NCBI RefSeq assembly: GCF_003334315.1 | Contig: NZ_QOWR01000021.1 | Source of the DNA: Escherichia coli | Lineage (GTDB): Bacteria > Pseudomonadota > Gammaproteobacteria > Enterobacterales > Enterobacteriaceae | Direction: 5' to 3' (one strand) | DNA: 64,000 nt | Shown here: piece after piece, positions 1 through 64,000 of the stretch | Numbering within the stretch: position 1 is the first letter of the stretch | Layout of the letters: each line of letters opens with the position of its first letter | Notes under the pieces: generated by a model | The model's input: the letters and a program-made list of their open reading frames with translations, nothing else | The model's database searches: none | Told to the model about the DNA's origin: nothing | Made by a program: the position numbers and the translations under genes

Positions 1-228
1 AGGCAGCACCTGGCACGGCTGGGACGGAAGTCGCTGTCGTTCTCAAAATCGGTGGAGCTGCATGACAAAGTCATCGGGCATTATCTGAACATAAAACACT
101 ATCAGTAAGTTGGAGTCATTACCCGAATTCAGACAAATATAAACAAATCCTGCTCAAAATTAAAAATTCTAACCGGTAAAAGATATTACTTAAACATGTA
201 AATTCACTTTCCTTTAAAAAACAAAAAA

Positions 229-258
229 CCGCCAAAATCAGGCGGTTTTTTGTTGCTG
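229..258 (+). terminator. Rho-independent terminator-like hairpin (aaccgcc..ggcggtt followed by T-run); A-run upstream makes it potentially bidirectional
   Basis: GC stem-loop followed by TTTTTTG read directly from the sequence. Confidence 0.6.
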
Positions 259-389
259 GTCCGGTTCGCGGCCTTTCCAGCAGGTTGTATTACCGTAGTA
301 ATGCAAGCGCGTCTCAGCGGAGACAATACTCGCCAGTAACTCTCTTTTTGTCAAGCAAAAGAGAGTTATTATTGTTCTGTTAGTGTATT

Positions 390-705
390 ATCCACTGCGG
401 CCCTTTCCGCCGTCTCGCAAACGGGCGCTGGCTTTAGGAAAGGATGTTCCGTGGCCGTAAATGCAGGTGTTTCACAGCGCTTGCTATCGCGGCAATATCG
501 CCAGTGGTGCTGTCGTGATGCGGTCTTCGCATGGACCGCACAATGAAGATACGGTGCTTTTGTATCGTACTTATTGTTTCTGGTGCGCTGTTAACCGAGG
601 TAAATAATAACCGGAGTCTCTCCGGCGACAATTTACTGGTGGTTAACAACCTTCAGAGCAGCAAGTAAGCCCGAATGCCGCCCTTTGGGCGGCATATTTT
701 AGATT
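390..705 (+). ncRNA. ryfA: Putative sRNA RyfA region (sseA-sseB intergenic), ending at the terminator hairpin 675-700; 5' end not determined
   Basis: RyfA is known to lie between sseA and sseB, convergent with sseB; strong + strand terminator abuts the sseB stop; no long ORF; boundaries are approximate. Confidence 0.35.
675..700 (+). terminator. Intrinsic terminator (atgccgccc-tttg-ggcggcat then ATTTT) overlapping the sseB stop codon
   Basis: Perfect 9-bp stem plus T-run seen in sequence. Confidence 0.6.
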
Positions 706-1484
706 ATCCGATTCTGTTTAAAGTCACGCAAAAAACCACCCCAGCGACGTTCATAGAATGGCGCAATATGTTCGGTAATAAAGTGGCTAATTCCTTTTTC
801 CCCTTTTTTCACCTGACAAATATCGATTGGTTCATCGCCAGGTAATGTATCGGTCGCTACACTTCCCGTCGCCTGAATAATTTCTTCGATATCACCATCG
901 GCTTCAATGCCAATAAGTAAATTAGGCTGTGCCTCTTCGTTCTCTTTAATTGAACAAATAAAAGCACGCTTCACCGGCTTAATGGTTTTAAATAAGGTGG
1001 TGAGTGAATCAATCATTTGTGCTGGCGGCTCTGCGACTTCCGATAATATCAGCGATTCACCGCCTTCCAGGATTTCCTGGCTGCTCAGCGGATTTCCCTC
1101 TTCACCAATCAACAAACTGATTTCACGCGGCATAAATTCTTTACCGGTTGGCAGTTTGGCATTAAGGAAGAGCGTTTCGCCAAGTGTCATCTCAAACAGC
1201 GTGCGAACGGGCATTACGACAAATGCCTGTTCGTCTTCAACCGCCTGTTGAAGTGCTTCTAACGAGGTGAAAAAAGGAATGACGCTGGTGCCGTCTTCTT
1301 TTTCCCAGTGCTGTAAATCAAGCGCGCTATCTTCAACCACAGCCTCGCCCTGCGCCGCCGTACCAGGCACCCAGACGGTGGATTCCAGTAGAGTACGGAA
1401 AAAGGCCGGGCGGTGCGCCGGTTCAGTTGCTGCTTTTTCCAGCAGGTCTTCAAGTTCGTTTTTTGTTTCGGACATAAGAACCAC
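699..1484 (-). CDS. sseB: Enhanced serine sensitivity protein SseB
   Basis: 261-aa ORF recognised as SseB; position between the ryfA region and pepB. Confidence 0.9.
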   Translation of the reverse strand: MVLMSETKNELEDLLEKAATEPAHRPAFFRTLLESTVWVPGTAAQGEAVVEDSALDLQHWEKEDGTSVIPFFTSLEALQQAVEDEQAFVVMPVRTLFEMTLGETLFLNAKLPTGKEFMPREISLLIGEEGNPLSSQEILEGGESLILSEVAEPPAQMIDSLTTLFKTIKPVKRAFICSIKENEEAQPNLLIGIEADGDIEEIIQATGSVATDTLPGDEPIDICQVKKGEKGISHFITEHIAPFYERRWGGFLRDFKQNRII

Positions 1485-1510
1485 AATTCATTCAACGTTC
1501 GGGGCGCAAA

Positions 1511-1610
<100 letters not shown>

Positions 1611-1616
1611 ATTAGT

Positions 1617-2900
1617 TTACGCCGTTAACAGATTAGCTATCGTGCGCACACCAAGTCCCGTAGCGCCCGCAGACCACTGTTCAACCGGCGCTTTACGGTA
1701 AGTCGCCGAGCAGTCGATATGCAGCCAGCCTTGCTGATAGTTCTCAACAAAGTGCGACAGGAAGCCCGCCGCCGTGCTCGCGCCTGCCGGATACGCCGCG
1801 CTTCCGGTATTGTTCAGTTCGGCAAAGTTAGACGGCAGCTGGCTGCGGTGGAACTCCGCCAGCGGCAGACGCCAGAACGGTTCGTTCTCCTGCGCGGCAC
1901 TCGCCAGCAAGCGACCGGCCAGCGCATCGTCAAAACTGAACAGCGCGTGATAATCATTACCCAGCGCAGTTTTCGCCGCCCCGGTGAGGGTCGCCGCATC
2001 AATGATCATTTCCGGTTTCTGCGCACTGGCATCAATCAGACCATCGGCAAGCACCAGACGCCCTTCGGCATCAGTGTTCATCACTTCAACTTTTTTACCG
2101 TTGCGATAGGTGATGATATCGCCCAGCTTGAACGCATTGCCGCTAATCAGGTTATCCGCACAGCAGAGGAACAGCTTCACGCGCTTGTTCAGTCCGCGCG
2201 TAATGGCAAATGCCAGCGCCCCGGTAACCGTTGCCGCGCCGCCCATGTCCGACTTCATCGAGTCCATAAACGCAGTCTGTTTGATGCTGTAGCCGCCGGA
2301 GTCAAAAGTGATACCTTTACCTACCAGGCACGCGTACACTGGCGCTTCTTTATCGCCAGTTGGGTTGTAATCCAGCGCCAGCAATACCGGAGAACGTTCT
2401 GAACCGCGTCCGACGGTGTGCAGCCCCATATAACCTTGCTCACGCAGATCTTCGCCTTTGGTGATCCGATAAGTCACACGATCGCCCGCGACGTTGCTGA
2501 TCAGATCAACAGCACGCTGTGCCAGTTGCGATGGTCCCAATTCTTCTGCCGGTGCGTTGATGGTGTCACGCACCCAGTCGATGATCATCAGGCGGTTATC
2601 CAGTTCCTGGCGCTGGGCATCGTCCAGATCCGGCCACTCCACTTTACGCGTGCCTTTCGGGGCTTTGTAACCTTGCCAGAATGCCCAGCAGCGATCCGCA
2701 TCCCAACCTTCACCGCTTAACTGAACATGCTTGATGCCCAGACCGTCAATCTTGCGGGCCGCACGCTGGATCAGCCCCAGATCGTCTGCCCCGTTCAAAT
2801 GCAGGGTAATGCCATCATTATTAATGCTGTAAGTTGCTTTTTCTCCCCAGCGCGCGTCGGCAGGTTGGGTAGAGAGGGTAATCTTCATCGCTTCTGTCAT
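1617..2900 (-). CDS. pepB: Aminopeptidase B (peptidase M17 family)
   Basis: ORF matches PepB; start trimmed to MTEAMKITL (427 aa) rather than the longest ORF. Confidence 0.93.
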
Positions 2901-3077
2901 TTTAGTTATCCTTCTTTGTAAAAGGGCCGCCAGTTGGCAGCCCCAGGATTTTTCCGCTAAATGATTCGCGTTGCAGGAAGGCGGCAAGTGAGTGAAGCCC
3001 CAGGAGCATAGATAACTATGTGACTGGGGTGAACGAGCGCAGCCAACGCATCTGCGGCGTGAAGCATGACGCGGAAA

Positions 3078-3278
3078 TTATTCGGCCTCGTCCAGCCAGA
3101 CTAACAAAATCGCTTCGAGGATTTTCTCGTTGGATGCCTGCGGGTCGTCGTCGAAATCTTCCAGATCGCAAATCCACTGATGCATATCGGTGAATCGAAC
3201 CGTTTTCGGATCAAGATCGGGATACGCATCGTACAGTGCTTCGCCAATTTCGCGGCTATCGGTCCACTTAAGTCCCAT
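3078..3278 (-). CDS. iscX: Fe-S cluster assembly protein IscX
   Basis: 66-aa acidic protein [24 protein letters not shown], downstream of fdx. Confidence 0.93.
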
Positions 3279-3289
3279 ACTAACCTCTG

Positions 3290-3625
3290 TTAATGCTCAC
3301 GCGCATGGTTGATAGTGTAACGCGGGATTTCGACTACTAAATCTTCGTCGGTAACGCGCGCCTGGCAGCTTAAACGGCTTTCCGGCTCCAGTCCCCAGGC
3401 TTTGTCCAGCATGTCGTCTTCCTGCTCTGAGCTTTCCGGCAGTGAGTCAAAACCTTCACGAACGATGCAGTGGCAGGTGGTGCAAGCACAGGATTTTTCA
3501 CAGGCGTGTTCAATCTCGATACCGTTACGCAGAGCTGCGTCGAGAATGGTTTCACCGCTATTAGCTTCCAGAACAGCGCCATCAGGGCAGAGATCCTGAT
3601 GAGGCAAAATAACAATCTTTGGCAT
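3290..3625 (-). CDS. fdx: [2Fe-2S] ferredoxin of the isc operon
   Basis: 111 aa with adrenodoxin-type Cys motif ([12 protein letters not shown]). Confidence 0.95.
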
Positions 3626-3626
3626 A

Positions 3627-5477
3627 TTAAACCTCGTCCACGGAATGGCCTTTCAGCGCACGACGAACCGACTGGTCCATGCGGCGAGCGGCGAAATCCT
3701 GGGTTTGTTTGTCTACGTTTTTAATCGCTTGTTCGATGGCGTCAACATCATCGCCCTGCGCCACTTCACTCAGGTGAGCGGCAGCATCGTCAATGACCTG
3801 ACGTTCTGCGGCGCTTAACAGCGCGGCATCAGCAGCCAGCGCGCCGTGCAGACTTTCCAGCACACGCGCCGCTTCTACTTTTTGTTCTGCCAGCATTCGG
3901 GCTTTTACGTCCTGCTCGGCATAGCTCATTGAGTCTTTGATCATCGAAGCGATTTCGCTATCGGTCAGACCGTAAGACGGTTTGACCTGAATAGACGCCT
4001 CAACGCCGGTGGATTTCTCCATCGCCGTCACGCTCAAAAGACCGTCGGCATCGACCTGGAACGTCACGCGAATATGCGCACCGCCAGCCGGTAGCGCCGG
4101 AATACCACGCAGCGCAAAACGCGCCAGTGAGCGGCAGTCCTGCACCAGTTCGCGCTCACCCTGCATTACATGGATAGACATCGCCGTCTGACCATCTTTA
4201 AAGGTGGTGAAATCCTGAGCGCGGGCCACCGGAATAGTGGTATTACGCGGAATCACTTTCTCCACCAGGCCGCCCATCGTTTCGAGGCCCAGCGACAGTG
4301 GGATCACATCAAGCAACAGCATTTCGCTGTCTGGCTTGTTACCCACCAGAATATCCGCCTGAATCGCCGCGCCAATAGCGACGACTTTATCCGGGTCGAT
4401 GGAAGTCAGCGGTGGACGACCGAAAAATTCGCCTACCCGTTCACGCACCAGCGGCACGCGAGTAGAACCGCCCACCATCACCACTTCCAGCACTTCATCA
4501 GCTTCTACACCCGCGTCTTTCAGCGCGCGACGACAAGCCAGTAAGGTTCGTTTTACCAGTGGCGCGATCAGTTCATTGAATTGTTCACGGCTGATTTCGC
4601 CCTGCCAGCCCGCAACGTTAACGGTCACGGAGTCCGCATCGCTCAGCGCGATTTTGGCTGCAATGGCGGCATCCAGCAGTTCACGCTGAACGCGGTTATC
4701 GCTACGATCAGGAATGCCCGCCTGCTCGCGAATGTAATCCGCCAGCAGATGGTCGAAATCATCGCCGCCGAGCGCGGAATCACCGCCGGTTGCCAGCACT
4801 TCAAACACGCCGCGACTTAAGCGCAGAATGGAAATATCAAACGTCCCGCCACCGAGGTCATAAACGGCGATCACGCCTTCCTGACCGGAATCCAGCCCGT
4901 AGGCGATAGCCGCAGCGGTCGGTTCGTTAAGTAAGCGCAGGACGTGAAGGCCCGCCAGACGCGCCGCGTCTTTGGTGCCCTGACGCTGGGCATCGTCAAA
5001 GTACGCCGGAACGGTGATAACTACACCATCCAGCTCGCCTGCCAGGGCTTCAGTTGCCCGCGCCGCCAGTGCTTTGAGGATGTCCGCAGAAACGCGCACC
5101 GGGTTCAGCAGCCCCGCCGCCGTTTCAATCATCGGCAGGCCGTTTTCGCTGGCCTGGAATTGATAAGGCAGATGCGGATAGCGTTGCTGGATATCAGCCA
5201 GCGAGCGTCCCATCAGGCGTTTAACAGAACTAATTGTGTTGGCGGTATCGAGCGCTGCATTAGTACGCGCGTCATAACCCACCGAATGCCCTTGCTGTTG
5301 ATAGTGAACAACAGATGGCAGCAGGTGACGGCCTTCATGATCGGCTAACGTTTCGGCCTGACCGCTGCGCACTGTCGCCACCAGCGAGTTGGTTGTGCCC
5401 AGGTCAATACCGGCCGCCAGACGACGCTGATGCGGCGCAGCACTCAAACCAGGTTCACTAATTTGTAATAAGGCCAT
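3627..5477 (-). CDS. hscA: Hsp70-type Fe-S cluster chaperone HscA
   Basis: Hsp70 motifs ([16 protein letters not shown]); start trimmed to [10 protein letters not shown] (616 aa). Confidence 0.95.
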
Positions 5478-5493
5478 GTTTAGCTTCCAGAAA

Positions 5494-6009
5494 TTAAAAA
5501 TCGAGCAGTTTTTCTTCGAGTTGTTCGGCACTGCTTCGCAGTTTATCGAGAAAACGCAGCTTACGCACGGTATCCGCCGCCGCGTCCCACGTCTCGTTGT
5601 CTAACTGTTCAACCATCAACTGATGGCGGGTATCAAACATCTTTTTCACACGTTTGATAAAGCTTTCCAGCCGCGCTTCATCTTTCGCCTGTTCGATCTC
5701 GTCCAGCTCTTCGCGCAGCTCCAACTGTTCCATCAGGAACGCGGTGTCGCGCACAGTATGCTGCTCGCTGGCGAGATCAAAGCCGTGCAAAGAAAGCAAA
5801 TATTCCGCGCGCATTAACGGATGACGCAGCGTTTGCCAGGCCTGGTTAATGGTTGCAGATTGCTGTACGGCGGCGAGTTGTTCCGCCTGGCTTCCGCTGG
5901 CGAATTTATCAGGATGATACTGACGTTGTAGATCCTGAAAACGCAGGCTCAGCGCCTGGGTATCGAGTTGATAACGGGCAGGCAAGCCAAAGAGGGTGAA
6001 GTAATCCAT
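5494..6009 (-). CDS. hscB: J-domain co-chaperone HscB
   Basis: 171 aa with HPD motif (QYHPDKF). Confidence 0.95.
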
Positions 6010-6104
6010 AACATTCTCAGGGCTGCGATCCGCCGCGATAACGGCGAATCAGGTAAAACAAACCCCACGCGCAGGCGACCACGGTGGGGTTATCGGTATG
6101 CGCA

Positions 6105-6428
6105 TCAAACGTGGAAGCTTTCGCCGCAACCACACTCATCTTTGACGTTCGGGTTGGTGAATTTAAACCCTTCGTTCAGGCCTTCTTTTACGAAGTCCAG
6201 CTGCGTACCGTCCAGAAATTGCAGGCTTTTGCCATCGACCACGACTTTCACGCCTTTGTCTTCAAACACGATGTCTTCCGGCGTCGGTTCGTCAACAAAT
6301 TCCAGTACATAAGCCATACCTGAACATCCGGAGGTTCTCACGCCCAGACGCAGGCCAAACCCTTTGCCGCGGTTAGCCAGAAAGGTATTTACTCGCGCTG
6401 CTGCACTGTCGCTCAGTGTAATCGACAT
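6105..6428 (-). CDS. iscA: Fe-S cluster insertion protein IscA (A-type carrier)
   Basis: 107 aa, C-terminal CGCGESF motif. Confidence 0.95.
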
Positions 6429-6444
6429 AACCAAACCTCAACTC

Positions 6445-6831
6445 TTATTTTGCTTCACGTTTGCTTTTATAGTCCGCAATGGCGGCTTTGATCGCGTCTT
6501 CTGCCAGAATAGAACAGTGAATTTTCACCGGCGGCAGTTCAAGTTCTTCAGCAATATCGGTATTTTTGATCGCCTGCGCTTCGTCGAGAGACTTCCCTTT
6601 CACCCATTCGGTGACCAGGGAGCTGGAAGCGATAGCAGAACCGCAGCCGTAAGTTTTAAAACGCGCGTCTTCAATGATACCTTCATCGTTGACTTTAATC
6701 TGCAACTTCATCACGTCGCCACAGGCCGGTGCCCCCACCATGCCGCTGCCGACGTTCTCGTCGTTGTTGTCAAAGGAACCCACGTTACGCGGATTCTCGT
6801 AATGGTCGATAACTTTTTCGCTGTAAGCCAT
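6445..6831 (-). CDS. iscU: Fe-S cluster scaffold protein IscU
   Basis: 128 aa, conserved LPPVK and Cys residues. Confidence 0.96.
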   Translation of the reverse strand: MAYSEKVIDHYENPRNVGSFDNNDENVGSGMVGAPACGDVMKLQIKVNDEGIIEDARFKTYGCGSAIASSSLVTEWVKGKSLDEAQAIKNTDIAEELELPPVKIHCSILAEDAIKAAIADYKSKREAK

Positions 6832-6858
6832 TATAAATTCTCCTGATTCCGATACCGA

Positions 6859-8073
6859 TTAATGATGAGCCCATTCGATGCTGTTCAGATCCACGCCCTG
6901 CTTGTACATTTCCCACAGCGGAGAAAGGTCACGCAGACGACCGATGGATTTACGAACTAACTCGATGGTGTAGTCGATCTCTTCTTCAGTAGTAAAACGA
7001 CCTAAAGAGAAACGGATAGAGCTATGTGCCAGCTCGTCGTTCAGCCCCAGCGCGCGCAGCACGTAGGACGGTTCGAGGCTTGCTGACGTACAGGCGGAAC
7101 CTGAAGAAACTGCGAGGTCTTTCAGCGCCATAATCAGCGACTCACCTTCAACGTAGTTGAAGCTGACGTTGAGAATGTTCGGCGCACCGTGTTCCAGGTC
7201 ACCGTTCAGGTAAACTTCTTCGATATCTTTGATGCCGTTCCACAGACGGTTACGCAGGCCGCGCAGACGTTCCATCTCGGTCGCCATCTCTTCTTTTGCG
7301 ATGCGATAGGCCTCGCCCATTCCGACGATCTGGTGAACAGGCAGAGTGCCGGAACGCATACCGCGCTCGTGACCGCCGCCGTGCATTTGCGCTTCGATGC
7401 GTACGCGCGGTTTACGACGTACATACAGCGCACCGATACCTTTCGGGCCATAGATTTTGTGACCGGAGAAAGACATCAGGTCAACTTTCAACTGGCTCAG
7501 GTCGATAGGCAGTTTGCCCACGCTCTGGGTTGCATCAACGTGATAGATAATGCCACGAGCACGGCACATTTCGCCGATAGCCGCGATATCCTGCACCACG
7601 CCGATTTCGTTATTTACGTGCATGATGGAAACAAGGATGGTGTCGTCACGCATCGCTGCTTCAAGTTCTTTCAGGTCGATAATGCCGTTACGCTGCGGTG
7701 CCAGGTAGGTGACTTCAAAACCTTCGCGCTCCAGCTGACGGCAGGTATCCAGTACCGCTTTGTGTTCAGTTTTGCTGGTGATGATGTGCTTGCCTTTTTT
7801 CTGATAAAAGTTGGCTGCACCTTTGATCGCCAGGTTGTCAGATTCGGTTGCACCAGAGGTAAAGACGATTTCACGCGGATCAGCGCCGACCAGATCGGCA
7901 ATCTGATTACGGGCGATATCTACCGCTTCTTCAGCCTGCCAGCCGAAACGGTGAGAACGGGAGGCCGGGTTACCAAAGGTTCCGTCCATCGTCATAAACT
8001 GCATCATTTTCTCGGCAACACGCGGGTCCACCGGCGTGGTTGCGGAGTAGTCGAGATAAATCGGTAATTTCAT
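6859..8073 (-). CDS. iscS: Cysteine desulfurase IscS (PLP-dependent)
   Basis: Class V aminotransferase motifs incl. [12 protein letters not shown] and SSGSACTS; start trimmed to [10 protein letters not shown] (404 aa). Confidence 0.96.
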
Positions 8074-8313
8074 TGCTCTATAAACTCCGTACATCACTCA
8101 ATGCAAGGAATCAGGCTACCGGCTGGATGTACGACCGTGTTTACGGAGCGCGATACGCCCCGGCCTGATTCTAATATCTTGTTATCTTTAACCTAACTGT
8201 TTCGGGTTTCAGCAAGTTGACAAACTTACGAATCTCCGGGAGCTTACATAAGTAAGTGACCGGAGTGAGTATGTGCAGTCAACGCAGATGCAACACGAAA
8301 CAGGACGGTTAAA

Positions 8314-8802
8314 TTAAGCGCGTAACTTAACGTCGATCGCGTCTTGTATGCGGGTGCGTGGCGCGTCGTGAGTATGCTGACGACCAGACACATCCAGCAC
8401 TTCCTGGTTATTAACCAGTTCGCCTAAAGTAATGTTGTTGAGAAAACCGGTGAGACGGTCGCTCAAATCACGCCACAGCGCGTGGGTCAGGCATTTATCG
8501 CCGCCCTGGCAGCCGCCTTTACCCTGACAACGGGTGGCATCTACAGATTCGTCAACGGCGCTAATCACTTCGCCAACGGCGATGCTGCTGGCATCTTTGC
8601 CTAACAGATAACCACCGCCTGGTCCACGTACGCTGGAAACCAGACCATTTTTACGCAGACGGGAAAACAGTTGTTCCAGATAAGAAAGGGAAATTCCCTG
8701 ACGTTCGGAAATATCAGCCAACGGTACCGGGCCCGCTTCAGAGTTGAGCGCAACGTCAAGCATTGCGGTCACGGCATAGCGCCCTTTAGATGTCAGTCTC
8801 AT
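8314..8802 (-). CDS. iscR: Rrf2-family [2Fe-2S] transcriptional regulator IscR
   Basis: 162 aa, Rrf2 HTH and Cys cluster. Confidence 0.95.
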
Positions 8803-8884
8803 GTCTTACTTCACCTCAAACTCGCCCCTGCCCGGGGTTTTTTATTGTAAAAGTGGGGGTATTGCATAGCAGGGTCAAGTCTGA

Positions 8885-8935
8885 CATTCCCGAGTAAATT
8901 GGTCAACTATTTACTTGACTGATTTAGTCGGGTAT
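8885..8935 (-). promoter_or_regulatory. iscR promoter with two tandem type-1 IscR operator sites
   Basis: Minus strand reads ATACCCGACTAAATCAGTCAAGTAA and TAGTTGACCAATTTACTCGGGAATG, matching the IscR type-1 consensus ATASYYGACTRwwwYAGTCRRSTAT. Confidence 0.6.
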
Positions 8936-8977
8936 TTAACCTTCAGTGCCATTTTTTTATCGTGGCGTTTGTACCTG

Positions 8978-9160
<183 letters not shown>

Positions 9161-9162
9161 TG

Positions 9163-9903
9163 TTATTCGGCCTTGTTACCTTTATTCTGCTGCTCAATAG
9201 AAGCCAGAATCCCGCGCAGGATATTCAACTCCTGGCTTTCCGGGCGCGCACGGGTAAACAGACGGCGCAATTTATTCATCACCTGCCCCGGATGGTTTTC
9301 ACGGATAAAACCGGTTGCCTGCAGCGTTTGTTCCAGATGACCATAAAAACGCTCCAGATCATCGACCAGCGGATACGGCGTCTCTTCATGCTCGACCTGC
9401 TCGCCGTTTTCCTGAGTTGCCAGCCAGGCCATGCGCACTTCATAGGCAATAACCTGAACCGCCATCGCCAGGTTCAGCGAGCTGTATTCCGGGTTAGCCG
9501 CAATCGCGACATGATAATGGCATTTCTGCAACTCTTCATTGGTCAGGCCGACACGTTCGCGACCAAAAACCAGCGCCACCGGGGTATTTGCCGCTTCAGC
9601 AACGCTTTTCAAACCGCATTCGCGCGGGTCGAGCATCGGCCACGGCAGCGTGCGGGAACGTGCGCTGGTGCCCACCACCAGGCTACAACCGGCTAACGCT
9701 TCGTCGAGCGTATCGACGATGTGAGCATTACCAATCACATCGCTGGCCCCCGCCGCCAGGGCAATCGCCTGGGAGTCAGGTTTCACCAGTGGATTAACCA
9801 GCCACAGATTGGTTAATCCCATTGTTTTCATGGCACGGGCAACAGAACCCATATTGCCGGTGTGTGACGTCTCCACCAGCACAATTCGAATATTTTGCAG
9901 CAT
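9163..9903 (-). CDS. trmJ: tRNA (cytidine/uridine-2'-O)-methyltransferase TrmJ (SpoU family)
   Basis: 246-aa ORF recognised as TrmJ. Confidence 0.93.
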
Positions 9904-10021
9904 TGTCTTTCTTCGTCTAAAGATTATTCGCGCATCTTATCATAAAACGAAGACAGATGCCGATCTCGCTGCTATACTCTGCGCCGTTTTCCCGTTCTTT
10001 AACATCCAGTGAGAGAGACCG

Positions 10022-10825
10022 ATGCATCCGATGCTGAACATCGCCGTGCGCGCAGCGCGCAAGGCGGGTAATTTAATTGCCAAAAACTATGAAACCCCGG
10101 ACGCTGTAGAAGCGAGCCAGAAAGGCAGTAACGATTTCGTGACCAACGTAGATAAAGCTGCCGAAGCGGTGATTATCGACACGATTCGTAAATCTTACCC
10201 ACAGCACACCATCATCACCGAAGAAAGCGGTGAACTTGAAGGTACTGATCAGGATGTTCAATGGGTTATTGATCCACTGGATGGCACTACCAACTTTATC
10301 AAACGTCTGCCGCACTTCGCGGTATCTATCGCCGTTCGTATCAAAGGCCGCACCGAAGTTGCTGTGGTATACGATCCTATGCGTAACGAACTGTTCACCG
10401 CCACTCGCGGTCAGGGCGCACAGCTGAACGGCTACCGTCTGCGCGGCAGCACCGCTCGCGATCTCGACGGTACTATTCTGGCGACCGGCTTCCCGTTCAA
10501 AGCCAAACAGTACGCCACTACCTACATCAACATCGTCGGCAAACTATTCAACGAATGTGCAGACTTCCGTCGTACCGGTTCTGCGGCGCTGGATCTGGCT
10601 TACGTCGCTGCGGGTCGTGTTGACGGTTTCTTTGAAATCGGTCTGCGCCCGTGGGACTTCGCTGCAGGCGAGCTGCTGGTTCGTGAAGCGGGCGGCATCG
10701 TCAGCGACTTCACCGGTGGTCATAACTATATGCTGACCGGTAACATCGTTGCTGGTAACCCGCGCGTTGTTAAAGCCATGCTGGCGAACATGCGTGACGA
10801 GTTAAGCGACGCTCTGAAGCGTTAA
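10022..10825 (+). CDS. suhB: Inositol monophosphatase family protein SuhB
   Basis: 267 aa, IMPase motifs (WVIDPLDGT). Confidence 0.95.
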   Translation: MHPMLNIAVRAARKAGNLIAKNYETPDAVEASQKGSNDFVTNVDKAAEAVIIDTIRKSYPQHTIITEESGELEGTDQDVQWVIDPLDGTTNFIKRLPHFAVSIAVRIKGRTEVAVVYDPMRNELFTATRGQGAQLNGYRLRGSTARDLDGTILATGFPFKAKQYATTYINIVGKLFNECADFRRTGSAALDLAYVAAGRVDGFFEIGLRPWDFAAGELLVREAGGIVSDFTGGHNYMLTGNIVAGNPRVVKAMLANMRDELSDALKR

Positions 10826-10969
10826 TGACTCAGGCGGGTGATATCACTCACCCGCCCTCGCCTTTCAGGCGCTATTCCGAAATACTTCCTCACTGCTTTA
10901 CTTTCTTTCGTCACTCTCCCACCATCTTTCCCCGATTAATGGATGATAAAGAAGTCGCAAGGAAAGGTT

Positions 10970-11824
10970 ATGGCACTGCCAGTGAACAAACGCGTTCTCA
11001 AAATTCTGTTTATTCTCTTTGTTGTTGCCTTCTGCGTTTATTTAGTGCCGCGCGTTGCCATCAACTTCTTCTATTATCCTGACGATAAACTTTACGGTCC
11101 CGACCCCTGGTCGGCGGAATCCGTCGAATTTACGGCTAAGGACGGTACTCGTCTGCAAGGCTGGTTTATTCCTTTTTCGACGGGCCCTGCTGACAACGCT
11201 ATCGCAACCATCATTCATGCTCACGGCAATGCCGGAAATATGTCCGCCCACTGGCCGCTGGTCAGTTGGTTACCCGAGCGTAATTTCAACGTTTTTATGT
11301 TTGATTATCACGGGTTTGGTAAATCAAAAGGCACGCCGTCCCAGGCCGGATTGCTGGACGATACGCAAAGCGCCATCAATGTGGTGCGCCATCGCAGTGA
11401 TGTAAACCCACAACGGCTGGTGCTGTTCGGGCAGAGTATTGGCGGGGCGAATATTCTTGCTGTTATTGGTCAGGGTGATCGTGAAGGCATACGTGCGGTG
11501 ATCCTCGACTCCACATTTGCCTCTTATGCAACCATCGCCAACCAGATGATCCCCGGCAGTGGCTACTTACTTGATGAGAGTTACAGTGGCGAAAATTACA
11601 TCGCCAGCGTCAGCCCGATCCCGCTTTTACTCATTCACGGTAAAGCCGATCACGTTATCCCATGGCAGCACAGCGAAAAGTTGTATAGCCTGGCAAAAGA
11701 GCCAAAACGGTTGATTCTAATCCCGGATGGCGAACACATTGATGCTTTTTCCGATCGTCACGGCGATGTTTATCGCGAACAGATGGTGGACTTTATCCTT
11801 AGCGCGTTGAATCCGCAGAACTAA
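10970..11824 (+). CDS. yfhR: Alpha/beta-hydrolase (S9 peptidase-like) membrane-anchored protein YfhR
   Basis: N-terminal TM segment, GQSIGG nucleophile elbow; start set to MALPVNKR (284 aa), longest ORF starts 27 nt upstream. Confidence 0.85.
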   Translation: MALPVNKRVLKILFILFVVAFCVYLVPRVAINFFYYPDDKLYGPDPWSAESVEFTAKDGTRLQGWFIPFSTGPADNAIATIIHAHGNAGNMSAHWPLVSWLPERNFNVFMFDYHGFGKSKGTPSQAGLLDDTQSAINVVRHRSDVNPQRLVLFGQSIGGANILAVIGQGDREGIRAVILDSTFASYATIANQMIPGSGYLLDESYSGENYIASVSPIPLLLIHGKADHVIPWQHSEKLYSLAKEPKRLILIPDGEHIDAFSDRHGDVYREQMVDFILSALNPQN

Positions 11825-12014
11825 CCCATGATCGCTAGCACGATAATCATTCACAAAACCACCTTAAGACATGCTAATCCACTGGTCAGAACAGTTTAAG
11901 ATGAGAAAAATTCTGTGACGCTTGCCAACATTTCTGATGATTAGCATTCCCTTCGCCATTTCCTTGAGCAAACTTTAGCTATTCTTATCAATTATGCTTA
12001 TGGGAGATCTACAG

Positions 12015-13295
12015 ATGATGCCTACGCTTGCTCCACCATCTGTCCTTTCGGCTCCCCAGCGCCGCTGCCAGATCTTGCTGACGCTCTTTCAGCCGGGGTT
12101 GACCGCCACCATGGCAACCTTCAGCGAGCTTAATGGTGTGGATGATGATATTGCCAGTCTTGATATCAGCGAAACAGGACGGGAGATCCTGCGCTATCAT
12201 CAACTCACACTGACGACTGGTTATGACGGTAGCTACCGGGTTGAAGGTACAGTGCTTAACCAACGTTTGTGTTTATTTCACTGGCTACGACGTGGTTTCC
12301 GTCTGTGTCCGTCATTTATTACCAGCCAATTCACCCCCGCCCTGAAGAGTGAACTGAAGCGGCGCGGAATTGCGCGTAACTTTTACGACGATACCAATCT
12401 ACAAGCGTTAGTGAATCTCTGCTCCCGACGGCTGCAAAAACGCTTTGAATCGCGCGATATTCATTTCCTGTGTCTGTATCTGCAATATTGTTTGCTGCAG
12501 CACCACGCTGGAATTACGCCTCAGTTTAATCCGCTCCAACGTCGCTGGGCGGAATCCTGCCTTGAATTTCAGGTAGCGCAGGAAATTGGACGCCACTGGC
12601 AGCGTCGGGCGCTCCAGCCTGTACCACCTGATGAGCCACTGTTTATGGCACTACTTTTTTCCATGTTGCGGGTTCCCGATCCATTGCGGGATGCGCATCA
12701 GCGGGACAGACAATTGCGTCAGTCTATCAAACGTCTGGTAAACCATTTTCGTGAGCTGGGAAATGTTCGTTTTTATGATGAACAGGGGTTATGTGATCAG
12801 CTTTATACCCACCTCGCCCAGGCGTTAAATCGCAGTTTGTTTGCCATCGGTATTGATAATACCCTGCCGGAAGAGTTCGCCAGACTGTACCCACGCCTGG
12901 TGCGCACCACCCGCGCGGCGCTGGCCGGATTTGAAAGTGAATACGGCGTCCATCTTTCTGATGAGGAAAGTGGTCTGGTCGCGGTGATTTTCGGTGCCTG
13001 GCTAATGCAGGAAAACGATCTGCATGAAAAACAGATTATTCTACTGACCGGGAATGATAGCGAGCGAGAAGCGCAGATTGAGCAGCAGTTACGCGAACTA
13101 ACGTTACTGCCGCTCAACATTAAGCATATGTCGGTAAAGGCATTTTTGCAGACAGGCGCTCCGCGAGGCGCGGCACTGATTATTGCTCCTTATACCATGC
13201 CGTTACCGCTCTTTTCACCACCGCTGATCTATACGGACCTGACACTGACAACACATCAACAGGAGCAGATCCGCAAAATGCTCGAATCAGCATGA
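12015..13295 (+). CDS. csiE: Stationary-phase inducible protein CsiE
   Basis: ORF recognised as CsiE; start trimmed to MMPTLAPP (426 aa). Confidence 0.9.
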   Translation: MMPTLAPPSVLSAPQRRCQILLTLFQPGLTATMATFSELNGVDDDIASLDISETGREILRYHQLTLTTGYDGSYRVEGTVLNQRLCLFHWLRRGFRLCPSFITSQFTPALKSELKRRGIARNFYDDTNLQALVNLCSRRLQKRFESRDIHFLCLYLQYCLLQHHAGITPQFNPLQRRWAESCLEFQVAQEIGRHWQRRALQPVPPDEPLFMALLFSMLRVPDPLRDAHQRDRQLRQSIKRLVNHFRELGNVRFYDEQGLCDQLYTHLAQALNRSLFAIGIDNTLPEEFARLYPRLVRTTRAALAGFESEYGVHLSDEESGLVAVIFGAWLMQENDLHEKQIILLTGNDSEREAQIEQQLRELTLLPLNIKHMSVKAFLQTGAPRGAALIIAPYTMPLPLFSPPLIYTDLTLTTHQQEQIRKMLESA

Positions 13296-14426
13296 GGGAA
13301 CAACTTTCGGGCGCAAAAACATTGCCGGAAGCGCCACCAGCGCCATTACCCAGAACACGCCGTGGCCCAGATATTGATACAGGAAACCGGCGAAAACGGT
13401 CATGATAGCGATACTGCCGCCCATCGCGACGGCAGAGTAAACCGCCTGTAAACGGATGACTTCGCTACCCTGGCGAGCAGCAATATAACGCATGGCGGCC
13501 AGGTGGCAGACCGTGAAGGTGCCGCAATGCAGAATTTGCACCACTATCAACCACGGCAACGCCGTAGTTGCTCCCATAATGCCCCAGCGCACTACGCCGC
13601 AAATCGCCGAGATCAACAGCATATCGCGTGCACTACAACGGCGGAAAAGTTTATTACTCAGCGCAAAGATAATGACTTCCGCCACCACGCCCAGCGACCA
13701 CAAATACCCCACCGCCGAGGCCGAGTAGCCAGCTGCCTGCCAGTAAATGGCGCTAAAACCGTAATAGGCCGCATGTGCCCCCTGCAATAAACAAACGCAG
13801 GCCAGAAAGCGCCAGTTCTGGCGAACCAGCGCCAACCACGCAGACCAACCGGTGCTCTCCTGCTGGCGACTTGCCCCTTGTGGCTGAATCGTCGGACGGA
13901 TGAGAAAGCCGAGCAGCATGGATGCCACGCCCAACGTCAACAGCGCGAGGATCACCCGATAATCAAACATAGTGACCAGTTTGCCCGTCAGCGCCGAGCC
14001 AATGACAAACGCCACCGAGCCCCACAGTCGCACTTTGCCGTAATCAAGCGGGAACTGCTTTTGCCACGTATTCGCCAGTGCATCGGTCAACGGTACCAGT
14101 GGTGAGAAAAAGAGGTTAAAGCCAATCATCACCAGCATCAGCCACGCTACGTGCGCCCCCGCCCAGAAGGCGACAGCAAAGAGAAGTGTCAGCAGTGCCA
14201 GCACGCGCAAGGCGGAAATCAGGCGGGAAGGATCGCTGACGCGGGGCGCGATGAGCAAACTCCCGAGGAAACGGGCAACCAGACCTGCCCCCAATAACAG
14301 GCCGATGGTTTCTGGCGTTAAACCAATCCCTTTAAGCCAGACGCTCCAGAAAGGTAGAAAAATGCCGTAACTAAAAAAGTATGTGAAATAGCCGAGCGCC
14401 AACCAGCGCGTGGATTGCAAAACCAT
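13287..14426 (-). CDS. hcaT: MFS transporter HcaT (putative 3-phenylpropionate transporter)
   Basis: 379-aa polytopic membrane protein adjacent to hcaR. Confidence 0.92.
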   Translation of the reverse strand: MVLQSTRWLALGYFTYFFSYGIFLPFWSVWLKGIGLTPETIGLLLGAGLVARFLGSLLIAPRVSDPSRLISALRVLALLTLLFAVAFWAGAHVAWLMLVMIGFNLFFSPLVPLTDALANTWQKQFPLDYGKVRLWGSVAFVIGSALTGKLVTMFDYRVILALLTLGVASMLLGFLIRPTIQPQGASRQQESTGWSAWLALVRQNWRFLACVCLLQGAHAAYYGFSAIYWQAAGYSASAVGYLWSLGVVAEVIIFALSNKLFRRCSARDMLLISAICGVVRWGIMGATTALPWLIVVQILHCGTFTVCHLAAMRYIAARQGSEVIRLQAVYSAVAMGGSIAIMTVFAGFLYQYLGHGVFWVMALVALPAMFLRPKVVPSC

Positions 14427-14585
14427 GAGTCCCTCCCGTCAGGAGGCGTTAGTCTGGGGTTAATCGAATGTTGGTGCAAGTTGAAAAATAAGAATATTCG
14501 AGCCTGCTTCCCGATGTCTGTAACGCCAGTTCACAAGCACTAAAAAACTGAGATCCGCGACGCATGTTGCAAAAATAATGCGTAA

Positions 14586-15476
14586 TTATGCCGTTACGCT
14601 TGCCAAACGTTCCTGCACAATGGCGATGAAATCGCGTAATGCCGGCTTCATCTCCCCTTTCTTCCACGCCATCAGTAAAGCAATGGAAGGCACATTTCCG
14701 GCAATGGGACGAAAAACAACCTGTCCGGTATTAAAATTATTCATATAACCGGGTATCAAAGTGACGCCCAGCCCCATGCCCACCAGATTCATGGTCACCA
14801 GAATATTCGTTGCCACCTGGACGATATTTGGCTGGCTGTTTTCTTGCGCAAACCACGCTTTAACGATCGGCGCAAGCGAACCGGAATACACCGGATCGGT
14901 ACTGACGAAATTCACGCCATCCAGTTGCGCGGCGGTGATCTCTTTTTCATGTGCTAAAGGGTGATCAACCGGTAACACAACCACTAATGGTTCGTCAAAA
15001 AGCTCCAGATAATCAATCTCCGGGCTATAAACAGGATGGCGCATTAAGCCGACGTCGAGTTCACCACGGCGAATTTTTTCCTCCTGTTGCGTGGTGATTA
15101 AACTCACCAGCTCAATCAAGGTGTCTGGCTGTCTGAGACGAAACATCGGTAATACTTTTGGCAGTAAATTCACTTCCGCCGATGGCACAAAGCCAATGGT
15201 TAATTGTCTGTCTTCCTGAACAATTTTCCGCGCCCGTAATTTGGCATTTTCCGCTTGTTCGAGGATTGCCAGCGCGTCCTGGAGAAAACATTCTCCCGCC
15301 GCCGTCAACGCGACTTTGCGCTTATCCCTCACCAGTAACGGAACACCGACACAGTTTTCAAGATCGCGGATCTGGCTGCTTAACGAAGGCTGTGAGGTAT
15401 GCAGTTTTTCCGCCGCACGGGTAAAGTTCAGTGCCTGCGCCACTGCGACGAAATAGCGTAAATGCCGTAGTTCCAT
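14586..15476 (-). CDS. hcaR: LysR-type transcriptional activator HcaR
   Basis: LysR HTH (MELRHLRYFVAVA); start trimmed to MELRHL (296 aa); divergent from hcaE. Confidence 0.93.
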   Translation of the reverse strand: MELRHLRYFVAVAQALNFTRAAEKLHTSQPSLSSQIRDLENCVGVPLLVRDKRKVALTAAGECFLQDALAILEQAENAKLRARKIVQEDRQLTIGFVPSAEVNLLPKVLPMFRLRQPDTLIELVSLITTQQEEKIRRGELDVGLMRHPVYSPEIDYLELFDEPLVVVLPVDHPLAHEKEITAAQLDGVNFVSTDPVYSGSLAPIVKAWFAQENSQPNIVQVATNILVTMNLVGMGLGVTLIPGYMNNFNTGQVVFRPIAGNVPSIALLMAWKKGEMKPALRDFIAIVQERLASVTA

Positions 15477-15575
15477 CACCTTCCCCTTGTTATCGAAAAA
15501 ACGTCTCAGCTGGTAGAAATTAACTATTTCACATATTAGCAACCAACCAGCAACATCCTTATGGCACAAAAATAG

Positions 15576-17487
<1,912 letters not shown>

Positions 17488-17488
<1 letters not shown>

Positions 17489-17808
17489 TGAATCGAATTT
17501 ATGCGTGTCCCGTTGCGGATGTGCCGGAGGGTGAGGCTCTCCGGATCGATACCTCGCCCGTCATCGCCCTGTTCAACGTTGGCGGCGAGTTTTATGCCAT
17601 TAACGATCGTTGCAGCCATGGTAATGCGTCAATGTCAGAAGGGTATCTGGAAGATGACGCCACGGTGGAGTGCCCGCTACACGCCGCCAGTTTTTGCCTG
17701 AAAACGGGGAAAGCGTTATGCCTGCCCGCCACCGATCCGCTCACCACTTATCCAGTACACGTTGAAGGTGGTGACATTTTCATCGACTTACCGGAGGCGC
17801 AGCCATGA
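17488..17808 (+). CDS. hcaC: Rieske-type ferredoxin component of 3-phenylpropionate dioxygenase
   Basis: 106 aa, CSHG..CPLH Rieske motif. Confidence 0.95.
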
Positions 17809-18617
17809 GCGATCTGCATAACGAGTCCATTTTTATTACCGGCGGCGGATCGGGATTAGGGCTGGCGCTGGTCGAGCGATTTATCGAAGAAGGCGCGCAG
17901 GTTGCCACGCTGGAACTGTCGGCGGCAAAAGTCGCCAGTCTGCGTCAGCGATTTGGCGAACATATTCTGGCGGTGGAAGGTAACGTGACCTGTTATGCCG
18001 ATTATCAACGCGCGGTCGATCAGATCCTGACTCGTTCCGGCAAGCTGGATTGTTTTATCGGCAATGCAGGCATCTGGGATCACAATGCCTCACTGGTTAA
18101 TACTCCCGCAGAGACGCTCGAAACCGGCTTCCACGAGCTGTTTAACGTCAATGTTCTCGGTTACCTGCTGGGCGCAAAAGCCTGCGCTCCGGCGTTAATC
18201 GCCAGTGAAGGCAGCATGATTTTCACACTGTCAAATGCCGCCTGGTATCCTGGCGGCGGTGGCCCGCTGTACACCGCCAGTAAACATGCCGCAACCGGAC
18301 TTATTCGCCAACTGGCTTATGAACTGGCACCGAAAGTGCGGGTGAATGGCGTCGGCCCGTGTGGTATGGCCAGCGACCTGCGCGGCCCACAGGCGCTCGG
18401 GCAAAGTGAAACCTCGATAATGCAGTCTCTGACGCCGGAGAAAATTGCCGCCATTTTACCGCTGCAATTTTTCCCGCAACCGGCGGATTTTACGGGGCCG
18501 TATGTGATGTTGGCATCGCGGCGCAATAATCGCGCATTAAGCGGTGTGATGATCAACGCTGATGCGGGTTTAGCGATTCGCGGCATTCGCCACGTAGCGG
18601 CTGGGCTGGATCTTTAA
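17805..18617 (+). CDS. hcaB: 2,3-dihydroxy-2,3-dihydrophenylpropionate dehydrogenase (SDR family)
   Basis: 270 aa, TGGGSGLG Rossmann motif. Confidence 0.95.
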
Positions 18618-19829
<1,212 letters not shown>

Positions 19830-19925
19830 CCAGGATAATTAGCGAATATCTCAATGCCTGGGGCGTGGCGAGGTGCAAGAGTGTGTATTACGTTTAAATC
19901 ACATTATCTTGCAAAGGGATTGGTT

Positions 19926-20348
19926 ATGAACACACTACGTTATTTTGATTTTGGAGCTGCCCGCCCCGTTTTGTTATTAATTGCCCGTATCGCCGTGGTC
20001 TTAATTTTCATTATTTTTGGTTTTCCCAAAATGATGGGCTTTGACGGTACGGTCCAATATATGGCCTCGTTGGGCGCGCCAATGCCGATGCTGGCAGCGA
20101 TTATTGCGGTAGTTATGGAAGTGCCCGCCGCGATATTAATCGTGCTTGGCTTTTTCACCCGTCCGCTGGCGGTGCTGTTTATTTTCTACACGCTGGGTAC
20201 GGCGGTGATTGGTCACCATTACTGGGATATGACCGGCGATGCGGTTGGGCCAAATATGATTAATTTCTGGAAGAATGTCAGTATCGCTGGCGCGTTCTTG
20301 CTATTGGCAATTACCGGGCCGGGGGCAATTTCTCTCGATCGGCGTTAG
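19926..20348 (+). CDS. yphA: DoxX-family inner membrane protein YphA
   Basis: Hydrophobic ORF; start set to MNTLRYFDF (140 aa). Confidence 0.85.
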
Positions 20349-20354
20349 GAAAGA

Positions 20355-20387
20355 TGCCGGATGCGGCGTGAACGCCTTATCCGGCAT
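20355..20387. repeat. Single REP unit between the convergent yphA and yphB
   Basis: gccggatgcggcgtgaacgccttatccggc. Confidence 0.85.
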
Positions 20388-20395
20388 TTAATAAA

Positions 20396-21268
20396 TTACA
20401 GCCACTCTACCCGCAACGACATCTCTGAAGTTGTTGATTCCCCTGGTGCTAGCGCAATGAGATCACCCCCTTCCGGGCGATGATGATCATCCGGCGCATG
20501 GCTCATCGGTTCCAGACAGAAGAAATCAAACGCATATCCTTTATCAAACGCAGGGTCGGAAACAAAGATGAAATAACACGGTGCAGGTGGCGTCGTTTCC
20601 ATGATGATGGCATAACCTTCCTGCGGCTGCTCGATGCGGGCCTGACCATTCCATCCGGCAAAACCATTGTTCACCCACTGGCGCGGCAACGGCGCGGGCT
20701 GGTTAAAATCCAGTTCCTGCGGTAGCTGCTCGCAAAACTCACCCGCCAGCCACTGCTCCCGCTCCAGCCAGTAACCGCTCGCCTGTGCCTGAATCCGCGT
20801 TTGCGGCGACAACGGAAAATAAGGATGCCAGCCGGTACCAAATGGCAGCGTCTCTGCCCCTTGATTGGTGACAGAGAGTGTCACCGTCAGCGTATCCGCC
20901 GTTAAATGAAACGCCTGACTTACCCGATAGTGATAGACACCGCTGCGATGTTCATACACCAGACACAAACTATCATCGCTGTGCGAGACACATTGCCACT
21001 CGCCCAGCCAGCCATCGCCGTGTAGATAGTGCGCATCCCACTCAACATTCGGTTGCAGTTGATACTCACGCCCCTGCCAGACAAAACGGTTGCCGCTCAC
21101 CCGGTTTGCAAATGGCACCAGCGGAAAACAGGAGGCATCGGTTGCCACACCGCTTTTTTTACCAGGACGTAAGAGCGGCGTCGTATCGCGCCAGAAGCCT
21201 TCGATTACGCCGCCCTGGTCAGAAACGTCCAGCTTTAGCGACCCGTGGGATAAGGTATAGATGGTCAT
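20396..21268 (-). CDS. yphB: Aldose 1-epimerase (mutarotase) family protein YphB
   Basis: 290-aa ORF recognised as YphB. Confidence 0.88.
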   Translation of the reverse strand: MTIYTLSHGSLKLDVSDQGGVIEGFWRDTTPLLRPGKKSGVATDASCFPLVPFANRVSGNRFVWQGREYQLQPNVEWDAHYLHGDGWLGEWQCVSHSDDSLCLVYEHRSGVYHYRVSQAFHLTADTLTVTLSVTNQGAETLPFGTGWHPYFPLSPQTRIQAQASGYWLEREQWLAGEFCEQLPQELDFNQPAPLPRQWVNNGFAGWNGQARIEQPQEGYAIIMETTPPAPCYFIFVSDPAFDKGYAFDFFCLEPMSHAPDDHHRPEGGDLIALAPGESTTSEMSLRVEWL

Positions 21269-21279
21269 CCGCGAACTCC

Positions 21280-22341
21280 TTAATCCGGGAAGTTAATCAC
21301 AACTTTCCCGCATTTGCCGCTCGCCATCAGCGCATAGGCATCTCCAGCCTGTTCCAGCGTGAAGCGATGGGTAATGGCGTTACGCGGCCACAGTTTCCAG
21401 TCCGTCAGATCATGGGCGCATTTTTCCATATGGAACAGACTGGTCACCCAGGAGCCGATAATCCGCCGTTGATGGTGCATCAGATCGGCGCTGACCTCGA
21501 ATTCCACTTTTCCGGTTTCACCAATGTAAACCACCCGTCCCCAGTCAGCGGTGGATTGCAGTGCCAGCAAGCGACCTGCGGCATTACCAGAACAATCGAG
21601 CGCAACATCCGCGCCACCGTGGGTGAGTTCGGCGATAATCTGCGGCAGACCTTCGGTGGTTGCTAAATAGCCGTGATCCATCACCCCTAACTGTTTTGCC
21701 ATCGCCAGACGTTCCGGCAGCATATCAACGCCGATGATCCGTTTTGCACCGCGACCTTTCGCCAGCATCATCGCCATCATGCCGACCGGCCCCAGACCGA
21801 CCACCAGCACGTTATCGCTGCCGGAAACTTCGCCGCGCAAAATCCCTTCATAGGCCGTGCCAACGCCGCAACTGATAAACGCACCATCTTCGTAGCTCAG
21901 CGCATCCGGCAGGAGGATCAGATCTTTTTCTTCCGCCAGCAGATATTCGGCATGACCGCCGTCACGCTGCCAGCCGTAAGCCGCTTTTCCTTTGCCAGTA
22001 CAAGAGATAGGAAAGCCGCGGCGGCAGTTCGGGCAAAAACCACAGCCAGAAATGTGATACACCAGCACGCGGTCGCCCTCTTTAAAATGGCGGCAGCCTT
22101 GCCCCATCGCCACAATCTGCCCGCACGGTTCATGACCGTTGATAAAGCCCTGGTATAACGGTTTATCGGGTGCCGCCGCTGTGGCACGGTGTTGATGATA
22201 GATATAGTGGACATCGCTTCCGCAAATCCCGGAGGATTTCATTTTGATCAGTACCTGGTTAATCCCCGGCGTCGGCACCGCAACTTCCCGCAGATCGACG
22301 GTCGAATTTCCTGGTAAATAAGCTGCCAGCATCGTTTTCAT
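21280..22341 (-). CDS. yphC: Zn-dependent medium-chain alcohol/polyol dehydrogenase YphC
   Basis: GHEPCG zinc motif, Rossmann VVGLGPVG; start set to MKTMLAAY (353 aa). Confidence 0.88.
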   Translation of the reverse strand: MKTMLAAYLPGNSTVDLREVAVPTPGINQVLIKMKSSGICGSDVHYIYHQHRATAAAPDKPLYQGFINGHEPCGQIVAMGQGCRHFKEGDRVLVYHISGCGFCPNCRRGFPISCTGKGKAAYGWQRDGGHAEYLLAEEKDLILLPDALSYEDGAFISCGVGTAYEGILRGEVSGSDNVLVVGLGPVGMMAMMLAKGRGAKRIIGVDMLPERLAMAKQLGVMDHGYLATTEGLPQIIAELTHGGADVALDCSGNAAGRLLALQSTADWGRVVYIGETGKVEFEVSADLMHHQRRIIGSWVTSLFHMEKCAHDLTDWKLWPRNAITHRFTLEQAGDAYALMASGKCGKVVINFPD

Positions 22342-22406
22342 AAATCCCTCATTAACAATACGATTAATTTTCATCCCTGCCGCACCCGCGCCAGGGGCGT
22401 TAAGGT

Positions 22407-23405
22407 TTAGCGTTTCGCTTTACTGCTTCGCTGGGTCAGCAAGATATTCGCCAGCACCGCCACCACGATGATGACGCCGCGTACCACCTGCTGGAAAAAG
22501 GAGTTAATACCGAGCAGCACCAGACCGTTACCGATTAGCGTAATCACCAGCACACCAAGCAATGTACCGAACAGGGAACCGCGACCGCCGGAAAGTGCCG
22601 TACCGCCGACCACGACCGCGGCGATGACGTCAAACTCCAGACCGTTTGCGGCACCTGCGTTACCAGAACCGAGGCGCGCCGCCAACAAAATGCCGGTCAC
22701 CGCCGCTAATAATCCCGAAAGGGTAAAGATAAGAATGCGCACCCGACGAACGTTGATGCCGCACAACTGCGCCGCCGTAGCATTACCGCCAACGGCAAAA
22801 ACCGAGCGCCCGAAGGCGGTTTTGCGGCTGATGAACACAAACAGCGCAAACAACACAATCATGATCAGCGCGGATACCGGCACACCGAGAAATTGTCCGC
22901 CCAGCCAGTCCAGCACCTCGTTTTCATCAATCGGCACTGGCAGTGCGTTCGTCATAAACAGCCCCATTCCGCGCAGGGCGCTCCACAGCCCCAGTGTGGC
23001 AACGAAACTTGGTACATTAAACACGCCGCGCAGCACCCCGGCCAGCGTTCCCATCAGCGCGCCTAACAGCAACACCAGCAGGCACGCCACCGCCAGCGGA
23101 ACTTCAAATTGCAGCAAAAATGCCAGGCACACCGAGACAAAAGCCACCATCGGCCCAACGCTGACATCAATTTCACCGGAGATAATAATCAGCGTCATCG
23201 CCCAGGCGGCAATCCCAATGGTGGCGGCATCGCGCAGCACGTTCATCTGGTTATTCAATGAGATAAAGCCAGGCGCGTTCAGGGAGAAGACCAGATAAAG
23301 AATGGCAATCACCACCAGCAAACCGATCTCATTAATATGGCGACTGACAAATTGTTTGAGCGAGACGCTCTTGCCCTGCGGCAATGGTAATGACGAAGCA
23401 GACAT
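22407..23405 (-). CDS. yphD: Sugar ABC transporter permease YphD
   Basis: 332-aa polytopic ribose/xylose-type permease. Confidence 0.9.
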   Translation of the reverse strand: MSASSLPLPQGKSVSLKQFVSRHINEIGLLVVIAILYLVFSLNAPGFISLNNQMNVLRDAATIGIAAWAMTLIIISGEIDVSVGPMVAFVSVCLAFLLQFEVPLAVACLLVLLLGALMGTLAGVLRGVFNVPSFVATLGLWSALRGMGLFMTNALPVPIDENEVLDWLGGQFLGVPVSALIMIVLFALFVFISRKTAFGRSVFAVGGNATAAQLCGINVRRVRILIFTLSGLLAAVTGILLAARLGSGNAGAANGLEFDVIAAVVVGGTALSGGRGSLFGTLLGVLVITLIGNGLVLLGINSFFQQVVRGVIIVVAVLANILLTQRSSKAKR

Positions 23406-23429
23406 CTTCAGGTTCCTCGGTAAAATTCA

Positions 23430-24941
23430 TCAGTGCACAGACAGAATGGCGGACATCAGCTCATCCACATTGACCGGAGCGTGAAACTCCTGCGAGAACG
23501 TGCCGTGCTGTAATAACAGGATGCGGTCACACACCAGCGGCAACTCCTCCACTTCACTGGAGATAAACACCACGCTTTTTCCTTCGGCAGCCAGCTCACG
23601 GACAATACGGTAAATCTGCTGTTTGGCTTCGATATCGACGCCGCGCGTTGGCTCGTCGAGCAACAAAATCTGGCTGGCAGCATAGACCCAACGACCGATC
23701 ACCACTTTTTGCTGATTGCCACCAGAAAGCGTGCCGATGGGTGTTTCGCTACTGGCGGCCTTGACCGTCATCCGCTGCATCACCTCTTCGGTCAGGCGGC
23801 GGATGGTGGACCATTGCAGCACACCGTTGGCGCTGATTTTTTGCCGATTGGTCAGCACTGTATTTTCGTCAACGCCCAACCAGGGAATGATCCCCGCTTC
23901 TTTGCGGTTTTCTGGCGTATAGCCAATGCCGCGTTTCAGCATGTCGCCGTAATCGGGGCGCGTGATTTTCTCGCCGTTGATAACAATTTCGCCCTGTTCA
24001 TACTCCTCCAGCCCAACAATCGCCTTCAGCAATTCACTGCGCCCTGCCCCCAGCAGACCAGCAATGCCGAGCACTTCGCCACGACGTAGCGTAAAACTGA
24101 TATCCTCCAGCTTGGGCTTATGGCGTAACGCACGGACTTCCAGCACGGCCTGATCCACAATTTCCTGAGGGGCTACCGGCGCAATATCAACGTGATCGCG
24201 CCCGAGCATCAGCGACACAATATGATGCGTGGAGGTGTTTTCGAGCATCACATCGCCCGCCACCTGACCATCGCGCATAACGGTGGCACAGGAGGCAATG
24301 CGGCGAATTTCTTCCATCCGGTGGCTGACATAAATCACCGCCACGCCCAGTGCCGACATCTTTTTCACCGCGCTGATCACCAGTTCAACTTCCGCACTCG
24401 CAAGCGAACTGGTAGGTTCATCAAGAATGACCACGCGCGGCTCGCCCTTCATCACCCGCGCAATTTCCACCAGCTGCTTTTGCGCCGGGCTTAGCGTTGA
24501 AACAAGTTGTTCAGGACTAACGTCAACGCCCAGCGCCTGTAAGCAACGTTGGGCATCCTGCGCCATTTGCAGGTAATCAATCATGCCGTTGCGGCGGGGC
24601 CACTGACCGAGGCAGAGGTTTTCCGCCACTGTCAGCCCTTCCACCAGACTTAACTCCTGATAAACCGCGCGCACCCCCAGTTCAGCGGCACGGCGAGTCA
24701 GCGTAGCTTCGTCACCTTCCAGTCGCGTCTCGCCAATCCAGATATCACCGCTATCCGGGCGTTCGCTGCCGGTAAGCATTCGAATGAGAGTCGATTTGCC
24801 CGCGCCGTTTTTACCTAACAGCGCACGAACTTCGCCTTTATTGAGCGTGAAGTTAACGTTATCCAGCGCAACGACGCCGGGATAACGCTTATTTCCTGCC
24901 ACCACTTTTGCTACCGGGACTGCCTCTGTTGCCGTGAACAT
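23430..24941 (-). CDS. yphE: Sugar ABC transporter ATP-binding protein YphE (duplicated ABC domains)
   Basis: Two Walker A sites (GKNGAGKS; second degenerate) and LSGG signature, 503 aa. Confidence 0.9.
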   Translation of the reverse strand: MFTATEAVPVAKVVAGNKRYPGVVALDNVNFTLNKGEVRALLGKNGAGKSTLIRMLTGSERPDSGDIWIGETRLEGDEATLTRRAAELGVRAVYQELSLVEGLTVAENLCLGQWPRRNGMIDYLQMAQDAQRCLQALGVDVSPEQLVSTLSPAQKQLVEIARVMKGEPRVVILDEPTSSLASAEVELVISAVKKMSALGVAVIYVSHRMEEIRRIASCATVMRDGQVAGDVMLENTSTHHIVSLMLGRDHVDIAPVAPQEIVDQAVLEVRALRHKPKLEDISFTLRRGEVLGIAGLLGAGRSELLKAIVGLEEYEQGEIVINGEKITRPDYGDMLKRGIGYTPENRKEAGIIPWLGVDENTVLTNRQKISANGVLQWSTIRRLTEEVMQRMTVKAASSETPIGTLSGGNQQKVVIGRWVYAASQILLLDEPTRGVDIEAKQQIYRIVRELAAEGKSVVFISSEVEELPLVCDRILLLQHGTFSQEFHAPVNVDELMSAILSVH

Positions 24942-24963
24942 AGGGACCTCTGCGAATCAGCGA

Positions 24964-64000: not shown

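Follow-up and report, generated by a model that had tools for sequence, protein, structure and literature searches.

The timPR (ryfA) locus is a type I toxin-antitoxin system, described by Andresen et al. in 2020 and subsequently the subject of papers on a pseudoknot and a structural switch in its mRNA. In Salmonella, the sRNA TimR (STnc2070) represses the translation of TimP and rescues TimP toxicity (PMC7667032). TimR and its E. coli K-12 MG1655 counterpart, timR (b4811), are ~100-nt divergent sRNAs encoded directly upstream of timP and ended by an intrinsic terminator. The K-12 gene lies on the minus strand, just after sseA and 400 bp upstream of ryfA, and the TimR/RyfA papers consider a single E. 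coli timR, "adjacent to ryfA." Shigella dysenteriae carries two tandem modules, RyfB1-RyfA1 and RyfB2-RyfA2, in which ~100-nt divergent sRNAs display pair-specific complementarity to the neighboring transcripts, and RyfB1 lowered RyfA1 and not its sibling RyfA2 (Fris et al. 2017, PMC5333039). Back-to-back promoters, nonoverlapping genes, and an antitoxin RNA that pairs with the toxin 5'UTR are likewise found in tisB/istR-1, zorO/orzO, shoB/ohsC, and dinQ/agrB, whose sequences are unrelated to the locus considered here. A further K-12 RNA, ECS011/IS129 (PMC3175480; Chen et al. 2002), has been labeled "cis-antisense to IS128," with its function unknown (PMC3175480), and "antisense to IS128" in a Term-seq study. 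We found no paper linking this RNA to TimR/RyfB, nor any mention, in the papers searched, of two K-12 timR copies differing in their seeds.

Here, we analyzed 64,000 nucleotides of an E. coli contig (NZ_QOWR01000021.1), referred to as the window, whose left end is the E. coli sseA-sseB intergenic region. This region is matched in all of the complete E. coli genomes searched (5426/5426), where ryfA is annotated as the timP toxin gene. The interval upstream of ryfA had been described as noncoding DNA holding three consecutive plus-strand terminator-like structures; instead, an IS1 element ends at its left, followed by an sRNA gene on the minus strand and a divergent promoter region (Table 1). 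The evidence argues strongly that this interval is a mosaic, two-copy timPR (ryfA) control region, in which the GC-rich hairpin nearest to IS1 (hairpin 1) ends a minus-strand TimR paralogue and an AT-rich palindrome occupies the untranscribed gap between two promoters.

In the corresponding mechanism, hairpin 1 would be the Rho-independent terminator of a ~100-nt minus-strand sRNA (320 to 221), which is predicted to have two small stem-loops between an unpaired 5' seed and the terminator itself. The palindrome would be part of the DNA of a 76-bp gap between back-to-back timR-like and timP promoters, its loop holding the timR -35 box TTGACA, one arm forming the spacer of the timR promoter, and the other the -35 region of timP. 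By analogy with Salmonella, where this was demonstrated, the 5' end of TimR would pair with stem-loop 2 of the timP 5'UTR and thereby block TimP translation. In this genome, the copy adjacent to timP has a type I seed and faces a timP of type II; the copy that matches this timP (type II; b4811 in K-12) is placed upstream of IS1, and any regulatory effect of the adjacent copy in this strain is one that we infer.

Table 1. Features of the sseA-sseB intergenic region at the left end of the window.
Feature	Position	Strand	Basis or details
IS1 right end	1-123	+	insB 3' end and terminal inverted repeat ...gtcattacc
IS1 target-site duplication	124-132	none	cgaattca(g)
AT-rich "IS128 spacer," right part	124-219	none	
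Hairpin 1, intrinsic terminator of the TimR-like sRNA	220-254	-	Fold energies, K-12 Term-seq, covariation
TimR/RyfB-family sRNA "copy B" (ECS011/IS129 of K-12), ~100 nt	221-320	-	Covariance model, reads, northern blot, homology
Putative promoter of the TimR-like sRNA	326-354	-	-35 TTGACA (354 to 349), 17-bp spacer, -10 GAGTAT (331 to 326)
Palindrome	337-368	none	Loop, timR -35; left arm, timR promoter spacer; right arm, timP -40 to -29
Putative timP/ryfA -10 box TATTAT	386-391	+	GTAttAT-like box kept in all genera
ryfA RNA (timP mRNA), type II 5'UTR	397-700	+	Rfam RF00126, 314.9 bits
TimR target site in the timP 5'UTR, gcaggtgtttcacagc	~463-478	+	
timP ORF	543-668	+	ORF listing; timP annotated in E. 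coli genomes
ryfA/timP terminator	675-695	+	Term-seq 3' end 2654157(+), window 699
sseB, followed by pepB	699-1484	-	

The identity of the minus-strand RNA is first indicated by the architecture of the region. Window positions 220 to 413 form a direct repeat of the K-12 timR (b4811) region, with 82% identity. The repeat runs from the terminator through the sRNA body and promoter region to nucleotide 17 of ryfA; K-12 and the window therefore possess a second TimR-like module adjoining timP. We refer to the annotated, distal gene as copy A, the only one annotated in K-12 RefSeq, and to the gene adjoining timP as copy B. While Rfam contains no TimR/RyfB family, a covariance model built from 10 TimR homologues of Yersinia, Rahnella, Citrobacter, Pantoea, Erwinia, and Superficieibacter, with zero Escherichia sequences, matches window positions 219 to 317 (minus strand) over its full length (100.9 bits; E value, 7e-21). 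The same model gives 75.7 bits for the annotated K-12 copy A. Salmonella TimR is outside the alignment and the model, and the pattern used to scan the genome collection is too strict to recover Salmonella. In the consensus TimR fold, the 5' end is free and two small stem-loops precede the terminator, with compensatory changes across genera within the terminator stem (hairpin 1) and also in stem-loop 1.

Copy B shares with Salmonella TimR and b4811 the conserved core GCUGGAAAGGCCGC...CCAGC and a free 5' seed that would be directed toward stem-loop 2 of the timP 5'UTR. It is divergent to timP/ryfA and directly upstream of it without overlap, the 5' ends being located at 320 (minus) and 397 (plus), the latter according to Rfam and the K-12 annotation. 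Judged by sequence and homology, the RNA ended by hairpin 1 is thus a TimR/RyfB paralogue, a second copy of the family. Unlike the described antitoxins, this candidate antitoxin is not the annotated copy of K-12, and its seed is of type I whereas the timP next to it has a type II target. The suggestion that the interval might encode a separate antitoxin-like sRNA was therefore right as to the presence of such a gene and wrong as to its strand.

Several other matches were obtained with the same approaches. The covariance model gave a weak hit at window positions 37676 to 37768 on the plus strand (20.9 bits; E value, 0.006), overlapping a perfect 12-bp GC-rich inverted repeat (37737-37765); it is probably just another terminator. 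Between positions 179 and 341, Rfam matches to the rimP and rnk leaders (minus strand) and to OrzO-P, AgrB, and the Phe leader (plus strand) all score below their gathering thresholds. These were rejected because they appear to be driven by the terminator hairpin; those to OrzO-P and AgrB are far below threshold and on the strand opposite to copy B. Two additional subthreshold matches, ES036 (CssrF) and naRNA4 (CssrE), at 1533-1600 in the sseB-pepB intergenic region, probably correspond to a repetitive extragenic element.

Hairpin 1 and the palindrome are real features, far above chance expectation: distinct perfect inverted repeats with arms of 12 bp or more and loops of 3 to 10 nt number only six in the window, compared to 0.02 per window in block shuffles, and these are two of the six. 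The GC hairpin with a T-run originally reported at 229-258 was recovered as a larger structure, a 14-bp perfect inverted repeat, aacaaaaaaccgcc/ggcggttttttgtt, separated by a 7-nt loop and built around a ccgcc/ggcgg core (229-233 and 241-245). Its predicted RNA fold is similarly stable on the plus strand (-20.7 kcal/mol; z score, -4.7) and on the minus strand (-21.1 kcal/mol; z score, -4.1), and it is followed by a T-run on both, TTTTTTGTTG (plus) and UUUUUUGUUUUUU (minus). By sequence alone, it could terminate transcription bidirectionally.

The direction in which hairpin 1 operates is indicated by published K-12 MG1655 data, from which all of the expression and end-mapping information used here derives and whose genome is identical to the window between positions 206 and 441. 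Shinhara et al. (2011; PMC3175480) sequenced ECS011 (IS129) as a 71-nt sRNA, and this read is the exact reverse complement of window positions 250 to 320, making it the same RNA as copy B. With a strand-specific probe, which corresponds to window positions 284 to 318, they detected bands of ~95 and ~100 nt by northern blotting in K-12 (PMC3175480). The Term-seq data of Adams et al. (2021) include four curated 3' ends within K-12 positions 2653200 to 2654199. On the minus strand, the end at 2653354 belongs to the copy A terminator (one condition; score, 34,005), and that at 2653679, i.e., window 221, belongs to copy B and recurs under each of the three growth conditions (scores, 48,011 to 208,460). 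On the plus strand, a weak end at 2653940 corresponds to window 482, and the remaining one is that of the ryfA terminator (Table 1). Together, the ECS011 read and the Term-seq end define an RNA of ~100 nt running from 320 to 221 and ending in ...GGCGGUUUUUUGU.

On the minus strand, hairpin 1 thus combines a CCGCC/GGCGG stem, an A/U extension, and an RNA 3' end after UUUUUUGU in K-12; the plus strand has the sequence features of a terminator, with no 3' end reported in K-12. Hairpin 1 had been presented as a plus-strand terminator-like hairpin: it is a genuine intrinsic terminator, but the RNA that it ends is the minus-strand one. No primary 5'-end map was found for the interval, the Cappable-seq and SMRT-Cappable-seq supplements having zero entries there, so position 320 rests on the ECS011 read and on promoter geometry. 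The weak plus-strand end at window 482 falls within ryfA, only a few nucleotides beyond the TimR target site in the 3' direction (...cacagcgctt), and could be a processing or pairing-dependent end.

The same data bear on the possibility that three successive plus-strand terminators bound several short plus-strand RNAs, for instance, IS128 ending at hairpin 1 and another transcript after the palindrome. The good plus-strand T-run of hairpin 1 is compatible with this proposal, as are the Rfam IS128 family (RF00125), which matches window 92-265 on the plus strand with 164 bits, above its gathering score, and a simple terminator scan that includes 335-370 on the plus strand. Moreover, K-12 has a duplicated timP-type promoter upstream of the spacer, which could drive such an RNA. 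The curated K-12 Term-seq set for 2653200-2654199, however, has no plus-strand 3' end at ~258 or ~381, the very result that the original prediction had set against itself, and only the terminator-like structure proposed at 675-700, which is indeed that of ryfA/timP, has a plus-strand 3' end. In addition, plus-strand IS128 went undetected with a strand-specific probe in K-12 and was called an artifact or condition specific (PMC3175480). In the window, IS1 severs the IS128 region from the upstream promoter, 39 model positions being replaced by 4 nt of the intervening IS1 end. A ~209-nt plus-strand transcript ending at hairpin 1 was seen neither by the K-12 probe nor by Term-seq, and its template is split here. 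The second proposed terminator, the palindrome, has G-C pairs at only 3 of its 12 positions and an interrupted U-tract and is located upstream of the ryfA 5' end. A set of short plus-strand RNAs is thus very improbable and, for K-12, already largely refuted.

We favor the minus-strand TimR paralogue, and RF00125, whose plus-strand match spans the spacer and hairpin 1, probably models the conserved spacer DNA together with the terminator of the opposite-strand TimR copy. In K-12, the counterpart of window 92-265 is found at positions 1214 to 1422 of our locus L001, where a predicted plus-strand IS128 RNA would start at the duplicated, truncated timP promoter of copy A.

The palindrome, taactctctttt/aaaagagagtta, pairs perfectly over 12 bp around an 8-nt loop (-15.4 kcal/mol; z score, -3.6). 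The repeat was correctly described in the original prediction; the T-rich stretch said to follow it is interrupted (ttattattgttctgtt). The palindrome lies within the 76 bp separating the divergent 5' ends at 320 (minus) and 397 (plus), which are normally not transcribed, and for this reason we do not regard it as a terminator. Its G-C-poor stem, its broken U-tract, its position upstream of both 5' ends, and the lack of a K-12 Term-seq 3' end all speak against the plus-strand terminator function suggested for it. It is promoter DNA.

From conservation and geometry, we infer the positions of the timR and timP promoter boxes. We aligned 22 modules, drawn from seven genera (Yersinia, Rahnella, Citrobacter, Pantoea, Erwinia, Superficieibacter, and Escherichia), whose elements follow a shared order: terminator, conserved core, variable seed, -10 box, 17-bp spacer, GTCAAG, and timP -10 box. 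GTCAAG is present in 20 of the 22 modules and replaced by GTCAAA in two from Yersinia; read on the minus strand, it is the -35 element TTGAC. The putative timR -10 box conserves the pattern nAnTAT, and the 17-bp spacer is variable in sequence and seemingly constant in length, as counted by hand in E. coli types I to III only. The distance from the timP -10 box to the GGCCCTTTCCGCCG start is conserved in all genera. The GAGTAT box is weak and was missed by a consensus promoter scan. That scan returned a plus-strand candidate, TTGTCA-16-TATTGT (348-375), which was rejected: unlike TATTAT at 386-391, TATTGT is unconserved in other genera, and the candidate probably arises because the TTGACA box is nearly palindromic.

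In contrast to these boxes, the palindrome is restricted. It is perfect over 12 bp in E. coli type I modules, retains 9 to 10 bp in type II, and is absent from the O157 type III modules and from every other genus in the 22-module alignment; in E. whittamii, it is degraded by uncompensated changes. Its absence outside the E. coli type I and II modules indicates that it is neither a conserved element nor a terminator. Its perfection nonetheless opens the possibility of an E. coli-specific operator, in line with the protein-binding site offered as an alternative in the original prediction; a dimeric protein placed over the timR -35 box and the timP -35 region would coregulate both promoters in type I and II modules. 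Such a role is conceivable, although we consider it unlikely: the dyad is far above chance, is centered on the promoter core, and is perfect or near-perfect in both module types while their flanks are only 82% identical, but the O157-type modules and six other genera retain the same promoters without it, and its arms carry uncompensated changes in K-12 copy A, in ST648 module 2, and in E. whittamii. We know of no binding motif that matches the palindrome.

The relationship between copy B and its neighbor was addressed by comparing seeds and targets. Three co-varying types of TimR 5' seed and timP 5'UTR target are present in E. coli: type I (seed CCGCUGAGACGCGCUUGC, target gcaagcgcgtctcagcg), type II (seed GCUGUGAAGCACCUGC, target gcaggtgtttcacagc), and type III, from O157 (seed CACUGUGGGGUGCCUG, target caggcaccccacagtg). 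Cognate duplexes are predicted to be the most stable (-48.3, -45.3, and -42.2 kcal/mol). In K-12 and in the window, the distal, annotated copy A is of type II and the proximal copy B carries the type I seed CCGCUGAGACGCGCUUGC, while the sole timP is of type II; in this genome, copy A is beyond IS1 and outside the window. The near-perfect partner of the copy B seed, a type I UTR, is absent from the window. Using 24-nt seeds, pairing of the adjacent sRNA with its own timP UTR ranges from -31 to -40 kcal/mol in 21 other loci, and the window pair is the outlier of the 22 at -24.6 kcal/mol; K-12 copy A with the window timP gives -36.2 kcal/mol.

Copy B is nevertheless still substantially complementary to the type II target: a hand count over 16 nt yields 11 Watson-Crick pairs, three G-U pairs, and two mismatches, so "noncognate" is a matter of degree. 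This leaves room for copy B to be a working second antitoxin, the two copies being redundant and the adjacent, more abundant one doing most of the work. Such a role is a serious possibility, if on balance a doubtful one. The Term-seq signal of copy B greatly exceeds that of copy A in K-12, and its 40-nt 5' region is still predicted to form a duplex of -37.7 kcal/mol with the window timP UTR. Against this, the seed/target pair is the weakest among the 22 loci, and the sparing of RyfA2 by RyfB1 in Shigella dysenteriae indicates that small seed differences can confer specificity. Taken as a whole, the sequence comparisons suggest that copy B, which is expressed in K-12, is an apparently noncognate or orphan antitoxin copy.

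The arrangement of modules varies across genomes. The two-copy spacer is present in 1862 of the 5426 E. coli genomes, and the ST648-type full duplication in 154; the K-12-type deletion junction is covered over at least 80% of its length in at most 1840, a figure that includes some full-duplication genomes matched in two pieces, and the remaining genomes have a single module. In ST648 (locus L007, 1239-2420), the order is sseA, timR-I, timP-I, an 87-bp sseB fragment, the spacer, timR-II, timP-II, and sseB, each timR adjoining its matching timP. The Shigella dysenteriae modules (ryfB1/ryfA1/ryfB2/ryfA2) were described with this layout, and the spacer follows the sseB fragment left by the tandem duplication. 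K-12 and the window differ from Shigella dysenteriae and from ST648 in that a deletion has left only the first 17 nt of the upstream toxin copy, as a result of which two sRNA copies face one toxin gene. Their seeds are, moreover, swapped relative to ST648, and this opposite order points to recombination between modules in the core tcgcggcctttccagcagg and in the timP 5' end.

The window carries a further rearrangement. IS1 is inserted in the spacer that separates the two timR copies; the right junction is at window position 124, and the left junction, in locus L002, reads ...tccgaattca/ggtgatgctgcc. The same junction occurs in the pig isolate 2018-18.25PC, where an IS1 family transposase is annotated, and it is covered in at most 11 of the 5426 complete E. 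coli genomes. The insertion cuts timP off from the matching TimR copy A and from the duplicated, orphan timP-type promoter and splits the Rfam IS128 region. Located 97 bp past the sRNA 3' end, IS1 could also alter local transcription.

Other loci have been remodeled in different ways. In Yersinia similis (L021), Y. aleksiciae (L030), and Citrobacter amalonaticus AUH_CA_2023_1 (L038), the timR body is fused to the timP 5'UTR just past the TimR target site. On the plus strand of these loci, the timR seed region and the timP target are direct repeats, and both promoters, together with the first ~60 nt of timP, appear to have been lost in a deletion between these repeats, which would naturally inactivate the locus. 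In E. coli 06-00048 (L006, ~1368-1570), the sequence normally found upstream of timR has given way to ISEcB1, an IS3-family element that also cuts into the timR terminator, a further insertion-sequence event within this short region.

These results add to known biology one unannotated, apparently noncognate family member and leave the general understanding of type I toxin-antitoxin systems unchanged. For annotation, hairpin 1 belongs to an sRNA gene that is expressed in K-12 and unannotated, and Rfam probably misleads in calling IS128 on the other strand. K-12-type strains have two TimR copies with different seeds, and the one adjacent to timP is mismatched yet has the higher 3'-end signal; anyone deleting a single "timR," designing probes, or predicting targets in these strains must therefore specify the copy.

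We may further speculate that, in the K-12-type mosaic (about one-third of E. coli), the abundant timP-adjacent copy is neither redundant nor a dead remnant and has been kept as an orphan antitoxin for another job, an idea that we hold to be rather improbable. If true, copy B might provide "anti-addiction," or immunity between timPR specificity types, by neutralizing type I timP alleles as they come in, or might regulate unrelated mRNAs in trans, and the three co-varying types would be the signs of an allelic specificity system that recombination among modules maintains. By joining seed/target co-variation, module recombination, and insertion-sequence traffic in one short intergenic region, the locus offers a compact case for the evolution of antisense specificity.

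Follow-up and report, generated by a model that had tools for sequence, protein, structure and literature searches.

In type I toxin–antitoxin loci of the hok/sok and tisB/istR-1 type, the toxin mRNA can be translated only after ribonucleolytic 5′ or 3′ processing. The closest described relative of the locus analyzed here is TimP/TimR of Salmonella enterica (Andresen et al. 2020, Eleftheraki & Holmqvist 2024, Eleftheraki et al. 2026), the only organism in which translation of the timP open reading frame (ORF), start-codon-dependent toxicity, an inner-membrane location with an uncleaved Sec-type signal, and repression by TimR have been demonstrated (PMC7667032). When the ATG at +145 was mutated in Salmonella, the peptide was no longer made and toxicity disappeared (PMC7667032). 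The Salmonella timP 5′UTR comprises four stem-loops, with the Shine-Dalgarno (SD) sequence locked in SL4 and an SL1–SL3 pseudoknot that is essential for translation (PMC11228461, PMC13000454); both the pseudoknot and the sequestration of the SD in SL4 were shown experimentally (PMC11228461). Pairing of site 2 with site 4 frees the SD, a competing site 1–site 2 pairing represents the inactive form (PMC13000454), and TimR binds SL2 (PMC11228461, PMC13000454). Salmonella timP reportedly needs no ribonucleolytic processing and is activated by refolding alone (PMC11228461, PMC13000454). Andresen et al. 2020 already noted that TimP can be encoded by every ryfA homologue in Rfam, that of E. coli among them (PMC7667032).

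RyfA1/RyfA2 and RyfB1 of Shigella dysenteriae belong to the same locus family, with duplicated copies; the work of Fris et al. 2017, as cited in PMC7667032, regarded RyfA as non-coding and reported that a neighbouring antisense RNA lowers RyfA1 levels. The loci tisB/istR-1, shoB/ohsC, and zorO/orzO resemble timPR in encoding a small hydrophobic inner-membrane toxin behind a long structured 5′UTR that hides the ribosome binding site, and in having a divergent antitoxin sRNA with ~18–20 nt of complementarity to the 5′UTR rather than full overlap. Their toxins share no protein sequence similarity with TimP, and their mRNAs need nucleolytic 5′ processing, whereas the timP mRNA only refolds (PMC11228461, PMC13000454).

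Here, we analyzed a stretch of E. coli DNA of 64,000 nt (the window). Positions 543..668 of its + strand are, with high confidence from sequence comparison, timP, the toxin gene of an enterobacterial timPR type I toxin–antitoxin locus carried on the 304-nt RNA that was originally described as the sRNA RyfA. The features of the timP transcript and its downstream neighbour are as follows.

386..391, + strand: likely −10 box (TATTAT) of the timP promoter, 6–7 nt ahead of position 397, where the annotated RNA begins
397..700, + strand: ryfA RNA, the timP mRNA, 304 nt; matches Rfam RF00126 over the full model (1–296) with 314.9 bits (gathering score 80)
426..432, + strand: site 1, in SL1, the 5′ arm of the pseudoknot, pairing with 500..506
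453..458, + strand: site 2, GGCCGU, pairing with site 4 (freeing the SD) or with site 1 (inactive form)
460..479, + strand: TimR target in SL2, AAUGCAGGUGUUUCACAGCG, equivalent to the SL2 site studied in Salmonella (PMC7667032, PMC11228461)
500..506, + strand: site 3, SL3 loop, GCCAGUG, the 3′ arm of the pseudoknot, pairing with 426..432
520..539, + strand: SL4, the SD-sequestering stem-loop (GCGGUCU/GGACCGC), from the Rfam consensus structure and the minimum free energy fold; its 5′ arm, 520..525, is site 4
531..535, + strand: SD-like AUGGA, in the loop and 3′ arm of SL4; includes ATG 531
543..668, + strand: timP coding sequence, 41 aa plus TAA; b4812 in K-12
675..700, + strand: intrinsic terminator of the timP mRNA, stem ATGCCGCCC/GGGCGGCAT at 675..695, followed by ATTTTAGATT
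699..1475, convergent with timP: sseB

A sequence-only reading of this DNA had proposed an unannotated small hydrophobic ORF within a putative ryfA transcript, in a layout resembling mRNA-like sRNAs that encode small membrane toxins such as Salmonella TimP. Apart from the label "unannotated", the core of this proposal stands. The ORF listing contains the frame exactly as described: on the + strand at 531..668, starting with ATG and encoding 45 aa (MDRTMKIRCFCIVLIVSGALLTEVNNNRSLSGDNLLVVNNLQSSK), with a second in-frame ATG at 543 and a TAA stop at 666–668. The supposed hydrophobicity of the N-terminal stretch is evident from a mean Kyte-Doolittle value of 2.86 for residues 5–17, compared to −0.68 for residues 18–41. 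The TimP peptide begins with a basic MKIR and continues with a 13-residue hydrophobic core, an arrangement compatible with a signal-like segment. The length of the ORF is not significant in itself, because 36 ORFs of 20 aa or longer touch the first 2.5 kb of the window and long antisense stop-free stretches occur as well. What raises it above chance is homology, namely frame conservation across genera (see below) and a match to the NCBIfam model NF040796 (toxic_TimP; 86.4 bits, curated whole-protein cut-off 45, E = 1.1e-24). In this match, residues 5–44 of the 45-aa form align to model positions 1–40 of 40, such that the alignment begins at the second ATG.

The K-12 MG1655 reference (NC_000913.3) lists timP as b4812, "putative toxic protein TimP", corresponding to window 543..668, together with ryfA b4440 (window 397..700) and timR b4811. 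In RefSeq, a CDS named timP is present in every inspected E. coli genome that retains the locus; in strain 720632, for instance, the annotated CDS equals window 543..668 exactly. The frame is therefore already known, having been described in 2020, captured in a curated NCBI family model, and named in K-12, and the sequence-only finding is a rediscovery. In a megablast search with 380..720, every one of the 5,426 complete E. coli genomes proved to carry the locus, with a coverage of at least 80% in 5,399 of them. The ryfA region shows only 90–95% identity among many E. coli genomes, the differences falling mostly in the TimR target site. With respect to the timP ORF, strain P276M is the exception: its ORF is disrupted by a rearrangement after approximately codon 8, and an sseB pseudogene lies alongside (L006, 1501..1760). 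Two database proteins (P0001, P0054) consist of TimP fused to read-through into an IS1 end, and the timP locus seems to be a recurrent IS1 target in E. coli.

The ORF lies inside the ryfA transcript as surmised, within the full-length RF00126 match, and this RNA folds with an energy z-score of −5.4 relative to shuffles. It starts at RNA position 147 (+145 in Salmonella, the equivalent of window 543) and stops 6 nt before the terminator stem, which is the placement expected of TimP in ryfA. The strong terminator that had been noted downstream is real (nine pairs, seven of them G-C, a loop of 3, and a T-rich tail, in agreement with the terminator hairpin of the Rfam model), although its distance from the stop codon had been given as 7 nt and is 6 nt to the stem as called. 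The assumed location between the sseA side and sseB likewise stands in part: sseB adjoins the locus, as in Salmonella, while sseA is absent from the window, the left edge of which (1..119) is the end of an IS1 element. Yet a genome that shares this IS1 junction has sseA on the far side of it, and timPR occupies the position between sseA and sseB that it has in Escherichia. Upstream, the TATTAT at 386..391, which the consensus promoter scan did not list, is likely the −10 box of the timP promoter, and GTATTAT is invariant in six aligned E. coli alleles.

The elements of the Salmonella translation switch can be recognized in the window. All seven pairs of the pseudoknot between sites 1 and 3 are formed in 19 of 19 homologues, with compensatory double changes at three of the seven (e.g., UA/CG 10:9). 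The six pairs between site 2 and site 4 (525..520) are formed in 18–19 of the 19, and the site 1–site 2 pairing is likewise present in the window. SL4 is paired in 99% of cells over the 19 homologues, an invariance that was imposed by our search pattern and hence carries no weight. Taken over the 19 homologues, the whole structure is 96.8% paired, compared to 33–49% for slid-partner controls, and the observed covariation score was reached by none of 500 shuffles. A weak SD had been suspected from the sequence; the AUGGA at 531..535 fits this description and is, moreover, sequestered in a stem-loop. The window thus carries the SL4-locked SD, the pseudoknot of sites 1 and 3, and the site 2–site 4 pairing of a timPR-type locus.

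Since protein searches reached only Escherichia-type relatives, we took the cross-genus evidence from DNA. A single-sequence phmmer search against 1.84 billion representatives returned five Escherichia-type proteins only, with no Salmonella or Yersinia relatives, and the matches of a word-indexed protein search were confined to Escherichia, Shigella, and mislabelled Klebsiella entries. We therefore derived a DNA pattern from the most conserved part of the Rfam consensus and searched species-representative genomes, which yielded 22 loci from seven genera (Escherichia, Citrobacter, Superficieibacter, Yersinia, Rahnella, Pantoea, and Erwinia). This pattern fixed SL4, the A of the ATG, and an AAR second codon, all of which are consequently conserved by construction. 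The genome-wide pattern, which demanded an exact SL4, did not recover the Salmonella locus; Citrobacter orthologues, which share its 38-aa length and Leu18/Ala20/Asp21 (as in PMC7667032), served as a stand-in for Salmonella TimP in the comparison. All 20 scanned loci are RF00126 members, with scores of 179–313 bits.

Conservation of the frame across enterobacterial ryfA loci had been named in advance as a test of the ORF, and the outcome is favourable. The ATG at the 543 position occurs in 22 of 22 loci, only its A having been fixed by the pattern, and the ORFs that are not cut by contig ends encode 38–42 aa with a shared N-terminus, MK(I)R(Y/C)xCI(V)L(I/V)V(S/F/T)GA. In a 21-sequence alignment, all indels within the ORF are 3 or 6 nt long, and the stop codon falls at a common column in 20 sequences. 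Entropy is highest at the third codon position (0.905), intermediate at the first (0.748), and lowest at the second (0.55), while the summed pairwise pN/pS amounts to 0.28 over the first 18 alignment columns (N-terminal) and 0.64 over the remainder (C-terminal). Read from the alignment, this pattern is the signature of a translated frame, in which the hydrophobic N-terminus is constrained and the tail changes rapidly, in line with what has been described for the family (PMC7667032). Together with the covariation of the switch elements, it argues that selection acts on both the timP frame and the translation switch, in Escherichia as in the other genera. The window peptide carries the same N-terminal motif (MKIR..CIVL.VSG) as the Citrobacter orthologues; it differs from Salmonella TimP in its length of 41 rather than 38 aa and in its C-terminal half (NNNRSLSGDNLLVVNNLQSSK), which is poorly conserved, so that overall identity to the 38-aa Citrobacter TimP is 42%. 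We dropped the argument that the frame is open in all homologues, as equally long stop-free stretches exist in other frames and on the opposite strand. For the window sequence, membership in the family, conservation of the reading frame, the pseudoknot, and both the SD-releasing and the inactive-state pairings (sites 1–4) are in this way borne out by comparison.

Of the competing explanations, the one that survives best is that E. coli RyfA acts solely as a regulatory RNA and that the timP frame is a conserved-looking relic without functional translation. Experimental work in pathogenic strains gives this idea its weight. In uropathogenic E. coli (UPEC) CFT073, ryfA alleles with a destroyed ORF still complement all ΔryfA phenotypes, comprising fimbriae, motility, oxidative stress, and macrophage survival (PMC8205139). 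In avian pathogenic E. coli (APEC), deletion of timR has a minimal effect (PMC13188913); the same study leaves a toxic peptide from E. coli ryfA to be determined and cites work in Shigella and APEC strain FY26 in which, as cited there, no peptide was demonstrated. No ribosome-profiling report covering the timP ORF in E. coli turned up in our literature searches, and, as several frames of this structured RNA are free of stops over long distances, openness by itself says little in favour of coding. Against a purely non-coding RyfA stand the frame, ATG, and stop kept across seven genera, with indels in multiples of three only and a constrained N-terminus, as well as an SD translation switch that is conserved with covariation and would have no obvious use in a non-coding RNA. 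Moreover, the complementation results show that the peptide is dispensable for the phenotypes in question, not that it is absent. We therefore regard an RNA-only RyfA as improbable. A dual role of RyfA, as regulatory RNA and as toxin mRNA, fits all data. Such a combination of RNA-level phenotypes (of UPEC and APEC RyfA) and a small ORF on one transcript is also found in SgrS/SgrT, RNAIII/delta-hemolysin, and SR1/SR1P, from which the present case differs in that TimP is a toxin homologue and not a partner in the same pathway; in the literature examined, we found no direct base-pairing targets of E. coli RyfA.

A further alternative accepts translation but places the start at ATG 531, giving the 45-aa protein drawn for UPEC CFT073 (+135 to +270). 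ATG 531 is in frame and opens the longest version of the ORF, and the UPEC paper that adopted it predicted a Sec signal sequence at residues 1–22 of the 45-aa version of the CFT073 allele (PMC8205139). However, the codon at 531 is AAG in 7 of the 22 homologous loci, a change that turns AUGGA into AAGGA, a better SD, and that marks ATG 531 as part of the SD element rather than a start codon. ATG 531 also lies inside SL4, and, because it overlaps the sole SD-like element, it is left without an SD of its own. In addition, the Salmonella start-codon mutation that abolished synthesis and toxicity affects the equivalent of 543 (PMC7667032), the NCBIfam model aligns from residue 5, and both the PGAP annotation and the K-12 reference start at 543. 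The 45-aa product is thus very unlikely, and the alternative start that the sequence-only reading had allowed finds no support in conservation, although one UPEC paper used it; on the comparative evidence, 543 is the start codon. Least credible of all, to the point of being negligible, is the idea that the gene at this site is instead a 71-aa minus-strand ORF (434..649, starting with TTG), with the + frame as its shadow: it is the longest ORF across the interval and stop-free antisense stretches of 64–94 codons exist in all homologues, but these vary in frame, position, and extent between taxa, the least-variable second codon position fits the + frame, no inspected genome record annotates it, and the mapped transcript runs on the + strand with its own terminator, so that we judged it a by-product of composition and the 3n indel pattern. 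Two short upstream ORFs in the 5′UTR (444..518 and 461..607) were rejected as candidates, since mutation of the uORF AUG in Salmonella was without effect (PMC11228461).

With timP translated from 543 as the preferred reading, a mechanism can be proposed by homology with Salmonella. The primary transcript would fold such that the weak SD (AUGGA, 531..535) is locked in SL4, and the inactive conformer would be kept by the pairing of site 1 with site 2. A structural switch would then lead to an active conformer, in which the pseudoknot 426..432 × 500..506 forms and 453..458 pairs to the 5′ arm of SL4, exposing the SD for initiation at AUG 543. Binding of the antisense RNA TimR to SL2 (460..479) would destabilize the pseudoknot and block translation. 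The N-terminal part of the 41-aa TimP would serve, as in Salmonella, as a Sec signal that escapes cleavage and tethers the peptide to the inner membrane, which would become leaky when TimP is overproduced. That the E. coli peptide is produced and toxic, we infer from homology with Salmonella.

We then turned to the antitoxin side of the locus. In most of 28 loci, the timP segment at −60 to −41 from SL4 shows 16–24 nt of continuous complementarity to a segment of the opposite strand ~150–160 nt upstream; as TimR is encoded on the opposite strand and is complementary to timP, the pair appears as a direct repeat on the + strand. The paired sequence varies by lineage, being GCAAGCGCGTCTCAGCG in E. 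coli SOI121, E. coli PA45B, and E. whittamii, CAGGCACCCCACAGTG in O157, CAGGCACACTCTCGTGCT in Yersinia aldovae, and AACGCAGGCGCAGACTAGCG in Rahnella, and this co-variation of antitoxin and target supports a working antisense pair in those lineages. Within E. coli, at least three types of TimR seed and timP SL2 target co-vary within the locus (A, GCAAGCGCGTCTCAGCG; B, CAGGCACCCCACAGTG; C, GCAGGTGTTTCACAGCG). No Rfam family for timR was found at E values up to 1; weak matches at 179..341 (OrzO-P, AgrB, rimP-leader, rnk-leader, Phe-leader) lie far below their gathering scores and stem from the terminator hairpin region. In three loci, from C. amalonaticus (L027), Y. aleksiciae (L026), and Y. similis (L019), a deletion that takes away SL1 and both promoters has joined the body of timR to the SL2 region of timP. 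The timP frame is still open in these loci; the fusions apparently arose by recombination between the timR seed and its direct-repeat target, and the three loci are probably dead.

Upstream of timP, the window contains the following elements.

1..119: end of an IS1 element, ending at 119 and inserted in the apparent remnant of a first timP copy, between the annotated timR (outside the window) and timR-2
92..265, + strand: Rfam RF00125 "IS128", the 5′ part of which is displaced by IS1 in the window
220..318, − strand: second timR-like gene, "timR-2", divergent from timP and homologous along its length to timR b4811
294..318, − strand: 5′ segment of the timR-2 RNA, 5′-GCUGAGACGCGCUUGCAUUACUACG
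for comparison, outside the window: segment of the timR b4811 RNA, 5′-GCUGUGAAGCACCUGCGUUGCUCAU

The timR-2 gene, for which neither K-12 nor the inspected RefSeq records carry an annotation, has a terminator hairpin at 254..220 and, in its promoter region (319..396), a minus-strand −35 element (TTGACA, 354..349). Positions 263..396 are identical to the sole timR and promoter region of single-copy loci, e.g., that of strain SOI121, whose single timR perfectly matches its own timP. In the window, the seed of timR-2 is A-type and the timP target is C-type, and the two share 11 continuous base pairs, or 20 nt with two mismatches and three G-U pairs. By comparison, the 5′ end of timR b4811 forms 20 continuous pairs with the window timP. 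To quantify this difference, we computed duplex energies limited to the seed, i.e., the 25-nt TimR 5′ seed against timP 460..479. RNAduplex runs on the entire 5′UTR and upstream segments had been dropped: they gave very large energies, which are uninformative because the two regions are related as a degenerate direct repeat that extends beyond 100 nt. The seed energies with the window timP were −36.9 kcal/mol for b4811 TimR and −26.1 kcal/mol for timR-2, compared to −36.8 kcal/mol for the cognate pair of SOI121, −20.4 kcal/mol for a non-cognate pair, and −14.1 ± 3.2 kcal/mol for shuffled sequences. These values predict b4811 to be the stronger timP repressor. The window contains, in timR-2, a divergent timR-like gene with an intrinsic terminator and a 5′ end complementary to SL2, its pairing being imperfect.

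In K-12-type genomes, a second timR adjoins sseA and is the annotated copy b4811. A b4811-type timR also lies upstream of IS1 in a genome with the same junction as the window (L029), and at the matching site in an IS1-less genome (L001) and in K-12; the cognate antitoxin gene therefore lies just outside the window, and on the far side of IS1 in a junction-sharing genome, sseA and the b4811-type timR are indeed intact. The IS1 insertion, flanked by a 9-bp target duplication (CGAATTCAG), is rare, its junction being shared by only about 6–9 of the 5,426 complete E. coli genomes. What separates the two timR copies begins with a timP promoter and the initial 17 nt of a timP 5′UTR, joined to an AT-rich segment; this "IS128" segment ends at the terminator of timR-2 in K-12-type genomes and is carried by ~1,874 of 5,426 genomes. 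Judged from this arrangement, "IS128" appears to be a decapitated, decayed first timP copy. The K-12-type arrangement would accordingly resemble that of Shigella dysenteriae in preserving the remains of a tandem duplication, with the difference that in the window the first timP copy is degenerate, leaving one timP and two timR genes, and it departs from Salmonella timPR in its two timR paralogues.

While the sequence upstream is identical to SOI121, the timP 5′UTR of the window is identical to strain DLL7555 at 143 of 146 positions, which marks the locus as a mosaic. Window 255..500 was matched at 99% or more in 1,557 of 5,426 genomes, K-12 included. We tentatively propose, as a scenario that may well prove wrong, that E. 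coli maintains at least three co-varying specificity alleles of TimR seed and timP target, and that the K-12-type haplotype (~1,560–1,870 of 5,426 genomes) is a mosaic of a C-type timP, its cognate b4811 ~300 bp further upstream, and an intervening unannotated A-type timR with intact promoter and terminator, the pairing of which is ~11 kcal/mol weaker. Elsewhere in the window, the ohsC antitoxin RNA at 47100..47176 (+ strand; RF02495, 106.8 bits) marks shoB/ohsC as a second type I toxin–antitoxin locus, and the other Rfam matches (iscRS, GlmY, rncO, AsrC, and the REP-type naRNA4/ES036) are ordinary for this chromosomal region.

Relative to the literature examined, the new elements are only the cross-genus support for the start at 543 and the duplicated, allele-mismatched timR of K-12-type strains. 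The cross-genus comparison confirms 543 as the start, against the 531 of one UPEC paper, and the E. coli allele retains the pseudoknot, the SD-releasing, and the inactive-state pairings that govern translation in Salmonella. If the proposed haplotype structure is correct and timR-2 is expressed, K-12 would possess two antitoxin RNAs of unequal strength for one toxin; alternatively, an expressed timR-2 could be an orphan antitoxin with other targets. The duplicated timR is a minor lead, in that a strain deleted for the annotated timR alone would still have another antitoxin gene with partial complementarity.

Follow-up and report, generated by a model that had tools for sequence, protein, structure and literature searches.

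A canonical iscRS element and an ERIC repeat in the iscR-iscS spacer of an Escherichia coli isc operon

Two elements between iscR and iscS

The DNA analysed here (hereafter, the window) is a stretch of 64,000 nt of chromosomal E. coli DNA that carries the isc operon on its minus strand. The untranslated spacer between iscR and iscS extends from 8074 to 8313 and measures 240 nt, as defined by the open reading frames and by the RefSeq starts in matching genomes. An earlier note on this DNA had given the same length, which the iscR stop and the iscS ATG confirm exactly. In the program-made list of open reading frames, iscS runs to a GTG at 8097 (412 aa); the annotated ATG at 8073 (404 aa) has a Shine-Dalgarno sequence upstream. 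A 49-aa open reading frame at 8244-8393 overlaps iscR out of frame and was set aside as a chance occurrence. The features of the locus, in the direction of transcription, are as follows.

8314-8802, minus strand: iscR coding sequence, 162 aa, with its TAA stop at 8316-8314 (list of open reading frames and RefSeq annotation of identical DNA from strain 510016)
8185-8313, minus strand: ERIC/IRU miniature inverted-repeat element, an insertion of 129 nt that the common E. coli spacer lacks (alignment with short alleles, hairpin, profile)
8228-8271, plus strand: central conserved core of the ERIC, the region of primers ERIC1R/ERIC2, with 36 of 44 bases matching the core sequence; this core is conserved in the alignment of copies
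8170-8186, minus strand: A/U-rich linker from the ERIC hairpin to the iscRS hairpin, predicted to be single-stranded; four positions differ from K-12
8075-8184, minus strand: complete iscRS 'iscR stability element', Rfam RF01517 (119.9 bits for a gathering score of 40, model positions 1-110 of 110)
8110-8169, minus strand: branched GC-rich (REP-like) hairpin of the iscRS element, present in the minimum free energy and centroid folds and containing the dyad discussed below
8070-8101, minus strand: RyhB-complementary site (RNAduplex), spanning the iscS Shine-Dalgarno sequence GGAG (8088-8085) and the start codon (8073-8071)
6859-8073, minus strand: iscS coding sequence, with its ATG at 8073-8071 (list of open reading frames and RefSeq annotation)

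The spacer is unusually long, as the earlier note had remarked: it measures about 111 nt in 4934 of 5425 complete E. coli genomes and exactly 111 nt in K-12. A 2009 study by Desnoyers is said to have given the same 111 nt, with a REP-like structure. Folded as the minus-strand RNA, the 240-nt spacer has a predicted minimum free energy of -79.9 kcal/mol, compared with -61.2 +/- 4.8 kcal/mol for 200 dinucleotide-preserving shuffles (z = -3.9), none of which is as stable; the folding proposed in the earlier note thus returns a stable structure. The GC-rich dyads mentioned in that note are also real, the quoted pair caggctaccggc...gccccggcctga (plus strand) corresponding to the outer stem of the branched hairpin at 8169-8110 (minus strand). 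This dyad sits in the known 111-nt element, outside the additional sequence.

The Rfam scan restricts the RF01517 match to 8075-8184, on the sense strand between iscR and iscS, and this part of the spacer shares with the iscRS family its position, sequence, predicted fold and RyhB-complementary site. The GC-rich hairpin lies upstream of the RyhB pairing site at the iscS translation-initiation region. In RNAduplex calculations using the K-12 RyhB sequence and limited to the RyhB core and to targets of 40-80 nt, nucleotides 39-70 of RyhB pair with 8101-8070 at -24.7 kcal/mol, compared with -15.2 +/- 3.3 kcal/mol for shuffled targets (z = -2.9), so that the complementarity near the iscS ribosome-binding site anticipated by the earlier note is present. 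An unrestricted calculation between full RyhB and the whole region produced a 95-nt interaction (-35.7 kcal/mol) that we judged implausible. The window and K-12 have the same sequence from 8125 to 8044, base for base also in the stretch targeted by RyhB. In comparison with the K-12 element that has been studied, the present locus has an extra 129-nt hairpin between the iscR stop and the element and a different inner hairpin (8149-8159), GGGGCG...CGCUCC instead of GGAGUG...ACUCC, with pairing kept. This inner hairpin exists in two haplotypes that both preserve pairing and are both found independently of the ERIC: GGGGCG-uauc-GCGCUCC in the present DNA, strain 14EC047 and E. albertii, and GGAGUG-cuaaau-ACUCC in K-12, NMBU-W10C18 and 33E.

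In K-12, RyhB pairs upstream of iscS, according to the summaries of the mechanism in PMC5040110 and PMC12533949. When RyhB has paired over the iscS ribosome-binding site, the downstream iscSUA RNA undergoes degradation, and the GC-rich branched hairpin shields the 3' end of the leftover iscR fragment. We consider the iscS-proximal 111 nt (8074-8184) to be the canonical E. coli iscRS element, which is intact in the window and should work as in K-12. By analogy, RyhB-dependent decay of iscSUA with accumulation of the iscR fragment, demonstrated for K-12 alone, should also be expected here.

The block 8185-8313, directly 3' of the iscR stop, is missing from K-12 and from the same 4934 genomes. 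Its RNA, taken alone, folds into one long imperfect hairpin (8313-8187, 127 nt) that begins 1 nt past the iscR stop and has a predicted energy of -45.8 kcal/mol (z = -5.2; 0 of 200 shuffles as stable). Six ERIC copies taken from other loci, with no iscR-iscS copy among them, gave a profile that matches 8312-8188 with E = 3.4e-25 (86 bits, model positions 4-128), and the block aligns over its full length with the ERICs located in cusC-cusF, ahpC-ahpF, aceF-lpdA and pgk-fbaA. The core query behind the 36 matches was derived from the ERIC-PCR primers ERIC1R/ERIC2, which we take to represent the core; this core being on the plus strand, the mRNA strand bears its reverse complement. The insertion, with one apparently duplicated dinucleotide included, is 129 nt long and its hairpin 127 nt, for an expected length of about 127 bp.

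The occupied site reads TA-[A TTT...GGT]-TA-AAGATAA and the empty site of E. albertii and E. coli 33E reads TA-AAAGATAA, the two matching except for one A in the A-run; in the Citrobacter copy, the second TA is CA. In review passages, ERIC/IRU are miniature inverted-repeat elements of 127 bp whose ends bear inverted repeats and TA. The window copy shares with them a length of about 127 nt, an imperfect palindrome, the conserved central core and, apparently, the TA at the insertion site. Like them, it is intergenic, presumably transcribed and part of a family with many dispersed copies: a sensitive BLAST search detects relatives at 33,248 places in 5424 E. coli genomes (median 7 per genome, 60-80% identity), and the relatives that we sampled are all intergenic and inside operons (cusC-cusF, ahpC-ahpF, aceF-lpdA and pgk-fbaA). 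Membership of 8185-8313 in the ERIC/IRU family is therefore established: the spacer contains an ERIC with its own 127-nt hairpin, whose insertion point appears to be the TA within the iscR stop codon.

The window copy is nevertheless divergent, with 65-69% identity to other E. coli ERICs and 36 of 44 bases in the core. Symmetric changes in both arms have given CCGGAG/CUCCGG in the place of CCUGGGG/CCCCAG, and the 3' terminal arm reads CGAAACAGUUAGGUUAAAG where other copies have the A/U-richer CGAAUUAUUUAGGG, this A/U-rich stretch being replaced here by CGAAACAGUUAGG. Two Rfam 'sRNA' families gave matches over the ERIC that we rejected as far sub-threshold (20-23 bits for gathering scores of 93-96): V_AS5, whose full 129-nt model covers exactly the ERIC at 8187-8309 (plus strand, 20.7 bits), and CssrA at 8259-8358 (plus strand, 23.4 bits). 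These two families may themselves derive from ERIC.

Both components of the spacer are thus of kinds already known, Rfam RF01517 iscRS on one side and ERIC/IRU on the other, and nothing in them is mechanistically surprising. A full-text search of the papers available to us returned no mention of an ERIC between iscR and iscS. Wilson and Sharp, in 2006, reportedly listed strain-specific ERICs.

Distribution and history of the ERIC allele

Of 5426 complete E. coli genomes searched by megablast with 8000-8400, 5425 contain the locus. The whole query is covered in 491 genomes, and the others match as two pieces that skip 129 nt; given the 5425 genomes examined, we discarded as implausible the idea that the short allele is an assembly artefact. 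The exact ERIC copy (at least 99% identity) is present in 490 of the 5426 genomes (about 9%), once per genome and always on the chromosome. Its carriers include E. coli HS (NC_009800, insert at 2699162-2699290), O26:H11, O111:H8/H11/NM, ETEC and livestock isolates, which belong to phylogroups A and B1. The element is unannotated in hundreds of public genomes (features 'none').

BLAST searches of the E. coli genomes detected no other ERIC with more than 80% identity to the iscR-iscS copy, so that no source copy is visible within E. coli. In a comparison of 4.5 kb with K-12, the window shows 39 differing positions, 13 of which are concentrated within 8149-8181, adjoining the insert. Beside the insert, the long allele keeps the sequence AAGATAA, as do the empty spacers (115 nt) of E. 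albertii and of 33E, a divergent E. coli, in which the empty site is flanked by TA (TA|AAAGATAA); the common 111-nt spacer lacks 4 nt at this place. The conservation of AAGATAA argues that the long allele is not a recent insertion into a spacer of the K-12 type. Judging from these sequence comparisons, the long allele is probably old and segregates in roughly 9% of E. coli, rather than being a fresh insertion.

We then compared the same site in other genera, using IscR as a query with one genome per species, which returned 80 loci. Spacer lengths among them range from 3 nt to 259 nt. Three of the genomes have a full ERIC there, identically placed and oriented (TAA|TTTGCCCG...).

L008:1993-2121: iscRS-site ERIC of Citrobacter werkmanii
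L009:1993-2120: iscRS-site ERIC of Enterobacteriaceae strain RIT691
L010:1993-2120: iscRS-site ERIC of Enterobacter asburiae

Internally deleted ERICs occupy the site in Phytobacter massiliensis (L015) and Enterobacter sp. ENT03 (L017), both arms resembling the window copy with p <= 0.008 relative to shuffles. The hairpins that follow iscR in Escherichia sp. ESNIH1, Kluyvera, Pseudocitrobacter, Superficieibacter, Pluralibacter and Shimwellia, although suggestive on visual inspection, have no similarity to ERIC beyond that of shuffles (p = 0.17-0.9), and no ERIC similarity was found in the long spacers of Pectobacterium, Brenneria and Rahnella. These ERIC-free spacers measure 208-259 nt in Rahnella (L046:1995-2204 and L049:1995-2204), Pectobacterium and Brenneria (L035 and L037). 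Just past iscR, the Rahnella spacer has a GC stem and then a T-run (AAAAAGCCCGCGG...CCGCGGGCTTTTTT), an arrangement that resembles an intrinsic terminator. The iscR-iscS spacer of Vibrio and Alteromonas is just 3-36 nt long.

In a neighbour-joining tree, the window ERIC clusters with the other iscRS copies, with which it shares eight site-specific characters and 74-75% identity, compared with 65-69% to other E. coli ERICs. Between the E. coli copy and the Citrobacter-type copies, 7 of the 41 hairpin pairs have changed on both sides with pairing kept. The copies of C. werkmanii, RIT691 and E. asburiae are mutually 92-98% identical, whereas the iscR coding DNA is 86-90% identical. The iscRS-site ERICs could correspond to an old orthologous element under constraint, to gene conversion, to horizontal exchange or to repeated insertion at one TA hot spot.

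Possible effect of the ERIC on isc expression

We compared in silico folds of the spacer flanked by 60 nt each of iscR and iscS, with the ERIC in place and with the ERIC removed. The structure of the iscRS hairpin is the same in both cases, and the RyhB site is unpaired with a mean probability of 0.40 when the ERIC is present and 0.32 when it is absent. With the same predicted fold and a similar access to the RyhB site, the known module should work unchanged. No second RyhB site was found in the ERIC, where the best duplex (-15.6 kcal/mol) equals the shuffle mean obtained for the real site (-15.2 kcal/mol). Consensus scans of 8074-8313 detected neither a sigma-70-like promoter nor a terminator-like site (stem and U-run); since no such signal parts the ERIC from the operon, it is presumably co-transcribed with it.

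We favour, with a probability of about 85%, a reading in which the spacer combines the canonical 111-nt iscRS element with an old ERIC allele, the two being independent of each other and both within the iscRSUA mRNA, with a small effect of the ERIC. Our best estimate is that the ERIC is a passenger that would alter the stability of the iscR segment modestly at most, and its net effect is most likely small.

Such an effect could arise at the iscR stop codon. A terminating ribosome covers roughly ten bases downstream and, because the base of the hairpin lies 1 nt after the stop, a ribosome terminating on iscR would have to melt the basal stems. The opened base could expose the 3' arm of the ERIC to RNase E, as in the Yersinia analogy, and RNase E access could shift how stable the iscR segment is compared with iscSUA. 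Another possibility is that the ERIC hairpin acts as an added barrier against 3' exonucleases. ERICs abutting a stop codon in E. coli (those of iscR, iscX, cusC and ahpC) have one common orientation, and those of aceF-lpdA and pgk-fbaA, located 68-180 nt from the upstream stop, have the opposite one; orientation thus fits the stop-codon pattern in six cases out of six, in what is a small and non-random sample of E. coli ERICs. The stop-adjacent ERICs of Yersinia enterocolitica were reportedly named 'B-oriented', under an A/B label, by De Gregorio in 2005.

According to the relevant passages of reviews, Yersinia ERICs at the 3' ends of genes lower the upstream transcript, in an orientation-dependent manner, by exposing an RNase E site located in their 3' inverted repeat. 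The window copy likewise abuts an upstream stop inside an operon, in the orientation of the stop-adjacent E. coli copies. It differs from the Y. enterocolitica ERICs by its altered A/U-rich 3'-arm stretch, and a comparable effect on mRNA is putative here. A putative RNase E site in the 3' arm may be weakened by this alteration. A scan for the RNase E motif RN|WUU gave five scattered matches, none in the 3' terminal arm, and was uninformative. Repeated palindromes in polycistronic mRNAs are also associated with differential stability of upstream and downstream segments in the case of REP/BIME stabilisers (e.g., malE-malF) and of the Correia elements of Neisseria; these belong to sequence families other than ERIC, Correia elements acting through RNase III and REPs being units of about 35 nt.

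A rival reading makes the ERIC a selected regulatory module, in which terminating ribosomes would hold the base of the hairpin open and RNase E would cut the freed 3' arm. Such a cut would part iscR from the downstream protective hairpin, leading to less iscR fragment and less apo-IscR under iron limitation; conversely, the hairpin could possibly stabilise iscR as a second exonuclease barrier. The position of the hairpin 1 nt past the stop codon, the occupation of the same site in the same orientation in several genera, the greater conservation of the Citrobacter/Enterobacter copies compared with iscR coding DNA, the seven pairs changed on both sides, the six-out-of-six orientation pattern and the orientation-dependent, RNase E-mediated destabilisation that the review passages report in Yersinia all speak for it. 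However, E. albertii and 91% of E. coli do without the ERIC, several genera have merely decayed or unrelated sequence at the site, and the A/U-rich 3'-arm stretch is altered in this very copy. Moreover, a palindromic mobile element can acquire paired changes at the DNA level, or owe them to different source copies, without selection on the RNA. We consider selection for such a role possible at best, and rather unlikely; our overall grading of it extends downward from there to frankly doubtful.

A broader version would make the post-stop ERIC hairpin an ancient, selectively kept second module of isc control in Enterobacteriaceae, linking termination of iscR translation to the cleavage or stability of the iscR segment, with a polymorphism that tunes the IscR:IscSUA ratio between lineages. 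This seems improbable to us. If it were true, the presence or absence of the ERIC in E. coli (HS, O26/O111 STEC) would tune the Isc-to-Suf switch and the RyhB response.

Two other readings are very weak. The insertion could transcriptionally uncouple iscSUA from iscR through an imported promoter or an intrinsic terminator, considering that MITEs elsewhere sometimes bear promoters, according to a review, and that the ERIC forms a strong hairpin; the empty result of the consensus scan and the sequence AAAGAUAACAAG that follows the hairpin, without a U tract, make this most unlikely. The earlier note had treated the entire spacer as the RyhB-responsive region with a protective structure that is known in E. 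coli. This description holds for 8075-8184, where the RyhB site and the protective hairpin are indeed found; taking all 240 nt as the standard architecture, merely long, is scarcely tenable, because the Rfam model and the K-12 spacer span just 110-111 nt, the K-12 alignment already contradicts it, and the extra 8185-8313 is an ERIC, 129 nt absent from 91% of E. coli and belonging to a dispersed repeat family.

The iscR-iscS spacer is a textbook example of how an sRNA induces differential decay of a polycistronic mRNA, and the mechanistic work has all been done on the 111-nt K-12 allele. In about one in eleven sequenced E. coli, EHEC O26/O111 and the commensal HS among them, a structured mobile element of 129 nt separates iscR from its 3'-protecting hairpin, and the ERIC allele is a ready-made natural variant of this sRNA-controlled junction. 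If the ERIC alters IscR output, Fe-S cluster homeostasis, the Isc/Suf switch and possibly aminoglycoside uptake would show natural variation; if IscR is unaffected, the module would tolerate a large insertion. For annotation, the locus is a reminder that enterobacterial spacers that look unusually long and structured most often owe this to the insertion of a repeat element.

Other repeats and RNAs in the window

The window contains a second full ERIC copy, whose orientation relative to the operon is the same as that of the iscR-iscS copy.

2949-3077, minus strand: ERIC between iscX and pepB, right after the iscX stop (3080-3078), profile E = 1.6e-37

Upstream of the iscR promoter, the trmJ-iscR spacer (8947-9101 and about 9024) contains REP-type repeats, with a 72-bit match to Rfam naRNA4. 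The K-12 trmJ-iscR spacer is 91 nt longer, which indicates that the copy number of these repeats is polymorphic. Among the ERICs used for comparison, those of cusC-cusF and pgk-fbaA (L087:391-515 and L089:401-514) are 98% identical, compared with 65-78% for typical ERIC pairs, and have opposite orientations relative to their operons.

There are no tRNA genes within the 64,000 nt of the window. Other, ordinary E. coli RNAs score above the Rfam thresholds in the window, namely IS128, ryfA, GlmY, ohsC, rncO, AsrC and ES036, in the following positions.

92-700, 37773-37920, 47100-47176, 50589-50803, 53586-54417 and 60884-60926: Rfam RNA features (the seven families just named)

What the first reader, a model, noticed from the sequence alone, without database searches (positions are those of the whole stretch)
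8885..8935. Two tandem IscR type-1 operators in the iscR promoter
The minus strand upstream of iscR reads ATACCCGACTAAATCAGTCAAGTAA followed by TAGTTGACCAATTTACTCGGGAATG. Both fit the type-1 IscR motif and are consistent with holo-IscR autorepression of the isc operon.
Basis: partly seen in the sequence, partly recalled or inferred. Interest (0 to 1): 0.25.

Follow-up and report, generated by a model that had tools for sequence, protein, structure and literature searches.

The report
Known IscR operators in iscR promoter

Summary
Confirmed and ordinary. The window is E. coli chromosome. Its iscRSUA-hscBA-fdx operon lies on the minus strand, with the iscR CDS at 8802..8314.

Two abutting 25-bp sites lie upstream of iscR:
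- Site A, 8935..8911: ATACCCGACTAAATCAGTCAAGTAA, 1 mismatch to the published type-1 consensus ATASYYGACTRWWWYAGTCRRSTAT.
- Site B, 8910..8886: ATAGTTGACCAATTTACTCGGGAAT, 3 mismatches.

These are the only matches with 6 or fewer mismatches in the 64 kb; the next best has 7, and 0 are expected by chance. A weight matrix built only from distant orthologues scores them 34.3 and 30.3 bits. The next best in the window is 4.1, and the shuffle maximum is 15.3.

In 77 of 80 species from Enterobacterales, Vibrionales and Alteromonadales the two sites abut exactly. Conservation starts at site A and ends just after an extended -10. Site B contains the -35 hexamer (TTGACC) and runs to the TG of the extended -10 (TGtCAGACT). 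Site A covers the region upstream of -35.

A 2025 Kiley-lab paper measured [2Fe-2S]1+-IscR binding to the "iscRB" 30-mer at Kd 22 nM; that oligo is 29/30 identical to the sequence here.

Mechanism: holo-IscR occludes RNA polymerase, giving a negative feedback loop. Already known; low interest.

The parts
8911..8935 (-). IscR type-1 operator site A (iscRA): ATACCCGACTAAATCAGTCAAGTAA. Half-sites are CCGAC (8931..8927, minus strand) and TTGAC (8915-8919, plus strand). It lies upstream of the -35 hexamer. MG1655 coordinates 2662240-2662264.
   Evidence: 1 mismatch to the consensus. 34.3 bits with the orthologue-trained weight matrix. A site is present exactly 25 bp upstream of the start of site B in 77 of 80 species. 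Mean information content is 1.23 bits per position, against 0.20 in the 35 nt upstream.
8886..8910 (-). IscR type-1 operator site B (iscRB): ATAGTTGACCAATTTACTCGGGAAT. Half-sites are TTGAC (8906..8902, minus strand, also the -35 element) and CCGAG (8890-8894, plus strand). MG1655 coordinates 2662215-2662239.
Evidence: 30.3 bits. It is the best-conserved block of the intergenic region, at 1.49 bits per position. It is 29/30 identical to the iscRB oligo that bound [2Fe-2S]1+-IscR with Kd 22 nM (PMC12594620). It is in the same register as the DNase-I-footprinted P. aeruginosa site B, ATAGTTGACCTAATTACTCGGATAA (PMC6599224).
8901..8906 (-). -35 hexamer TTGACC of the iscR promoter, embedded in the left half of site B.
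   Evidence: 5 of 6 match to TTGACA, read directly from the sequence. Nearly invariant in 81 sequences. The 17-bp spacing to the -10 hexamer is inferred.
8878..8886 (-). Extended -10 element TGtCAGACT. The TG is at 8886-8885, and its T is the last base of site B. The hexamer CAGACT is at 8883..8878.
   Evidence: In the site-B-anchored alignment of 81 sequences, the TG and the A and T at hexamer positions 2 and 6 are nearly invariant. Conservation stops right after the element: 1.17 bits per position over this block, then 0.16. The hexamer matches TATAAT at only 3 of 6 positions, which is why the strict promoter scan listed nothing. The assignment is inferred, not mapped.
8868..8871 (-). Expected transcription start of iscRSUA-hscBA-fdx (an inferred range).
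   Evidence: This range is 7-10 nt downstream of the -10 hexamer. In P. aeruginosa the homologous site B spans -42 to -18 relative to a primer-extension-mapped start (PMC3899308 and PMC6599224), which would put +1 near 8868 here. Not tested here.
8314..8802 (-). iscR coding sequence (162 aa), the regulator that binds the operators and the first gene of the repressed operon.
   Evidence: ORF list. RefSeq annotation of a 100% identical region. NCBIfam IscR equivalogs. E43, C92, C98, C104 and H107 are present. PDB entries 4HF1, 4HF2 and 4CHU are E. coli IscR.

Best explanation
The 50 bp at 8935..8886 (minus strand) are the two type-1 operators, site A and site B, of the E. coli iscR promoter.

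How it works:
- When the Isc machinery has loaded IscR with its [2Fe-2S] cluster (the reduced, 1+ state), one IscR dimer binds each 25-bp imperfect palindrome.
- Site B contains the -35 hexamer and covers the whole spacer up to the TG of an extended -10. Site A covers the region just upstream of -35.
- Bound IscR therefore keeps sigma-70 RNA polymerase off the promoter and represses iscRSUA-hscBA-fdx.
- When Fe-S demand rises, or the cluster is oxidised or lost, IscR no longer binds type-1 sites. The operon, including iscR itself, is then derepressed. This is a homeostatic negative feedback loop.

What is shown here: the sequence match, its uniqueness in the window, its conservation, and its overlap with the conserved promoter elements.

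What comes from the literature: cluster-dependent binding and repression.

What is inferred: the exact transcription start and the steric occlusion.
For: Sequence match and uniqueness:
- The only two consensus matches in 64 kb have 1 and 3 mismatches, with 0 expected by chance.
- The orthologue-trained matrix gives 34.3 and 30.3 bits, against 4.1 for the next best and 15.3 for the shuffle maximum.
- The same matrix also finds the type-1 sites upstream of erpA (-89 from the ATG, 15.9 bits) and nfuA (-37, 28.3 bits) in MG1655. These are known IscR targets with type-1 sites (PMC4055776; an erpA fragment is used as 'type 1 site DNA' in PMC12594620).

Conservation:
- All 80 iscR loci from three orders have site B, and 77 have site A exactly 25 bp upstream.
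- Conservation is sharply bounded: 0.20 bits upstream, 1.23 in A, 1.49 in B, 1.17 over the extended -10, and 0.16 afterwards.
- The 86-nt promoter is single-copy in 5425 of 5426 complete E. coli genomes, and at least 99% identical in 5348. It is identical to MG1655.

The regulator: the cognate IscR, with its cluster ligands and E43, is encoded immediately downstream.

Literature:
- Type-1 motifs in the isc promoter bind only [2Fe-2S]-IscR, and all known type-1 promoters are repressed (PMC12594620; PMC8561392).
- The iscRB oligo binds with Kd 22 nM, and binding is lost on cluster oxidation.
- P. aeruginosa has homologous A and B sites, DNase I footprinted at -67 to -18, and site-B mutations abolish repression (PMC6599224).
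Against: Nothing found contradicts this. Four limits apply.
- The primary E. coli footprint and mutagenesis papers could not be read here. The E. coli footprint coordinates I recall (A at -65 to -41, B at -40 to -16) therefore rest on memory plus the P. aeruginosa homologue.
- The strict sigma-70 scan found no promoter, because the -10 hexamer matches at only 3 of 6 positions.
- The published iscRB oligo differs from the genome at one central spacer base (ATTTT versus AATTT).
- A published minor 'site C' could not be located with confidence (best candidate -1.1 bits).
Confidence: 0.97

Rival explanations
1. The sites are type-2 IscR sites, or general IscR sites bound by apo-IscR. Regulation would then track apo-IscR levels rather than cluster-loaded IscR.
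For: IscR recognises two motif classes, and apo-IscR is an active regulator at type-2 sites (PMC8561392).
Against: The best match to the type-2 consensus AWARCCCYTSnGTTTGMnGKKKTKWA anywhere in 8780-8960 has 8 or more mismatches of 26. Both sites carry the TTGAC / CCGAC-type half-sites that define type 1 (and directly visible in the sequence). The literature says apo-IscR is inactive at the isc promoter.
Confidence: 0.01
2. The conservation reflects only promoter elements (an UP element, -35, spacer and extended -10), not an operator. The palindromic look would be incidental.
For: The TTGAC of site B is the -35 hexamer. Site A is AT-rich at its flanks and lies where an UP element would be.
Against: Sigma-70 promoters do not constrain spacer sequence, yet the right half of site B (ACTCGGGAAT) is nearly invariant. 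Site A keeps GAC...GTC cores with dyad symmetry at a fixed 25-bp offset in 77 of 80 species. The same matrix also finds the erpA and nfuA sites at unrelated promoters. Direct binding of the site-B oligo is published.
Confidence: 0.01
3. Another Rrf2-family regulator, such as NsrR, or an unrelated factor is the main protein bound here.
For: Rrf2 proteins bind similar-sized AT-flanked palindromes. IscR scores weakly against the NsrR, RirA and CymR family models.
Against: The best identity of the promoter to an hmp-type NsrR site is 10 of 23, which is background level; that NsrR sequence was recalled from memory. The sites always accompany iscR itself across three orders. Published binding is by IscR.
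Confidence: 0.01

Closest known systems
E. coli K-12 iscR promoter sites A and B (iscRA and iscRB), type-1 IscR operators (Giel et al. 2006 and 2013; Nesbit et al. 2009; as cited in PMC12594620 and PMC6599224)
   Same: The sequence is identical: the 158 nt upstream of the iscR ATG match MG1655 exactly. The position, gene context and regulator are the same. The published iscRB oligo matches at 29 of 30 bases.
   Different: Nothing in the operators differs. The strain is not MG1655. It has two rather than three 91-nt REP units upstream and a 129-nt ERIC-like insertion downstream of iscR. Both lie outside the operators.
P. aeruginosa PAO1 iscR promoter sites A and B (PMC3899308, PMC6599224)
   Same: There are two abutting 25-bp type-1 sites. 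Site B, ATAGTTGACCTAATTACTCGGATAA, is in the same register and 20/25 identical to the E. coli site B. It overlaps the -35 to -10 region. The DNase I footprint spans -67 to -18, and binding needs the [2Fe-2S] cluster.
   Different: In P. aeruginosa site B is the primary site and helps load the weak site A. The E. coli sites are reported to bind IscR independently, and E. coli site A is the better consensus match (1 mismatch). E. coli is also reported to have a minor site C.
Type-1 sites of erpA (yadR) and nfuA (yhgI) in E. coli
   Same: They share the same 25-bp motif. They score 15.9 and 28.3 bits with the same matrix, at -89 and -37 from the ATG. They are holo-IscR-repressed Fe-S carrier genes.
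   Different: Each is a single site rather than an abutting pair.
Type-2 IscR sites (hyaA, sufA, ydiU)
   Same: The same regulator binds them, and they also overlap the -35 region.
   Different: The half-sites differ (CCxYA, symmetric). They are bound by both apo- and holo-IscR, and can activate or repress. The iscR promoter does not match this motif.

Membership tests
IscR type-1 operator | Match to the 25-bp consensus ATASYYGACTRWWWYAGTCRRSTAT | tested here: met
   Site A has 1 mismatch and site B has 3. The next best 25-mer in 64 kb has 7, and there were 0 matches in 100 shuffles. The consensus text was verified in PMC6599224 and PMC3899308.
IscR type-1 operator | [quoted passage not shown] | tested here: met
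   Site A has CCGAC and TTGAC. Site B has TTGAC and CCGAG. Both have ATA and TAA/AAT flanks (read against the definition in PMC8561392).
   The matrix was built from 89 distinct sites of species whose IscR is at most about 82% identical, with Escherichia and close relatives excluded. It gives 34.3 and 30.3 bits, against 4.1 for the next best and 15.3 for the shuffle maximum. This is my own matrix, not the published one.
IscR type-1 operator | Lies in, and overlaps the core elements of, a promoter repressed by IscR | tested here: met
   Site B contains the -35 hexamer TTGACC and ends at the TG of a conserved extended -10. Site A lies directly upstream. The transcription start is inferred, not mapped here.
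IscR type-1 operator | Conserved upstream of orthologous iscR genes | tested here: met
   All 80 loci have site B with 5 or fewer mismatches, and 77 of 80 have site A at exactly 25 bp.
IscR type-1 operator | Bound by [2Fe-2S]-IscR and not by apo-IscR | not testable with these tools
   From the literature only: the iscRB 30-mer, 29/30 identical to this sequence, binds with Kd 22 nM, rising above 1000 nM after cluster oxidation (PMC12594620). Apo-IscR is inactive at isc.
IscR type-1 operator | DNase I footprint of IscR coincides with the sites in E. coli | not testable with these tools
   The primary papers are not held. The homologous P. aeruginosa footprint, -67 to -18, covers both sites.
IscR type-1 operator | The cognate regulator is present, with the Cys92/Cys98/Cys104/His107 ligands and Glu43 | tested here: met
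   All five residues are present. NCBIfam IscR equivalogs score above their cut-offs.
IscR type-2 operator | Match to AWARCCCYTSnGTTTGMnGKKKTKWA | tested here: not met
   The best match in 8780-8960 has 8 mismatches of 26. The best anywhere in the window has 5, at an unrelated place.

The most novel reading that the evidence does not exclude
The two sites abut exactly (25 + 25 bp, no spacer) in 77 of 80 species across three orders. Several Erwinia and Pantoea species have added a third abutting 25-mer. This could mean that IscR dimers form a fixed, contacting head-to-head array on the promoter, that is, obligate higher-order cooperative assembly. That would differ from the independent binding reported for E. 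coli.
Probability: 0.12. Interest if true: 0.3.

Novelty: already known. Interest (0 to 1): 0.04.

Why it matters
The sites are the cis-acting core of the feedback loop that matches Fe-S cluster synthesis to demand in E. coli. That loop is a textbook example of a cofactor-sensing repressor. Confirming it here adds no new biology.

Tried and rejected
- Primary E. coli papers. I tried to read Giel 2013, Nesbit 2009, Rajagopalan 2013, Schwartz 2001, Mettert and Kiley 2014 and 2024, and Fleischhacker 2012. None is held. A literal search for the two site sequences found no paper; only the consensus string was found.
- Promoter scan. The built-in sigma-70 scan found no promoter in 8700-9250. The -10 hexamer CAGACT is too weak for its rule, so I assigned the promoter from the phylogenetic footprint instead.
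- A flaw in my first matrix and anchored alignment. The anchor picked site A instead of site B in the loci where A matched the consensus better. This blurred the profile and put a few non-site sequences into the training set. I redid both with site B defined as the most downstream site. The conclusions did not change and the contrast became sharper.
- Site C. The best downstream candidate is ATACCCCCACTTTTACAATAAAAAA(C) near 8862..8837, which scores only -1.1 bits. I cannot confirm that it is the published site C.
- Type-2 motif and NsrR-type site. Neither matches.

Full report
**Observation.** The iscR ORF starts at 8802 and runs to 8314 on the same strand. It is followed by iscS, iscU, iscA, hscB and hscA.

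**Source.** The region is E. coli. A 501-nt query around the promoter is 100% identical to many RefSeq E. coli chromosomes, where the flanking genes are annotated trmJ and iscR. The 158 nt upstream of the iscR ATG are identical to K-12 MG1655. There the sites are at 2662240-2662264 (A) and 2662215-2662239 (B).

**Register.** I scored each 25-mer against the type-1 consensus ATASYYGACTRWWWYAGTCRRSTAT. I verified the wording of that consensus in PMC6599224 and PMC3899308.
- Site A has 1 mismatch.

The two sites therefore abut with no spacer. This register is also that of the footprinted P. aeruginosa site B (ATAGTTGACCTAATTACTCGGATAA). It is centred in the 30-mer iscRB oligo that the Kiley laboratory uses.

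**Chance.**
- With up to 3 mismatches the consensus hits only these two places in the 64 kb on both strands. It found none in 100 dinucleotide-preserving shuffles.
- The mismatch distribution over all 25-mers is 1, 3, then nine at 7.
- I built a weight matrix from 89 distinct orthologous sites, taken only from species whose IscR is at most about 82% identical. It gives 34.3 bits (A) and 30.3 bits (B). The next best in the window is 4.1, and the largest value in 100 shuffles is 15.3.
- The same matrix picks out single sites upstream of erpA (-89 from the ATG, 15.9 bits) and nfuA (-37, 28.3 bits) in MG1655. Both are known holo-IscR targets with type-1 sites.

**Conservation.**
- A scan of one genome per species returned 80 iscR loci from Enterobacterales, Vibrionales and Alteromonadales.
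- Every locus has a site B with 5 or fewer mismatches. In 77 of 80 the best upstream site starts exactly 25 bp before it.
- Outside the promoters, about 249,000 background positions in the same loci contain only three 25-mers with 5 or fewer mismatches.
- In an ungapped alignment anchored on site B, mean information content is 0.20 bits per position in the 35 nt upstream, 1.23 in A, 1.49 in B, 1.17 in the next 9 nt, and 0.16 beyond.
- Within E. coli, the 86-nt promoter is single-copy in 5425 of 5426 complete genomes, and at least 99% identical in 5348.

**Promoter architecture (inferred).**
- TTGACC at 8906..8901 is a 5/6 match to the -35 hexamer and lies inside the left half of site B.
- Seventeen bp downstream is CAGACT (8883..8878), preceded by TG at 8886-8885.
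- Across the 81 sequences, the TG and the A and T at hexamer positions 2 and 6 are nearly invariant, and conservation ends there. This is the signature of an extended -10 promoter with a weak hexamer. It also explains why the strict scan found nothing.
- The start should lie near 8868-8871. In P. aeruginosa, the homologous site B spans -42 to -18 from a mapped start.

Site B thus covers the promoter from just upstream of -35 to the TG. Site A covers the region upstream of -35.

**Half-site arrangement.** The half-sites read [CCGAC...GTCAA][TTGAC...CTCGG]. The pair is therefore a 50-bp imperfect palindrome (A versus the reverse complement of B: 19/25 identical).

**Mechanism.**
- IscR encoded here has E43, C92, C98, C104 and H107. 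It matches the IscR equivalog models and the crystallised E. coli protein.
- According to the literature I could read, type-1 sites are bound only by cluster-containing IscR, and all known type-1 promoters are repressed (PMC8561392).
- The isc promoter carries type-1 motifs, and IscR is negatively autoregulated (PMC12594620).
- [2Fe-2S]1+-IscR binds the iscRB oligo with Kd 22 nM, rising above 1000 nM after cluster oxidation.
- In P. aeruginosa, mutating site B abolishes both the footprint and repression.

Combined with the overlap shown above, the best explanation is steric exclusion of RNA polymerase by holo-IscR. This closes a feedback loop between Fe-S supply and isc expression. The binding and repression steps come from the literature. 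The occlusion geometry and the start site are inferred.

**Rivals.**
- A type-2 (apo-IscR) reading fails the motif test, with 8 or more mismatches of 26.
- A 'promoter elements only' reading does not explain the invariant right half of site B within the spacer, or the dyad cores of site A at a fixed offset.
- An NsrR-type site is not present: 10/23 identity to a sequence recalled from memory.

**Novelty.** None. This is the characterised operator pair of the iscR promoter, in a sequence identical to the strain in which it was characterised.

**Caveats.**
- The primary E. coli footprinting papers are not in the library. The E. coli footprint coordinates are therefore not verified here.
- The published minor site C (mentioned in PMC6599224) could not be located with confidence.
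- My first anchored analyses had an anchoring error, which I corrected.

**Seen in passing.**
- A 129-nt ERIC-like insertion lies directly after the iscR stop codon. It is absent from MG1655 and present in 490 of 5426 complete E. coli genomes. It sits just upstream of the Rfam iscRS stability element.
- There are two REP units between trmJ and iscR, against three in MG1655, and an Rfam naRNA4 match.
- Some Erwinia and Pantoea species have a third abutting type-1-like site.
- Some Vibrio species have type-1-like sites upstream of trmJ.
- One Alteromonas species has a strong type-1 site downstream of iscS.

Noticed in passing
window 8185-8313 (minus strand, directly after the iscR stop codon): A roughly 129-nt insertion relative to MG1655 makes the iscR-iscS intergenic region 240 nt instead of 111 nt. 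It resembles an ERIC/IRU element: 18 of 22 identity to each of the ERIC1R and ERIC2 primer sequences, which I recalled from memory. The full-length region is found in 490 of 5426 complete E. coli genomes, including ATCC 8739. It sits between iscR and the Rfam 'iscR stability element' (RF01517, 8184..8075), in the part of the mRNA where RyhB-dependent differential decay of iscRSUA is set. Whether it alters that control is unknown.
   Followed up: partly
window 8979-9160 (trmJ-iscR intergenic region): There are two tandem 91-nt REP/BIME-type units, 95% identical to each other, where MG1655 has three. Rfam naRNA4 (RF02564, nucleoid-associated ncRNA) matches 9101..9030. The window is therefore not from MG1655.
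   Followed up: partly
window 8837-8862 (minus strand, iscR 5' UTR): A weak type-1-like 25-mer beginning ATACCCCCAC scores -1.1 bits with the matrix. It is the only candidate I found for the 'minor, non-conserved site C' that PMC6599224 attributes to E. coli. Not verified.
   Followed up: partly
window 8824-8838: The hairpin CCCCGGGCAGGGG lies in the iscR 5' UTR. On the plus strand it reads as a terminator-like stem followed by a T run. It falls in a stretch of about 41 nt that lengthens the leader in the Escherichia/Citrobacter/Enterobacter group: site B ends about 80-110 nt before the ATG there, against about 40 nt in Yersinia, Serratia and Vibrio.
   Followed up: no
L033, L037, L048, L049 (and, more weakly, L045), about -140 to -111 from the iscR ATG: Erwinia and Pantoea species carry a third type-1-like 25-mer, ATAGTTGAGT...CCAGGTTAA (6-7 mismatches), abutting site A at exactly -50 from the start of site B. 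This makes an array of three sites.
   Followed up: partly
L059, L060, L064, L072, L079 at about 577-616: In several Vibrio species a type-1-like site, for example GGACCTGACCATTTTACTCAGGTAT, lies just upstream of the trmJ homologue (64% identical to E. coli TrmJ). It scores 12-22 bits with the first, uncorrected matrix. This suggests IscR control of trmJ there. No such site precedes trmJ in this window.
   Followed up: partly
L071 3267-3291 (Alteromonas lipotrueae): A strong type-1 site, ATATTTGAGTGAAATACTCAGGTAT, has 3 mismatches and scores 30.9 bits with the first, uncorrected matrix. It lies about 70 nt downstream of the iscS ORF and is followed directly by TATATAAT, which may mark an internal IscR-controlled promoter. 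It was not seen in the other Alteromonas locus, L070.
   Followed up: no
PMC12594620 methods versus window 8883-8912: The published iscRB oligo reads ...GACCATTTTAC..., whereas the genome (this window and MG1655) reads ...GACCAATTTAC.... This is a one-base difference in the central W-rich spacer. It may be a deliberate variant or a misprint.
   Followed up: no
window 92-700, 37773-37920, 47100-47176, 50589-50803, 53586-54417, 60884-60926: Other Rfam matches in the window are IS128, ryfA, GlmY, ohsC, rncO, AsrC and ES036. All are expected for this part of the E. coli chromosome.
   Followed up: no

What the first reader, a model, noticed from the sequence alone, without database searches (positions are those of the whole stretch)
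11825..12014. Candidate CRP half-site pair in the csiE promoter
TGTGAcgcttgCCAACA, about 95 nt upstream of the csiE start, resembles a CRP site (TGTGA-N6-TCACA) with a weak right half. csiE is reported to be cAMP-CRP and sigma-S dependent.
Basis: partly seen in the sequence, partly recalled or inferred. Interest (0 to 1): 0.2.

Follow-up and report, generated by a model that had tools for sequence, protein, structure and literature searches.

The report
Known weak CRP site, csiE promoter
The flagged motif is almost certainly the cAMP-CRP activator site of the E. coli csiE promoter, a regulation known since 1995: weak by sequence, but its left half and its distance to the promoter are conserved across enteric bacteria.

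Summary
The window is E. coli K-12 MG1655, and 11825-12014 is the yfhR-csiE intergenic region. The motif is there. The 22-mer TTCTGTGACGCTTGCCAACATT (11911-11932) has a perfect left half, TGTGA. At the correct N6 spacing its right half, CCAAC, matches only 2 of 5 bases.

By sequence alone the site is not above chance:
- It has 3 consensus mismatches; 173 such matches occur in the window against 209 expected.
- It scores 8.6 bits on a CRP matrix and ranks 18th in 64 kb.
- P is about 0.14 for a 190-bp region of this composition.

Comparison of 36 Enterobacteriaceae csiE loci rescues it. AAAAATTCTGTGA is near-invariant, as is a sigma-S-type -10 block (CTTTAGCTATTCTTA). The two lie 66-67 bp apart in every species, although the sequence between them and the right half diverge.

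The site centre is at -71.5 from a 454-mapped start (11993), a canonical class I position. It is at -59.5 from the database start (11981).

Papers read here list csiE as a CRP-, RpoS- and H-NS-regulated gene. Genomic SELEX did not recover it, which fits a weak site.

The only small addition is the footprint evidence and the -71.5 versus -59.5 ambiguity.

The parts
11911..11932 (+). Candidate CRP 22-mer TTCTGTGACGCTTGCCAACATT. Left core TGTGA is at 11914-11918, the spacer at 11919-11924, the right core CCAAC at 11925-11929. The centre lies between 11921 and 11922.
   Evidence: Sequence read. Matrix score 8.57 bits: left half 8.0, right half 0.6. It is the best site in the intergenic region.
11906..11918 (+). 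Near-invariant phylogenetic footprint AAAAATTCTGTGA, made of the left CRP half-site plus its A/T flank.
   Evidence: Mean majority fraction is 0.95 over 11905-11918 in 36 sequences, against 0.56-0.61 in neighbouring DNA. There is a single exact copy in the window, so it is not a repeat.
11973..11987 (+). Second near-invariant block, CTTTAGCTATTCTTA. It contains a sigma-S-type extended -10: hexamer TATTCT at 11980-11985 with C at 11979 just upstream.
   Evidence: Majority fraction is 0.95. Mendoza-Vargas 2009 Table S1 assigns the -10 box tttaGCTATTCTtatc to the csiE TSS.
11993..11993 (+). Transcription start mapped by 454 sequencing, 22 nt upstream of the ATG. The CRP centre is at -71.5 from it.
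   Evidence: PMC2760140 Table S1 gives csiE at -22 with frequency 9 and quality class 1. The distance convention was calibrated on alkA.
11981..11981 (+). Database transcription start csiEp (MG1655 2,665,401). The CRP centre is at -59.5 from it.
   Evidence: PMC10301672 and PMC4447067, which gives 2663423 in the older U00096.2 numbering.
11947..11976 (+). Published weak sigma-70-type elements of csiEp: -35 TTCCCT (11947-11952), an 18-nt spacer, and -10 AACTTT (11971-11976).
   Evidence: Quoted in PMC10301672. The -35 is not conserved outside Escherichia. No consensus sigma-70 promoter was found by the scan.
12015..13295 (+). csiE coding sequence (426 aa), with Shine-Dalgarno GGGAG at 12002-12006.
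   Evidence: RefSeq annotation b2535, ORF list, and conserved N-termini in orthologs.

Best explanation
This is the cAMP-CRP activator site of the csiE promoter, and it works as a class I site.

Proposed mechanism:
- A CRP dimer binds 11911-11932. Nearly all the specific contacts come from the consensus left half (TTCTGTGA plus the A-tract flank). The degenerate right half contributes little, so intrinsic affinity is low.
- From about 70 bp upstream of the start, CRP recruits RNA polymerase through the alpha C-terminal domain.
- The core promoter has no usable -35. It depends on a sigma-S-type extended -10 (GC-TATTCT-TA), which E-sigma-S uses in stationary phase.
- The result is expression that needs both carbon starvation (cAMP) and RpoS.

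Shown here or in papers read here: the sequence, its weak score, the conservation of the left half and the -10 block, the fixed 66-67 bp spacing, the mapped starts, E-sigma-S occupancy, and csiE's listing as a CRP target.

Inferred: physical CRP binding at this exact site, the alpha-CTD contact, and which of the two mapped starts CRP drives.
For: 1. It is the best CRP-matrix hit in the 190-bp intergenic region, and it carries the only TGTGA there.
2. In 36 csiE loci from about 15 genera, TTCTGTGA with its A-tract is near-invariant. The left-half score is 8.0-9.9 bits in every species with the block.
3. The distance from TGTGA to the conserved TAYNCT hexamer is 66 bp in 28 loci and 67 bp in 8. 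The intervening DNA is only about 60% conserved, and the distance from the -10 to the ATG varies from 35 to 41. Fixed spacing through divergent DNA is the signature of an activator-polymerase geometry.
4. The centre is at -71.5 from the 454-mapped start. It lies 49.5 bp from the published AACTTT -10, which equals the lac P1 geometry as I compute it from the recalled lac layout.
5. csiE is listed as a cAMP-CRP target, and E-sigma-S occupies the promoter in vivo.
6. Footprinted sites with one poor half exist: 3 of the 23 classical sites have a weaker half at or below 0.6 bits.
7. No RNA family, terminator or repeat explains the block.
Against: - The sequence score alone is not significant (P about 0.14; consensus matches are below the chance count).
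- The right half is not conserved. It scores -6.3 to +2.7 bits across species, and the full site falls to 2-4 bits in several genera that keep the left block. In the Buttiauxella/Cedecea clade the good right half sits at N5 spacing.
- Genomic SELEX with purified cAMP-CRP did not recover csiE.
- csiE is absent from the two held supplementary files of the Crp ChIP-exo study.
- Against the database TSS the centre is -59.5, 2 bp off the class I optimum.
- The CRP matrix was built from sites I recalled from the classical Stormo/Lawrence data set, not from a downloaded database.
- The 1995 primary paper could not be read.
Confidence: 0.77

Rival explanations
1. The conserved block AAAAATTCTGTGA is the target of a different protein, or is a DNA-structural or alpha-CTD (UP-like) element. 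On this reading the CRP dependence of csiE is indirect (for example through rpoS or another regulator) or acts elsewhere.
For: - Only one half of the supposed palindrome is under selection; the right half drifts freely, and in some genera the full-site score is 2-4 bits.
- The invariant stretch extends 5-8 bp upstream of the CRP core, further than the matrix rewards.
- No in vitro CRP binding was detected by Genomic SELEX.
Against: - I know of no other enterobacterial regulator with a TGTGA half-site preceded by A/T (my own knowledge, not a test).
- TTCTGTGA is also the left half of the footprinted malK site in the recalled training set.
- The spacing puts the site on class I positions.
- csiE is listed as a CRP target.
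Confidence: 0.13
2. CRP binds here but acts on the database promoter csiEp (TSS 11981, -35 TTCCCT, -10 AACTTT) from -59.5. The 454 start at 11993 would then be minor or a processing product.
For: - TSS 2,665,401 is reported in RegulonDB and, within +/-3 nt, in Thomason et al. and a second high-throughput set, according to PMC10301672. PMC4447067 also uses it.
- The distance from the site centre to AACTTT equals the lac P1 centre-to-(-10) distance as I compute it from the recalled lac layout.
Against: - -59.5 is 2 bp off the optimum.
- AACTTT would sit at -10 to -5, unusually close to the start.
- The -35 TTCCCT is not conserved beyond Escherichia, whereas GCTATTCTTA is near-invariant and matches the sigma-S -10 consensus.
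- The -22 start had 9 reads and the top quality class.
- This is a variant of the best explanation rather than an alternative to CRP binding. Both promoters may be used.
Confidence: 0.3
3. The match is a chance TGTGA with no function.
For: The consensus and matrix statistics on the single sequence are at chance level.
Against: - There are ten consecutive invariant columns across about 15 genera, within DNA that is otherwise about 60% conserved.
- The spacing to the -10 block is fixed.
Confidence: 0.03

Closest known systems
lac P1 (class I CRP-dependent promoter, site at -61.5)
   Same: A single CRP site lies upstream of a promoter that polymerase cannot use well alone. If AACTTT is the -10, the centre-to-(-10) distance here (49.5 bp, from the window sequence) equals the lac distance I compute from its recalled layout.
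   Different: The lac site has two recognisable halves (16.6 bits against 8.6 here), and lac has a usable -35. csiE has a sigma-S-type -10 and needs RpoS. Against the conserved -10, the csiE site is one helical turn further upstream (-70.5/-71.5).
malT promoter CRP site (class I, about -70.5) and the araBAD CRP site
   Same: Each has one consensus half (TGTGA) and a degenerate GCAAA-type other half. Compare TGTGAcgccgtGCAAA (ara, reverse strand of the recalled training site) and TGTGAcacagtGCAAA (malT) with TGTGAcgcttgCCAAC here. The malT position near -70 is recalled from the literature.
   Different: The weaker halves of ara and malT still score about 5 bits; csiE's scores 0.6. Those promoters are sigma-70 dependent.
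csiD promoter (sigma-S dependent, cAMP-CRP activated, site at -68.5; Hengge laboratory work, recalled from memory)
   Same: A carbon-starvation-induced, RpoS-dependent promoter that is activated by CRP from an upstream site and also affected by H-NS. PMC2907692 lists the regulators of both genes.
   Different: csiD was recovered by Genomic SELEX and csiE was not. The csiD site position is off-phase (-68.5), whereas the csiE site is on a canonical phase relative to the conserved -10.

Membership tests
Class I CRP-dependent promoter | A 22-bp site matching the CRP consensus (TGTGA-N6-TCACA with A/T flanks). | tested here: inconclusive
   The core matches 7 of 10 bases (5+2). The score is 8.57 bits; 18 of 23 classical sites score higher in leave-one-out scoring. 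P is about 0.14 for the region.
Class I CRP-dependent promoter | The site is centred near -61.5, -71.5, -82.5 or -92.5, on the same helical face. | tested here: met
   -71.5 from the 454 TSS at 11993. -70.5 if TATTCT is placed at -12 to -7. -59.5 from the database TSS at 11981, but a lac-like 49.5 bp from its AACTTT -10 (the lac distance is computed from a recalled layout).
Class I CRP-dependent promoter | The site and its distance to the core promoter are conserved in orthologous promoters. | tested here: met
   The left half and flank are near-invariant. The spacing is 66 bp (28 loci) or 67 bp (8 loci) across 36 loci. The right half is not conserved, which is a caveat.
Class I CRP-dependent promoter | Transcription depends on cAMP and crp in vivo. 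| not testable with these tools
   Literature only: the title of Marschall & Hengge-Aronis 1995, and listings as a known CRP target. The primary paper is not held.
Class I CRP-dependent promoter | Purified cAMP-CRP physically binds the site. | not testable with these tools
   No footprint was found in readable papers. Genomic SELEX did not recover csiE. It is absent from the held Crp ChIP-exo supplements.
Sigma-S (RpoS) dependent promoter | A -10 of the CTAYNCTTA type with C just upstream of the hexamer, and a weak or absent -35. | tested here: met
   GCTATTCTTA lies at 11978-11987 and is near-invariant in orthologs. No consensus -35 or sigma-70 promoter was found. The consensus itself is from my own knowledge.
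Sigma-S (RpoS) dependent promoter | E-sigma-S occupies the promoter and expression depends on rpoS. | not testable with these tools
   Literature: an E-sigma-S ChIP-seq peak at 2663364-2663501 (older U00096.2 numbering) is assigned to csiE, and csiE is strongly RpoS dependent in EDL933.

The most novel reading that the evidence does not exclude
Two linked possibilities remain open.

1. The conserved core promoter of csiE may be the sigma-S-type promoter starting at about 11993, not the database csiEp. CRP would then act from -71.5 rather than -59.5.

2. The element under selection is a single TGTGA half-site with an A-tract, not a palindrome. That would mean either a half-site mode of CRP binding stabilised by RNA polymerase, or a second, unidentified factor that reads AAAAATTCTGTGA.
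Probability: 0.2. Interest if true: 0.3.

Novelty: already known. Interest (0 to 1): 0.15.

Why it matters
It matters little beyond curation. csiE has been treated as a cAMP-CRP and RpoS co-dependent gene since 1995, and a CRP box in its promoter is part of that picture.

What this analysis adds:
- Comparative evidence that the box is real despite a poor score and a negative SELEX result.
- An example of a CRP site kept by selection on one half-site plus strict spacing.
- A flag that two published starts 12 nt apart give different site positions (-59.5 versus -71.5). This affects how the promoter is classed in regulatory databases and in models of sigma-S versus sigma-70 selectivity.

Tried and rejected
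- **N7 reading.** CRP uses N6, and the register shifted by one scores -7 bits.
- **Other half-sites in the intergenic region.** TCACA at 11851-11855 has no partner half and scores below 3.6 bits.
- **Structured RNA.** Rfam gives only a chance snoRNA hit at 15.5 bits against a threshold of 90.
- **Terminator or consensus sigma-70 promoter.** None found.
- **Repeat family.** The block is a single copy in the window.
- **Primary and review papers.** Marschall 1995, Weber 2005, Lacour 2004, Hengge 2002 and Barth 1995 are not held.
- **Full-text search for the site sequence.** No hits.
- **Searches for TSS coordinates.** Only PMC4447067 was found.
- **Supplements.** The Crp ChIP-exo, ROSE, CRPBSFinder and Cra/CRP papers have no csiE entry or no held files.
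- **False csiE hits.** Several turned out to be the csie.ntu.edu.tw web address or unrelated medical uses.
- **Lrp site over the A-tract.** Considered by eye against a recalled consensus and dropped, because the matching E. coli bases upstream of the A-tract are not conserved.

Full report
**What and where**

The 501 bases around the finding match 5,425 of 5,426 complete E. coli genomes and lie over yfhR and csiE. The intergenic region is identical to K-12 MG1655; window position equals NC_000913.3 position minus 2,653,420. yfhR ends at 11824 and the annotated csiE ATG is at 12015.

The motif is present: TGTGA at 11914-11918, spacer CGCTTG, then CCAACA. In the 22-bp CRP frame the site is TTCTGTGACGCTTGCCAACATT (11911-11932), with its centre between 11921 and 11922, 93.5 nt upstream of the ATG. 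At N6 spacing the right half is CCAAC, 2 of 5 matches.

**Is it more than chance?**

On the single sequence, no.
- TGTGA-N6-TCACA with up to 3 mismatches occurs 173 times in the window, against 209 +/- 15 in shuffles.
- I built a symmetrised weight matrix from 23 classical footprinted CRP sites. They come from the Stormo/Lawrence 'crp0' set, recalled from memory and checked for register.
- The candidate scores 8.57 bits, ranking 18th of 63,979 positions. In leave-one-out scoring, 18 of the 23 training sites score higher.
- The score is almost all left half: 8.0 bits against 0.6. Only 3 of the 23 training sites have a weaker half that poor.
- Simulated 190-bp sequences of the same composition reach 8.57 bits 14% of the time.

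**Comparative evidence**

A scan of one genome per species with CsiE returned 36 loci from Escherichia, Salmonella, Citrobacter, Kosakonia, Leclercia, Enterobacter, Silvania, Pseudescherichia, Cedecea, Dryocola, Buttiauxella and others. CsiE identity ranged from 59% to 90%. The 35 loci that keep the layout were compared together with K-12, giving 36 sequences.

Aligning the 175 nt upstream of each start shows two near-invariant blocks in DNA that is otherwise about 60% conserved:
- AAAAATTCTGTGA at 11906-11918, with majority fraction 0.95 and ten consecutive invariant columns.
- CTTTAGCTATTCTTA at 11973-11987, also 0.95.

The spacer and right half of the CRP site (0.56) and the 40 bp between the blocks (0.60) are not conserved.

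The distance from TGTGA to the TAYNCT hexamer is 66 bp in 28 sequences and 67 bp in 8. The distance from that hexamer to the ATG varies from 35 to 41.

The left-half score is 8.0-9.9 bits everywhere. The right half ranges from -6.3 to +2.7 bits, and the whole-site score from 2.2 to 11.3 bits. In most species the aligned site is the best, or among the top three, matrix hits in the 260 nt upstream of the start.

Fixed spacing between two conserved elements through divergent DNA is what an upstream activator site and a core promoter look like.

**Promoter geometry**

The literature gives two starts.
- PMC10301672 quotes the database promoter: TSS 2,665,401 (window 11981), -35 TTCCCT, an 18-nt spacer, -10 AACTTT, activated by CRP and H-NS. 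It was not transcribed by E-sigma-70 alone in vitro. The same paper says this TSS is in two in vivo data sets, within +/-3 nt. PMC4447067 uses the same TSS with CAAACT as the -10, and reports an E-sigma-S ChIP-seq peak over the promoter.
- PMC2760140 Table S1 reports a 'new' csiE start at -22 from the gene start. It has 9 reads, the top quality class, and the -10 box tttaGCTATTCTtatc.

I calibrated the distance convention on alkA. Its listed -19 equals TSS 2,147,559 minus start codon 2,147,540. The csiE start is therefore at window 11993.

This start sits right after the conserved GCTATTCTTA. That block matches the sigma-S extended -10 consensus, with C just before the hexamer and TAA-like bases after it; the consensus is from my own knowledge.

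The CRP centre is at -71.5 from 11993. It is at -70.5 if the hexamer is placed at -12 to -7, and one bp more in the eight species with 67-bp spacing. It is at -59.5 from 11981. However, it lies 49.5 bp from AACTTT, which equals the lac P1 centre-to-(-10) distance as I compute it from the recalled lac layout.

**Other evidence**

- csiE appears in the list of 195 known cAMP-CRP targets, but in the group not recovered by Genomic SELEX. That fits a low-affinity site needing polymerase or in vivo conditions.
- It is absent from the two held supplementary files of the Crp ChIP-exo study. As I recall, that study used exponential growth, so this is weak negative evidence.
- Regulators are listed as RpoS, CRP and H-NS. 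A Salmonella study lists crp and rpoS for csiE.
- No Rfam family, terminator, consensus sigma-70 promoter or repeat accounts for the conserved block.
- Within E. coli, 4,481 of 5,426 genomes carry the 50 bp around the site at 99% identity or more. Other Escherichia lineages change only the spacer and right half: CCAGC, TCATC and TCAGC.

**Mechanism**

The most likely mechanism (confidence about 0.77) is as follows. cAMP-CRP binds 11911-11932 mainly through the consensus left half. From about -71 it recruits RNA polymerase through the alpha C-terminal domain. The promoter lacks a -35 and relies on a sigma-S-type -10. Transcription therefore needs both cAMP and RpoS.

The binding itself, the alpha contact and the choice between the two starts are inferred.

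The main rival (about 0.13) is that the half-site block is read by something else, since the right half is not under selection. A sub-question is whether CRP drives the database promoter from -59.5, the conserved sigma-S promoter from -71.5, or both.

**Novelty and verdict**

The regulation is textbook-level database knowledge. The site is very probably the 'CRP box' of the 1995 promoter analysis, which I could not read. The finding is correct and ordinary.

The only modest additions are the phylogenetic footprint, the one-half-site pattern of conservation, and the discrepancy between the two mapped starts. Interest 0.15; novelty: already known.

Noticed in passing
window 63133-63154: The top hit of the CRP matrix in the whole window is ATCTTTGATTTAAATCAATAAA (12.7 bits). 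It is really a TTGAT-N4-ATCAA (FNR-type) palindrome, about 105-125 nt upstream of grcA in the grcA-ung intergenic region.
   Followed up: partly
window 32295-32316: The second-best CRP-matrix hit, AATTTTTCACTTCATCACATTC (12.0 bits), lies in the divergent glyA-hmp intergenic region.
   Followed up: partly
L017 (Leclercia), L020 and L023 (Silvania), about 115 nt upstream of csiE: A second, stronger CRP-like site (ATCTGTTACTCACGTCAAAAAT at 13.5 bits; 10.7 bits in Silvania) is centred 21 bp upstream of the conserved site. Its right half overlaps the conserved A-tract. The E. coli equivalent is degenerate.
   Followed up: partly
L021-L037 (Buttiauxella, Cedecea, Dryocola clade), aligned with window 11911-11932: This clade has TGTGAGCCAGTCAGA (TCACA in Dryocola). 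That is a good right half, but at N5 rather than N6 spacing from the invariant TGTGA.
   Followed up: no
L026 (Citrobacter freundii M-21): This CsiE relative (60% identity) lacks the conserved upstream layout. A TGTGAGCCAGACAGG motif sits about 222 nt upstream instead of about 94, suggesting an insertion or a paralogous locus.
   Followed up: no
window 11993-11996: An in-frame ATG at 11994 directly follows the 454-mapped start at 11993; the mechanical ORF from it is 433 aa against the annotated 426. It is Escherichia-specific, and the annotated ATG at 12015 has a Shine-Dalgarno sequence (GGGAG, 12002-12006). A leaderless longer product is therefore unlikely, but it was not excluded.
   Followed up: partly
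window 11981 and 11993: Two published csiE transcription starts lie 12 nt apart. The conserved block CTTTAGCTATTCTTA spans the -10 of one and the start of the other, which suggests overlapping promoters or a database start that deserves re-checking.
   Followed up: partly
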